From: Mobula hypostoma
Taxonomy: Eukaryota
Length of the DNA: 64,000 nucleotides
Reading direction: 5' to 3'
Assembly: GCF_963921235.1 (NCBI RefSeq)
Contig: NC_086097.1
Location: 70,620,001-70,684,000, forward strand
The notes under the pieces are model-generated. The model had not been told where the DNA came from. It made no database searches and worked only from the letters and a program-made list of their open reading frames with translations. This document shows, in pieces, positions 1 through 64,000 of this stretch. Both the position numbers and the translations under genes were made by a program. How positions within the stretch are numbered: position 1 is the stretch's first letter; the number at the start of each line of letters is the position of its first letter.

Positions 1-544
1 GCTCCTTATTTAAGAAAGGATGTGCTGACGTTGGAGAGGGTACAGGGAAGATTCACTAGAATGATTCCAGGAATGAGAGGGTTAACATATGAGCAACGTT
101 TGTCTGCTCTTGGGCTGTATTCCTTGGAGTTCAGAAGAATGAGGGGAGACCTCATAGAAACATTTTGAATGTTGAAAGGCATGGACAGGGTGGATGTGGC
201 AAAGTTGTTTCCCATGATGGGGGAGTCTAGTACGAGAGGGCATGACTTAAGGATTGAAGGGCACCCATTCAAAACAGAGATACAAAGAAATTTTTTTAGC
301 CAGAGGGTGGTGAATCTATGGAATTTGTTGCCACAGGCGGCAGTGGAGGCCAAGTCATTGGGTATATTTAAGGCAGAGATTGATAGGTATCTGAGTAGCC
401 AGGGCATCAAAGGTTATGGTGAGAAGGCAGGGGAGTGGGACTAAATGGGAGAATGGATCAGCTCATGATAAAATGGCAGAGCAGACTCGATGAGCCGAAT
501 GGCCGACTTCTGCTCCTTTGTCTTATGATCTTATGGTCTTATGG
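1..544 (+). mobile_element. CR1-type LINE, 3' end (C-terminus of ORF2 and 3' UTR), cut by window start
   Basis: ORF 169-444 has NFFSQRVVNLWNLLP...SLGIFKAEIDRYL, typical of the CR1 ORF2 C-terminus; ends in a (tcttatgg)n-like tail at about 521-544. Confidence 0.92.
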
Positions 545-950
545 ACTGTTTCTTCATGGGACAGGAGGAGGTTTAGGTACGTAGTCAGTAGAAAGTAGTA
601 AGTGATAACTGTAGGAAGAGCATAGACCCAATGATCTTACCACATTACATCGAGAAGCTTAAAAATATCACATGGGCTCTCAACATGAACACAGTATGAT
701 AGCTGACCAGCTGCACCACACGTCTCAGCCACTCCTCAGTTTGTCACCAGTGCAACAACGCTACCAATGTTCTTTCATATCCAACCTGTTCTATCATATA
801 GAAAATGCTCGTTCATATAATGAATGCTACCTCGTTATATGTCTTTTACACTATTTATTTACTTCTGTACCTTATAGAAATTTTTATGTCTTACACTATA
901 CTGCTGTCATAAAAACAACAAATTTCATGAGATATGTCAGAGATAATAAT

Positions 951-2134
951 TGAATTGACTTTATTACTTACCTCCTTCACATACACGAGGGGTAAAAATC
1001 TTTACGTTACGTCTCCGTCTAAGTGTGCAATGTGCAAATTATAGTAATTTGTAATAAATATTATGTACAACAGGACAGTCAATATAACATAGAAATACAA
1101 TTGTATCAGCATGAATTAATCAGTCTGATGGCCTGGTGGAAGAAGCTGTCCTGGAGCCTGTTGGTCCTGGCTTTTATGTTTCGGTACCGTTTCCCAGATG
1201 GTAGCAGCTGGAACAGTTTGTGGTTGGGGTGACTTGGGTCCTCAATGATCCTTCGGGCCCTTTTTACACACCTCTTTCTGTAAATGTCCTGAATAATGGG
1301 AAGTTCACATCTACAGATGCCCTGGGCTGTCCGTACCACTCTCTGCAGAGCCCTATGATTGAGGGGAGTACAGTTCCCCTACCAAGCAGTGATGCAGCCA
1401 GTCAGGATGCTCTCAATTATGCCCCTGTAGAAAATCCTTAGGATTTGGGGACCCATCCCAAACTTCTTCAACCATCTGAGGTGAAAGAAGTGCTGTTGTG
1501 CTTTTCTCATCATGTATGTACAGACCACAGAGATCCTCTGTGATGTGTATGCCGAGGAACTTAAAGCTGTTCACCCTCTTAACCCCAGATCCATTGATGT
1601 CAATAGGGATTAGCCTGTCTCCATTCCTCCTGCAATCCACAACCAGCTCCTTTGTTTTTGTGACGTTGAGAGGAGGTTGTTTTCTTGACACCACTGTGTC
1701 AGGGTGATGATTTCTTCTCTGTAAGCCTCCTTGTTATTATTTGAGATAAGGCCAATCAATTAGTATCAACAGCAAATTTAATTGGTAGATTGGAGCTGTG
1801 GGTAGCAACACAATCATGGGTATATAGGGAGTAAAGGAGGGGACTTAGTGCATGGCCCTGAGGGACTCCTATGTTGAGAGTCAGAGGGGTGGAGGTGAGG
1901 GAGACCACTCTTACCACCTGCCGGTGATCTGACAGGAAGTCCAGGATACAGCTACACAAGGCAGGGTGAAGGCCGAGGTCTCTGAGCTTCTTGTTGAGCC
2001 TGGAGGGAATTATGGTGTTGAATGCTGAACTGTAGTCCAAGAACAACATTCTCACATAGGCACCCTTCTTCTCCAGATGTGTAAGGATGGTATGTAGAGC
2101 TATGGCTATTGTGTCACCTGTCGATCGGTTGTGT
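951..2134 (-). mobile_element. Rex1/Babar-type LINE, 5'-truncated, degenerate RT
   Basis: Minus-strand ORFs MLFLDYSSAFNTIIP, GVPQGHALSPLLYSLYT, KFAVDT, LNVTKTKELVVD, FKFLGIHI, LPSGKRYR...SFFHQAIRL; frameshifted. Confidence 0.9.
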
Positions 2135-2139
2135 CTGAT

Positions 2140-2440
2140 TCTGAAATACTGAACAGGTCAGGCAAACTCTGTGGAGAGAGAAACACTGTTAATATTTCAC
2201 ATCTGAGGTTCTTCATCAGAAGTGGTAAATGAGTGAAAAGGATAGCTTTTGGCTGCACAGAGGCTGGTGGAGAAGCGGAAAGGGAAATTCTCTGACTGGG
2301 TGAGACTGGGATTGCCATGGTTAAGTAATCATATCACGAACACTGAATACAATGCACTAATTTGGTAGAAGTGCACAAGACCATTTGGACCCGATGGAGA
2401 GCAAATGAAGATAATTGAACATATTAGAGCTTTGAAATGC
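2140..2440 (-). mobile_element. Degenerate Penelope-like terminal-repeat remnant
   Basis: Resembles the pLTR-type repeats elsewhere in the window; minus strand at about 2188-2220 reads CTGATGA-AGAACCTCAGATGT-GAAA, a decayed hammerhead-like core. Confidence 0.4.
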
Positions 2441-2517
2441 AAATCAGAGCTGTTGCAGAGAATATGCAGCCATTAGGGAATGTTGAAATGCTCAGCAGAT
2501 TGGGGGGCAGTTTAGGA

Positions 2518-3345
2518 AACAATGGTCCCCTAGCAGCAACTCCTCTGCTTGCATCTTCGGAAACAGCTCTATTTTTATCTTTAATGTCTCTGTTTTTCCC
2601 TTTCAGGGTTCTTTTGAAGACCCTGACCTGGAGTTAAATGCTGACTTTGGTTCTTTGCAGAATTGGGACCCGCTCTCAGGGGTCTCACAACTGGCCGCTA
2701 TTCGATCTACCAAGGATGCGGCTCAGAAGACGAACACACCTTCAGGGTTCTGGGATTTCGTAGCTCTGGAGGCGAGTGGACTCAAGGTCGGTGCCTCCAC
2801 AGGAAATCAGTGTGTCGTGGGAGATGGAAGATCGAAAGCAACAAGCTGGCTGCTGGCTGTGTGCCCAGAGACACAAGTTCTTTGGGCACAGAGCTCGGAA
2901 AAAACGACGCAAGACTTTTAACACTATGAATCAACGAGTTGTTTTGTTATGTCTCCCTTCTCACTGTGAAAGGGGTCACCTCTTTTTCCCTTATTAGGGA
3001 GAGAGAGAGCCTGTCGTATGCTGAATTACCGGGTGAACGAGTAGTCTTTGGGGTACTGCAAGTCTGTGTCTTTACTGATGCTTTGCTGCACGCTCGAGTG
3101 CTTGGTGGAGGGGGGGGTGCCAATTTTTTTTTGCTGGTGGGAGAGGGGGGATAATTGCTTTGCTGCTGCTTATGCATGTGAGGGGGTAGCTGGGGGGGCA
3201 CTTTGGGGTTCTAACATTTAACTGTCATTCAGTCTTTGGGGGGGCTCCTCTGTTTTTGTGAATGGTTGCAATGAAAAAGAATTTCAGGATGTATATTGTA
3301 TACAGTACATTTCTCTGGCATTAAATGTACCTTTGAACATTTGAG
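2518..3345 (+). mobile_element. Non-coding LINE-dependent (SINE-like) retroposon
   Basis: GC-rich head, GT/T-rich body, and a 3' end attaaa...ctttgaacatttga with a short-repeat tail; a related 3' end lies on the minus strand at about 13720-13990; no coding capacity. Confidence 0.5.
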
Positions 3346-3439
3346 ATTTCCGAGTGTCCGTCGGGGGAGAGAAACTACATCAATTTTACAGCAGATCCGA
3401 AGAGTTCTGACACAAACAAAATCAGTTGAAATAAAGATT

Positions 3440-3670
3440 TAAAAGCAGAAATAGGCCATTGAGCCCATCAGGTCTGCTCTACCATTCTATCATGGTTGAT
3501 TCATTATCTCCTTTCAACCCCATTCTTCTGCCTTCTGCCTCATAACCTTTGACACCCTTACTAATCCAGATCTTATCAAACTCTGCTTTAAATGTACCCA
3601 ATGACTTGGCCTCCACAGTCATCTGTGGCAATGAATTCCACAGATTCACCATCCCCTGGCTAAAGAAAGA
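3440..3670 (-). mobile_element. CR1 3'-end fragment
   Basis: Reverse-complement similarity to 300-520 (...agccaggggatggtgaatctgtggaattc...). Confidence 0.8.
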
Positions 3671-3749
3671 ATATTCATTATTGAGTCCTCACACCTGCAA
3701 GGCTACATTGGGGTTCATGGAAGAATACGGGAGGGCATAGGCAGGTAGG

Positions 3750-4215
3750 TCAGGGTGGTACTGGGATGGAGGATTAACTTTGCAGGCAACAGGGAGCTCA
3801 GGACCACTCCTGCAGACTGAACAGAGGAGCTCCACAAAACAGTCACCTAATCTGTATTTTGTTTCTCCACTGCTGAGGAAACCACATTGTGTACACTGAG
3901 TCTAATCCACTAGATTGGAAGAAGTGCGCTTCCAGATGCATGTGGTCTCACTTGGAAGAGCCTTTTGGTTCCCTGGCTGGTTGGAAAGATCAAGATAAAA
4001 GAGCAACTGTTGCATCTCCCATTGAAGGGAAATGGTTGGTTGAGAGGGAAGAGTGGATTAGGAAATAACAAAGGAAATAGGCCCTTTCAGAGCATTAGGA
4101 TGGGTAGGAGTAGGGCATATGTTTGGTGATAAACTGTACTGAATTTGATGAAGATCAACTTATTTTCTCACATTTTCTGTTATGATGAAGGGTGTTCAAC
4201 TTGAAATGTCAACAT
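3750..4215 (-). mobile_element. Highly degenerate Penelope-like fragment
   Basis: Loosely parallels the GIY-YIG region at 43300-43800; hammerhead-like tgatgaagggtgttcaacttgaaatgtc on + at about 4183-4210. Confidence 0.4.
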
Positions 4216-4494
4216 TTCACTTTCTGAAGGCTTTCCCCAGTCTTTCATGTCTATGCTGAGCATTAGCATTATCTGACTGTTTCATCAAACCTTTGTTTAC
4301 AGAGAACTATAGCAATCCTCATGTCAGATTTCACACTGACCACACTTCCACCATGAATCTTAAATCATCCCAATACACTGCATGACATTATTTTTTTAAA
4401 TACATCTCCCTTAAAGGAAATATGGTCAGAAACTAGAGGCAACTGGAGTGAAGGGTATAGAATTGCCTCCTTGTTAGTTATGATAAAGGAGATC

Positions 4495-5270
4495 TGATAT
4501 CTGGAATCTGTCAAGTAGGGTACTGTGCACAATTCTGATTTGATGGAGACAGATGTGAGAGTATGGAGAAACATCTCGAGAAACTTCTGAAGTGCCCGCT
4601 TTGCTGCCGCTACTACTGCGTGGTAACCGGAATCTCTGGAGCAGAAGGCCCCGAATCCTCGGCTTTGCTTGTTTCAGTGGCTGGGGCGAGGTCGAAGGCG
4701 CTCGGGAGGCTGTATCAGAGGGACTGGTCTGAGGCTCACACATCAAAGTTGCTGGTGAATGCAGCAGGCCAGACAGCATCTCTAGGAAAGCGGTACAGTC
4801 GACATTCCAGACCAAGACCCTTCGTCAGGACACCAGCAACTTTGATGTGTGTTGCTTGAATTTCCAGCATCTGCAGAATTCCTGTGGTCTGAGGCTCGAA
4901 GTGTTCGGATGGACGGACTCAGTGTCGGCTGTGGCCGGGTGCTTCCAATGCATCGGCAAGTTAATGATGCCTGGAGGTTTATGGCAGGGAGTTTCTCCCT
5001 TTTACCGCCTACTATCAGGGTCTTGGGAGTCGATCGGGAGTTGAGACTTTTTTTTACCGTGCCCATAGTTTGTTCTTTATCAAATTATGGTATCGCTTTG
5101 CACTGCTGTAACTATATGTTATAATTATGTGGTTCTGCCAGTGTTAGTCTTTGGTTTGTCCTGTTTTTCTGTGATACCACTCTGGAGGAACATTGTATAA
5201 TTTCTTAGTGCATGTATGCATTTCTAAATGACAATAAAAGAGGACTGAGTGTTCTCATAATCTAATCTAA
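4495..5270 (+). mobile_element. Non-autonomous retroposon (family copy 1, 5'-truncated), interrupted by the Penelope mini-insertion at 4738-4884
   Basis: Colinear with 30312-30948; ends aataaaagaggactgagtgttctc plus (atcta)n. Confidence 0.85.
4738..4884. mobile_element. Penelope-derived mini-element (inverted pLTR pieces) with 13-bp TSD
   Basis: TSD tggtctgaggctc at 4725-4737 and 4885-4897; internal inverted repeat cacacatcaaagttgctggtg / caccagcaactttgatgtgtg. Confidence 0.85.
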
Positions 5271-5760
5271 AGGAGACTGGTGCAACAATGATGCGTGAAG
5301 GGGTCTCTCTTATCTACAGGCTGTTTCCAGAGGCACTTGTGGAGACAAACATCAAGCACTGCTGGCAGATCATCAGCTTGGTGAAAGACGCTGTTTGGTC
5401 TGCCAGCACAACGAGATGTCTGCGGAGGAATGCTGCTGACTGGCACATTCCAGGCTACAGGAGTATGTGCTGAGGGATGCACTGAAGATTGGTGCAGCTG
5501 CTGCAAAGGCTCAGTGGAAAAGGACCTCAGTGTAGGGCTCTCCTCCTACTAGAGAGGGAGAGACAGGTTTGGGGGTGGAGGCTCCTCAGTTATTGTAGAA
5601 GTATGCCATCCCAGAAAGGCGTATGTGAGTGGCAGCAGTGTAATTGATATGTATGAATGTAATAGAACAGTACAGAGAGCACTGACTATGAAAATGCATT
5701 GAAAGATTTATTCTTGTAATAATTTTAAAATTATGAACAAAGTTTATTTTGACAATAAAG
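5271..5760 (+). mobile_element. Tx1/L1-clade LINE 3' fragment
   Basis: ORF 5288-5473 SLIYRLFPEALVETNIKHCWQIISLVKDAVWSA resembles the Tx1 ORF2 C-terminus; A-rich 3' end near 5735-5760. Confidence 0.6.
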
Positions 5761-6280
5761 CAACGATTGGAAGGAAATTGTTGAAAGCTCTTTCGTTTTT
5801 TTCTCCTTCCTTCAATCAACTTCTCCTGGTCTGTGTGATCTCTCTTTATTCTTGCAGTCATCCAAAATGTGAACAGGAAGCCCCACAGTGCCATACCTGC
5901 GCTTTCTGTTGTTCTGTCCAGGCAACTTTCAATTAAATTACATTTAAGAAACAGCAACTCTTTTCCACTGCATACATCGAGCGAACATTGGATTTGTGAG
6001 CTGCTGGTAGCACTGGTTCCTCAGGTTTAAAGTCCAGAGAAATGCATCTTAGAAACTTCACTTGGGAATACGTTAACACTAGAACCATGACCCCATTGAT
6101 AGATTCCAGACAGAGCAATCACAATTTGAGTTAATCTTTTTAGACTGTTTATCAGTTGTTTCTTCCTCTCCACTTTTGTAACCTTACAATCCCAGCTTGT
6201 CCTAACCACATATGTTGGCCTGTGGTCTTGCCTCAGCCATACTAGTTACCATGGGGCTGGAAAATGGCCATTGTTAGAGT

Positions 6281-9200
6281 AAGTCCGTGAGCCAGGACCC
6301 CAAATTTGGGCCACCGGTACCATCTGGGGGGAATAATTCTTATAGTGATTTTTGGCAAGGTATACACCCCTAGAGCTAGAAAATATATGATAGAACTGCA
6401 ACGGTGGTAGCTTTCTGTGTGGTATCACTCGATTTATAACCCTATGCCAAAACACCCTTTTCAAAACTATACGTAGCACAGAATAAAGCATTCTACTTCA
6501 AACTGATGGTTCTCTCTTATTATTGATGCTTTGTCTTTGAAAATTGGTGGGAATATAGCTCAGACTAATGTTTTTCAGGAAAGTTGTTAAAATTAGTATC
6601 TATACAAATATTATCTATGACTGGCACTGACAACACAGTGACTATACATTACATAAGAAGTACTTCTGTTTTTGTGTTCTGTTTCACATTTATATCTTGT
6701 ATATCACCATTTATATATACATTTATATCACCTTTGCAGCAGGTGCTTTTTTCAACAGCAATGTTAATGTGATTTTTTTTTCTGTTTCAGGTACTGTGGT
6801 AGTGGGATAGTCCTGCACAATAAAGGAGAGAGAAGAGTAGAGTAGGTTTAGATCTGGAGTAGCTGAATCAGTTTGCTTCAGAATGGAGAGCCATAAGCAC
6901 TAAGAATCTATTTAAGAAGCAGTGTATCATACACTGGAAAACATCAAAAGAAGATGATGACCATTTAGTTAGTCCTCAATATATGAATCCTGGAAAACAT
7001 TACTTGAAGCAGCCAAAGTGAGAAACTATGCCCCTATTTTAGACGTTGCTAAAGAACTTGGAGAAAAAGGAGTCCCAAGAATCTACTATCACCGAAAATG
7101 CCAAAGCCTCTTCACCATGAAGAGAGACTTAGACTCTGAAAAGGAAAGCCAAGGAAAGCATTACTGATGAAGCTGGTGAGACTACCTGTACATCAAAAAG
7201 GCCAAGTAGGAGATCTTCATTGGAAGCAAGGGTGTATGATCAAATCTACATTTTTTTTTGTAATAAGGTGAAATTTCTGAAGGGCTCCAAGTCACGTGAA
7301 AAGCTCACACATGCTCTGCAACTCAGACCTGACCAAACACTACGGGAAGGTGCAACCCAAAAGGAAGATGAAGAGATTCTAGCAGTAACAAGCAGAGACA
7401 TAGTTGCTGCAGAGGCCCACTATCATGTTTCATGCTATAAGGATTATACCAGAATCAAGAAAAAGGAACCTGAGTACAAAGAGAATGATGATGAAAAAGA
7501 TGGTGATGAACTGTATAAAAGGATTGAAAGGAAAGCCTATAAAGACCTTTTCAAGTATATCAGAACTGATATCATACCCAACAAGATGATTGTACAAGTC
7601 GCTTCTTTGGTCACGAAACTTGAATCTTTCATACTATCTGGTGGAGTTACTCTCCTGCAAGATTCTACAAGGAAGCACATTTGTAGGAATCTGAGCTGGG
7701 CAATTCAGTAGATATATTTCCAGATGACAAAAGAAAATTGTTAATGGTTCCTGAAAGAGTATCATTAAGGGACGTTGTTTTGGAAAATCAAACTCTACAG
7801 AGGGAACTCAAAGTTTGGAGGGCCAAGGCAACCAATTTCAACAAGATCATAGATCAGACTTCATCACAAGGCCCTGTCCACACCAGGAGGATTTCTGAGA
7901 AAGACAAATAAAGCTACTTTAGCCACAGCCTTGCAGAAAAATGTAGCAGTAGAAGAGCAACTCCCAGGAAACTCTGCTACAGTGGTTGATGGAATGAACT
8001 TGGTCCAAAGAGTGAAGAGTGATTAAGTTACTTTCAGAGATGTTGCCACAACAATTCTAGGTATGGCTCTGAGGGAAGGCAGTCGGAGTAGCAGAATAGA
8101 TGTTGTGTTCGACACATACAAGGAGAACGCTATCAAGAATAGTGAAAGATTTCTACGGGGTGAAGAGACTGGTCATGAGTTGCAAGGCATCACAGGCACA
8201 CAGATGGTGAGGCAGTGGAGGAGCTTCCTGACCAAAGTCAGTAACAAAAATAGTCTCATTAGCTTCATAGTCCATGAATGGAGGAAGGCGGAGTACAGGG
8301 CAAAGCTACAGGAGAAGATTCTGTATGCAACTGTGAATGACAAATGTTACAGAATTACATCTCGAGACAGCGAGGAGGTGTCAGCTCTTCAGTGTCAACA
8401 AGAAGAAGCAGATGGCTGCCTACTTCTCCATGCTTCCCATGCCACAACAGAGGAGATACCAATCTGTAGTGATCTGCTCAGAAGACACAGACGTCTTTAT
8501 CATGTCTTTAGCATTTTGTGAGAAGATTGAGGCCCCATTGTTCCAGAAGGGTGGCACTAGAACCCATACAAGGCTGGTAGACATCAGGAAGGTTGCTGCC
8601 ACTGTTGGCATAGAGGTTTGTAGGGCTCTCATCGGGTTGCTCGCATATACAAGATGTGACACTGTAAGCGCTTTTGCAGGCAAAAGGAAGACAAGTGCCC
8701 TAAAACTTCTGACCAGCAACAGGGAAACTCAGGACACATTCTTAGAGTTGGGTCAGAAATGGGACCTCTCTGCGGAACTGATGGACAAACTGGAGGCATT
8801 TACATGTCTCCTGTATGCCCCAAAAGCATCAACCACCAAGGTCAATGAGCTCAGGTATCACCTTTTCTCTGCCAAAAATGGTGAAATCGAAAGTCATCAA
8901 CTCTCACCATGCAAGGACTGCTTAACAAAACATGTACAGCGAGCCAACTACCAGGCTAGTATATGGAGAAGATGTATGGAGAAGATGTTTGGAGAAGGAC
9001 CCACAAGTGCCAAGCCCTGTTGGCAGAGGATGGAAGATGGAGAGAGAAGAGGAAGCTGAACAGTTGGTGGTGCACTGGATGGAAGGCCAACAAGCACCCG
9101 ATGCTGTCCAGGATCTACTGGCCTGTAACTGTCCAAAAAAAATGTTCACTCCCAAGATGTATGCGTGTGGCAAATGGCCTCAGGTGTACTGACATGTGTA

Positions 9201-9758
9201 GACTGGCAGACTGTGAGAACCAGGCATCCACCTCAGAGAGTGTGGAAAGTTCAGATGAAGATGTGGAAGACGTGGAAGACTTGGAAAATTATTATGATTA
9301 CTAATAGGTTATGAAAGTATGGAAAACGAAGTGTGGAAAGCAGTCTTTGATTAAATATATTCATTTTACAACCAAATGGGGCCTAGGTTATAGCCATGTG
9401 GAACCCCCTATTTGAATTATTGTACTGTAATTCTATATGCTATGACAAAAGCTTAAGATTGTTTTGATTTGATACAACAAATATGGAAAATATCACAACA
9501 TTGATAAAACTCCAGAAATCTCTCCAAATGAGGTTTTTTACCTTTTGGGGGGGGAGGGGGTGGGGGCAATATTTTCTGCTGTACTGATGTTAATATGGAA
9601 TATATACAAAAAGTGATTACGTATTTGAAGTAATAAAGCTACCACTAGTGCAATGCTGTCACATGCTTTCTAACTCTAGAGATGTATACCTTGCAAAAAT
9701 CACTATGAGCATTATTCCCCTCAGATGGTACCGACCAACCCTACTGGCTCACGGACTA
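6281..9758 (+). mobile_element. Academ-like (AcademX-type) DNA transposon, internally deleted and frameshifted
   Basis: Imperfect TIRs of about 140 bp: left (a)agtccgtgagccag..ggtaccatctg..gaataat..atagtgattttt..gcaaggtataca..ctagag from 6281, and its reverse complement ending ...ggctcacggacta at 9758. Coding remnants: AAEAHYHVSCYKDY, VVDGM, RIDVVFDTY, QEEADGCLLLHA, SEDTDV, CDTVSAFAGK (XPG/PIN-like), RANYQASIWR, and a C-terminal Cys cluster ACNC..C.ANGLRCTDMCRLADCEN. Confidence 0.75.
6883..9304 (+). pseudogene. Disrupted Academ-type transposase/XPG-like nuclease/Cys-rich protein
   Basis: ORF pieces 7220-7711, 8063-8521, 8337-9059, 8932-9192 and 8963-9304 join into one protein across frameshifts and stops; a 13-bp tandem duplication tatggagaagatg near 8962-8987 causes one frameshift. 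Confidence 0.75.
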
Positions 9759-10589
9759 AATGGGGAATATTGCTGAACAGGAATGCTTGACAGCCTAATA
9801 CCCATTTAAGAGTAACCAGTAGGAAAATGTCTTTCAGAAAGTCTGCTACTTGGAGTGGTTGCTGGCATGACCAGGAGGCAATGCAGTACCTTCTGGATTG
9901 TTCCCTTCCTCTGTAAGTTACTTCAGTTATGCTCTCAGAGGCATTCATTTCATGAACCTAAGAAACCTAAGCAAGGATTCTATCTAATTTAATGCTCTCG
10001 CAACCATTTTGCTCTGTACACCAGGAAACTCCATTCACTGAAAACAGTGGAAAAGAAAATTTTTTGTGGATGAACAATTCCTCAAAGTGCCTTCTCAATG
10101 AGCACCAATCTCCTTCAATGGTCCTTATATGCACATATCATTATCTTTGGATGAATGTTCGTATACGAGTTTGATATAGGTCACAGGTTTAATTGATAAA
10201 TCTTACTTATTGATCATTTTCATGGGGAAGGTAGCTTATTAAAACTAGCAGTAAATGAGTGCCAAGCATGGGATCTTTCCTATCCTATGACAGAAAAGAG
10301 TATATCTCCCAGGAATGGGGACAGCAGGGATTATTGGAAGTGGGAAGTTAAGGATTTGTCATGACATTCCAATCCTATTGTATCCTACATCAACATTCAA
10401 TGTAGGCTTACATGGAAACTTCATCTAACTGTCCAATCAAACCACTCTCAATAAGCAGCAAAATGAAGAAAATCTTATTTACAGTACCATTTAGTTCTCA
10501 CTTATAACTTGCTCATTAATGAAAATCAGACAACTGCAGATGCGGAAATCTTGGACAAACCGCTATCAGCATGTTACTTGTGGAATCAG

Positions 10590-13080
10590 AGGAGCTAACA
10601 CACCCGATCACCGTTACACCACCATGAAGAGTGCTTACTATGCTATCGCACACTGCATTTTGGAACGTCTAATCATCTAGATATGCTTCTACTCCTGGTA
10701 TACAGGCGGAGTCTTGGGACCACAGCACCAGTAATGAGGACAATGAAGGTATGGTCATGTGAGATGGAGAAGCATTTACAGAGCTAATTTGAATCAGTGA
10801 AGTGGAACAAATTCAGGGATTCGTCTTTGGATCGAAATGAATATGCCACAGTTGTCATCGACTTCATCAAGATTTGTGTGGATGAGTGTGTGTCTTTGGG
10901 AATATACCAAACATACCAAAACAAAAGTCCTGGATGAACCAGGAGATTCACCATTGGCTGAGGACTAGATCCATGGCGTTTGAGACCTGCAGGAATACAG
11001 GTAAGAGGTCCAGGTATGATCTATGGAAAGCCATCATGAGAGTGAAAAGAGTGAAGTTAGAGGAACAGTTGGATGCATGAAAGCTGTGACAGGTTTTGCA
11101 TGCTGTTACTTCCTATAAAATGAAATCTGATAGTATAAATGGCAGTAATACTTCACTCCCCAATGAGCTCAGCACCTTTTCACATACTTTGAAAGAAGGA
11201 ATAACACTATGCCTGTGCAAGACTCCCACTGCATCCAGCAACACTCTGATCTCTGTCTCAGAGGTCGGCATTAGAACATCTTTCAAGGCGACGAACCCTC
11301 ACAAAGGAATCAGATCCGACGATATATCTGGCAGGGTACTGAAAGTCTGTGCCAACTGTCAGGCCTGCAACTGCTAGCAGCTCCCAGCTTGAACGTGCAG
11401 CACCTCACAGTCTCCACTCAGTTAATAGGATTCATCTGCTGCTCACTCCAGACTCATCTACTGCAGCCTATTTAACCCCAGTTCTCATCCATAATCCTTG
11501 TTCACTCATCAAACCAGCCAGCCCCAACCAGTTACTCCTAGCTTTCAATTTCCATACCTAAAATTTACCTTGTTGCCTGTTGTGTTTAGCTTCTGTTCTC
11601 TCTTGTTTTATGGCCCCTCGGGGCCTGTTATTTTGCTGTCTATTTGTAAAGTTATCAACTAATGCTAAATTGTCTCTGCTGCTTTGATTTTGGATCAGGT
11701 CTCCTCTGTAACTCCTGATTCCAACCAATTGGCTGGAGTGTTCAAAGATGCTTTCAACCCTTCACTGCCATAGTCAGAAATTGCCACCTACTTCAAAAGG
11801 GTGTCAGTCATACCAGTGCTCAAGAAGAGCAGAGTGAGTTTCCTCAATGAGAATGATCAATCACCCAGTGGTACTCAGACGTACTTTGATGAAGTGCTTT
11901 GAGAGTTGGGTCATGGATAGAATTAACTCCTGCCTGAGAAAGCACCTGGACCCACTGCTATTTGCCTACCGCCACAACAAGTCTACACCAGTCAAAATCT
12001 CACTGGATCTCCGCATGACTTTGGAGCATCTAGAGAACAGCAAGACATACATCAGACTGCAGTTTCTCGATTACAGCTTGGCATCCAATACCATTAGTAC
12101 TAATCAATAACTTCAAAACCTCCTTCTGCAGCTGGGACCTTGACTTCCTGTTTGGGAGACCACAGTCAGTACAGATTGGTGATAACATCTTAACCTTACT
12201 GATAGTCAACACACATGCACTTCAAGGATGCGTGCTTAGCCCACTGCTCTACTCTCTCTATGTTCACTCTCTATGCTCATAACTGTGTGGCTAGGCAGAA
12301 CTCAAGCACCATCTATAAATTTGCTGCCGACACCACTATTGTTGGCAGAATTTCAGATTGCAACAAGGAGGCATACAGGAGTGAGATCGATCAGCTGGTT
12401 GAGTGGTGTTGCAACAAGAACCTCACACTCAATCTCCGCAAGACCAAGGAATTGATTGTGGACTTCAGGGAGGGGAAGTCAGGAGAACACACACCAATAC
12501 TCATTGAGGGGTACGCAGTGGAAAGGCTTCAAGTTCCTGGGTATCAACATCAGTCATGAGCCCAACACATTGATGCAATCACAAAGAAGGAGAGTCAACA
12601 ATTATAATTCATTACGAGTTTGAGGAGATTTGCTATATAACAAAGACTCTAGCACATTTCTACAGATATAGGGTGAAGAGCACTGTGACTGGTTTCATTA
12701 CTGCCTGTTAAGGAGGCTTCAATGTGTGGGATTGAATGAGGTTGTCAGAGCTTGTAGACTCACCTAACACCATCTCATGCGTAACCCTCCTTGTAAAGTG
12801 CCTCATGGATGCGGCATCTATCATTAAGGGCTCCCGCCATCTGGAAGATGTTCTCTTGTTACTACCATCAGGGAGGAGGTCCAGAAGCCTGAAAATCCAC
12901 ACTCAATATTTTAGAAACAGCTTCTTCTCCTCTACTATCAGATTTCTGAAGAGTCTGTGGATCCATGAACACTGCTTCACTATTTCTCTTTGGCACTTTT
13001 TATTTATTTTAATTTGTGATAATTTTTATGTCTTGCAAAAAATTTCACGTCAGTGATAATAAATTTGATTCTGATTCTGA
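10590..13080 (+). mobile_element. Rex1/Babar-type LINE, degenerate, interrupted by a solo LTR
   Basis: KSWMNQE, MKCFESWV, LDPLLFAYR, FLDYSLASNTI, YKFAADTTIVG, LNLRKTKELIVDFR, LPSGRRSR; (ttctga)n tail at about 13067-13080. Confidence 0.88.
11357..11720 (+). mobile_element. Solo LTR (Gypsy-like) inserted in the Rex1 LINE
   Basis: Starts tgtcagg and ends cctgatt (decayed cctgaca); 5-bp TSD ccaac at 11352-11356 and 11721-11725; TATA-like tatttaa near 11469; removing it restores the Rex motif tgtgccaaccaattggctggagtgttc. Confidence 0.7.
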
Positions 13081-13292
13081 AATGTGAAAACAGACAATGC
13101 TCAACATACTCAGCAGGTCAGGCAGCATCTGAGAAGAGAAAAGCAGAGTTACAATCAGGAATTACGATCTTTCATTCAAATTGAAAAAGTTAGAAGTCAA
13201 ACAGTTTAAATTGTAGAGAAGAAGGAGGGGTGGGAATGGAGGGAATGTTGGTTTCTGGGTGGAGATCGAGGGAGACTGACTGATAATATCAT

Positions 13293-13457
13293 AAACACAG
13301 ATTCTGCAGATGCTGGAAATCTTGAGCAACACACACAAAATGCTGGAGGAACTCAACAAGTCTTCATCAGGTCTCAGCCCAAATCGTCAATTGTTTATTC
13401 CCCTCCATAGATTCCGCCTGACTTGTTGATTTCCTCCAGCATTTTGTGTGTGTTGCA
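13293..13457. mobile_element. Penelope-derived mini-element (inverted pLTR pieces), older copy
   Basis: gcaacacacacaaaatgctggagga ... tcctccagcattttgtgtgtgttgc inverted arms; decayed ribozyme-like core in between. Confidence 0.75.
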
Positions 13458-13719
13458 GACGAACACATGCGGTGATGGGGCTATTGAGTGGTGAAGACTT
13501 GCTCCTCTCTCTGCTGGTGCCTTAAATAAAAGACAATGAATAAAGACAGAGGAACGAGAGGAACAACACTTAATCAGTAAGATTCAGAACTCGCAGTTGC
13601 TGGAAATTACAGGTGGATTTCCTCAGGTCAGCGTTCAGGCTCAATTATCATTAGAGACTTCAGCAATGGCCTTCCTTCCATCAATGAGTTAGAGGTGGGC
13701 ATGTACAAAGCCTTCCACT

Positions 13720-13990
13720 ATCAAAGGTTCATTTACCATCAAAGTATACAGCGTGGAAATTTTTTTCTCCAGATAGACATAAAACCAAGAAAGAAAAGAA
13801 CGAGCAGCATGATCATAAACCCCCAAATCCCTCCTCCGCGCACAAAAATATGAACAAAAACGGAACAAGCACATCGACCCCCAAATCTGCCCCCCCACCC
13901 AAAAAAAACAAGAATGATCGGGCGATAAACACAAAATATATTTTAAAAAACCATAAAGTTAAAAAAAGGTTCACAGTCCAAGTCTATATT
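13720..13990 (-). mobile_element. 3' fragment of a non-coding retroposon related to 2518-3345
   Basis: The minus strand has a similar GT-rich body and ends ...gtatactttgatggtaaatgaacctttga. Confidence 0.45.
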
Positions 13991-14214
13991 AACTTCCCAG
14001 TGAACAAAGACTGAAGTGTATCTCCCTCATGGTGGCGACAAGCACAGGTAGAGGCTGAGTATCTTGTGGAAAGTTACTCATCTCCTGATGGCCCAAAGCC
14101 TTTCTTTTATCTAAAAGACACAAAGAACTATGATGGAATACTCTCTATTGCTTGGCAAAGTTCAGAGCCATTAGGTGAGTCAGGAAGTTAGATGCTGTTA
14201 AAGGACAGGACCTC

Positions 14215-17200
14215 TAGGGTTCTGATCTCAGGATTGCTACCTGTGCCATGTGCTAGTGAGGCCAGAAATAGGAATTTCATACTGTTTAACACATGGCTAA
14301 GCGGGGAGGGCTTCAGAGCTTTGGATCATTAAGCTCTCTTTCAGGGAAGGAGGGACTTGTACAGAAGGGGCAGTTTGCTCCTGATCTGGAGAGGGACTAA
14401 TATCCTAGCGGGAAGGCTTGCTAGTACTGCTCGGGGTTGGGGGGAGGTTCTAAACTAGAATTTCAGGGGTATGGGAACCAGAGCATCAGAGCAGTTAGTG
14501 GACAGTTTGTGGAGAAAGATATTGTTAAGCCCACATACAAAGTCAGGAATCAACAGTTCGAGCATGGTGGGACTCGTGTTCTGAGCAGTGTATATTTCAA
14601 AGAAAGTAAGGAGTATTGTAGGAAAGATGGCTGAGCTCAGGGCATGAATCAGCATGTGAAATTACAACATTGTGAGAATTGATTGCAGGAGGGGCAGGAC
14701 TGGCTGTTCAATGTTCTGGGGTCCCATTGTTTCAAATGTCATAGAGAGGGAGGGATTAAAGGGGGAGGGGTGGCATTACTGGTCAGAGAAAATGTCACCA
14801 CAGTGCTCAGTCAGGACAGACAGGAGAGCTTTATGGGTAGAACTGAGGAACCAGAAAGGCATAACCACATTAATGGGATTATATTATAGGCCACACAACA
14901 ATCTGAGGGATTTAGAGGAACAGACTTGTAGAAAGATCACAGACTGCTGCAAGATACATAGAGTAGTGATAGTACGTGATTTTAAACTTCTGTATACTGA
15001 CTGAGACTCCCATACTGTAAAAGGGCTGGATGGGAAAAAGTTTGTCAAATGTGTTGAGGGAAGTTTCCTTAAACAGTACTTGGAAGTCACAACAAGAGAG
15101 AATGTGCGATACTTGAACTGCTATTAGCAAATAACACAGGACAGGTGACTAAAATTTGTGTCGGGGAACACTTGGGAATCTAGCAATTATAATGCCATTA
15201 GTTTCAAGGTATTTGTAGAAAAGAATGGGTCTGGTCCTTGGGTTGCAATTCCATATTGGCAATGGTATCAAAAAGGATTTGGCAAGTGTGGATTGGGATC
15301 GGTGATTTCTGGCAAAGGTGCATGTAGTAAGTGGGAGGCCTTCAAAAGTGAAATTTTGAGAGGAAAGAGTTCGTATGTTTCTGTCAGAATAAAAGGCAAG
15401 GATAACAGGTTTAGGGAACCTTTGTTTTTGAGAGTTATTAAAGCCCTAATTAAGATAAGGAAGGAGTTGCATAGCAGGTATAAGCAGGTAGGAATAAATT
15501 AGGTACTTGACGAGTACAAGAAATTCAGAAGAATACATAAGGAGGGAATCACGAGGGCTAAAAGAAGACATGAGGTTGCTCTCGCAGACAAGGTGAAGGA
15601 GAATCCTAAGGGCTTCTACAGATATATTAAGAACAAGAGGATAGCAAGGAACAAAATTAGTCCTCTGGACGATCAGAGTGTTAATCTATGCATGTATCTG
15701 AAAGAGATGGGAAAGATCTTAAATGGATTTTTTGCATCTACGTTGACTCAGAAGACAGGCACAGAGTCCACAGTTGTGAGGCAAAGCAACAGTGAGCTCA
15801 TGGACCCTATATAGATTGCAGAGGAGGAGCTGTTTGCTGTCTTGAGACAAATTAGGGTGGATAAAGTTGTTCCCTCGGACCCTGTAGGAGGCTAGTGCAG
15901 AAATCGCAGGGGTCCTAGCAAAGATATTTAAATTATTCTTAGCTATGGGCCAGGTGCCACATGATTGGAGGACAGCTAATGTTATTCTGTGGCTTAAGAA
16001 AATGATAAGTGAGGAAATCATACCAGTGAGACTGACATCAATAGTGGGAAAGTTATTGTAAGGTATTACAATGGACCAGATGGATAAGTATTTGGATAGC
16101 CAGGGAATGATTAGGGGTAGTAAGCATGACTTTGTGCATGGTGGGTCATGACTGACCAATCTCATAGACTATTTCGAGGAAGTTACCAGGAAAGTTGATG
16201 AAGGCAAGGCAGTGGACGGTGTCTACATGGAGTTTGGCAAGGACTTTGACAGTGTTCCACATGGGAGGTTGGTCAAGAAGGTTCATCTGCTAGATGAGAT
16301 AGAAGACGGTGAGGTAGTAAATTAGATTAGGCATTGGCTTCAGGGGGGAAGCCCGAAAGTAGTAGTAGATGGAGGCTGGTGACTGGTAGTGTTTAGCAGG
16401 TATTGGCACTCGGTACGTCATTGATTTTCACCTATATCAATGATCTTGATGATAATATGGTAAACTAGATCACCAAATTTGTAGATGACTCCAAGATTGG
16501 GAGTGTAGTGGACAGCGAGGAAGACCATCAAAACTTGCAGTGGGATCTAGACCAGCTGAAAAATGGACTGAAAAATGACAGATGGAATGTAATGCAGACA
16601 AGTTGAGGTGTTGCACCTCAACTTTTGGCACATTGGCCTTCATAAGCCAAAGTATTGAGTACAGGAGATGGGATGTAATGTTGAAATTGTACAAGACATT
16701 AGGTGAGGCCAAATTTAGAGGATTGTGTGCAGTTTTAGTCACCTACCTACAGGAAAGATGTAAATAAAATTGAAAAAGTGCAGAGAAAATTTACAAGGAT
16801 GTTGCCGGGACTTGAGGACCTGAGTAATAACTAGATGCTTAAGACTTTATTCCTTCATACATGGAATATTAAGGAGAGATTTTATAGAGGTATACAAAAT
16901 TATGAAGGGTATAGATAGGGTAAACTCAAGCAGGCTTTTTCCACTGAAGTTGGATGAGACTACAACTAGACGTCATGGGTTAATGGTGAAAGGTGGAATG
17001 TTTAAGGGGAACATGAGGCAGGACTTCTTCACTCAGAGGGTGGTGAGAGTGTGGAACATGCTGCCAGTGCAAATGGTGGATGCGGGGCTGAATAGAGAAA
17101 TTTGGATAGGTACATGGATGGGAGAGGTATGGAGGGCTATGTTCTGAGTGCATGTTGATGGGACTAGGTAGATTAATGGCTCAGCAGGGACTAGATGGGC

Positions 17201-17245
17201 TGAAAGGTCTGTTTCTGTGCTGTTGTGTTCTACGACTCTATGACT
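14215..17245 (+). mobile_element. CR1 LINE, degenerate (ORF1 esterase remnant, APE endonuclease and RT)
   Basis: GGGVALLVRE, MGLYYRP, KENPKGFYRYIKNK, FGTLAFISQSIEY, FFTQRVVRVWNMLP; tail ...tctacgactctatgact. Confidence 0.9.
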
Positions 17246-18044
17246 AATTTGGAATAGGGAATAAATATGGCTTCACCAGCTGTGTTACCATTGCACAAAG
17301 AACAAATAAAATAAAAGAGCAAGTCCTTTTATGAACCTGAGTGGTATTTCATTGCCAAGTAGTTCAGAGAGCAATGTCGGCAGCCACTTCACCTCTCATG
17401 GTCTCTAAAAAAAAGCAGCTGATTAGACTTAGAGGTGAAAACGTCCAGGCTTTCACCAAGAAATACAATGGCAAGAAACATTAGGCACCCAAACACTACA
17501 GATCTTTGTTAAAATAATGAAGTTTGTGTAAACAATATTCTTGCCAAAGCTTCATAATAGCTACCTCATAAACCTGAAATTTTCCAAGAGAATTTTAACT
17601 GTGCCAAAGAGTGGACTCAATGTGTTGATGTTCAACTGAATGCCAGCTATCAACAGGGAAGTATATGAAAGCTTGCACCAGCAACCGTTAACCCTGAGAC
17701 TTCCGGCACATTTCTGTGTAGATATGTTGAGCAGTGTGCTTTGGCATAAAATACCAAGGGAGTTTCAGGGATTGCCAATCCATAATTATTTGTGAACACA
17801 GGCTACAGGTCAGGTAGTCACATATGGCGTGATTTACTTTTTAAAAAGCAGATTAAGTTCTTTAGTCTATCTGAGGTGGAAGTATCATATAGCCTAATTT
17901 TAAAAAGCCATATTTATGACCCATGGTGGATTTTTCTTCTTTATTCTCTTCAGTCTACATTAGCATTACATATCGTGTTAGAATAGTCAATCAATGTAGA
18001 ATGGCATTTTGTCCATGTTGTGAACAATAGATTAAATAAAAACA

Positions 18045-18259
18045 AAAACAACAGGAATTCTGCAGATGCTGGAAATTCAAGCAACACACATCAAAGTTGC
18101 TGGTGAACGCAGCAGGCCAGGCAGCATCTGTAGGAAGAGGTGCAGTCGACGTTTCAGGCCGAGACCCTTCGTCAGGACTTCATTAGTCCTCTTCCTACAC
18201 CTCTTCCTACAGATGCTGCCTGGCCTGCTGCGTTCACCAGCAACTTTGATGTGTGTTGC
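18045..18259. mobile_element. Young Penelope-derived mini-element with perfect inverted arms and 13-bp TSD
   Basis: TSD ttaaataaaaaca at 18032-18044 and 18260-18272; arms 18081-18140 and 18200-18259 are exact reverse complements. Confidence 0.88.
18144..18179 (-). ncRNA. Minimal hammerhead ribozyme motif (Penelope-associated type)
   Basis: Minus strand: AGUC-CUGACGA-AGG(GUCUCGG)CCU-GAAAC-GUC^GACU. Conserved CUGANGA and GAAA cores, stem II AGG/CCU, stem I AGUC/GACU, palindromic ACGU stem III, GUC cleavage triplet. Confidence 0.7.
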
Positions 18260-18682
18260 TTAAATAAAAACATCTAGTTTTTGGAGTTTGTGCCACTTCT
18301 AATAAGCACTGAGTAACTGTGGATGCTCCGCAGAGTTTTGGTCCACGGACTGCCAAATTTTACAGTCACTGCTGACGTGAAGAAAGTGTGAATCACACCC
18401 GAGGAAAGTAAACTCCTTCTGTATTGTGAAGACAAAAGTTGGCATTACAGCCAGATCTCTTCTCCCTCCCATTCCCTTTGGAGGTGTGATTGAAAACTTA
18501 CTCTGGAGTGCAGAACTCTGACCTTTATCTCAAAAAAGTGGGACATTAATAACCTTAAAATGACAATGTGACAATAACGTCAATAAGGATACTTTGTTAG
18601 AACTTGTAAGACATTTTGTAATTTATTGTTGTCTGATTTGGAAGTTCTAGAATTGTTTTACCTGTTGGCAGTTACTACTATC

Positions 18683-19440
18683 AATTTGAATTTAATTGAC
18701 TTTATTTCTTACATCCTTCCCATACATGAGGAGTAAAAAATTTTATGTTACGTCTTCATCTAAATGTGCCATGTGCAATCATAGTAATTTGTAATAAATA
18801 GAACAGTCAATGTAATATAGGGTACACTCAAATCAGCGTGAGTTCATCAGTCTGATGGCCTGGTGGAAGAAGCTGTCCCGGAACCTGTTGGTCCTGGCTT
18901 TTATGCTGCTGTACCACTTCACAGTTGGTAGCAGCTGGAATAGATTATGGTTGGGATGACTCGGGTCCCCAGTGATCCTATGGGCCCTTTTTACACACCT
19001 GTCCTTGTAAATGTCCTGAATCATGGGAAGTTCACAACTACAGAAGCCATGGGCTGCCCGCACCACTCTCTGCAGAGTCCTGTGATTAAGGGAGGTACAG
19101 TTCCCATACCAGTCAGTGATGCAGCCAGTCAGGATGCTCTCAATTGTGCCCTGTAGAAAGTTCTTAGGATTTGGGGGTCCATACCAAACTTCTTCAACCG
19201 TGTAAGGTGAAAGAGGCGCTGTTGTGGCTTTTTCACCACACAGCTGGTGTGTACAGACCACGTGAGGTCCTCGGTGATGTGGATGCTGAGGAATTTGAAG
19301 CTGTTTACCCTCTCAACCCCAGATCCATTGATGTCAGTAGGGGTTGGCCCATCTCCATTCCTCCTGTAGTCCACAACCAGCGCCTTTGTTTTTGTGACAT
19401 TGAGGGAGAGGTTGTTTTCTTGACACCACTGTGTCAGAGA
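18683..19440 (-). mobile_element. Rex1/Babar-type LINE 3' fragment (same subfamily as 951-2134)
   Basis: ORFs 19129-19374 and 18833-19261 (FKFLSIHITEDLTW, SFFHQAIRLMN); near-identical to 951-1700. Confidence 0.9.
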
Positions 19441-19559
19441 GGAAACAAAGTGAGATAATTCTTACAAAGCTTTGCGAAGTTTCATAGTTTAAACATCAAA
19501 TGTAGGTCATCGGATTTTCTCAGTCTCCTCCTATTCCAGGGCGCCTTGAAGACAACGAC

Positions 19560-22509
19560 CTTGTGCAGCGCAGCTGGATGGATACAGTTAAATATTCTGG
19601 TTTCAGCCTGATACAGCTGAGAATCACAACTGCTTCAAAGGTCTTAATGTGATTGAGTAATCTATCACTGCTTAAAACCGATGGAAACAATGCCGATTAT
19701 GGCTGTACGTCTCACTGGAAGAAACAGCCTTGCAGGAAACGTGGCAGCCAGTCAGGGATATAGGTGTGTTTAAGAAGACAGCGTATTCGACTCCCAATAC
19801 CTGTTATCTTGCTGGCAAATGGTAAATAAAATTGAAGATCTCAGAGCTACTGTGCTGTATTAGAGGGACGTTAGGACCACTTGCGTCCTTTGTTTCACAG
19901 AATCCTGGTTAACCCCTTCTATACCTGGCACAACAATTCAGATCGATAGGTTCACTATACACCATCAGGATAGGACTGTTGGGTCTCTCAGAAGCAGAGG
20001 TGGAGGTGTATGCCTCATGATCAGCTCCACTTGGTGCACTAGTGTATCAATGTTGTCCCAATTCTACTCACCAAACTTGGAATATTTCACAGTTAAGTGC
20101 ATTCCATTTTACCCACCAAGGGAGATTTCTGTGATTATTTTGGCAGTGGTGTACATTCCACCTCAGGCCAGTGTCACACAGGCTCTAGAGGATCTGAGCA
20201 ACCGGATCAACATGCACAAAACAGCACACCCTGACGCTTTCACCATCATTTTGGGGGATTTTAACCCGGCCAGCTTGAAAAAAGTTTCTAAATAATTATC
20301 ATCAACAAATCACTTGTAGTACCAGAGGAAACAACACACTGGACCACTGTTACACCACCTTCAAGAATGCCTACTGTGCTATTCCAAGCCTTCACTTCGG
20401 AAAGTCTGATCACCTGGCTGTAGTTCTACTCCCTGGGTATAGGCAGAAACTGAAAACTACAGCACCAGGAGTGAGGACCAAGAAGGTATGGACATTGGGA
20501 AGCACAGGGGTGCTTACATGACTGTTTTGAATTGGACTGGACTGTATGCAAAGATTCATCTTCGAATCTCAAGTTGTTACCAACTTCATTACAACCTGTA
20601 TGGTTGAGTGTATGCCCACAAAAACTTACTGTAATTTTCCCAAACCGAAAGCTGCGGATGAACCAGGAGGTATGCCTTCAGCTGAAGGTTAGATCTGTGG
20701 CATTTAAGTCTGGTGACCTAGGTCTGTACCAGAAAACCAGGTATGATTTGCGGAGGGCTATTTCAAGAGCGAAGAGAAAATTCCAAGCGAGATTGGAGGC
20801 GACATTGGATGCTCGTCAACTCTGGCAGGGTTTGCAGGACATTACTTCCTACAAAGTGAAACCCAATAGCATAACTGGCAGCAATGCTTCACTACCAGAC
20901 AAACCCAGTGCCTTCCATGCCTGCTTTGAAAGGGAGAATATAACTACAGCTGTGGAGATCCCTGCTGCACCCGGTGACCCTATGATCTCTGTCTCAGTGG
21001 CCGCTGGCAGGCTTTAAGGAGGGTGAACTCTTGCAAGGTGGTAAGGCTCTGAAAACTTGTGCCAACCAACTGGTTGGAGTATTCAAGAACATTTTCAACC
21101 TCTCACTGCTATGGTTGGAAGCTTGCTTCAAAAAGGCAACAATTATACCGGTGCCTAAATGACTATTGCCTGGTCGCACTCAGAGCTATGGTGATGAAAG
21201 GCTTTGAGAGGTTGGTCATGACTAGACTGGACTCCTGCCTCAGCAAGGACCTGGACCCACTGCAATTTGCCTATTGCTACAATAGGTCAACGGCAGACAA
21301 AATCTCAATGGCTCTCCACATGGCCTTGCATCACCTGGACAATACAATCAGCTATGTCAGGATGCTGTTCATTGACTGTAGTTCAGTGCTTAACATCATT
21401 ATTAACATCTGGGCCTCTGTATCTCTCTCTGCAATTGGTTCCTCAATTTCCTAACTGGAAAACCATAATCTGATAATTGGTGATAACATCGCCTCCTCAC
21501 TGACGATCAATTCTGGGGCACCTCAGTCGTGTGTGCTTAGCCCACTGCTCTACTCTGTTATACCAGACTGTGTGGCTAGGTATATCTGATGATACAACCA
21601 TTGTTGGTAGAATCCCAGATGGAGATGAGAGGGCATACAGGATTGGGATATACCGGCTCGTTTAGTGGTGGTGCAGCAATAACCTTGTGCTCAATGTCGA
21701 TAAGACGAAAGAGCTGATTGTGGACTTCAGGAAGGGTAAGACGAGAGAAGCTGAACCAATCCTCATAGAGAGTTCAGAAGTGGGGAGAGAGAGCAATTTC
21801 ATGTTTCTGGGCGTCGAGATCTCTGAGGATCTAACCTGGTCCCAACATATCGATGCAGCTATGAAGAAGGCAAGACAGTGGCTATATTTCATTTGGAGTT
21901 TGAGGAAATTTGGTTTGTCACATAAAACACTTGAAAACTTCTATGGATGTACTGTGGAGAACATTCTGACAGGCTGCATCACTCTGTGGTATGGTGAGGG
22001 TGGGACGGCTGCGGGGAGCTACTGCACATGACTGAAAGAAGCTACAGAAAGTTGTAAAATTAGTCAGGTCCAAGTTGGGTACTTGCCTCCATAGTATGCA
22101 TGATATCTTCATGAAGCAGTGCCACAGAAAGGTGACGTCTGTCATTAAGGAATCCCATCACCCAGGACATGCCCTCTTCTCATTGTTACATTCAGCAAGG
22201 AGTACAGAAGCCAGAAGGCACACACTCAGTGATTCAGGAACAGCTTCTTTGTCTCTGTCTGCTATCTAATTTCTAAATGGACATTGAACCCTGAACTGGT
22301 GCTCCTCATTTTTTCTTAATATATATTACTTTGGTTTTGCACTCTTTTTAATCTATTTAATATACTTGTATATGCTTAATGTTATTTATTTGTTTGTTTA
22401 TTTATTTATTTTTCTTTCTTTCTTTTTATATTATCACGTCATGTATTGAACTGCTGCTGCTAAGTTAACAAATTCCATGGCACATAATAAACCTGATTCT
22501 GACTCTGAT
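19560..22509 (+). mobile_element. Rex1/Babar-type LINE, near full length but degenerate (APE and RT)
   Basis: APE motifs ILLAN, RGGGV, VVYIPPQA, ILGDFN; RT motifs [30 protein letters not shown]; (ctgatt)n-like tail at about 22493-22509. 5' boundary approximate. Confidence 0.88.
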
Positions 22510-24586
22510 ATATAGTATAATGCTATTGAAATTCACCCATTTAATGATACTTCATTTATATTTGAAGATTTAATTAAAAAACCTCAAATCCAAAGAATTT
22601 TTCAAGATCAAAAACTTTGCTAAAGATTTGGACTTTAAGAAGAGTGTTGAAGGAAAGAAAATAGAGTCTGATGATAGAGAAGATATGGACTGGAACATAT
22701 ACAACTTTGGAGACAGAATGGAAAAGATAAGAACTAAGCAAGAAAATGTGCAACTTAAAAATCTGCTATCTCTATTTCTGAATTTGATTTTCAAAGAAAT
22801 AAAAACATCAAAATTGTAATCACAAATTGCATTTAGTGGACAGAACATAGCTCAAAATCATATAGTTCGAACATATTTGCAATTAAAGCAGGTTTTGCTC
22901 AGTCTGGGAAATACAGATTTTTGTTTAGATTCCTTTTCCTGATTCCAAACTTTTGGATGTAGAAGTCCATTTAATTATCAAACTCTGCCATTGGTTCCTG
23001 AAACACTTTCTTTAGAAAGTCTAGTGTAGTTAGCCCCTTCTTTTTTATATGCTTGCTAGTCATGAATGGGTATTACTAATTGAAATGGTGAAATGAAGCA
23101 CTGAAACAAGAACAAACGCTGATGAATTTAATTAAATATTTTATAAATGTTAAGAAAATTAAAGATGCAATCCTTTTGAAGAATATTAGTGAACAAAAGG
23201 AATAATAATGGCAATTTATTTACCATCTGGTAATCTACTAATTGTGTTGAATATCATCTAAATAATTCAAATGTAATATACTAGCTACTGAAAGGTAAGA
23301 CATGAATGTGTTGCTGGTAAAATTGTAGCTGAAATCTAAATTTTTTAAAATTTCAGTTTATCAAAAAAAATGAAATGGAGACCTCCACTTCATCTGCTGA
23401 GAGGTATGTCTGTTATACAGTAATCAGTGCTCCTGGAGTAGCCTTAACAAAGAAATTGTGGATTACAGCTTTTAAATTGTGACCCTAGAATGTTCTGGAT
23501 TGCTCTTCAGTCTGATTGCAAGTGGAATATGTTGATCATTTGTGTTTTTCTAACAGCTTTTTAATTCAGGCATAATTTGGAGGACTTTTATAATCCCAAT
23601 TTGAAATAAACCCAGCAGCAATATAAAATGAAGGAAATGAAGACAAATTTTGTCTGGAGCAGTGATTTTTCACGCTGATTGGCTGCTTCACTTGCAAGAT
23701 GCTAGAAATTGTTCAGCAGTTATGATTGGAGCTTTTACAGTTTAATAAGGTGGCAGCTGTTTGCCTAACACAACCACTTTCCCTCAGAAATAATGATTTC
23801 ACTTTTGGCTGCAACTTCATACTAACCACAGGTTGTTCCATTTACGGTATGTATGACAAACTCAATTTACATAGAGAGCCTAATCCAACATCCTAAGAAT
23901 TGACATGGGCCATTTTTAGCAAAGCATAGAGCTTTGTATATATTTTGTCCTCTCTTTGGTTGAATAAAATGTCTGTAATTAATATTAATTCCTGAAACCG
24001 TATCTTTTTTGTTCAGCAGCATATTGGAATCAAGTTTGCACAGAGTATATTAGAGATACTGTTGACTGCCTGAACTCAGAGTTGGATTTACCTTAAAATC
24101 AAAAGATGCTGTTTCATGACTTTCTATAGAATTAATTTTAAAAATTGGAGCTATTTCCATGGAAGCTCCAAACAACTTGTCCATTTCTGTAACAGTCTAA
24201 ACAATATGCTTAGAAGCTATCAGGAAAATGAGAGAATATGCTTTGCCACTTCACTTTCTCTGGAGAATAAAAAAAAATCTGATGAGACAATGAGGACCGG
24301 AGGTCTAAGTGTTACTTTGGAAGAGTAGGAGCACCCTGCTTGAGATCACCGTGAATGGACCACTGTTGCTCCATTCATGGGTCTTGTCCTGTACATCAGT
24401 CAGTCGGTAAAGTACAAATGGGATATTCAGTTCCAGTAGCCATTGTGAATCTTCAGAATCAGTGACTGCCTGAGACATTTAGATTTGATGAAGGTCACAA
24501 TGGGAAGCATTCTGAGAATGCTTTTACATGCCATCTCACCAATCAAAACTTCTCACCACCTGCAATGTTTTAATGGTTAATTATTA

Positions 24587-26217
24587 CAGGTGTCCCCCGC
24601 TTTTCGAACGTTCGCTTTATGAAACCTCGCTGTTACGAAAGACCTACATTAGTTACCTGTTTTTTCTAACAGAAGGTGTTTTCACTGTTACAAAAAAAGG
24701 CAGTGTGCGGAAAAAGTACCTCGCGAAAAAAAGCAGCACGCGATAAAAGCAGCGCTACGCACGCCCCGAGCAGCCACACTCCCCCGGATTTGGAACTGCA
24801 TTCTCACCGGCATTACTTAAACACATGCCTGTGAGCAGCCATTTGCAAGATGAGTTCTAAGGTATCGGAAAAGCCTGAAAGAACTCGTAAGGGTGTTGCA
24901 CTTAGCGTAAAACTAGACATAATTAAGCGTTTTGATCGTGGTGAACGAAGTAAGGACGAAGTGAGTTTGACTTGTGGAAGTTGACGAAGATGATGTTGAA
25001 GAGGTTTTGGCATCCCATGACCAAGAACTGATAGATGAAGAGCTGATGCAATTGGAAGAGGAAAGGATAACAATCAAAACCGAATGCAGTAGCGAAAGTG
25101 AAGTCGTCCAGGAACTGAACGTGAAGCAACTGCGTGAGATTTTCGCTGCAATGATAAAGTACAACCTTAATTTTGAAAGGGTACGTCGGTTTAGGGCATA
25201 TTTGCAAGATGGTTTGAGTGCTTACAAAGAACTGTATGATAGAAAAATGCGTGAGGCCAAGCAGGCAAGCAAGCCTTCCACATCAGCCACAGCAGACGAC
25301 GAACCTCGACCTTCGACATCGAGGCAGGAAGACATAGAAGAAGATGACCTGCCTGCCCTGATCGACGTTGAGATGACACCCCAGTGGCCCCAACCCTCAA
25401 GCCGCGGACAGATTACAGATTCGCGGAGAATGCAGCGGTAGCCGGGAGGCATCCAGCACATCTTTAAGAAAAAAGCCGAAATAAACATGCTAATTAATTA
25501 GGTGCCGTCCAGCACGTAAATGTCGGCCTAGATAAGAGGCGATTGCCGACTGCGTCGCCTCTGATCTGGGCCGACATTTATGTGCCGGGTGGCACCTAAT
25601 TAATTAGCTTGTTTATTTTGGCTTTTTTCTTAAAGATGTGCTGGGTGCATCCCGGGCACTGCTGGACCATTGCATGCTTCACGGATTGGTATCAGTTCGC
25701 TGCCCGGAGGGTGGGGGCCACTTCACCACCCCAACCTCTGATGACTCAGCCCAACACACCATCATCAGTGTGCTCGATGTCTTCCCAATTCCCATAAGTG
25801 ATATTACACTGTACATACATTATTTCTACTTTATATTGGCTGTGTACTTTTAGGTGTTATTTGGTATGATTTGGCAGCTTCATAGCTTAAAGGTTACTGG
25901 AGAGCGCTTGCGCCGTGTTTCTCGCGCTTGCGTGAGATTTTCGCTACGGAGAACATTGCAGGCAATCGTTGTAGAGAAGCATTTCTAATTTATATAAGCT
26001 GTGAACTTATCATATCATTCCTGCTTTTACTATATGTTACTGTTATTTTAGGTTTTATGTGTTATTTGGCATGATTTGGTAGGTTACTTTTGGGTCTGCA
26101 AATGCTCACAAATTTTTCCCATATAAATAAATGGTAATTGCTTCTTCGCTTTACGACATTCCGGCTTACGAACCGTTTCATAGGAACGCTCTACCTTTGG
26201 ATGGCGGGGGAAACCTG
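24587..26217 (+). mobile_element. Tigger/pogo-type DNA transposon, internal-deletion derivative
   Basis: TIRs caggtgtcccccgc / gcgggggaaacctg flanked by TA (24585-24586 and 26218-26219); ATG at 24850 gives MSSKVSEKPERTRKGVALSVKLDIIKRFDRGE (CENP-B/psq HTH start), which jumps directly to the acidic C-terminal region (ORF 24974-25441); DDD core absent. Confidence 0.88.
25383..25722. repeat. Long imperfect palindrome inside the Tigger derivative
   Basis: 25442-25542 pairs with 25555-25655 with only scattered mismatches (e.g. ctaattaattaggtgcc / ggcacctaattaattag); looser pairing extends to agtggcccc / ggggccact. Confidence 0.92.
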
Positions 26218-26587
26218 TAATCAATTAATAGTTAGAGCTTTTATTCTTTCCTTCATATATTTTACCTTATGAAAAAGTTTCTGGTTCTACCAATTTGATT
26301 TATTTTCCCAATCCTAAACTGGGGAATTGTTTGGTTTTGGTAATTTGTACCATATTAAGTTACCGAGCAACAGCAGTGAGTTCTAGTCAAATGCAAGAAT
26401 TGTGTAAGAGGACCTCAGGAAATGAATATTTCTTTGCACAAGGAATATATTTTTGTAATACAGAAAAAAAAATTGAAACATAAGCAGAAGTTAAACATAC
26501 TATACCAGGAAAAGGAATGTGGACTATTTAACACGGAAGAAAAATAACTATTAATTAGGGCTGCAACTAGTTGAGTTTGGAAATCTA

Positions 26588-26591
<4 letters not shown>

Positions 26592-26634
<43 letters not shown>
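26592..26634 (+). repeat. (CA)n microsatellite
   Basis: About 21 uninterrupted CA units. Confidence 0.97.
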
Positions 26635-26639
<5 letters not shown>

Positions 26640-27256
26640 TTTTGTGTGTGATTTTGTGTCTTTTATGGACTTCTGCATGTTAACTCGGAGATATCGATTA
26701 CTGATTTCAGTTGAAGTGTTCGTAGACTGTGCCACTGCAATATGCAGAGATTCAGGAGCTTAAACAAGCTCGGTCTGTTTATTCAATGTCTCACCTGAAT
26801 TCTGGCTAAGTGACCTCACAATTATTCAGTATATGGATCTAAAATTATTCTGGTGAAGTTTTCTGTACATAAAGCAGAGAAGCACCTTCCATATGAATTT
26901 GTAAACACAATATTTGGTTCAAAATTTAGTTATTTAAAATTCTATAGACATAGATTCAACAGGGAACTTTTGCAGCATTTCTGAATTGAAATTGCAGACC
27001 TCAAGGTGTTTTACTGTTTTCATGTAAATGATACTGTTTAATTCACTTTCCATTTGGCATACAGCATCAATTAGGAATTGCAAAAATATTCTGAGAGTGT
27101 TTATAAATTATGCACTGCAATAACCATTTTCTTGAATTGGAATTCCTTTCTTCAAATTAAATAAAACTATCAAAATCTTTTGATCAAATTCCACAATTCA
27201 TTCATATGCAGTGGATCATTGCTAAGTGTTGGGCTGGTCCTTGGCTAATACTAATT

Positions 27257-28440
27257 AGTTCAAGTTCAAGTTTGTTGTCATCTAGTTATACATATATACA
27301 ATCAAATGATACAATGTTCTTCAGGACCATCAAAACATTTATACACACAGCACATAAAACAAAATATTACCACAAATAAGTTAATAAAGTATAATTCAAA
27401 GTGCATGTATTGCACAGCACAGGTAAACAATAAACAGTACAATAAACAGCTCACAGTCCTGGTGACGAGGTCTCAGTGGTGACAGGGTGTTATTTAGTCA
27501 CACAGCCTGAGGAAAGAAGCTGTTACCCAGTCTGCCAGTCTGTCCTGATACTCTTGTACCTCCTTCCTGATGGTAGTGAGTCAAAGAGATTGTAGAATGA
27601 GTGGTAGGGACCCTCCACAATGCTTCAGGCCCTTTGTATACAATGCCCTTGGCAAATGTCACAGATAGTGGGGAGGGAGACCCTGGTGATCCTCTCAATG
27701 GTTTTCACTGTCCTCAGTAGAGTCTTGTGGTCCATGTCTTGCAGCTTCCATACTGCACGATGATGCAGCCAGACAGGACACTGTCGGTGGTACTCCTGTA
27801 GAACATTGTTGGAATTGGGGTGGGGAGCTGTGCACACCTCAATCTTCTCAGAAAGTGTCGATGCTGCTGTGCCTTCTTGACTAATGAGGAAGTGCTGCAG
27901 GCCGGTTAGATCATTCATTATGTACACACCAGGGAACTTTGTGCTCTTCACTCCCTCCACAACAAAACCATTAATGTGCAATGGAGAGTGGTCGACCTGT
28001 GCCTTCCCGAAGTCCACAATATTTTCTTTTGCTTTGGCCATGTTGAGACTCAGGTTGTTCTTTTCACACCATTTGCCAGGCCTCTCTACCTCCTCTTTGT
28101 ATGGCGACACATCAAGGTTGCTGATGAGGCCAGCCATTGTTGTATCATCAGCAAACCACATGGTGTGGCTTGAGATGCATATGAAAGAACAGCCATGAGT
28201 CTTCAGCGTAAACAGCAGCAGGCTGAGCACATAACCCTGGGGGGTGGGGACCACCAGTACTCAGCATGATGGAGCTTGAGACGTTACTGCCAACTTGAAC
28301 TGACTAGGGTCGTTCTATCAGGAAGTCAAAAATCCAGTTACAGAGAGGGGTGTTAAATCTGAATGAGTACAGCTTACCCACCAGCCCCTGAGGGATGATC
28401 AAGTTAAATGCCGAGCTGAAGTCGATGAACAACATCCTTG
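27257..28440 (-). mobile_element. Rex1/Babar-type LINE fragment (RT)
   Basis: ORF 27625-28254 PQGYVLSLLLFTL..FADDTT..LSLNMAKAKE; (ttgaac)n tail at about 27257-27272. Confidence 0.88.
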
Positions 28441-29509
28441 TTTGTCCATGGAAAGTTAGGAAGCTATTTAAAGCTCTTTTGAAAAAGTTTACAAATAAAC
28501 TTACAACATTCCCAAGGCTAAATCTTCAGATTTGCAATGATATCAACATCTCCTACGACTGTGAGACACTAAGAATACTGTGTCTAACTACAAAGCGCAA
28601 GAGCACCAGAAGAAAGTCTTTCCAGCTTGAAATTTACCTTCTGAAATTTACTATTTAAACTTTGCCCCTTTGGAAACCCTTCAGTAACTGTGACGGAGAA
28701 AATGGTTAGGTCATTGTATCATTTTAAATGTTGTATTGAAATAGCTTTTCCATTTTTTTTTGCAGTGTCAACAGTAACAAGAATCAGAGGTGTATTAAAA
28801 CCATGGACTTTGCAATGGCCAGACCAAATTTAATGATCATATTCCACCTCAGCTAATAGTGAAAAACACCCACAAATTTCTATTCTGCATATTGTTGATG
28901 TTAAGGTGGCCATCCACTTTTTCTTCAATCAAAGGGTCACCCCTATAGAGAAATACAGATTTCCTTCTCTGAACTCTCTCCTAGGAGTGCACTCAGGTAA
29001 GGAACTAACTGATGATTCTTGAAAAAGTGCCTCAATTATTTGTTTTACTGGTTTTCCTCAAAAATTTATTTTGTTGTATTTTATTGGAGACAACTGGATG
29101 CAAATTTCTGTTGCTCCTAGAATTTTTTTGTCCAGAAAGTGAGATTAATCTTCACTCTTTCCTTCTGTTATACAGACACTGTGCCAACTTTATCCTGCTT
29201 GGTGATTTGGTTCATATAGCTAATACACTTTGTGATCTGTGATACATGATATCTCCATGCTGCAGTGAGAGGGATCCAAATTCTTGTGTGGCCCAGTCCA
29301 TTTCAAGCTGGCCTAAAATTCTTAAAGCCCACCTGCTCTTCATAAAGGAGGAAACATTGTCGCGGGAGGAATTGTTGGTATGAGCACCACAACAGAAGCT
29401 CACCTGTGAAGCTGTGGTGGCCAATCTGTGTGAACATCTGTAAGCACTGAATCAATAAAGCACTGAGTCTCTTTAGGACTTACGAAAATTCTTCATTACA
29501 TGCACTTCA

Positions 29510-31045
29510 ATCTGAATCAGGCTTTTATATCACTGCCGTGTGTCAAGAAATTTGTTGTTTTATGGAAGCAGTACTCTAAGAAATAGTGCAAAGAAAGCAG
29601 AATAGTGGAGTAATGTTCATGGACCGTTCAGGAATCTGATGGTGGAGAGGAAGAAGCTGTTGTTAAAATATGGAGTCTTCAAACTCCTGTACCACCTCCC
29701 TTATTGTAGAAATGAGAAGGGGCCATGTCCTGGACGGTGAGGGTCCTTAATGATAGATGCTGCCTTCGTGAGGCATTGCCTTTTGATTATGCTCTTGGTA
29801 TGGGGAGGCTAGTGCCCATGATGGAGCTGACTGAATTTCATAGGTGATCAATCTGCTCCTTTTTTCCATTTCTGTGCATTGGAGCTTCCATTCCAGATGG
29901 CGAGACAACCAGTCAGAATGCTCTCCACAGTGCATCTGTAGACACTTGCTAGAGTCCTTGGTGATACACCAAATCTCCTCAAACTCCTGATGAAGTAGAG
30001 CATTGGGTTCTGAGATTTTTAAAGCAAACTCTTGACTGGTGTGCCTTCTTCATAACTGCATCGATATGTTGGATCCCAGATAAATCCCCCGAGATGTTAA
30101 CACTCAGAACATGAAACTGCTTACCCTTTCCATTGCTGACCCCTCACTGAACACTGATGTGTGTTCTCCTGATTTCCCCTTCCTGAAGTCCACAAACGTT
30201 CTTTAAACTTACTGATGTTGAGTGCAAAGTTGATGTAGAAACACCACTCAACCAGCCATACAGGGGGGAGGAGAAGATGGCGGCGCAACGCAGCACGCGC
30301 GGCCGCTCTGGAATGATATCTGTATTTGTTAAGTAGGGTACCGTGCACAATCCTGATTTGTTGGAGACAGACATTGGAAACACAGAGGAACATCTGGAGA
30401 AACTTCTAAAATGCCCGCTTCACTGCCACTGCTGCTGTGTGATCGAGAATCTCGGAGGGGAAGGTCCCAAATCCTCGGCTTTGCCTGCTGCTTGGCAGCT
30501 GGGGCCGGGGTCAAAGCGCTCAGCAGAGATGGTGCTCGGTGCTCAGTGTCGGAGGGCCGGTCGGAGGCTCGAAGTTTTCAGACGGACTCAAGAGTCGGCT
30601 ATGGTCGGGTGCTGCATCGGCAAGTTTACAGCGCTGGAGGTTCATGGCAGGGAGAGTTTTCTTCCTTCTACCATCTGCATGAGATGATGGGACTTTCAAG
30701 AGATTTTGAGACTTTTTTTTTTACCATGCCCATGGTCTGTTCTTTATCAAATTACGGTATTGCTTTGCACTGTTGTAACTATATGTTATAATTATGTGGT
30801 TTTTGTCAGTTTTTCAGTCTTGGTCTGTCTTGTGTTTCTGTGTTATCATACTGGAGGAACATTGTATCATTTCTTAATGCATGCATTACTAAATGACAAT
30901 AAAAGAGGACTGCGTGTCCTCAGAATCTAATCTAATTTAATCTAATCTCTCTTGCTCCCATATGGCTCCTCATCACCGTCTGAGATTCTGCTAAACAGTT
31001 GTGTCACTGGTGAATTTATCAATGGTGTTAGACCTGAGCCTACCC
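29510..31045 (-). mobile_element. Rex1/Babar-type LINE fragment split by the insertion at 30263-30948
   Basis: Rex RT and 3' sequence on both sides join across the insert (caaccagcca...atctctcttgctcc). Confidence 0.75.
30263..30948 (+). mobile_element. Non-autonomous retroposon (family copy 2, apparently full length)
   Basis: Starts ggggggaggagaagatggcggc; colinear with 4495-5270; 3' stem-loop gaggac-tgcgt-gtcctc (30905-30921) followed by an (aatct)n tail. Confidence 0.85.
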
Positions 31046-31139
31046 ACACAAGAGATTTCAGACCAATTTGCACACCTCCCAAATTGCTGCTGAAACAGCT
31101 CAAGTTCACCTGTCATAGCCAATAGCTCCATTATGATTT

Positions 31140-31500
31140 GGGTTTAATGTGTACCAGGTTAGAGCTGCAGAGGAAGGGCAATGCAGGTAAACAATACGTT
31201 GCATGAACATAACGAGGTAGATTGTGAGGTCAACAGTCCATCTTATCACACAAGAGGTCTGTTCAAGAGTTTGATACAGTGGGATTGAAGCTTTCCTTAA
31301 AAGTGGTGGTACACACTTTCAGGATCTTGTATCTTCTGCCTGATAGGAAATAGAAGAAGAGGGAATATCTGGGGTGGGTATAGTGTTTGATTATGCTGGC
31401 CACTTTACTGAGGTAGCAAGGATTATAAATAACGTTCATAGAGGGGAGGCTGGTTTCCATGATATTCTGGGCTGTGTCCACAACTCTCTGCAGTTTCTTG
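31140..31500 (-). mobile_element. Old Rex1-like 3' remnant
   Basis: ORF 31263-31481 ASIIKHYTHP..LSGRRYK..FKESFNP. Confidence 0.65.
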
Positions 31501-34500
31501 GTATCTGTCGCAATCTACACTGACAATATTGAAACCCTGGTGTGGGGGAAAGACAGACTCCAATGTGGAGAGGGCAACCAGAGTTTATTCATAAGAATTC
31601 CAACAGAACATTGATGGCTCAGTCAAGCAACGTCACAAGACTTAACATTCTCAAAACTAGGACCCCGCAATTATCACTAATTAGGCATCAGCTTAAATAA
31701 TGCCAGTAACACGGATTCCCTGAGCCTATCAAAATAAACTTAGCATGTTTAAACGGAAAGCACCAGGAGACTGCATTACAAAGAATTAGTCACTCGAGAA
31801 AAAAAGCTCAAGGAACTCTAAATGATTAATAACTCTCATTAATCAACAATTAACCAGTTCAGGCACTCTAACACTCTTGGAGCCTAATGCTCTCTGATTC
31901 TCTGCACAAGCCCGAAGAGCTCATTACTGAATGAAGACATTTGCAATGCTCAGACCTGGAATGTCTTCATTGCATTACGGCTCCTCCACTGACTTTATTC
32001 AGATTATTGGATCCAAGCAGAAATTCCGTTTTATTAAATTACACACGTACCAAATTTGATACCCAAGGTGAAGGAAAGTCTACTGTTACAATAATCTCTG
32101 ATGCCTTCAAAATTTCAACCCTAGCTTTCAGTTTCTTGACAGCTCTTTGGAGGATATACTGTATGGCTAGCTGCTCGGAAAAGCCTACATCTGTGTCTGA
32201 CAAGTTCTCTCACAGTCATACACCTTGAACTTCACATTCAATTTGTTGCACATCAAGAAGTGTCACCTCCCAGCTCCAAGGCTCTATTTGCAGCACTGAT
32301 AACAGCTAGTCCAGAAGGTGTTGAATCATTCTCTCACTCTATTGTCTCAGTGAATGGATGATTGGAGTAATTCTCAAAGGTTTTATGAACCTCTTCCAAT
32401 ATTTCTCTGGTAGGTCTAACTGCTCAGTGCATTGCTCTGGCTACATGACCAACCAGAAACAGCAACTACATTTTTATTTTCTCCTTATTTTAGCTGAAAA
32501 ACAACTTGATGAAAGAGAAAATTCCTCCTTCCATCGCTTTCACTGCTTGACTCAAAGCTGGGTCACTGGTCGGGCTTTATCTGCTCCACTCTCCAATACA
32601 CAGATCAATGTTGCACTGTTTACTGTAGGCTGCACATCCAGCGCACACTAGTCTCATTGAGTTATAACTATCTCGTATGCAACTACATGCCATCAACACT
32701 AGGTTCAAGCAGATAAATCCAAAATCTGTCTCCTTCAATTCTCACCAATATACTCTTTCATCTATAGTGATTTCAATAGTATTTCACAAAAGGATGCCAC
32801 GTTCTGTGAGTTGTGAGTCATCATGTCTTTGCAAATCTTCAGTGAGGTCATTCTTCATTTTAGGAATATATGCCTTGACTTTAATGCCTATAACCTGATG
32901 GCAATAATTGATGCCTTGACTTGATGTCTACAATTGTTGTGTTACCATTAGATGGTGCTACATCTCTTGCACTCTTCTCTGATCCATAGAAGTTATCTTA
33001 TTTGTTTTTTCGTATTTCGTTATAGCATATAATGCCTTTGAGTCCTGTGTTTGTTGACAATTTTTAATACATTTGAAGATAATTTTAAACACTGAGATAT
33101 ATTTGAAAAGATACATCTTTAGAAAACTAAGTTTACATCTGCTTTTCCTGGCTTCTCAGCTTCTTCTCAGATGTGCTAGAACCAGTGGTCTTGTCTTTTG
33201 TTGCATCTGCTTCAACACTTGTGATCCCTCAAATAACATTTCACTAAAAGAGAAACGATAACCTATAAGAATCAGAATTACAGATTAAAGTAAACAAATA
33301 AAACTATTCTATTGTTGGTGTTCCTGCAACAGCCAAACAAAGGAACTTATGGTAGCAACACTGATGTTTCTTTTTCCAGCAATCTTTACGTATCTTATGG
33401 CAATGAACTAAAAGGAAAGATGTGTCCTTCAGCAGAAGCACTTAACAAGTTACCTAGCAAAATCACTTCAATTATCTAGAAATTCAGTCCCATAGCTCAT
33501 TATTTAATCACCACAGGACTAAGCAGTTGTGTAAAATCAGTTGTGAACTGTGGCCTGTATCCAGATATCATACTGTGCTCATAATGAGGCATTCAATTGC
33601 ATTTTATGTGCGTTTATAATGCACATGTCCATAGTTTATAGAATATGGGAAATATCATTTGTCTTGTAACACCCATTTGACACCACTGCTGTGAAAGTGA
33701 TTTAGGTCTATGCAGCTAACACTCAGCCTGGGACATATACCTCAAGTCAGATTTGACCAACATGAAGAGGCCCTGTGCCTGCAAAGTTTAAAAGGATCAT
33801 CAATTACTTGTAGAATTGTTTGGGAGCCAGTTGCCATAGGAAATGTTGCAATCAGCCACGCAGAAGTTGGGATGTGGAAAAATTCAGAAATATCCTGAGC
33901 ATTTTTGAGATGGCATCTTTGACTTGTTAATAACAAAGTGGAGGAGCTGGGTTAAAAACAGAATGCACTTTATGGAGTTGAGCAAAGCAGAATGGGGCAA
34001 AGGATTAAGTTAGGCAGGATTATCCAACAGGACCAATATGCTATCTGAATGGTAATGACTTCAGAAACCAGAACCTCTCATTGAAGCTCATTGGTGTTAC
34101 TAGGGCCCTAACGTGTCAGCTGGTGGCTGTATCCCATCTTGTCCTGTTAAACATTGAGAAAGAATGCACTGAATACACGTGTATGTATGCATATTTGTGT
34201 GTATGTGTACTTATTGTGTTTGTGTGTGCATATTTTCCAGTAGGTTTGTGCTTGCATGACCGTGTTTGTGATTGCAACTGTGGGAGGTGTATTGATTGTT
34301 AGGGAGTTGTAGTCAGTGAGGTGATGAGGCTGTGAATTGTGCAGAATAAATCAGTGTGTGAATTCAGCATTGCATTTGCCGGCCATTCACCCCCTCAGTT
34401 ACTACTTCATTGGATTGCGTGCCCTGTTTCACTCCAGGACCTCCCTTCAAGGGCCCACTTTCTCAACCAAATGAGCTTATGGACTGCTAACTTCTGGCTC

Positions 34501-34699
34501 TGCACCACAGTCTGTCCTTGCAGTTACTTCCAAGCTGCACAATTAGCTCCAGCGGTGGTTGGAAACAGTGCTCTCTTGGTCTTTAAGAAGTGCAGATACT
34601 GTATAATGTTAATTAGAGCAACATTAATTTAACTGCTGCTCAGAATTCTTGCAATTATTCATTTAAATGGTGCTCTTGGAGAAAGAAATGTGATTGGAA

Positions 34700-36131
34700 C
34701 TTAGAAACATAGAAACATAGAAAATCTACAGCACAATACAGGCCCTTCGGCCCACAAAGTTGTGCCGAACATGTCCCTACCTTAGAAATTTACTAGGCTT
34801 ACCAATAGCCCTCTAGTTTTCTGAGCTCCATGTACTTATCGAAAAGTCTCTTAAAAGACCCTATCGTATCTGCCTCCACCACCGTTGCCGGCTGCCCATT
34901 CCACGCACTCACCACTGTCTGCGTAAAAAACTTACCCCTGACATCTCTTCTGTACCTGCTCCCAAGCATCTTAAACCTATGTCCTCTTATGGCAACCATT
35001 TCAGCCCTGGGAAAAAGCCTCTGACTATCCACACGATCAATGCCTCTCATCATCTTATACACCTCTATCAGGTCACCTCTCATCCTCCACCACTCCAAGG
35101 AGAAAAGGCCAAGTTCAGTCAATCTATCCTCATAAGGCATGCTGCCCAATTCAGGCAGCATTCTTCTAAATCTCCTCTGCACACTTTCTATGATTTCCAC
35201 ATCGTTCATGTAGTGAGGCGACCAGAACTGAGCACAATGCTCCAAGTGTGGTCTGACCAGGGTCCTATATAGCTGCAACATTACCTCTCGGCTCCTAAAT
35301 TCAATTCCACGATTGATGAAGGCCAATACACCATATGCCACTGTGGTAAACCATATATATATGCTGTAACTTGGTTACCTGTCTGGACACACCCCTCTGC
35401 TGACTACCCCTGTGGCTCCTCCCACTGAGTCCTGTATAAAGGTATTCGCCTTGCCCCTCCCCTCAGTCCGGGGGCAGACACTCACTGTGGAGGTCGTATT
35501 GTACAGCGAATAAAAGCCTTTCAGTATTTTACCAAACCTCAGTCTTTTGGAGTAATTGAAGGTGCTTCAATTTTATTCGCTGTACAATACGACCTCCACA
35601 GTGAGTGTCTGCCCCCGGACTGAGGGGGAGGGGCAAGGCGAACACCTTTATACAGGACTCTGTGGGAGGAGCCACAGGGGCAGTCAGCAGAGGGGTGTGT
35701 CCAGACAGGTAACCGAGTTACAACATATATACATGGTTTACCACAGCCACCTTAACCACAGAGTCAACCCGTGCAACTGCTTTGAGTGTCCTATGGACTC
35801 GGATCCCAAGATCTCTCTGATCCTCCACACTGCCAAGAGTCTTACCATTAATAATATATTCTGCAATCATATTTGACCTACCAAAATGAACCACTTCACA
35901 CTTATCTGGGTTGAACTCCATCTGCCACTTCTCAGCCCAGTTTTACATCCTATCAATGTCCCACTGTAACCTCTGACAGCCCTCCACACTATCCACAACA
36001 CCTCCAACCTTTGTGGCATCAGCAAACTTACTAACCCATCCCTCCACTTCCTCATCCAGGTCATTTATAAAAATCACGAGGAGTGAGGGTCCCAGAACAG
36101 ATCCTTGAGACACACCACTGGTCACCGACTT
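34700..36131 (-). mobile_element. CR1 LINE 3' portion, interrupted by a fold-back element
   Basis: ORFs TSGVSQGSVLGP..KFADATK, MEFNPDKCEVVHFG, YRTLVRPHLEHCAQFWSP..FFTQTVVSAWN; (tttctatg)n tail at about 34702-34722. Confidence 0.93.
35342..35745. mobile_element. LTR-derived fold-back element (LTR-like unit plus inverted 5' copy) with 5-bp TSD
   Basis: TSD gccac at 35337-35341 and 35746-35750; ends tgtgg...ccaca; arms 35342-35515 and 35571-35745 are near-perfect reverse complements around a 55-bp spacer; tataaa and aataaa within the arm. Confidence 0.88.
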
Positions 36132-37666
36132 CTTAGTCCTATCTTCAATTTGAAGATATACTTCTTTTTAAGAACTGCAAATATGTTGGATTCATATGCT
36201 GCCATTAACAGTAAAAAATATATTGTTCTAATTACTGACAAAATTTACATTAAAGCAGCATGAAATCGATTTTTCATTCATGTACAGTATATTCAGTGGT
36301 AATTCATAAGATTTTTACATGGGGTCCAGCAATTAGTGTGAACCGGCAGGAGGTGTAATACTGTGGACTTTCTCCAAAAAGCTTTTGTAACATCTGCACC
36401 AAGTTTCAATGAGTTCCTCAGCAAGTAATCTTTCCAGCTGTAACACTGACTCAGGGACAAACTCGTTCAAGGATACAAATTTCAGGTGGACTAGTGGCGC
36501 CTTTCGTAGGGCTGATTAATTTGTCTCAGCGTGGGAATAACTTAGGTTCTGTGTTTCAAAGCTATACAGTCAACCGTGACTCTATAAAACCATCTTGGCA
36601 ATGCACTTTCCAGAAATAAATGGATGGTCACCTCATCCCCACCTTGAGAGCAGTGTGTGATGTTGCCGAGAGTATAGCTATGCAAAAATAAGATCACTTC
36701 TTAACATCAGCAAAGTCATGGTGTTTGCTTGGAAGTTTTAGTAATGATGCGTTCTGTCAAATGACTGGCAGACTATTTGGGGAGCCATTTAATAAGATCC
36801 ACCAACTCGTTTTGCCTCATGGTTTGAGGATATTTTATGTGGACTATTTCCTAATCGAGTTGTGGTCAGAGGTGTTCTTCTGCACAATTTGTTCTTTGAA
36901 GGACAGGTCCAGCTTTGAGAGACATTCCATTGCAATGTGGCCAGAGGCACAAGGACACCACCTATAGCTTCCCTCCAATTCACACACCATCTGCAACTGG
37001 AAATATGTTGCCATTGTTTTATCAATACCATACCTCAATCCTGGAACACCCTCCCCAGCTACATCATGATCAGAAGCACCATAGTGGTTTAATTAGATGG
37101 ATCATCACTTTCCTCTCAGCGGCTTTTGGAGATGGGCAGTGAATTCTCACAGCCTGATAAATGATTACGTCGATTTAAAGGAGTGCTACCTGTTACCAGA
37201 CAGGTTTTAATGAATCTGTCTATCAGTTCCCTTAACAACAGAGACCCTACTCCATGTGCAAGGATCTACATTCAGTGAAGGAATTCTAAAAATGTTGCAT
37301 TATTTTCAGGATGAACAAGATCGTTGGATGGATGATAGTACTAACTACCAGAATACAGAGAAAATCTGATGCAATAGTCTGTAAAATGACTATCTTTAAA
37401 ATTAAATTGAATTACATTCTTTCACCAGTCTTTTACCACTGATTTCAACAACGCGATGAAATACACTATCAAAGTTTAAAGTCCATTATCAGCTATTTTT
37501 ATTCTCAGCGCCGTGTATATGAACAATCTATTACATAATTTCACAAAAGAGGTATCAATGTGTTTAAAAATTTAATCTTCCACTCATTAATACACAGATT
37601 CAGTTGCAGAATGAATGATATAATGAGTTAAGGAAAAATGCCATTAGATTTTTTTTGTCATTATCT

Positions 37667-40255
37667 AGAACATAGAACAATACAGCACAGTACAGGCTTT
37701 GGGCCCACAGTGTTGGTGTGCTGACCTTTTAACCTACTTCAAGATGAAACTAACCTTCCCCTCCCAAATAGCAGTTCATTTCTCTTTCATCCATGTGCCT
37801 ATCTGAGAGTCTCTTAAATGTCCCAAGTGTATCTATATCTACCACCATTCTTAAATGCATTCCATGCACTTAAAACACTGTGTAAAAAACCTACTTCTGA
37901 CATTCCCCTAATATTTCCCTCCAAATACTTTAAAAGTATGCCCTCTTATATTTGTCATTTCCTCCCTGTGAAAGAGATGCTGGCTGTCCACCTTATCTAT
38001 GCCTCTTATCATCTTACACAACACTATCATGTCACTTCTCATCCTCCTTCACTCCAAAATGAAAAACCTTAGCTTGCTCAACCTTTCCTTATAGGACATC
38101 CTCTCTAATCCTCTCTGTTAAATCTCCTTTGCACCCCTCTAAAGCTTCACCTCCTTCTTAAATGAGATGTCCAGAACTGAGTACAATACTCAAGTGTGGT
38201 CTAACCAGAGTTTTATAGATTTGCAAAATTATCTTGCAGATCTCGAACACAATCCCCCAGCTAATGAAGGCCAACACACCCTGTGCATTCTTAACCACCC
38301 TTTCAATTTGCATGGCAACTTTAAGGGATCAAAGGATGTGGATTCCAATATCCCTTTGTTCTTCCACACTTCAAAGAATCCTGTCATTAACTTTGTATCT
38401 GCCTTCAACTTCAACCTCCCAAAGTGTATCACTTCATACTTCTACAGATTGAACTTCATCTGCCATCTCTCAGCTCACCTCTGCATTCTATCAATAACCT
38501 ACTTGGTATTGTTATCTTTTGGAATTTTATTATACTTTAACATTGTATTAATGTTTATATGGCTTACCTTTTTTGTATACTTACTCAATAAAAAGATTTA
38601 AAAAGAAAAAAAAGAATAACCTACAACAACTTTCTACACTATTCAGAACGTTGAAAACCTTCATGTCATCTGCAAACTTACTAATCCACCCCTCTACATC
38701 TAAGTTATTTATAAAAATCAAAAGAGCAGGGGGCCCACAACAGATTCCTGCAGAACACCACAAGTCAGCACTGTCAGGCATAATACATTCCATCTACTAC
38801 CACCCTCTGCCTTCTGGGCAAGCTAATTCTGAATTCATGCAGCCCCAAGTTTCCCTGGATCCCATTCCTGTTGATTTTCTGAATGAGCCTACCATGGAAA
38901 ACCTTGATGAATGCCTTTCTAAAATCCATATACATGGCATTCACTGCTCTACCTGTCTACCTTCATCAACTTGTATTATTACTTTCTCGAAAAAGTCTAA
39001 GTCATGAGGCATGATCTGCCCTCACAAAGGCATGCAGACTATCTCTAGTCAGACTATGTTTCTCAAAACGCTTGTAAATCCTGTCTCTAAGGATCCCCTC
39101 CAATCGTTTTGAATGGTTTACCCATGACTGATGAATACTCACTGGTCTATAATTCCCAGGATTATCCCTATCACTTTTCTTGAGTAAAATGAACAACATT
39201 TGCCACCCCCAATCTCCTGTGGCCAATGAAGATGCAAAGATCATCACCAAAGGCATAGCAACCACTTTCCTTTCTTCCTGTAGTACCCTGGGATATATCT
39301 TGTCTGGCCCCAGAGACTTGTCTATCCCAATGTTTTTTAAAGGTTCCAGCACATCCTTTCTTTACCTTGACATTTTCCAGCATATTAGCCTGTTCTAAGC
39401 AAACTTCACATTCATCAGGGTCTCTCTCACTGGTGAATACTGATGCAAAATATTCATGAAGGACCTCCGTACCTCTTCCAACTCCAGGCATATTTTTTCT
39501 TCTTTTATCTTTGATTAGTCCTAACTTGACTCTGGTCATCCTCCAGTTCTTCACGCCCTGGGGTTTTCCTTAATCCACACCAAAGGCTTCTCACGAACCC
39601 TTCTAAATCTCCCATGTCCCTTCCTGGCTTCCTTATAACTCTCAAAAGCCCTATCTGATCTTTGCTTAAGTATGCTTCATTCATCCTCTTGGCTAAGTCT
39701 TCCATCTCTCCATGCTTCCTTCACACTACGATCCTTTCCCCGCCTCAGTGGGTCAAATCTATCTAAAATCCCATGCTCCCTAAACATCCTCCATATTTCC
39801 ATTATATGTTGCCCTGAGTACATTTCCCAGTTTACGCTCCCAAGTTCCTGCTTAATAGCATCGTAATTCCCCCTCCCCCAATTAAATCATCTCCCATTCC
39901 GTCTGCTCCTATCCCACTCCAGTCTATATTAAAGATCAGAGAATTGTGTTCACTGTTTCCGAAATGTTCACCCACTGAGAAATCTGTCACCTGACAAGGT
40001 TCATTGCCTAGTACCAGATCCAGTATGGCCTCTCTTCTAGTCAGCTTGTCCACATATCGTGCCAGAAAGTCTTCCTGGACACACATAACAAGCTCTGCCC
40101 CATCTAAAACTTCCACTAAAGAGTTGCCAATTAATATTAGAGAAGTTGGAATCACCCACGACAACAACCTGGCTAGTTTTTGTAACTTACCAAAGTCTGC
40201 CTTCCTATCTGTGTCTCTGTTGCTGCTGGGGATGGGGATCTATAGTCTACATCTT
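37667..40255 (-). mobile_element. CR1 LINE ORF2 and 3' UTR, degenerate
   Basis: REAILDLVLGNE, GPDKIYPRVL, PGNYRPVS, ISKFADDMK; (ttcta)-type tail near 37667-37680. Confidence 0.9.
38503..38614 (+). mobile_element. Severely 5'-truncated poly(A) retrotransposon (L1-like 3' end) with TSD
   Basis: aataaa at 38587 followed by an A-rich tail; 10-bp TSD aataacctac at 38493-38502 and 38615-38624. Confidence 0.75.
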
Positions 40256-40320
40256 ATGGAAATGTTTGTTTGATGATGAATTTCAATAAAAAATAAATTA
40301 CAAAAAAAGAAAAGAAATAA
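40256..40320 (+). mobile_element. L1-like poly(A) 3' tail fragment
   Basis: ...gatgaatttcaataaaaaataaattacaaaaaaagaaaagaaa; no TSD found. Confidence 0.5.
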
Positions 40321-43117
40321 GGTGGATGATCTTGTTGCACTATTATAGATTGCCAGGCATGATGTTGTGGCCATCACTGAATCATGGCTGTTTTTGGGAG
40401 CTGTATGTCCAAGGTTACATGTTATATCAGAGGGATAGGAAGATAGACAGCGGGTGTGGTGTGGCTCTCCTGGTTAAGAATGGCATCAAATCAGTAGAAA
40501 GATGTGACACAGGATCGGAAGATGTTGAATCCTTGTGATCTGAGCTAAGAAACTGCAAGGGTAAAAGGACGCTGATGACAATTATATACTGTATAGGCCT
40601 CCCAACAGTGACTGGGAGGTGGACCACAGGTTACAACAGGAAATAGAAAAGGTGAGTCAAAAGGGCAATGTTATGGTAGTCATTTTAACATGCAGGTCGA
40701 TTAGGAAAATTAGGTTGGTAATGGATTTCAAGAGACTGAGTTTGTTGAATGCCTAAGAGATGGCTTTTTAGAGCAGTTTGTCATGAGCCTACTAGGGGAT
40801 CAACTATACTGGATTGGGTGTTATGTAATGAATTGGAAGGCGATTAGAGAGCTTAAGGTAAAAGAACCCTTAGGAACCAGTGATCACAATATGATTGTGT
40901 TCAGCTTGAAATTTGATAAGGAGAAAGTAAATTATGATGTAGCAGTATTTCAGTGGAATAAGGGAAATTACAGTGGCATGAGAGAGGAGTTGGCCAAGGT
41001 TAATTGGAAGGAGCTGCTGGCAGGGATGTCAGCAGAGCAGCAATGGCATGCGTGTCTGGGAAAAAATGAGGAAGATGCAGGATATGTGTATTCCAAAAAT
41101 GAAGAAATACTCAAATGGTAAAATAGTACAACCATGGCTGACAAAGGAAGTCAAAGCTAATATAAAAACAAAAGAGAGGGCACACAACAAAGCAAAAATT
41201 AGTGGGAAGATAGAGGATTGGGAAGTTTTTAAAGACCTACAAAGAGCAACTAAGAAAATCATTAGAAGGGAGAAGATGAAATATGAAAGCAAGCTAGCAA
41301 ATAATACCAAAGTGGATAGTAAAAGTTTTTTCAAGTATGTTAAAAATAAAAGAGAAATGAGTGTGGATATAGGACCACAAGAAAATTAGGCAGGAGAAAT
41401 AATAATGGTGGACAAGGAGATGGCTGATGAACTAAATGAGTACTTTGCATCAGTCTTCACTAGCAGTATGCCTGATGTTGTAGTGTGTGAAGGAAGAGAA
41501 GTGGGTGCAGTTACTGTTACAAGAGAGAAGAAGCTCAAAAAGCTAAAAGACCTAAAGGTACATAAGTCACCCGGACCAGATGAACTGCACCCTAGGGTTC
41601 TTAAAGAGGTAGCGTTAGAGATTGTGGGTGGCATGAGAGATGATCTTTCAGTAATCGTTGGACTCTGGCATGGTGCCCGAGGACTGGAAAATTGCAAATG
41701 TTACTCCACTGTTTAAGAAAAGAGGAAGGCAACAGAAAGGAAATTGTAGACCAGTTAGCCTGACCTCAGTGGTTGGGAAGATGTTAGAGTCAATTAATAA
41801 GAATGAGGTGTTGAAGCACTTGGTGACGCAGGACAAAATAGTACAAAGTCAGCATGGTTTCTTCAGGGAAAATCCCACCTGACAAACCTGTTGGAATTCT
41901 TTGAGGAGATTACAAGTAGGATAGATAAAGGGGATGCAGTGGATGGTATATATTTGGACTTTCAGAAGGCCTTTGACAAGGTGTCACACATGAAGTTAAG
42001 AGCCCATGGTATTACAGGAAAGTTGCTAACATGGTTACTGCATTGGCTGATTGGTAGGAGGCAGTGAATGGGAATAAAAGGATCCTTTTTTGGTTGGCTG
42101 CCAGTGACTAGTGGTGTTCCACAGGGGTCGCTGTTGGGACCACTTCTTTTTATGCTGTACATAAATGATTTAGATGATAGGATAGATGGCTTTGTTGCCA
42201 AGTTTGCAGATGATACAAAGGTTGGCAGAGGGGCAGGCAGTATTGAGGAAACAGGTAGGATGCAGAAGGACTTAGATTAAGAGAATGGGCAAGAAAATGG
42301 CAAATGAAATACAATGTTGGGAAATGTATTGTCATGCACTTTGGTAGTAGAAATAAATGTGCAGACTATTTTCTAAATGGGGAGAAAATCCAAAAATCTG
42401 GGATGCAAAAGGACTTGGGAGTCCTTGTGCAGAACGCCCTGAAGGTTAGCTTGCAGGTCGAGTTGGTGGGGAGGAAGGCAAATGCCATGTTAGCATTCAT
42501 TTCAAGAGGTCTGGAATACAAGAGCAAGGATGTGATGCTGAGGCTTTATAAGTCACTGGTGAGGTCTCACCTTGAGTATTGTGAACAGTTTTAGGCCCCT
42601 TGTCTTAGAAAAGATGTGCTGGTATTGGAGATGGTCCAGAGGAGGTTCAGAAGAATGGTTCCAGGAATGAAAGGGTTATCATACGAGGAACGTTTGATGT
42701 CTCTGAGTCTCTACTCACTGGAATTCAGAAGGATGAGGGGGGATCTCATTGAAACCTTTCAAATGTTGAAAGGCCAAGACAGGGTAGATATGGAAAGGAT
42801 GTTTCCCATGGTGGGAGAGTCAAGACAGGAGGTCATAGCCTCAGGATAGAGGGGTCCCCTTTCAAAACAGAGATGTGGAGAAATTTCTTTAGCCAAAGAA
42901 TGGTGAATTTGTGGAATGTGTTGCCACATACAGCTGTGGAGGCCAGGTCGTTGGGTGTATTTAAGGCAGAGATTGATAGGTTCTTGATTGGACATGGCAT
43001 CGAATTACTGGGAACTGGGGTTGAGGAGGAGGAAAAAAAAGGGATCAGCCATGATCGAATGGCAGAGCAGACTTGATAGATGGCCTAATTCTGCTCCTAT
43101 ATCTTATGGTCTTATGT
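40321..43117 (+). mobile_element. CR1 LINE ORF2 (APE and RT), degenerate
   Basis: [81 protein letters not shown]; (tcttatgg) tail, same subfamily as 1-544. Confidence 0.93.
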
Positions 43118-44712
43118 ATGAAGCAAAGAGCTAAGAGGTTGATTGGTGAAAGAAACAGAAGGCCATGGAAGAAAGAAAAAAAGGTGGTGGGAAGGATACC
43201 AGAGGGAGGTGGTGGGCGGGCAAGGAGATAACATGAGAGATGGACAAAGGGATGAGAAATGGTGAAGGGGAGTGGTGGAGGTATTACTGGAAGTTTGAGA
43301 AATCGATGTTCATTCCATCAGGTTGGAGTTTATCCAAATGTGTTGTTCGGTCAATCTAACTGTGGCCTTAATACGACAGTGGAGGAGGCCATGGATGGAC
43401 ATATCGGAATGGGAATATGAAGTGGAATTAAAATGGGTGGCCACCGTGAGATCCTGCTTGTTCTGGCAGATGGAGTGTAGATGCTTAGTGAAGCGTCTCC
43501 CAATCTATGTAAGGTCTCACCAATATACAAGAGGCCACGCTGGGAACACCAAACACAGTGTATGACCCCAACAGACTCACGGGTGAAGTGTCACCTCACC
43601 TGGAAGGACGGTTTGAGGCCCTAAATGGTAGTGAGGGAGGTGGTGTAGGGGCAGGTGTAGCACTTGTTCTGCTTGCAAGGGTAAGTGCCAGGAGGGAGAT
43701 CAGTGGGGAGGGAACAAATGAACAGGGAGTCGCGTAGGGAGTGATCCCTGCGGAAAGCAGAAAGTGAGGGGGAGGGAAAGATGTGCTTGGTGGTGGGATC
43801 CATTTGGAGGTGGTGGATGATTTGGAAAATTATGTGCTGGACGTGGAGGTTGGTGGGGTGGCAGGTGAGGACAAGAGGAACCCTATCCCTGGTAGCGTGG
43901 CGGGAGGATGGGGTAAGAGCAGACGTGCATGAAATGGAAGAGGGCAGCGTTGATGTTGGAGGAAGGGAAGCCCCTTTCTTTGAAAAAGGATAATGTCTCC
44001 TTTATTCTAGAATGAAAGCCTCATCCATAGAGCAGATGTGGTGGGGATGGAGGAATTGAGAGAAGGAGATGGCATTTTTACAAGTAGTAGGGTGGGATGA
44101 TGTATAGTCCAGGTAGCTGTGAGCGTCCATTGGTTCATAATAGACATCAGAGGATAAGCTGTTTCCAGAGATAGAGACAGTGAAATCAAGAAAGGGAAGT
44201 GTCGGATTGTGGACCAGGTGAACTTGAGGGCAGGGTGGAAGTTGGAGATGAAGTGGATGAAACTGACGAGTCCGCAGGGGTGCAGAAAGCAGCGCCAAAG
44301 CAGTCATTGATGTAGCATAGGAAGAGTGTGGGACTGTCACCAGTGTAGGCTTGGAAAATGGGCTGTTCCACGTAGCCAACAAACAGGCAGGCATAGCTGG
44401 GACCCATGCGAGTTCCCGTGGCTACTCCTTTTGTTTGAAGGAAGTGGATGGATGGACCCAAAGGAGAAATTATTTGGAGTGAGGACAAGTTCTGCTAGGT
44501 GGAGGACAGTGGTAGTGGAGGGGAACTGGTTGCGTCTGGTGTCCAGAAAGAAACGGAGAGCTTTGAGGCCCTCCTGGTAGGAATGGAGGTGTATATGGAC
44601 TGGACATACACAGTAAAAATAAGGTAAAGGGGGTCAGGGAACTGGCCTGAGTTCCTCCAGCATTTTTGGGTGTTGCTCGGATTTCTAGCATCTGCAGATT
44701 TTCTCTTGTTTG
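43118..44712 (-). mobile_element. Penelope-like element (RT and GIY-YIG endonuclease), degenerate, with inverted pLTR piece at its 5' junction
   Basis: RT motifs LIFTVYVQSIYTSIP, FLQTKGVATGTRMGPSYACLF, FLCYINDCF, LPFLD, HSYLDYTSSHP; linker PGTYPCKQNKCYTC; GVIHCVWCSQRGLLYIGET (GIY-YIG) at about 43513-43569; pLTR-type sequence on the opposite strand at 44645-44712. Confidence 0.9.
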
Positions 44713-44930
44713 CCTTTTGTATAAGTGATATCTTTTCCAGAAGAGATCCCAATGATCTATAAATCCCTGTCCCCTGCACCAATTCTTCAGCAACACATTC
44801 ATCTGTCATATCATCCTGTTCTTACCCACATTGGTGTGTGGCACAGGTAGCAATCCTGGAAGTAAAACCCTTGAGGTCCTGCTTTTTAGCTTCGCCTATA
44901 GCTCCCTATATTTGCTCGTTTGGACCTCAT
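44713..44930 (-). mobile_element. CR1 ORF1 (SGNH esterase-like) remnant
   Basis: MNVLLKNWCRGQGFIDHWDLFWKRYHLYK; probably the 5' part of the CR1 at 37667-40255. Confidence 0.7.
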
Positions 44931-45889
44931 TTAACATAAACAATTCAATTTAATTTTTATAAAATAACAAGCTTGCTGAGATAGTAACAGAAGTGATTTC
45001 TTTCTTGTGATATATCCATTCCTTGAAATGGGGGAGAAGTCCTTTGTTATTACAGCCTAGCAGGCACAGACAAATCAGGTATCTCTATCACGTGTACAAA
45101 CAATACTGGGGTATTATACTGCTAGCTTCTGTTGTGATTGTCAAAGCAAAAACCAGTAAAGCAGATAGCTCCTAGTGAAAGGATTGTTTATAATAGATAA
45201 GTGTTTCGGTGCTTTGATAAGTGCAATATAGATTTACAGTCGTAAGGATTCATACTCTGCTTCACTGTCAAGCATATTCTTAAAGTGCCATGTTTCATTT
45301 CCACTTTCGGGGCTTAAAAGATGAAACTGACATAATTTCTCATCAGAATTATCAGATGAGCTCATCTTTTAGAATGTGAAGATTCCCATTTCATAATTTT
45401 TATTTTCAATAAGTTAGTAAAATTGCTGTGTTAGAGTATAACATTATTATCAACGAGATTTGCTTCAACTATTAACAATAAACATAGAAAAAGCTGTAAC
45501 ACTCATTTGGTCAAATGGCACTTGTGGAAAGGAAAATGAAGTTAGCATTTCCAGTTAAAGACCCTTCCAGACTGAACTGGGTGTGATAAATATATTAGCT
45601 TATATAACACTGAAGGTACCAAAAGTACAGGCACTTATTATAACCACACACAATAGTAGAATTCTGTCAATTGTGTCATTACTGAATTAGAAATTTAATA
45701 TAAAGGGAATGATTATTGAAACCTACTTGAATTTTATGCTTGATTTAGGAATACGCTTACCAATATAATAATCGCTTACAAATAATTTTCCTAAATATAA
45801 CAGGATATTAAAAAAAACTTCACAAATTTCACATCATATGCCGGTGATAATAAATCTGATTCTAGTTATAATTCTGATTCTGATTCAAA

Positions 45890-48640
45890 GATGATAGATA
45901 TCCAGAAATAGCAGTTTGGAAAGGATGTACCAATTTTTGGTGGACTGAGAAAGAGCTGGAAATCCAGAGACTGACACAAGAGGCTTCCTCATTACCTCTA
46001 AAGCAGCCTATGGTCCAAGTTACTGCGGATTAAATCTCCTGCACTCAAAGAATGGGAAGAACTTCCAAAAGGATGGAAAGGATATCAATTATTGATGGGG
46101 GAAGCACTTTCAAGAACTTCTTAATTCCAACAACACTGCTGAACCAGATGTTACTAACTAAATCCTCCAAAGACCTGTGAAAGAAGACATGAGGGAACCT
46201 CCCATTATGAAAAAGGTCCATTATGCCATCAGGAGCCCGAAAAAAAAACAAAGCCACTGGTCCTGATGGGATCTCAGCAGAGATCCTCAAGGAAGATGGA
46301 CCAGCACTTCTGCACCACGTACACTTCCTACTCCTGAAGGTCTGGGAAAAGGAACAACTCCCTCGGTGCTCAGGGATGCTCTAACAGTAACCATATTCCA
46401 GAATGGAGTCAGGGCAGATTGTGGCAATTACAGAGGCATCTCCCTCCTGTCAACAACAAGCAAAGTGCTTTGCCTGCATGTATCCTTGTCAACCGACTCC
46501 TTCCGCTATCTGAAGTACTCCTGAATCACAGTGTGCTTTTCGTCCATCTAGAGGTACTGCAGATATGGTTTTCATCACACGCTAGTCACAGGAAAAGTGC
46601 TGTGAACAAAGGCAACTCTTGTACTTGGCTTTCAGAAATTTGACTGTGTAGCCCTTAAGGCATTTATTTGACTTTGTTGGGTCTACGCTTTAAATGATTT
46701 GTTTGTAACTATTTTCTAGTTAAAGTTAAAGGTTGATAATTATGTTACAGTCTAACAAAGGTAAATTCATTGTCTATGGTATATCGCGGCATGTGATGAC
46801 GTCACCTCCGGTTTCGCCGCGCCTTATGTGTAACCTCTGATTCAGAGAAGGTGAGAAGGTCAGTGCCATGCGTGCAGCGTGATCGTGAAGAGCTCTGTTT
46901 CTACCCACAAAGAAACATTATAGACGCAACATCGTAACTTCATATGAAAGTATTTGAAGTAAAAATATTAGTGCGGTTTCTGTTAAAGGAAGCGGAGCAC
47001 GTGTCTGCTTTTCAATTTCAAACACGGGGTCAGCTCGAGCCCGATGGCGGTTTGACGGGACCCCCTCGCTCTCTACTCGGGGCGGCTGGAGACACTCGCT
47101 AAAAGAAGAGAGCACGCATGGTCTCCAGAATGAAACAGACACTGTATATGTTTGTATTTTTTTATCAACAGTTTTCACCATACGATGTTAATGTGGAAGA
47201 GTGAGCAGTAAATGGTTAACCTTACTATGACTCTGTCTTCACTGGCTCCGGTTTAACTTGGTGTTTAGTTAGAGTTTCAACACACTGCACGAGAACACTA
47301 CATTGACAAAGGCATTTGATATAGTAGACCAACAAGTTCTCTGGCATATATTATCAAGGCATGGCTTTCCTGACAAATACTTACGAATGCCAAGGCTCCG
47401 ACATAATGGATGTCAGCCACAGTACTCAGCAATAGCGGCGCTGAATCACAATCTTTCACTGTCAAGACAGGAGTTAAACAGGGTTGTATCAGTGCACCAA
47501 CCTCATCTACCATCTTTATTGCAGCCATCCTTCACGTACTTGGCCAAGGCCTACTGCAGGGAATTCTAATCATGAAAAGAATTGACAACAAGCTCTTCAA
47601 CCTCAACTGGTTCAAGGCCAAGAACAAGGTCAGCACTACCACTATCATTGAGCCTCAGTATGTGATGACAACACCATTGCAGCATACTCTGAAGGAGACC
47701 TCCAATGTACCCTGAATGCCTTTGACAAGGCATATAGGGGTCTGGGTCCTGTTTTGAATATAAAAAGACACAGGTCCTATATCAGCCACTGCCCAAACAA
47801 CCATTTATCCAGCCTTCCATAAAAGTTGATATATCACTCTTAAAAATGTAAACCATTTTCCCTACCTTGGCAGCATTCTCTCTTTAAAAGCAGACATCAA
47901 CTCAAAAACAAACCTTCAACTGAGTAGTGCTGCTGGAGTCTATGCAAGATTAAGGAAAAAAATCTTTGAAGACTGTGACCTACAGGTCCAAACAAAACGT
48001 TTTGTCTATAGAGTAGTCATCCATCCTACATTACTGTGTGAAGCTGAATCAAGAACCATCTACTGTAGGCAGCGGAAAACCCTGGAACAATACCACCACA
48101 GGTCCTTGCAAATGGTTTTGAGGATCAGCTGGAAGGACAAATGCACTAACACCAACATATTGGAGGAGGCCAACATGAACAGCTTCTCCACCACAATAAA
48201 GCAACACCAACTCCAATGGACAGGTCACGTCGTACAGATGCCTAGCTCACTCTGCCCAAACAGATCCTTGACCTTCCTGAAGGAAGGTCAGCGAGCCCCT
48301 GGAAACACTTCATCGATAACATTGAAATCAGCCTGAAGAAATTCAACATTACATTTAAAAATGGGGAAATATGGCACTCAACAGATACACCTGGAGGAAA
48401 GCTTTTCAAGAGGGAGCTATGCTACGTGAGAGGTACCTTTGCTATTCCACAGACAATAAGCGGCAGCTGTGAAAGGGGAGGCTGAACAAACAAAAAGCCC
48501 AACCACTAACCACAGCTACCATTTACTCATGCCCACACTGCACCTAAATACCTGGACCCCAGACCAGCCTCTTCAGTTACTTGAGGACACACCAGTAGAC
48601 AACCCTTTTGGAGAACATCTCGACTTGAGTGATTGCACTA
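45890..48640 (+). mobile_element. RTE-clade LINE, degenerate, interrupted by a solo LTR
   Basis: KATGPDGISAE, NYRGISLLS, (L)TKAFDIV, VKTGVKQGCISAP, LRISWKDKCTNTNILEEAN..QLQWTGHVVQM. Confidence 0.88.
46645..47302 (+). mobile_element. Solo LTR inserted in the RTE
   Basis: Begins tg(tg)tag and ends ctaca; 5-bp TSD ttgac at 46640-46644 and 47303-47307; excision restores the RT motif LAF..LTKAFD; CpG-rich. Confidence 0.8.
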
Positions 48641-50095
48641 TTATTACAGTGATTCAGGATTTGTGAGCCATGGGCACACAGATAGAAAGAAGCTGTATGA
48701 TAACAGCTGTTTAACAGATAACAGGTATAAGTCATAGTTTCCCAAAGTCACTGCCATAAATAATATATTTCATTGGTTCAGGTCCTATACCTGGTCAACC
48801 TATCCAGAATTGCAGCTTGTAGTCGATTACATCTCGCTTACCTGGTCTGAATGCAGAGGACCAATCCCACGGGTCCAGTTCATTCATTCTGGGATGGCTG
48901 GAAGGGCTCACAGTAATGTAGTGGGGAAACACTGTCCTAAAATACCCTGACGACTTAGGGTGGTGGGAGTTCTCGGTGACTGGAAAAGATGTTCATGATT
49001 TTTAAATATGTATTAAATATAACTTACACTTAGAGACGTTTAAGAACTATTTTAATATTTAGTATCGAAGAAAATAATTACAAACTATTTCTTTACAAAG
49101 TGAATTAAGTTAACAGAAGCAGCAATATCTAATTTAAAAATCAAACAGAAGTGAAATAATTTCTGAAAAGTACCTTTGCTTCCTAATCCTTTGCTCTACA
49201 ATCCCTATTTAAATCGATAGGGTTGCAGCTTCTGTACTGGGCCTTATCTGAGTGTTGATTCCACAGCAAAGCCCTGGGGAATACCAGTAATACTAGGCTT
49301 CTGGGCTGAACTCACACCAGAAGATTGGAATTAATTGCAGTTTAGATGGCTGAATGCTCCCAGTACAAATGTTTGTTTCAGATATGTAAATAATGATTAC
49401 CCACATTTGTTTCTTTAAGCTTTTTGCAACACTTGGGTGGAATAATAGATACGCTTGATGCAATATCTGATGTCAGGGAAGATCAGTATTGGACAGCATC
49501 CTGGTAAAGTGAAAGAAGAACAGAAGGCAGCAAGGAAAAGTGACAGACAAAATGACATGACAATGAAAATAAAAGGGGGACAAGTCGAGGTCAACTAGAT
49601 TATAAATGTCTGCAAGTACAGAGTAAGGTGTAAAATTATATTTAATTGCAAAGAAAATAATAAACTGTCACTGTGTGAGCGAGGAGAACTCGTTTCAGGG
49701 TCTAGCCTATACGTGTTTGGAAGTTAAGCACGTGTGTGCCAAAGTGAGTATATCTCTCAGTTAAGATGAGCTGTATTTATTCATATTTTTGATGTTGTGT
49801 ATAAAGTACAGGGTAGGTGTGGTTCTAATGGTGTTTGTATTGTTTTTTTTAGAATTGCCACTACCGTATTGGTCTTGTATATTTTGTTTATTTATTTCAT
49901 ACTGCATACGTAACAAGGGTGTGGACTGAAATTAAACTGAGATTGTAACAGCAGGAACAGTGTTTTTTTTAATTCATTTTGTCGTTTTTATTTTGATACA
50001 TTCTTTCTACATTAAAACAGATAAAGGAATTAAAGACAGAAAAAAAGTATTTGTTGTTCTGCGTGTGTATTTTTCCCCAGGCTACAAAAAAAATA

Positions 50096-50116
50096 TGTGT
50101 GTGTGTGTGTGTGTGT
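50096..50116 (+). repeat. (TG)n microsatellite
   Basis: About 10 TG units. Confidence 0.9.
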
Positions 50117-50263
50117 TTGAGCATGTAATCTTCTGGAAGGAAATATAAAGAAAGATATTGACCTTTAGCCTTGGATGAGAGACAAGGCAAATAGAGTGGC
50201 ATATTTTTCAGGTTGGACTCAGAGAGCGTTAGGATGTAGAATGCCAGGCTCCTCATTTTAGTA

Positions 50264-50611
50264 CGAGGGGTGATTGATAAGTTCATGGCCTGAGGTAAAA
50301 GGAGTCAATTTTGATGTGGACCTCCAGAAAGTGGTCCACATCAGGAGTGATTGATAAGTTTGTGGCCTAAGATAGAAGGAGGTGAGTTATACAGCTCTCG
50401 TTACATGCACGTGCAGTCCAGCTCTTTGAGTGATTATGCACTTTCTGGAGGTCAAAGATGCCAACTTCTACAAAGAAGGGATCCGTATGCTCCACGACCG
50501 CTGGACTAAGTGTGTAAATGTAGGAGGGGACTATGTTGAAAAATAAATGTGCTAGGTTTTCTAAAATTGACTCCTTCTACCTTAGGCCATGAACTTATCA
50601 ATCACCCCTCG
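50264..50611 (+). mobile_element. Mariner-derived MITE
   Basis: About 49-bp TIRs cgaggggtgattgataagttcatggcct..., TA TSDs at 50262-50263 and 50612-50613; 50466-50546 encodes FYKEGIRMLHDRWTKCVNVGGDYVEK*, a mariner transposase C-terminus. Confidence 0.92.
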
Positions 50612-50899
50612 TACAATTGTGCTTTATACAAAACAACATGAAACAGTTCTTGATTAAGCTGGAAAGTGCAAAGTTTCAAACAAAGGATATTATGAAGGTA
50701 AGAGTAGTGGAGTGATTTTGAAACAACAGAGGGAGCTACATTGAAATATGTGATTATAGCAAGGCAATGGCTAACATTCAGGGCACAGAGACCAACAATT
50801 CTAGAACCTTTTCTGAACCAAAAACTCTTAGTAAAAATGACCTAACAAAGGAAGTGAAGAACTATTTTTGATCCAAAATGGAGTCATATAACGTCCAAA

Positions 50900-52035
50900 A
50901 ATAAAAGGAAGCCTGAAGAATGAGTGTTGTTTGGAGTTAATCAAAAAGTAGAGCAAGGGATTGATTAAGAGAGCAAGTGGATTATCAAAATAAACATGCA
51001 AAAACATGAAAGCAAACGGTAAAAGCTGGTACCAGGATGTACTGTATAAGGGAAAAGAAAGATTCCTTAGGTTATAGAGATGATGGAACCTTCCCTGCAG
51101 ATCAGAAATTGTGAAAGGTAACAGCACCATTTAAAACTGAGTTGAGAAATGAAACAAGGAATTATTTAATGGTTAATCTAATATTAGCTTAAATTCTATA
51201 AAGCTAAAATGCTAGAAAGTTTTATAAAAATATGATAACAGGACACTTAGAAAATATAAATGGAATTTGACAAATGTGAAAATGTATTATGAAAGAAAAA
51301 CCGTGTTTGACAAACCACAGTGAGATCTTGAGCTGGTAACTGCTAGAATAGATACAGTAAAGCGATAACCAATGGATCTGGTAGATTTGAATTTTCAAAA
51401 TGCTTTTGATCAAGTCCCACATAAGTGGTTGTTGTACAAAATTAAAGCAGAATTGATAAGGATAATATACTGACATGGACAGACATGAGAAGTGTGACAA
51501 ATGGGGTACAGCAAGGATCCATGCTATTCACAATGACTTCAATGTGGGAACTCCATGAAATTATACCAAAGTTTGCTGCTGATGTGAAACTGGGTGGCAT
51601 TGCGAAGACTGAAGGTTTAAGGTGATTTTGGTAAAGTTGAGCAAGTGGATAAATGCATGGCAGGTACACTAATATAGATTAATGTGAAGTTATCCACCTT
51701 GGGAGGAAAAACTTTTGATGACTTTGTGTAACAGTCACTGAAAGCAAACATGAAAGTGTAGCAAAGAAGTCAAATGTTATGATTGGCTTCCTTCATAGGG
51801 GCTTTGAATGTATGAGCAAGGATGTCTTACTACAATTATTCAGGACCTTGGTAAGACCACGTCATATCTTGTGTACTTTGGTGTTCCTATCTGAGCAAGA
51901 ATGTACTTGCCATAGAGGAAGTGAAGTCAAGATTCATCAGATTGATTTCTGAGTTGGCAAAACTGTTGATGATAATATGTCAAGTGACTAAGCCCTGTAT
52001 TTATTCATTTGAGCTCAGAAGAATCAGAAATTATC
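50900..52035 (+). mobile_element. Very old CR1 remnant
   Basis: Scattered RT motifs: gattttcaaaatgcttttgat (FQ-AFD), ggggtacagcaaggatcc (GV-QGS), aagtttgctgctgat (KFA-D), ttggtaagaccac (LVRP). Confidence 0.6.
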
Positions 52036-52596
52036 TTTGAGGTTTTTTCACCAGTGTTTCAATGTACTTTGTATAACATGGAACAATTTCAAATGTGAGC
52101 CAAGATTCTTTATGAATTTAATGTTATGCCCTGCTTTTCTATTGCTCTAAAAAAGAATCTGTTAGGGTTACTATGGCTTTCACTATAATGGAATATTACC
52201 TCTAAATAATTTAATATAAAAAAAGATATACTGTATTTGATAATCAATCACTAATAATGTAATGAAAAAATACATCATTTCACCCCCCCCCATACCACCA
52301 CTGTTCCTTATACAAGTTTTAATGTTATGGTTGTAAAATTCATTTAAGAAAATGTGAGTGACAACATGATAAAATTCCAACCAATGCGCTCAATTTTGAA
52401 AAAAAAAACAACTTGTGACAGGCAGCGTAAGTGGCTGGTGGCACCAGGAAAGCCACATCACATCACTCCACTCTGATCACTCTGTTGGTCTTGCCATGCT
52501 GTGATGATATATTGATGAGATTGCTGTTAATTGCTGGGTAGGCCAGAGTCCAAGGATGACAATCCAAGGTGGATGAATCTTGTCACTTCTGACAAG

Positions 52597-53272
52597 CTCA
52601 AGTCAAGTCAAGTCAAATTTATTGTCATTTAACTACATACATGTATATCACATATATAACCATATAATATATATAGAAACAGGACGTTTCTTCAAACCAG
52701 GGTGTACATATAACACATATAACACATGATAACTTATGAGGGTAAGGAAAAAATCTACAGATGAATCACGCATAAATAACAAACCAAAGAGCATTAATTT
52801 TGAATATTAGAAGATGTGGAACAGACTAACCAGTGACATTTCGAATACAATGCAGCCGGGAGTTCAGAAGCCTGATGGCCTGGGGAAAGAAACTGTTTCC
52901 CAACCTGACCACTCCTGTTTTTATGCATCGTAGTCTCCTGCCTGATGGTAGAAAGTCAAAGAGGATGCTGGATGGATGGGTGGGATCCTTAATAATACTG
53001 ACGGCCCTGCATATGCAGTGCTCCTGATAAGTATCTCCGATGGATTGTAGGGAGACCCCTATGATTCTCTCAGCTGTTCTCATAGTCCTTTGTAGGGATT
53101 TCCGGTCCTATGCTTGACTGCTCCATACCAGATGGAGATGAAACTTGTCAGGATGCTCTCAATAGTGCTACTGTAAAACGCAGTTAAGATGGGGGTGGCA
53201 GCCTTGCCTGCTTCAATCTTTTTAGGAAACGGAGGTGCTACTGTGCCGTTTTGTTCAGGGAGATGATATTAA
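52597..53272 (-). mobile_element. Rex1/Babar-type LINE 3' fragment
   Basis: ORF 52826-53083 IIKDPTHP..LPSGRRLR..NSFFPQAIRLLN; (gactt)n tail seen as caagtcaagtcaagtc. Confidence 0.85.
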
Positions 53273-53639
53273 GCTGTAATTTATTATTATTTTATAATGT
53301 ATACATGGTTGCAAAAGCATTTAACGTAATTCATATTTCAAATAACTTGTTACGTTTGACCTGAGATTTTGAGCAGATCAAGGAAATGAACAAGACTTAT
53401 CGTCAAATGGAAATCTCTTAGCATCATCGTGCTCGTATTACACTCCTTTTGTATTCTTCTCAGATTTTAGGACTAGAAAAGCTTTGATTCTTTGTCCAAA
53501 TATGTATGAGTTTGGGTTTGTAGGTTGAGCACATGTTATGATGGCGCTGGACTGCGTTGATTGTTAACTCAAAAATATATTTCACTCTGTGGTTCAGTGT
53601 TTAATAGAACCAGTGACAATAAAGCAATTTTTATCTTCA

Positions 53640-54012
53640 ATTGTGTGTAGTTTTTGTGATCTTACTTAAAGAAAGGATATACCTCTCAGAGAGGGTGTGC
53701 AAGAAGTTTCACTAGACCAACGCCAAGGACGGTTTGAATGTTGTACAAGGAGATATTAGATTGACTAGGTTTATAGAGTTGAGGTTAGAAGAAATAAAGG
53801 CATTTTTATTGAAATGATTAAGATTCTGACAGGACTTGACAGATTGGAAGCAGGAAAGGTGTTTCCTTTGGCTGAGGAGAGGTTCAGAACTACATGGTCA
53901 CAGTGCCAGTACAGATGGGCACCTCATGCCTCACTAGCTTTATGAAATAATGTCTACAATGCAAAAAGAGACTGGAGCCTGTTGGGATTTGTTTGTTGAG
54001 CAGGAGATAGCA
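53640..54012 (+). mobile_element. Old CR1 3' remnant
   Basis: cttacttaaagaaaggatata.., gattctgacaggacttgacag.., parallel to the CR1 C-terminal region. Confidence 0.5.
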
Positions 54013-54250
54013 GAGTGAGTTGGAGACAGTTGCTTGTGGACTTCCCACACCAGGTTTACTCCTCAACCATCAGATTCCACCAGAGGGGATTACTTCAGTC
54101 AGCTTCACTTGCCCCACCACTGAACTGTTCCCACTACTTATGGTCTCTCTTTCAAGGACTCTTCATCTCAAGTTCTCTATATTTATTGATTTATTTATAA
54201 TTATTTCTTTAGTTGTATTTGCACAGTTTGTTGTCTTTTCATATAACACC

Positions 54251-54414
54251 CAAATAAGAGAAAATCTGCAGATGCTGGAATTCCGAGCAATGCACACAAA
54301 ATGCCAGAGGAACTCAACTGGCCGGGCAGCATCTATGGAAAATAGGAAACAGTCGACGACTTGGGCTGAGACCCTTCATCTGGACCCTTCATGAGTCCTG
54401 ATGAAGGGTCTCAG
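54251..54414. mobile_element. Penelope-derived mini-element inside a Rex 3' UTR remnant (about 54045-54570)
   Basis: aaatctgcagatgctggaa...gaggaactc...; inverted 20-mer ctgagacccttcatctggac / gtcctgatgaagggtctcag. Confidence 0.75.
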
Positions 54415-54572
54415 TTAAACACTCACACCCCAGTTGGTGTGGTCTTTTCTTGATTCTATCATGGTTATTATCCTATAATGGATTTATTGAGTATGCTCAT
54501 AAGAAAATTAATCTCAGGATTGCATATGGTGACATATATGCACTTTGGTAATAAGTTTACTCTGAACTTCGT

Positions 54573-57500
54573 AGTTTGAAAAGCGATCGGAGCCTGTTAG
54601 GACTTGTCTGCTGAGTGGAAGATTGCTTGGGTTATTAGTACCTTAGTGAGGGCCAATAAAAAGAAGGGAGGTGTAATCGGAGCGGCCAATGTGTAAGAGT
54701 GATCAGATTGTGGCTCAACAGGCAGAGGCTAAGGATGCTGAGTCATCTGGAATCATTTAGTTGATTGTAGAACTTAAGCATAGGAGGTTAGAGCCAAAGG
54801 TATGGCAAGTGTAGGCAGGATGGTAGTTAAGGCAGTGAAATGCTCCTCCTGTAAGAGTTGGATTGCAGGATACCTAGCGGTCTCCCTGATGACTACCTTT
54901 GCAGAAAGTGCACCCACTTTCAGCTCCTGACCGACAAGCTCAAGGAACTGGAGCTAGAGTGGATCGACTCAGGGATGAGAACCTCATAGATGAGATTTTT
55001 ACTGGAGTGGCTGCACCCAGAGTGCAGGGCTTCAGAAGGTAGATCATCAGGAGGTCCTGCGTAGTGAGTATAGGAAGTTAGGGAAGAGACTGAAGAGCAG
55101 GACTCGAGGTAGTAATGTTGGATTACCCCGGTGCTATGTGCTAGTCAGGGCAGGAATAGAATGATAGTACAGATGAATGAGTTACTAAGAAACTGATGCA
55201 GGGGGAAGGGCTTCAGATTCTTGGAGCATTGGAACCCTTTTTGAGGCAGGTGTGACCTTTACTAGATGAATGTGTTGCACCTAAACTGAAAGGGAACTAA
55301 TATCCTGGCTGGGAGGTTACTGGTGCTTCTCGGGAGGGTTTAAACTAGTTTGGCAGGGGGATGCGGTCCAGGGCACCAGGTCAGAAAATGGAGGGATGAA
55401 GAGGAAAGTAGATGTCAGTGCCTGTAAAAATGGGCAGAAGCAAGATAATAAATACAATATGACAAATAGTTTAGTGAGTACATTTAAATGCTAGGGGCAT
55501 TAGGGGTAAAAATGATGAACTTAGAGCATTAGTACATGGGACTATGATGTTGTGGCCATTACAGAGACTTGGTTGAGAGAGGAATGGGAATAGGTACTTA
55601 ATATCCCAGGATTTCAATGTTTGAGAAAGGATAGAGAGGGAGGTAAAAAGAAGTGAGGGCGTTGCACTGCTAATCAGAGACAATCTCACAGCTGGACTCT
55701 GAGGGGTCACAATGGAGAGCTCATTACATAGTCTTTTAGGTAGAACTCAAAAATAGGAAGGGTGCAATCACTATGATGGGATTGTACTACAGGCTCCCCA
55801 ATAATCATCAGGAACATTGAGGATCAGGTATGTAGGAAGATTAAGGAAAGGTGTAAAACCAATAGGGTTGTTGTCATGGGAGACTTCAACTTCTCCAATA
55901 TAAACTGGAACTTTCATGGTGCAAAAGGATTAGATGACACAGAATTTATTAGCTACATCCAGGAGGATTTCTTAAATCAATATCTGGATAGTCCAACAAG
56001 AGGAGGGGCTGTACTGGGCCTGGTGGTGGGTGATCAGTCTGGCCAGGAGACCAACCTTTCAGTGGATGAACGGTTAAGAAATAGTGACAACGACTCCTTA
56101 AGTTTTTGGATAGCTATAGATAGGAATAAATATGAACCTTGCGGAAGAATATTAAATTGGAGCAGGGGAAATTATGAGAATTAGCCAGAAAGAGTTCCCA
56201 ATTAACGGAAGCTGTTAATTGGGAACAGCTGTTTTTAGGCAAGTCCACATCTGACACATAGAGGGTGTTTAAAGACCAACTGCACTGAGTGCAGGACAGT
56301 TAAGTATGTTCCAGTAAGGAGGAAATACAAGGATGGCAAGGTAAGAGAACCCTGGATGTTGAGAAAGGTGATGAATTTAGTCAAGAAGAAAAAAGAAAAC
56401 TCTGTAGGGCTTGAGAAGCTAGAATCAAACAGAACTCTTCAGGATTATAAAGAAGGCAGAAAAGAACACAAGGGAATCGGTAATGCCAGAAAAGTCCTTG
56501 GCAGGTAGAATTAAAGAGAATTCCAAGGCATGCTATACATACACCAGGAGCAAAAGGATAATTAGGGAGAGAGTAGGACCACTCAAGGATAAAGGTAGGA
56601 ATATTTGCTTGGATGTGGAGGATGTGTGTGAGGTCGTTAATGAGTACTTTACATTAGTATTCACCAAGGGGAAGGATGTGGAGAATAGTGAGATCAGTGC
56701 TGAACATATTGATATGCTAGGGCATTTTGATGTAAAGGAGGAGGTAGTGTTGGGTCTCTTAAAGAGCATTAAGATGGACAAGTCCCAGGGCCTGATGGGG
56801 TATACCCCAGATTATTGAGAAAGGCAAGAGAAGAGATTGCTCGGCCCTTGTCCAATATCTTTATGTCCTCTACAGCCACAGACGAGCTCTTGGAGGACTG
56901 GTAATTAGCTAATGTTGTTCCATTATTCAAGAAGGGAACCAGGATAATCCTGGAAACTATAAACCAGTGAGTCTTACATCAGTGGTAGGAAAGTTACTGG
57001 AGAGAATCCTTAGGGATAGGATTTATGATCATTGAAAAACCCATAGCCTATTTGGGGACAGCCAGCATAGCTTTACATGGGGCAAGTCAGGTCTTCCCAT
57101 CTTGATTGAGAGGTTTGACAAGGTTATGAGGGTGACTGATGAACGTAGAGCTCAGGATGCTGCCTACATGGATTTTAGTAAGGTGAAGATGCTTTACAAG
57201 GTCCCTCATGGGAGGCTCATCCCAGGATATTAAAATGTAAAGATTCCATGGCGAATTGGCCATTTTGGATACAGAACTGGCTCGCCCATAGAAGACAGAG
57301 GGTAGTGGTCAAAGGAACTAATTCTAGCAGGAGGTCTTATGCAGGGATCTGTACTGGGAGCTCTGCTGTTTGTGATGTATATAAATGACCTGGATGTAAA
57401 CATAGATGGGTGGTTTAGTAAGTTTACAGATGATAAGAAGGTTGGTGGTGGATAGTGTAGAAGGCTGGCAAAGTATACAATGGGATATAGATCAGTTGCT

Positions 57501-57715
57501 TATATGGGCGGAGAGATGGCAGATGGAGTTTAATCTGGCCAAATGTGAAGTATTGCACCTTGGTAGGTCAAATGTAGAGACAGTACACTATTAAGGGCAA
57601 GGTCCTTAACAGTGTTAATGAGCAGAGGCAGAAACATTAGGGGCTTTTAACACATGCTTAGATAGGAACGTGTATGTAAGGAAAATGGAAGGATGGGCAT
57701 TGTAGAAGAGGTTAG
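54573..57715 (+). mobile_element. CR1 LINE with 5' UTR, ORF1 (Zn-finger and esterase remnants) and ORF2, internally deleted and degenerate
   Basis: ORF1 AVKCSSCKSW..DYLCRKCTHFQLL near 54830-54930; MGDFNFSNINW, PTRGGAVL, IKENSKACYTY, WQMEFNLAKCEVLHLG. Confidence 0.88.
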
Positions 57716-57736
57716 TTCTTTCACTGCTGAAATTTG

Positions 57737-57867
57737 GTCCTGATGAAGGGTCTTGGCCTAAAACATTGATTGTACTCTTTTCCAGAGATGCTGCCTGGTC
57801 TGCTGAGTTCCTCCAGCTGCTTGTGTGCATTGCTTTGGATTTCCAGCATCTGCAATTTTCTCATGTT
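57737..57867 (+). mobile_element. Penelope pLTR copy with decayed hammerhead motif
   Basis: gtcCTGATGAagggtcttggcctAAAAcattgat (GAAA and GTC lost, consistent with CpG decay) followed by gatgctgcctgg...ttccagcatctgca. Confidence 0.78.
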
Positions 57868-58210
57868 AGAGATTAGTTTAGTTAGCCATTTGCTCTTGAA
57901 CAAAAAGGATAGCTATGCTCATTTAAGGATTCGGTTATCTTGTTATTTCATGCTTGCTATTTATTTATATCTGCATTTGCACAGTTTGTTTACAGTTTAC
58001 AGTGTACAGTTCCTGATGTTTATAGTTACTGTTCTATAGATTTGCTTAGTATGCCTGCAGAAAAAGAATCTCAGGTTTTTATGTGGTGACACATATGTCC
58101 CCTGACAATAAATTTATGTTGAACTTAGAATCTCAAAAATATCAATTTCAGTTGCCAATAGAGTTCCCTTAATCCGGACAAATAAAGGTAATTACCTTAC
58201 ACTATCCTAA

Positions 58211-58337
58211 AGGGGTCTCGGCCTGAAACGTCAACTGTACCTCTTCCTATAGATGCTGCCTGGCCTGCTGCGTTCACCAGCAACTTTTATATGTGTTGCT
58301 TGAAATTCCAGCATCTGCAGATTTCCTCGTGTTTGCG
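58211..58337 (+). mobile_element. Penelope pLTR copy, 5'-truncated within the hammerhead motif
   Basis: ggggtctcggcctgaaacgtcaactg...ccagcatctgcagatttcctcgtgtttg; near-identical to the reverse complement of 18050-18170. Confidence 0.82.
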
Positions 58338-58346
58338 CTGAAATAT

Positions 58347-58655
58347 GGGCCGGCTGGTGGCGCAATGACATTGGTGCCGGACCTGGGAACGGAGGTTCCC
58401 GGGTTCGAAACCAGTCGGGTCCGCTCCCGAGTACGCTTTTCATCCATGCTGGGTTGAGCGTCAAGATCGCAACTCGACCTTGTAAAATAAAGGGAAAACA
58501 CTGTGAAAATGTCTGTGTGAGGAGTGGCGTGTCACACAGTCTCTCTCTCTCTTGCTCCGCGCCTTGTAAAAGCATGAAAAGACATCTTCACGGACACACG
58601 CTCATGCACACGCACGGACTCGCATGCACGCAGGCACATGCCAAAAAAAAAGAGA
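58347..58655 (+). mobile_element. tRNA-derived SINE
   Basis: A box tggcgcaatga (58358-58368), B box ggttcgaaacc (58402-58412), A-tail, TSD tgaaatat(gg) at 58339 and 58656. Confidence 0.85.
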
Positions 58656-61024
58656 TGAAATATGGAGGGTAAAATAGTTGACCTGAAAGACCTGCTGGAA
58701 ATCTTTTGAATTAAACCCAATGGAGAGAAAGAAAGTTTTTTTAAACTCAGATCTGCTGCGTTGGCCTTAAGTGCCCATTAAGTTATTCTTAAATGACCCT
58801 GCAACATGTCAGTCAATTCATTCTTTCATTTCTTTCTTCTAAAGAATAAATTACCCAACTACAAATCTTTTAAACAATAACAAAGAACTATGATATTGGT
58901 CCAATGATACCCCAATCCAAGAGTATGCCCTCACTGAACTCCAGATGGTTGAATGCCAGATTTAATGATACCTTTGATTAAATCAAATTCCTCAAAGAGA
59001 AAGGAAAAATCTGATAATGAAAACAGAAACACAATGTGCTGCCTAAACCCAGTGAACTCTCAATGCTGGCTCTGACTGGACTTCGGCCCAATATATCAGC
59101 CTTTCTGCTATCCATAGTGCTAAAAGAAGGAATGAGAAAAACTAACATTGGAGGAACAAAAAGGCCAAAATAAGACTGAAACACAAAAAGTCACATGAGA
59201 AATTTTCAACAAATTTTGTATTAATTGGCAACACAAATGGACCTGAAACCTAGCCTACTTAAAGTGCGTCTTTGCCAAACAATTGTGTTGATATGTGCTA
59301 CAAAGAATGTGGAGTGTAAGGTCAAATTTAATTGCTTTCTTTTCCTGCTTGAGTAAATCTTCATCCTTGTCAGTGTGGGGTACATTAGCATTCAAAATGA
59401 CACAGGCACAGATTATGTAGAATTAATCAGCATTAAGCATTCAAAATTCATGCTAACTGTCATTACACTGGGTCAACATCTGAAATCACTTTCCAGTATC
59501 AGGCAAAATACCATGGAACCTGCACTGATAGGAATCTTACCCCTTCAAAAACTGGACTCAGGTCCCCTTCTGGATAGCATAGAAGCAACAAACTTATTTC
59601 ATGTAAGATTCCTCCAGAGTGAAGGAGGAAGCTTCCATCCTACTGATTAAGCCGGATTTCTATGTTGCTCCCAAAGGGTACAATCTATTAACTCAGTACA
59701 TCTGATTTGCTGAATGATCTTTTATTGTTGTGCTCCCCAACCTTACTACCTGCTCAAGAGTAGTTAGGGATAAGGGATCAATTCTGCCCTTGCTAAAATG
59801 CCAGATCTCAAAAAATGAGTAGATTCTAAAAATGCTTAATTCCACATGAAGAAGAAATACAATTTAATTGGCACTGGTGATGGTCCATCACTCAATGGTA
59901 AAATATTTTTCTAAATTTAGAATACCTTAAAGAACACAGCTTTAAATGTATTTACATACAGTATGTTTAATTTATGATAATTGTGATTTTTTTTTGTTAC
60001 AAATGTGATGATTTGTGAATCCACTGATTTTATGCAGTGTAGTCTACACAGACTCAGCATTTAATTAGGATTGAATTTATTTGAAGAGCAGGTTGTACAG
60101 AATGTGTGAGGGGATATAAACAAAATTAAAGCCAAAATGCAAACAACCAGGTGAAAGACCAAAATCAATGCATTTCATTAAACTAGAGGCCTAGAAAATA
60201 AACCCTTAGGCTCAATAGCACTTGAATGAAATATGAAATAGCTTTCCAATAAAAAGCTAACAAAAATAGCTTTAAAATTACATTGAGGCTAAATATTAAT
60301 ATTTTGATAATTTCACTCATTTTCATCATTCTTGATCAGAAAGCAATAATTGAACTTCCATTTGCAAGTGCTGTTCATGGCTCTAAGGCTGTTCATAACG
60401 CATCACAGTCAATGAAGCACACTTGAAATACTGTACAATTGAGAAAGTAACATTAATAGCTAATCAAAGTTCAAAATGCATTTATTATCAAAGTCACAAT
60501 ATCACAAAGCAAGGATCACAAATCTGAAGCGAGAAAAATAAAAGCAAATACTTTGTGATACTGGCTGAATGAAAAACATTGCTCAGAGCCTATCTGTTCC
60601 CCTTCAAAAAAACTGTCATGGGATGTTCTTTATGCTTCTGGCAAATCATGGTCCAACATCTCACCCAAAGTGGAACACTTCCCCCAAGCAGTATTCTTCA
60701 AAAATGCTTTCAAACATCCTCAAAACATAGAATGGAACTTGGACTCACAACTGTGTCACAGACACACTGGGTAACTTCATGTAAACTATTTAGGAATATT
60801 CTTCATTTTCTTCTGGTTAAAAAAATCCATTCCCATTAGAATAATGGATAAAATTAAATTTCCTGTGGGCAATATTCCATTTGTCTACCAGAAGGAAGTA
60901 TGCAGCCATGTAGATAGGAGAACTGAAAAGTCCTCTCGCAGCAGGTAGAATGTATAATGAAAATAGAACCCAGCATAAACTGGAGGAAGAAGGTCGTGGA
61001 ACATTTGCGTGAAGTTCTGCATAG

Positions 61025-62991
61025 GTATGTTCCATTGAGGCAGGGAAAGGATGGTAGGGTTAAAGAACCATGGTGTACAAAGGATGTAGAAAATCTTGCT
61101 AAAAAGAAAAGCTTATGAAAGGTTCAAGAAACTAAGTACTGTTAGAGCTCTAGAAAATTACAAGGTTGCTAAGAGGGACCTTAAGAATGGAACTAGGAGA
61201 GAACCCCAAGGCATTCTACAGGTATGTGAAGAGCAAGAGGATGAGCCATGTGAGAATAGGACCAATCAGGTGCAAAAGTGGAAATGTGTGCGTGGAGTCG
61301 GAGCAGGTAGCAGAGGTACTTAATGAATACTTTGCTTCAGTATTCACCAGGGAAAAAGATCTTGGCAATTGTGCGGCTGACTTACAGAGGACTGAAATGC
61401 TTGAACATATAGACATTACGAAAGAGGATATGCTAGTGCTTTTGGAAAGCATTAAGTTAGATATGTCACTGGGACTGGATGAGATATACCTCAGGCTACT
61501 GTGGGAAGTGAGGGAAGAGATTGCCGAGCCTCTTGTGATGATCTTTGAGTCATCAATAGGGACTAGAGAAGTACCAGAGGATTGGAGGGATGCAGATGTT
61601 GTTCACTTGTTCAAGCAAGGGAGTAGAGATAACCCAGTAAATTAAAGACCAGTGAGTCTTACTTCAGTGGTGGGTAGGACTTATAAGCATTTGGAGAGGC
61701 ATAATATCATTAGGGATAGTCAGCACGGCTTTGTCAAAGGTAGGTCGTGCCTTACCCAACCTGACTGAATTTTTTGAAGATGTGACTAAACACGTTGATG
61801 AAGGTAGAGCAGTGGATATAGTGTATATAGAGCTCAGTAAGGCATTTGATAAGGTTCCTCCTGCAAGGTTCCTTCAGAGAGTAAGGAGGCATGGGATCCA
61901 AGGAGACTTTGCTTTGTGGACCCAGAATTGGTTTGAAAGGATAGTTGTAGATGGTTCATATTCTGCATGGAGGTCCGTGACCAGTGGTGTGACTCGGGGA
62001 TCTGTTCTGGGACCCCTCCTCTTAGCGATTTTTATAAATAACCTGGATGAAGAAGTGGAAGTGTGGGTTAGTAAGTTTGCTGATGACACTGAGGTTGGGG
62101 GTGTTGTGGATAGTCTAGAGGGTTGCCTGAGGTTACAGCAGGACATTGATAGGATGCAGAACTGAGCTGAGAGGTGACAGATGGACTTCAATCCAGATAA
62201 ATGTGAAGTGGTTCATTTTGGTAGGTCAATTTGAAGTCAGAATATAATATTGATGGTAAGACTCTTGGCAGTGTAGAGGATCTGAGAGATCTTGGGGTTT
62301 GTGTCCACAGACACCCAAAGCTGCTGCACGGGTTGACAGTGTTGTTAAGAAGTCGTAGGGTGTTTTGGCATTCATCAACCAAGGGATTGAGTTCAAGAGC
62401 GTAAGGTAATGTTACAGTTATATAAGATCTTGGTGAGACCCACTTGGACTACTGTGTTCAGTTCTGGTCACCTCACTACAGGAAGGATATGGATACTATA
62501 GAGAGAGTGCAGAGGAGATCTACAAGGATGTTGCCTGGATTGGAGGGCGTACCTTATGAGAACAGGTTGAGTGAACTTGGCCTTTTCTCCTTGGAACAAC
62601 TGAAGATGAGAGGTGACCTGATAGAGGTGTATAAGATGATGAGAGGCATTGATCTTGTGAATAGCCAGATGCTTTTTCCCAGGGCTGAAATGGCCAGTAC
62701 GAGTGGGCATAGTTTAATGGTGCTGGGAAATAGGTACTGAGGGATGTCAGGGGTAAGTTCGTCACACAGAGAGAGGTGAGTGCATGGAATTCACTGCTGT
62801 CAGCAGTGGTGGAAGTGGATAAGATAGGGTATTTTAAGAATCTCTCAGATAGGTACACAGAGCTTAGAAAAATAGTGGGCTATGCACTAGGTAAATTCTA
62901 GGCAGTTTCTAGAGTAGGTTACTTGGTCAGCACAACATTGTGGGCCGAAGGGCCTGTAATGTGCTGTAGATTTCTATGTTCTATGTTCTAT
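61025..62991 (+). mobile_element. CR1 LINE ORF2 (RT) and 3' UTR, degenerate
   Basis: ENPKAFYRYVKSK, ELSKAFDKVP, VTSGVTRGSVLGP..KFADDT, YCVQFWSPHYRKD; (ttctatg)n tail at about 62972-62991. Confidence 0.93.
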
Positions 62992-63081
62992 GAGAGAGAC
63001 AGACAGACAGACAGTCTAACAGAGAGACAGAGACAGAGAGTGATAGAGAGAGAGAGAGAGTGATGGAGAGACAGAAAGAGA
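62992..63081 (+). repeat. (GA)n/(GACA)n compound microsatellite
   Basis: Direct inspection. Confidence 0.9.
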
Positions 63082-63407
63082 TGAAATGTTACAGAGGTTG
63101 TTGGAGAGGGTTTCAAAACACGAGGTCTAGATGACATTGCTGCCATTTGTGGGGCAAATGGATGAAGGAATGTACTAGGTGCTAAGCTTAGAGGGGCCAG
63201 AAATAAGGAAGGCATAAATAGATTTAAAGATGAGGATAATAATTTGCATTGTCTGCCAAGGAACTAGGACTCAATATTTCTCAGAAAGGATGAGAGCAAT
63301 GGATAAATGAACAAGTTCAGATTTATAGAGGGCAAGGTAAGGAAGTGAATTCAAATAGTTGGAGGTGAAAAAGCTATCAAGAGAGTATGAATTTAGACCT
63401 ACACTCA

Positions 63408-63722
63408 GTACAGGCATCCGTTAGTCTTGCGAGACCATAGATCTGCGCCTGGAAAGTCTTCACTCTCCAGGGTGCAGGCCTGGGCAAGGTTGTATGGAAG
63501 ACCGGCAGTTGCCCACACTGCAAGTCTCCCCTCTCCGCGACACCGATGTTATCTAAGGGAAGGGCAAGAGCCGATACAGCTTGGCACCGGTGTCGTTGCA
63601 GAGCACTGTGTGGTTAAGTACCTTGCTCAAGGACACAACACGTTGCTTCGGCTGGGTCTCGAACTCACAACTTTCAGATCACTAGTCGAATGCCTTAACC
63701 ACTTGGCCAAGTGCCCACTGGG
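63408..63722 (-). mobile_element. tRNA-derived SINE with 13-bp TSD
   Basis: Minus-strand A box tggccaagtgg (63699-63709), B box gagttcgagacc, central tgtgtccttgagcaaggtacttaacc; TSD agacctacactca at 63395-63407 and 63723-63735. Confidence 0.88.
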
Positions 63723-63729
63723 AGACCTA

Positions 63730-64000
63730 CACTCAATTGCCACAGGAAGTACCTAATAAATTGGCTATTGAGAGTATGTTCATGGTCTTCTCCTGCTGTA
63801 GCCTATCCACTTCAAGATTCGACATGTGCATTCAAAGATGCTCTTCTGCACACCACTGTTATAATGTGTGGTCATTTGAGTTACTGATGCCTTCCTGTCA
63901 GCTTGAACCAGTCTGGCCATTCTCCTCTGACCTCTTTCATTAACAGGGAGTTTCACCCACAGAACTGTCACGCTCTGGATGTTTTATTTTTGTTTCTCCT
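63730..64000 (-). mobile_element. Tc1-like DNA transposon remnant (runs off window end)
   Basis: TA-cactca.. terminus; ORF 63780-63971 NERGQRRMARLVQADRKASVTQMTTHYNSG..LKWIGYSRRRP resembles the Tc1 transposase second HTH region. Confidence 0.75.

What the first reader, a model, noticed from the sequence alone, without database searches (positions are those of the whole stretch)
18032..18272. Tiny mobile hairpin carrying an intact minimal hammerhead ribozyme
Seen: a 215-bp insert with a 13-bp TSD and perfect 60-bp inverted arms. Its loop carries, on the minus strand, AGUC CUGACGA AGG-GUCUCGG-CCU GAAAC GUC^GACU with all catalytic core nucleotides. Stem III is only the palindrome ACGU. Known: Penelope-like elements carry minimal hammerheads in their terminal repeats, and hammerheads with such a short stem III are thought to cleave as dimers. 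Inference: this is a young non-autonomous ribozyme-bearing Penelope derivative, and transcription through it could give self-cleaving or double-stranded RNA.
Basis: partly seen in the sequence, partly recalled or inferred. Interest (0 to 1): 0.7.

Follow-up and report, generated by a model that had tools for sequence, protein, structure and literature searches.

The report
Two-armed stub of Penelope-like retrotransposon
This 215-base hairpin with a ribozyme motif is real, but it is one of tens of thousands of cut-short ends of a protein-coding Penelope-like jumping gene, likely built afresh at this site from two short DNA copies of the front of the element's RNA, so the single copy is ordinary while the family likely records how these elements insert.

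Summary
Confirmed: 13-bp TSD, 215-bp insert, 62-bp perfect arms, complete minimal hammerhead on the minus strand. Not supported: a self-propagating non-autonomous element. The insert is the 3' end of an autonomous Penelope-like element (Neptune-type linker motif; 1016-aa RT/GIY-YIG ORF in sister copies). The tail has 30,109 exact matches and the hammerhead 35,718. Of 170 sampled copies, 85 are two-armed, with 82 different junction pairs and never two tails; this copy's junction 19-mer occurs 5 times, each continuing differently. This is the known inverted-pLTR-plus-tail architecture. Family-level result: 88 of 207 arms that reach the hammerhead's 5' half end there (peak at the first bases of stem I), but only 2 of 34 long copies stop there on a second pass. 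That fits run-off from an RNA 5' end plus a separate circular or tandem template. No sign of run-off at the cleavage site in single-arm copies (0 events). The monomer is predicted to misfold; cleavage and transcription are untested. This scan has reported the twin-primed, run-off reading before on other genomes (26 notes, at least 12 genomes).

The parts
18032..18044 (+). left target-site duplication (13 bp, AT-rich)
   Evidence: family TSDs are 13-15 bp in 95 of 129 copies with a TSD call, 69% A+T
18046..18179 (-). tail-bearing arm: 3' end of the parent's pLTR (reference 4669-4802), 5'-truncated exactly at the first base of hammerhead stem I
   Evidence: 97-98% identical to both pLTRs of ORF-intact copy L238; mapped
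18046..18080 (-). one-sided ~35-bp 'tail' between the two likely reverse-transcription start points
   Evidence: absent from the second arm in 85 of 85 two-armed copies; described in PMC8557442 and PMC11167929
18144..18179 (-). minimal type-I hammerhead motif; predicted scissile bond after 18148; G10.1-U11.1 wobble in place of the usual G-C
   Evidence: the 35-mer has 35,718 exact genomic matches
18180..18197 (+). junction filler of short parent-matching pieces (includes reference 4667-4674 in sense, and creates the 12-bp tandem repeat 18188-18211)
   Evidence: the junction 19-mer has 5 genomic matches, and the other 4 continue differently
18198..18259 (+). second, inverted arm (reference 4706-4767), tail-less and without the hammerhead
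   Evidence: 79 of 85 second arms have their 3' end at reference 4757-4779
18260..18272 (+). right target-site duplication

Best explanation
The insert is a 5'-truncated, two-armed copy of the end of an autonomous, hammerhead-bearing Penelope-like retrotransposon, likely made in one insertion event in which both nicked target strands primed reverse transcription on the same RNA and the two short cDNAs were joined head to head. Steps. [quoted passage not shown] (2, inferred; matches in vitro work on a lizard PLE) The protein nicks both strands about 13-15 bp apart in AT-rich DNA, giving the TSD. (3, inferred) One strand starts at the tail end and the other about 35 nt further in, giving the one-sided tail. 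(4, pile-up shown, cause inferred) The cDNAs run off an RNA 5' end at the first base of stem I, which could be a transcription start or a nuclease stop. (5, inferred) The cDNA ends are joined through microhomology and templated filler. The hammerhead is a passenger here: selected in the source element and predicted to be inactive alone. The stub likely cannot move again, because it lacks the RNA downstream of the tail. My odds: truncated PLE made anew at insertion 0.95; twin priming 0.75; RNA 5'-end run-off 0.6.
For: Parent: ORFs of 1016, 1042 and 1016 aa without stops in 3 of 8 long copies chosen for holding the ORF's 5' part; RVT_1 E=1.7e-5 and GIY-YIG E=4.3e-4 on a 547-aa piece, both under the curated cut-offs. 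Continuum of truncations and 85 of 170 copies two-armed, with only 3 junction pairs seen twice. Independent priming: the second arm reaches at least 4 nt further 5' than the tail arm in 45 of 85, so each arm holds sequence that the other lacks; 0 of 85 have two tails; 5 of 8 long sense copies end at the second start point, so it also serves as a start for the main strand. Same template: arms agree at 321 of 356 subfamily-diagnostic sites, against a mean of 52% (maximum 64%) in 1000 shuffles. Run-off: 88 arm ends in 3368 exposed nt at reference 4663-4682 (0.026/nt) against 0.0014/nt background; 32 ends at 4668-4670; the pile-up also holds in single-arm copies (22 ends, 1.9 expected); only 2 of 34 long copies stop there on the second pass (Fisher p=1.3e-5). 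Contigs of three public runs from two studies show 45, 33 and 38 loose ends at window 18179. PMC11167929 (text read): two internal RT starts delimit the tail, both strands are nicked and extended, and RNA beyond the starts is required.
Against: No intermediate was seen; everything is read from finished insertions. 19 private changes are mirrored in both arms, which fits DNA-templated copying or gene conversion as well as source variation. A fold-back palindrome that later lost part of its centre would also give unequal arms. The short and long classes were sampled with different patterns (vs 38). A weaker excess of ends (0.008/nt) extends to 4630-4662, so there is no single sharp 5' end. In the 25 copies with a short ORF side, 6 of 16 still stop at 4663-4682. 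The loose ends are junctions of other copies, not RNA ends, and those runs are not on record as RNA.
Confidence: 0.7

Rival explanations
1. Self-priming fold-back: one cDNA (or an antisense template) snaps back on itself and is copied as DNA; later loss of the palindrome's centre makes the arms unequal.
For: PMC3846280 (passages read) interprets palindromes at inverted junctions as self-priming. Arms end within 3 nt of each other in 14 of 85 copies; one copy (L084) joins exactly through the stem I complement. There are 19 mirrored private changes.
Against: It needs secondary deletion in at least the 45 of 85 copies whose second arm reaches further 5'. It does not explain a fixed second 3' end about 35 nt short of the tail, nor why 5 of 8 long sense copies end at that same point. 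Seven second arms start exactly at the first base of stem I after unrelated sequence.
Confidence: 0.18
2. One reading: a small non-autonomous hairpin element (MITE- or retrozyme-like) that is transcribed and re-mobilised as a unit.
For: About 200-bp hairpins with 13-15-bp TSDs are common: 57 of 170 copies have both arms under about 200 nt. A similarity search returns dozens of 87-95% look-alikes. Small tandem arrays with hammerheads exist in the family.
Against: 82 different junction pairs among 85 two-armed copies. This copy's junction 19-mer has 5 matches among more than 30,000 family ends, with different subfamily backgrounds and continuations. Arm lengths run continuously from about 40 bp to over 3 kb.
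Confidence: 0.04
3. The pile-up at the hammerhead's 5' half is an RT stop caused by local structure (a hairpin forming in the new cDNA, a swapped hammerhead dimer between the two pLTRs, or bound protein), not an RNA end.
For: The motif can fold into an extended hairpin whose 5' edge lies at the pile-up. A first-pass-only block, such as a pLTR-pLTR dimer, would also spare the second pass.
Against: A purely sequence-intrinsic stop should act on both passes, yet long copies stop in 2 of 34 against 88 of 207, while rates elsewhere are similar (0.0012-0.0026 vs 0.0013-0.0016/nt). The peak lies after, not before, the 4-bp stem I strand.
Confidence: 0.25
4. This particular copy acts as a host-relevant self-cleaving or dsRNA-producing device.
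For: The core is intact and the arms are perfect; any transcript would fold a 62-bp duplex.
Against: Intactness is expected from youth: 35,718 identical motifs. The monomer prefers a non-catalytic fold (-11.1 kcal/mol for the 39-nt stretch, vs -6.0 for the hammerhead stems on the 36-nt motif), and there is no cis partner. The family has U in place of the conserved C11.1.
Confidence: 0.04

Closest known systems
Insertion units of endonuclease-positive Penelope-like elements with an adjacent inverted 5'-truncated copy and a one-sided 30-40-bp tail (PMC8557442 Fig. 2 legend; Pen2a_Av in PMC3846280)
   Same: Inverted tail-less arm, one-sided 35-bp tail, TSD, 5' truncation, palindromic or microhomology junction, partial-tandem full-length copies.
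   Different: Here the whole unit is only 215 bp; TSDs are 13-15 bp rather than the 8-10 bp of the rotifer examples; ends pile up at the hammerhead's 5' edge, which the passages I read do not describe.
Minimal hammerheads of metazoan PLE pLTRs (PMC4209133)
   Same: Type I, 4-bp stem I, extra base between A9 and 10.1, no loop III, palindromic 15.2/16.2, mostly single dispersed motifs from truncated PLEs, sometimes two on opposite strands.
   Different: G10.1-U11.1 in the young family (232 of 237 copies) in place of the conserved G-C; one motif at 35,718 identical copies, against about 4,000 and 9,000 motifs reported for coelacanth and Xenopus.
PAc (Poseidon of Anolis carolinensis), studied in vitro (PMC11167929)
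   Same: Two internal start points that delimit the tail, both in AC-rich sequence on the cDNA strand; AT-rich targets; hammerhead about 100 nt upstream.
   Different: This parent has the CX2-5CxxC linker (Neptune or Nematis type) and its ATG lies 36 nt past the tail, not inside the hammerhead. That paper does not link two-strand extension to the inverted arm ('inverted' occurs once, in another sense).
Non-LTR retrozymes (10.64898/2026.07.22.740005)
   Same: Non-coding, PLE-pLTR-derived, type I hammerhead.
   Different: Retrozymes are head-to-tail tandem arrays with a hammerhead in consecutive units; this locus is head-to-head with one hammerhead.

Membership tests
EN+ Penelope-like element (parent) | single ORF with RT and C-terminal GIY-YIG carrying two cysteines between GIY and YIG | tested here: met
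   1016-aa ORFs with the VIYCVRCSRCGLLYIG motif near the C-terminus; RVT_1 and GIY-YIG hits below curated cut-offs on the 547-aa piece; only RVT_1 on the whole protein
EN+ Penelope-like element (parent) | pLTRs formed by partial tandem copies | tested here: met
   5' pLTRs of variable length continue into the ORF
EN+ Penelope-like element (insertion) | inverted 5'-truncated copy, one-sided 30-40-bp tail, TSD | tested here: met
Neptune clade | CX2-5CxxC motif upstream of GIY-YIG (absent in Penelope/Poseidon; shared with Nematis) | tested here: met
   CKRNKCYTC in all four long ORFs printed; definition from PMC8557442
Neptune clade | RT phylogeny with reference PLEs | not tested
   no reference set fetched; Nematis not formally excluded
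Minimal type-I hammerhead (min-HHR) | core CUGANGA / GAAA / UH with stems I and II and palindromic 15.2-16.2 | tested here: met
Minimal type-I hammerhead (min-HHR) | G10.1-C11.1 pair | tested here: not met
   G-U in this copy and in 232 of 237 young copies; G-C more frequent in older bins. A typical feature, not part of the catalytic core
Minimal type-I hammerhead (min-HHR) | conservation or covariation across lineages | tested here: inconclusive
   37 copies of an older family differ at 12 positions at >=80% frequency in 4705-4760 and at none in the motif, but no compensatory double change was seen, and hits were selected for covering the motif
Minimal type-I hammerhead (min-HHR) | self-cleavage as dimer or with protein | not testable with these tools
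   fossil proxy: 10 arm ends at 4699-4703 (1.6 expected), but all in two-armed copies at a palindrome; 0 in single-arm copies (0.9 expected at background)
Non-autonomous replicating element (MITE/SINE-like) | many copies sharing the same ends and internal junction | tested here: not met
Non-LTR retrozyme | head-to-tail tandem units, each with a hammerhead | tested here: not met
   one hammerhead, head-to-head arms

The most novel reading that the evidence does not exclude
The family is a fossil record of a two-template PLE cycle. A protein dimer primes both nicked strands at two fixed points 35 nt apart on one RNA. On the linear RNA, whose 5' end is the first base of the hammerhead, both cDNAs run off after 100-135 nt and leave hairpin stubs like this one. 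Full-length partial tandems come from an endless template, a hammerhead-cut and ligated circle or a tandem read-through. This would explain the tail, the inverted arm, the pLTRs and the excess of solo hammerheads in one model.
Probability: 0.4. Interest if true: 0.55.

Novelty: new member of a known kind. Interest (0 to 1): 0.27.

Why it matters
The single locus matters little: it is one of more than 30,000 young ends of one retrotransposon. The family matters because the PLE insertion cycle is still not worked out. The first-pass versus second-pass contrast (88 of 207 vs 2 of 34) makes two concrete predictions that are cheap to test: an RNA 5' end at the first base of stem I, and a circular or tandem template for full-length copies. 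It also warns that such hairpins can be mistaken for MITEs or microRNA precursors (Rfam microRNA hits).

Tried and rejected
Rfam: no hammerhead hit; hairpin-driven microRNA hits under gathering scores were rejected. Poseidon clade (my first label, in notes 27 and 50): dropped after the CX2-5CxxC motif was checked. Run-off from hammerhead-cleaved RNA: a 6-fold excess at 4699-4703, but only in two-armed copies at a palindrome, so not taken as evidence of cleavage. Splicing at the acceptor-like sequence just upstream of stem I: no shared upstream exon among arms ending there, and the peak is 2-3 nt off. Expression and empty site: no RNA holder listed; the unique flanks had no cover in 4 of 4 runs laid, so neither could be tested; contigs cannot show RNA ends. 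PDB search of the ORF: 0 hits. Script errors: mis-oriented loci (redone); the parent-context pair probabilities were off by one (redone); the stem III rows were mis-indexed and are not used. The first 30 loci were chosen by similarity to the query and were left out of all counts. Host-gene context of the locus was not determined. L244 and L245 (window flanks) entered only the pooled alignment.

Full report
Observation. The TSD (18032-18044, 18260-18272), the 215-bp insert and the inverted arms are as described; the perfect run is 62 bp inside the insert. The minus strand carries a full minimal hammerhead at 18179-18144 with the scissile bond after 18148. A loose descriptor finds it once in the window and never in 200 shuffles. 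Rfam does not score it.

What it is. The 36-nt end has 30,109 exact matches in the 3.48-Gb genome and the 35-nt hammerhead has 35,718. Copies taken in positional order extend to any length into a coding element. Of 8 long copies chosen for holding the ORF's 5' part, 3 have stop-free ORFs of 1016-1042 aa with RT and C-terminal GIY-YIG motifs, and the window's tail arm is 97-98% identical to both pLTRs of one of them. The linker CKRNKCYTC fits the CX2-5CxxC motif that PMC8557442 (passages) gives for Neptune and Nematis and not for Penelope/Poseidon; no tree was built. Coordinates below are on the reverse complement of locus L087: 4669 = window 18179 = first base of stem I, cleavage between 4700 and 4701, tail end 4801-4802.

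Sample. 170 copies on contig C1: 90 of the 100 places listed and 80 of the 100 listed (10 dropped as duplicates, 2 tandem neighbours skipped, 8 not fetched). The pattern selects one subfamily and a slightly longer 3' end. 85 of 170 have an inverted second arm (a lower bound, given my detection rule); 129 got a TSD call, 95 of them 13-15 bp; 57 have both arms under about 200 nt. Only 3 junction pairs occur twice. This copy's junction 19-mer has 5 genomic matches, and the other 4 differ in subfamily and continuation. So the hairpin is made anew at insertion and is not a replicating unit. The architecture (inverted truncated copy, one-sided 30-40-bp tail, TSD) is described for EN+ PLEs in PMC8557442 and PMC3846280 (passages).

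How the two arms arise. No second arm carries the tail (0 of 85); 79 of 85 end at 4757-4779. In 45 of 85 the second arm reaches at least 4 nt further 5' than the tail arm, in 26 the reverse, and in 14 they are within 3 nt. The arms agree at 321 of 356 diagnostic sites against 52% in shuffles. Five of 8 long sense copies end at the second point, 2 at the tail, and 1 breaks off earlier. PMC11167929 (parts 1-2 of 4 read) shows for a lizard PLE two internal RT starts that delimit the tail, nicking and extension of both strands, and a need for RNA downstream of the starts. Together these favour twin priming on one RNA (inferred). Against it: 19 mirrored private changes, and self-priming is the published reading of such junctions (PMC3846280).

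Where the arms stop. Arm 5' ends pile up at 4663-4682: 88 events in 3368 exposed nt against 0.0014/nt background, with 32 at 4668-4670; single-arm copies show it too (22 events, 1.9 expected). Both arms stop at the same absolute place although they start 35 nt apart. In 70 of the 351 copies that cross from pLTR into the ORF, the 45 with a long ORF side stop there in 2 of 34 that reach it, against 88 of 207 first-pass arms (Fisher p=1.3e-5); the 25 with a short ORF side stop in 6 of 16. Contigs of public runs X1, X3 and X7 show loose ends at 18179 and 18046, the same two boundaries; these are junctions of other copies, not RNA ends. The simplest reading is run-off from an RNA 5' end at the base of stem I, whose context fits an initiator consensus (consensus recalled, not from a call; D. 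virilis Penelope has an internal promoter, PMC2377424 passages), with long copies coming from circular or tandem templates as proposed in PMC4209133. A first-pass-only structural block is the main rival. A weaker excess at 4630-4662 is unexplained.

The ribozyme. An older family (37 copies under 75% identity) differs at 12 positions at 80% frequency or more just downstream and at none inside the motif; no compensatory change was found, and the hits were selected for covering the motif. The young family has U11.1 in 232 of 237 copies. The monomer prefers a non-catalytic hairpin, and stem I has probability 0.0 in the 215-nt hairpin and at most 0.46 in the parent's run-off unit. PMC4209133 (parts 1-2 of 4 read) found no monomer cleavage and low dimer cleavage; PMC11167929 found cleavage only with protein and no need for it in vitro. 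Arm ends at the cleavage site are 10 (1.6 expected), all in two-armed copies at the palindrome, and 0 in single-arm copies, so there is no fossil evidence of cleavage, though the single-arm test has little power. Transcription of this locus is untested.

Novelty. The architecture and the motif are in print. I did not find the twin-priming or run-off reading for PLEs in six full-text searches; one search returned two papers, seen as listings only; the library lacks most subscription papers, and supplements were not read. The 2026 preprint on animal retrozymes was read in part 1 of 5 and passages. This scan already holds 26 notes in at least 12 genomes with those search words, and the 8 shown give the same twin-primed or run-off reading; none lies near this window. 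My reading was noted before that look-up, and those notes are not independent evidence. Verdict: a new member of a known kind, interest 0.27; the family-level model has probability 0.4 and would merit 0.55.

Noticed in passing
window 4737-4888: Another two-armed stub of the same family: tail arm 4831-4888 (reference 4743-4800), second arm 4737-4831 reaching 4670 and carrying a decayed hammerhead.
   Followed up: partly
window 58213-58334, 57734-57854, 54253-54385, about 13108-13346: Further short pLTR-end copies of the same or older families (73-91% identity); 58213-58334 is also a hairpin.
   Followed up: partly
window 43289-44711 (minus strand): Decayed 1.4-kb RT/endonuclease fragment of an older relative, 78% identical to L087, with a tail-like piece at 44667-44711.
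   Followed up: partly
L298:910-2172; L206:195-1228: Small head-to-tail arrays of pLTR pieces: 310 bp x 4.1 at 99% and about 437 bp x 2.4 at 97%; two motif-matching hammerheads were found in each locus. They resemble non-LTR retrozymes arising from this PLE.
   Followed up: partly
L246, L247, L250, L252, L265, L273 and others: 13 of 25 short copies that cross into the ORF carry 109-181 nt of it, mostly 133-163 nt; this suggests a preferred template-jump point or RNA 3' end about 150 nt past the tail.
   Followed up: no
L087 reverse complement 4645-4666: Acceptor-like sequence (branch-point-like motif, pyrimidine tract, CAG) ends 2 nt before stem I, echoing the D. virilis intron end at helix I (PMC4209133); no spliced cDNA junction was seen.
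   Followed up: partly
window overall: Dense in decayed LINE reverse-transcriptase fragments (read by eye, no family scan) and one possible DNA-transposase remnant at about 7133-9059.
   Followed up: no
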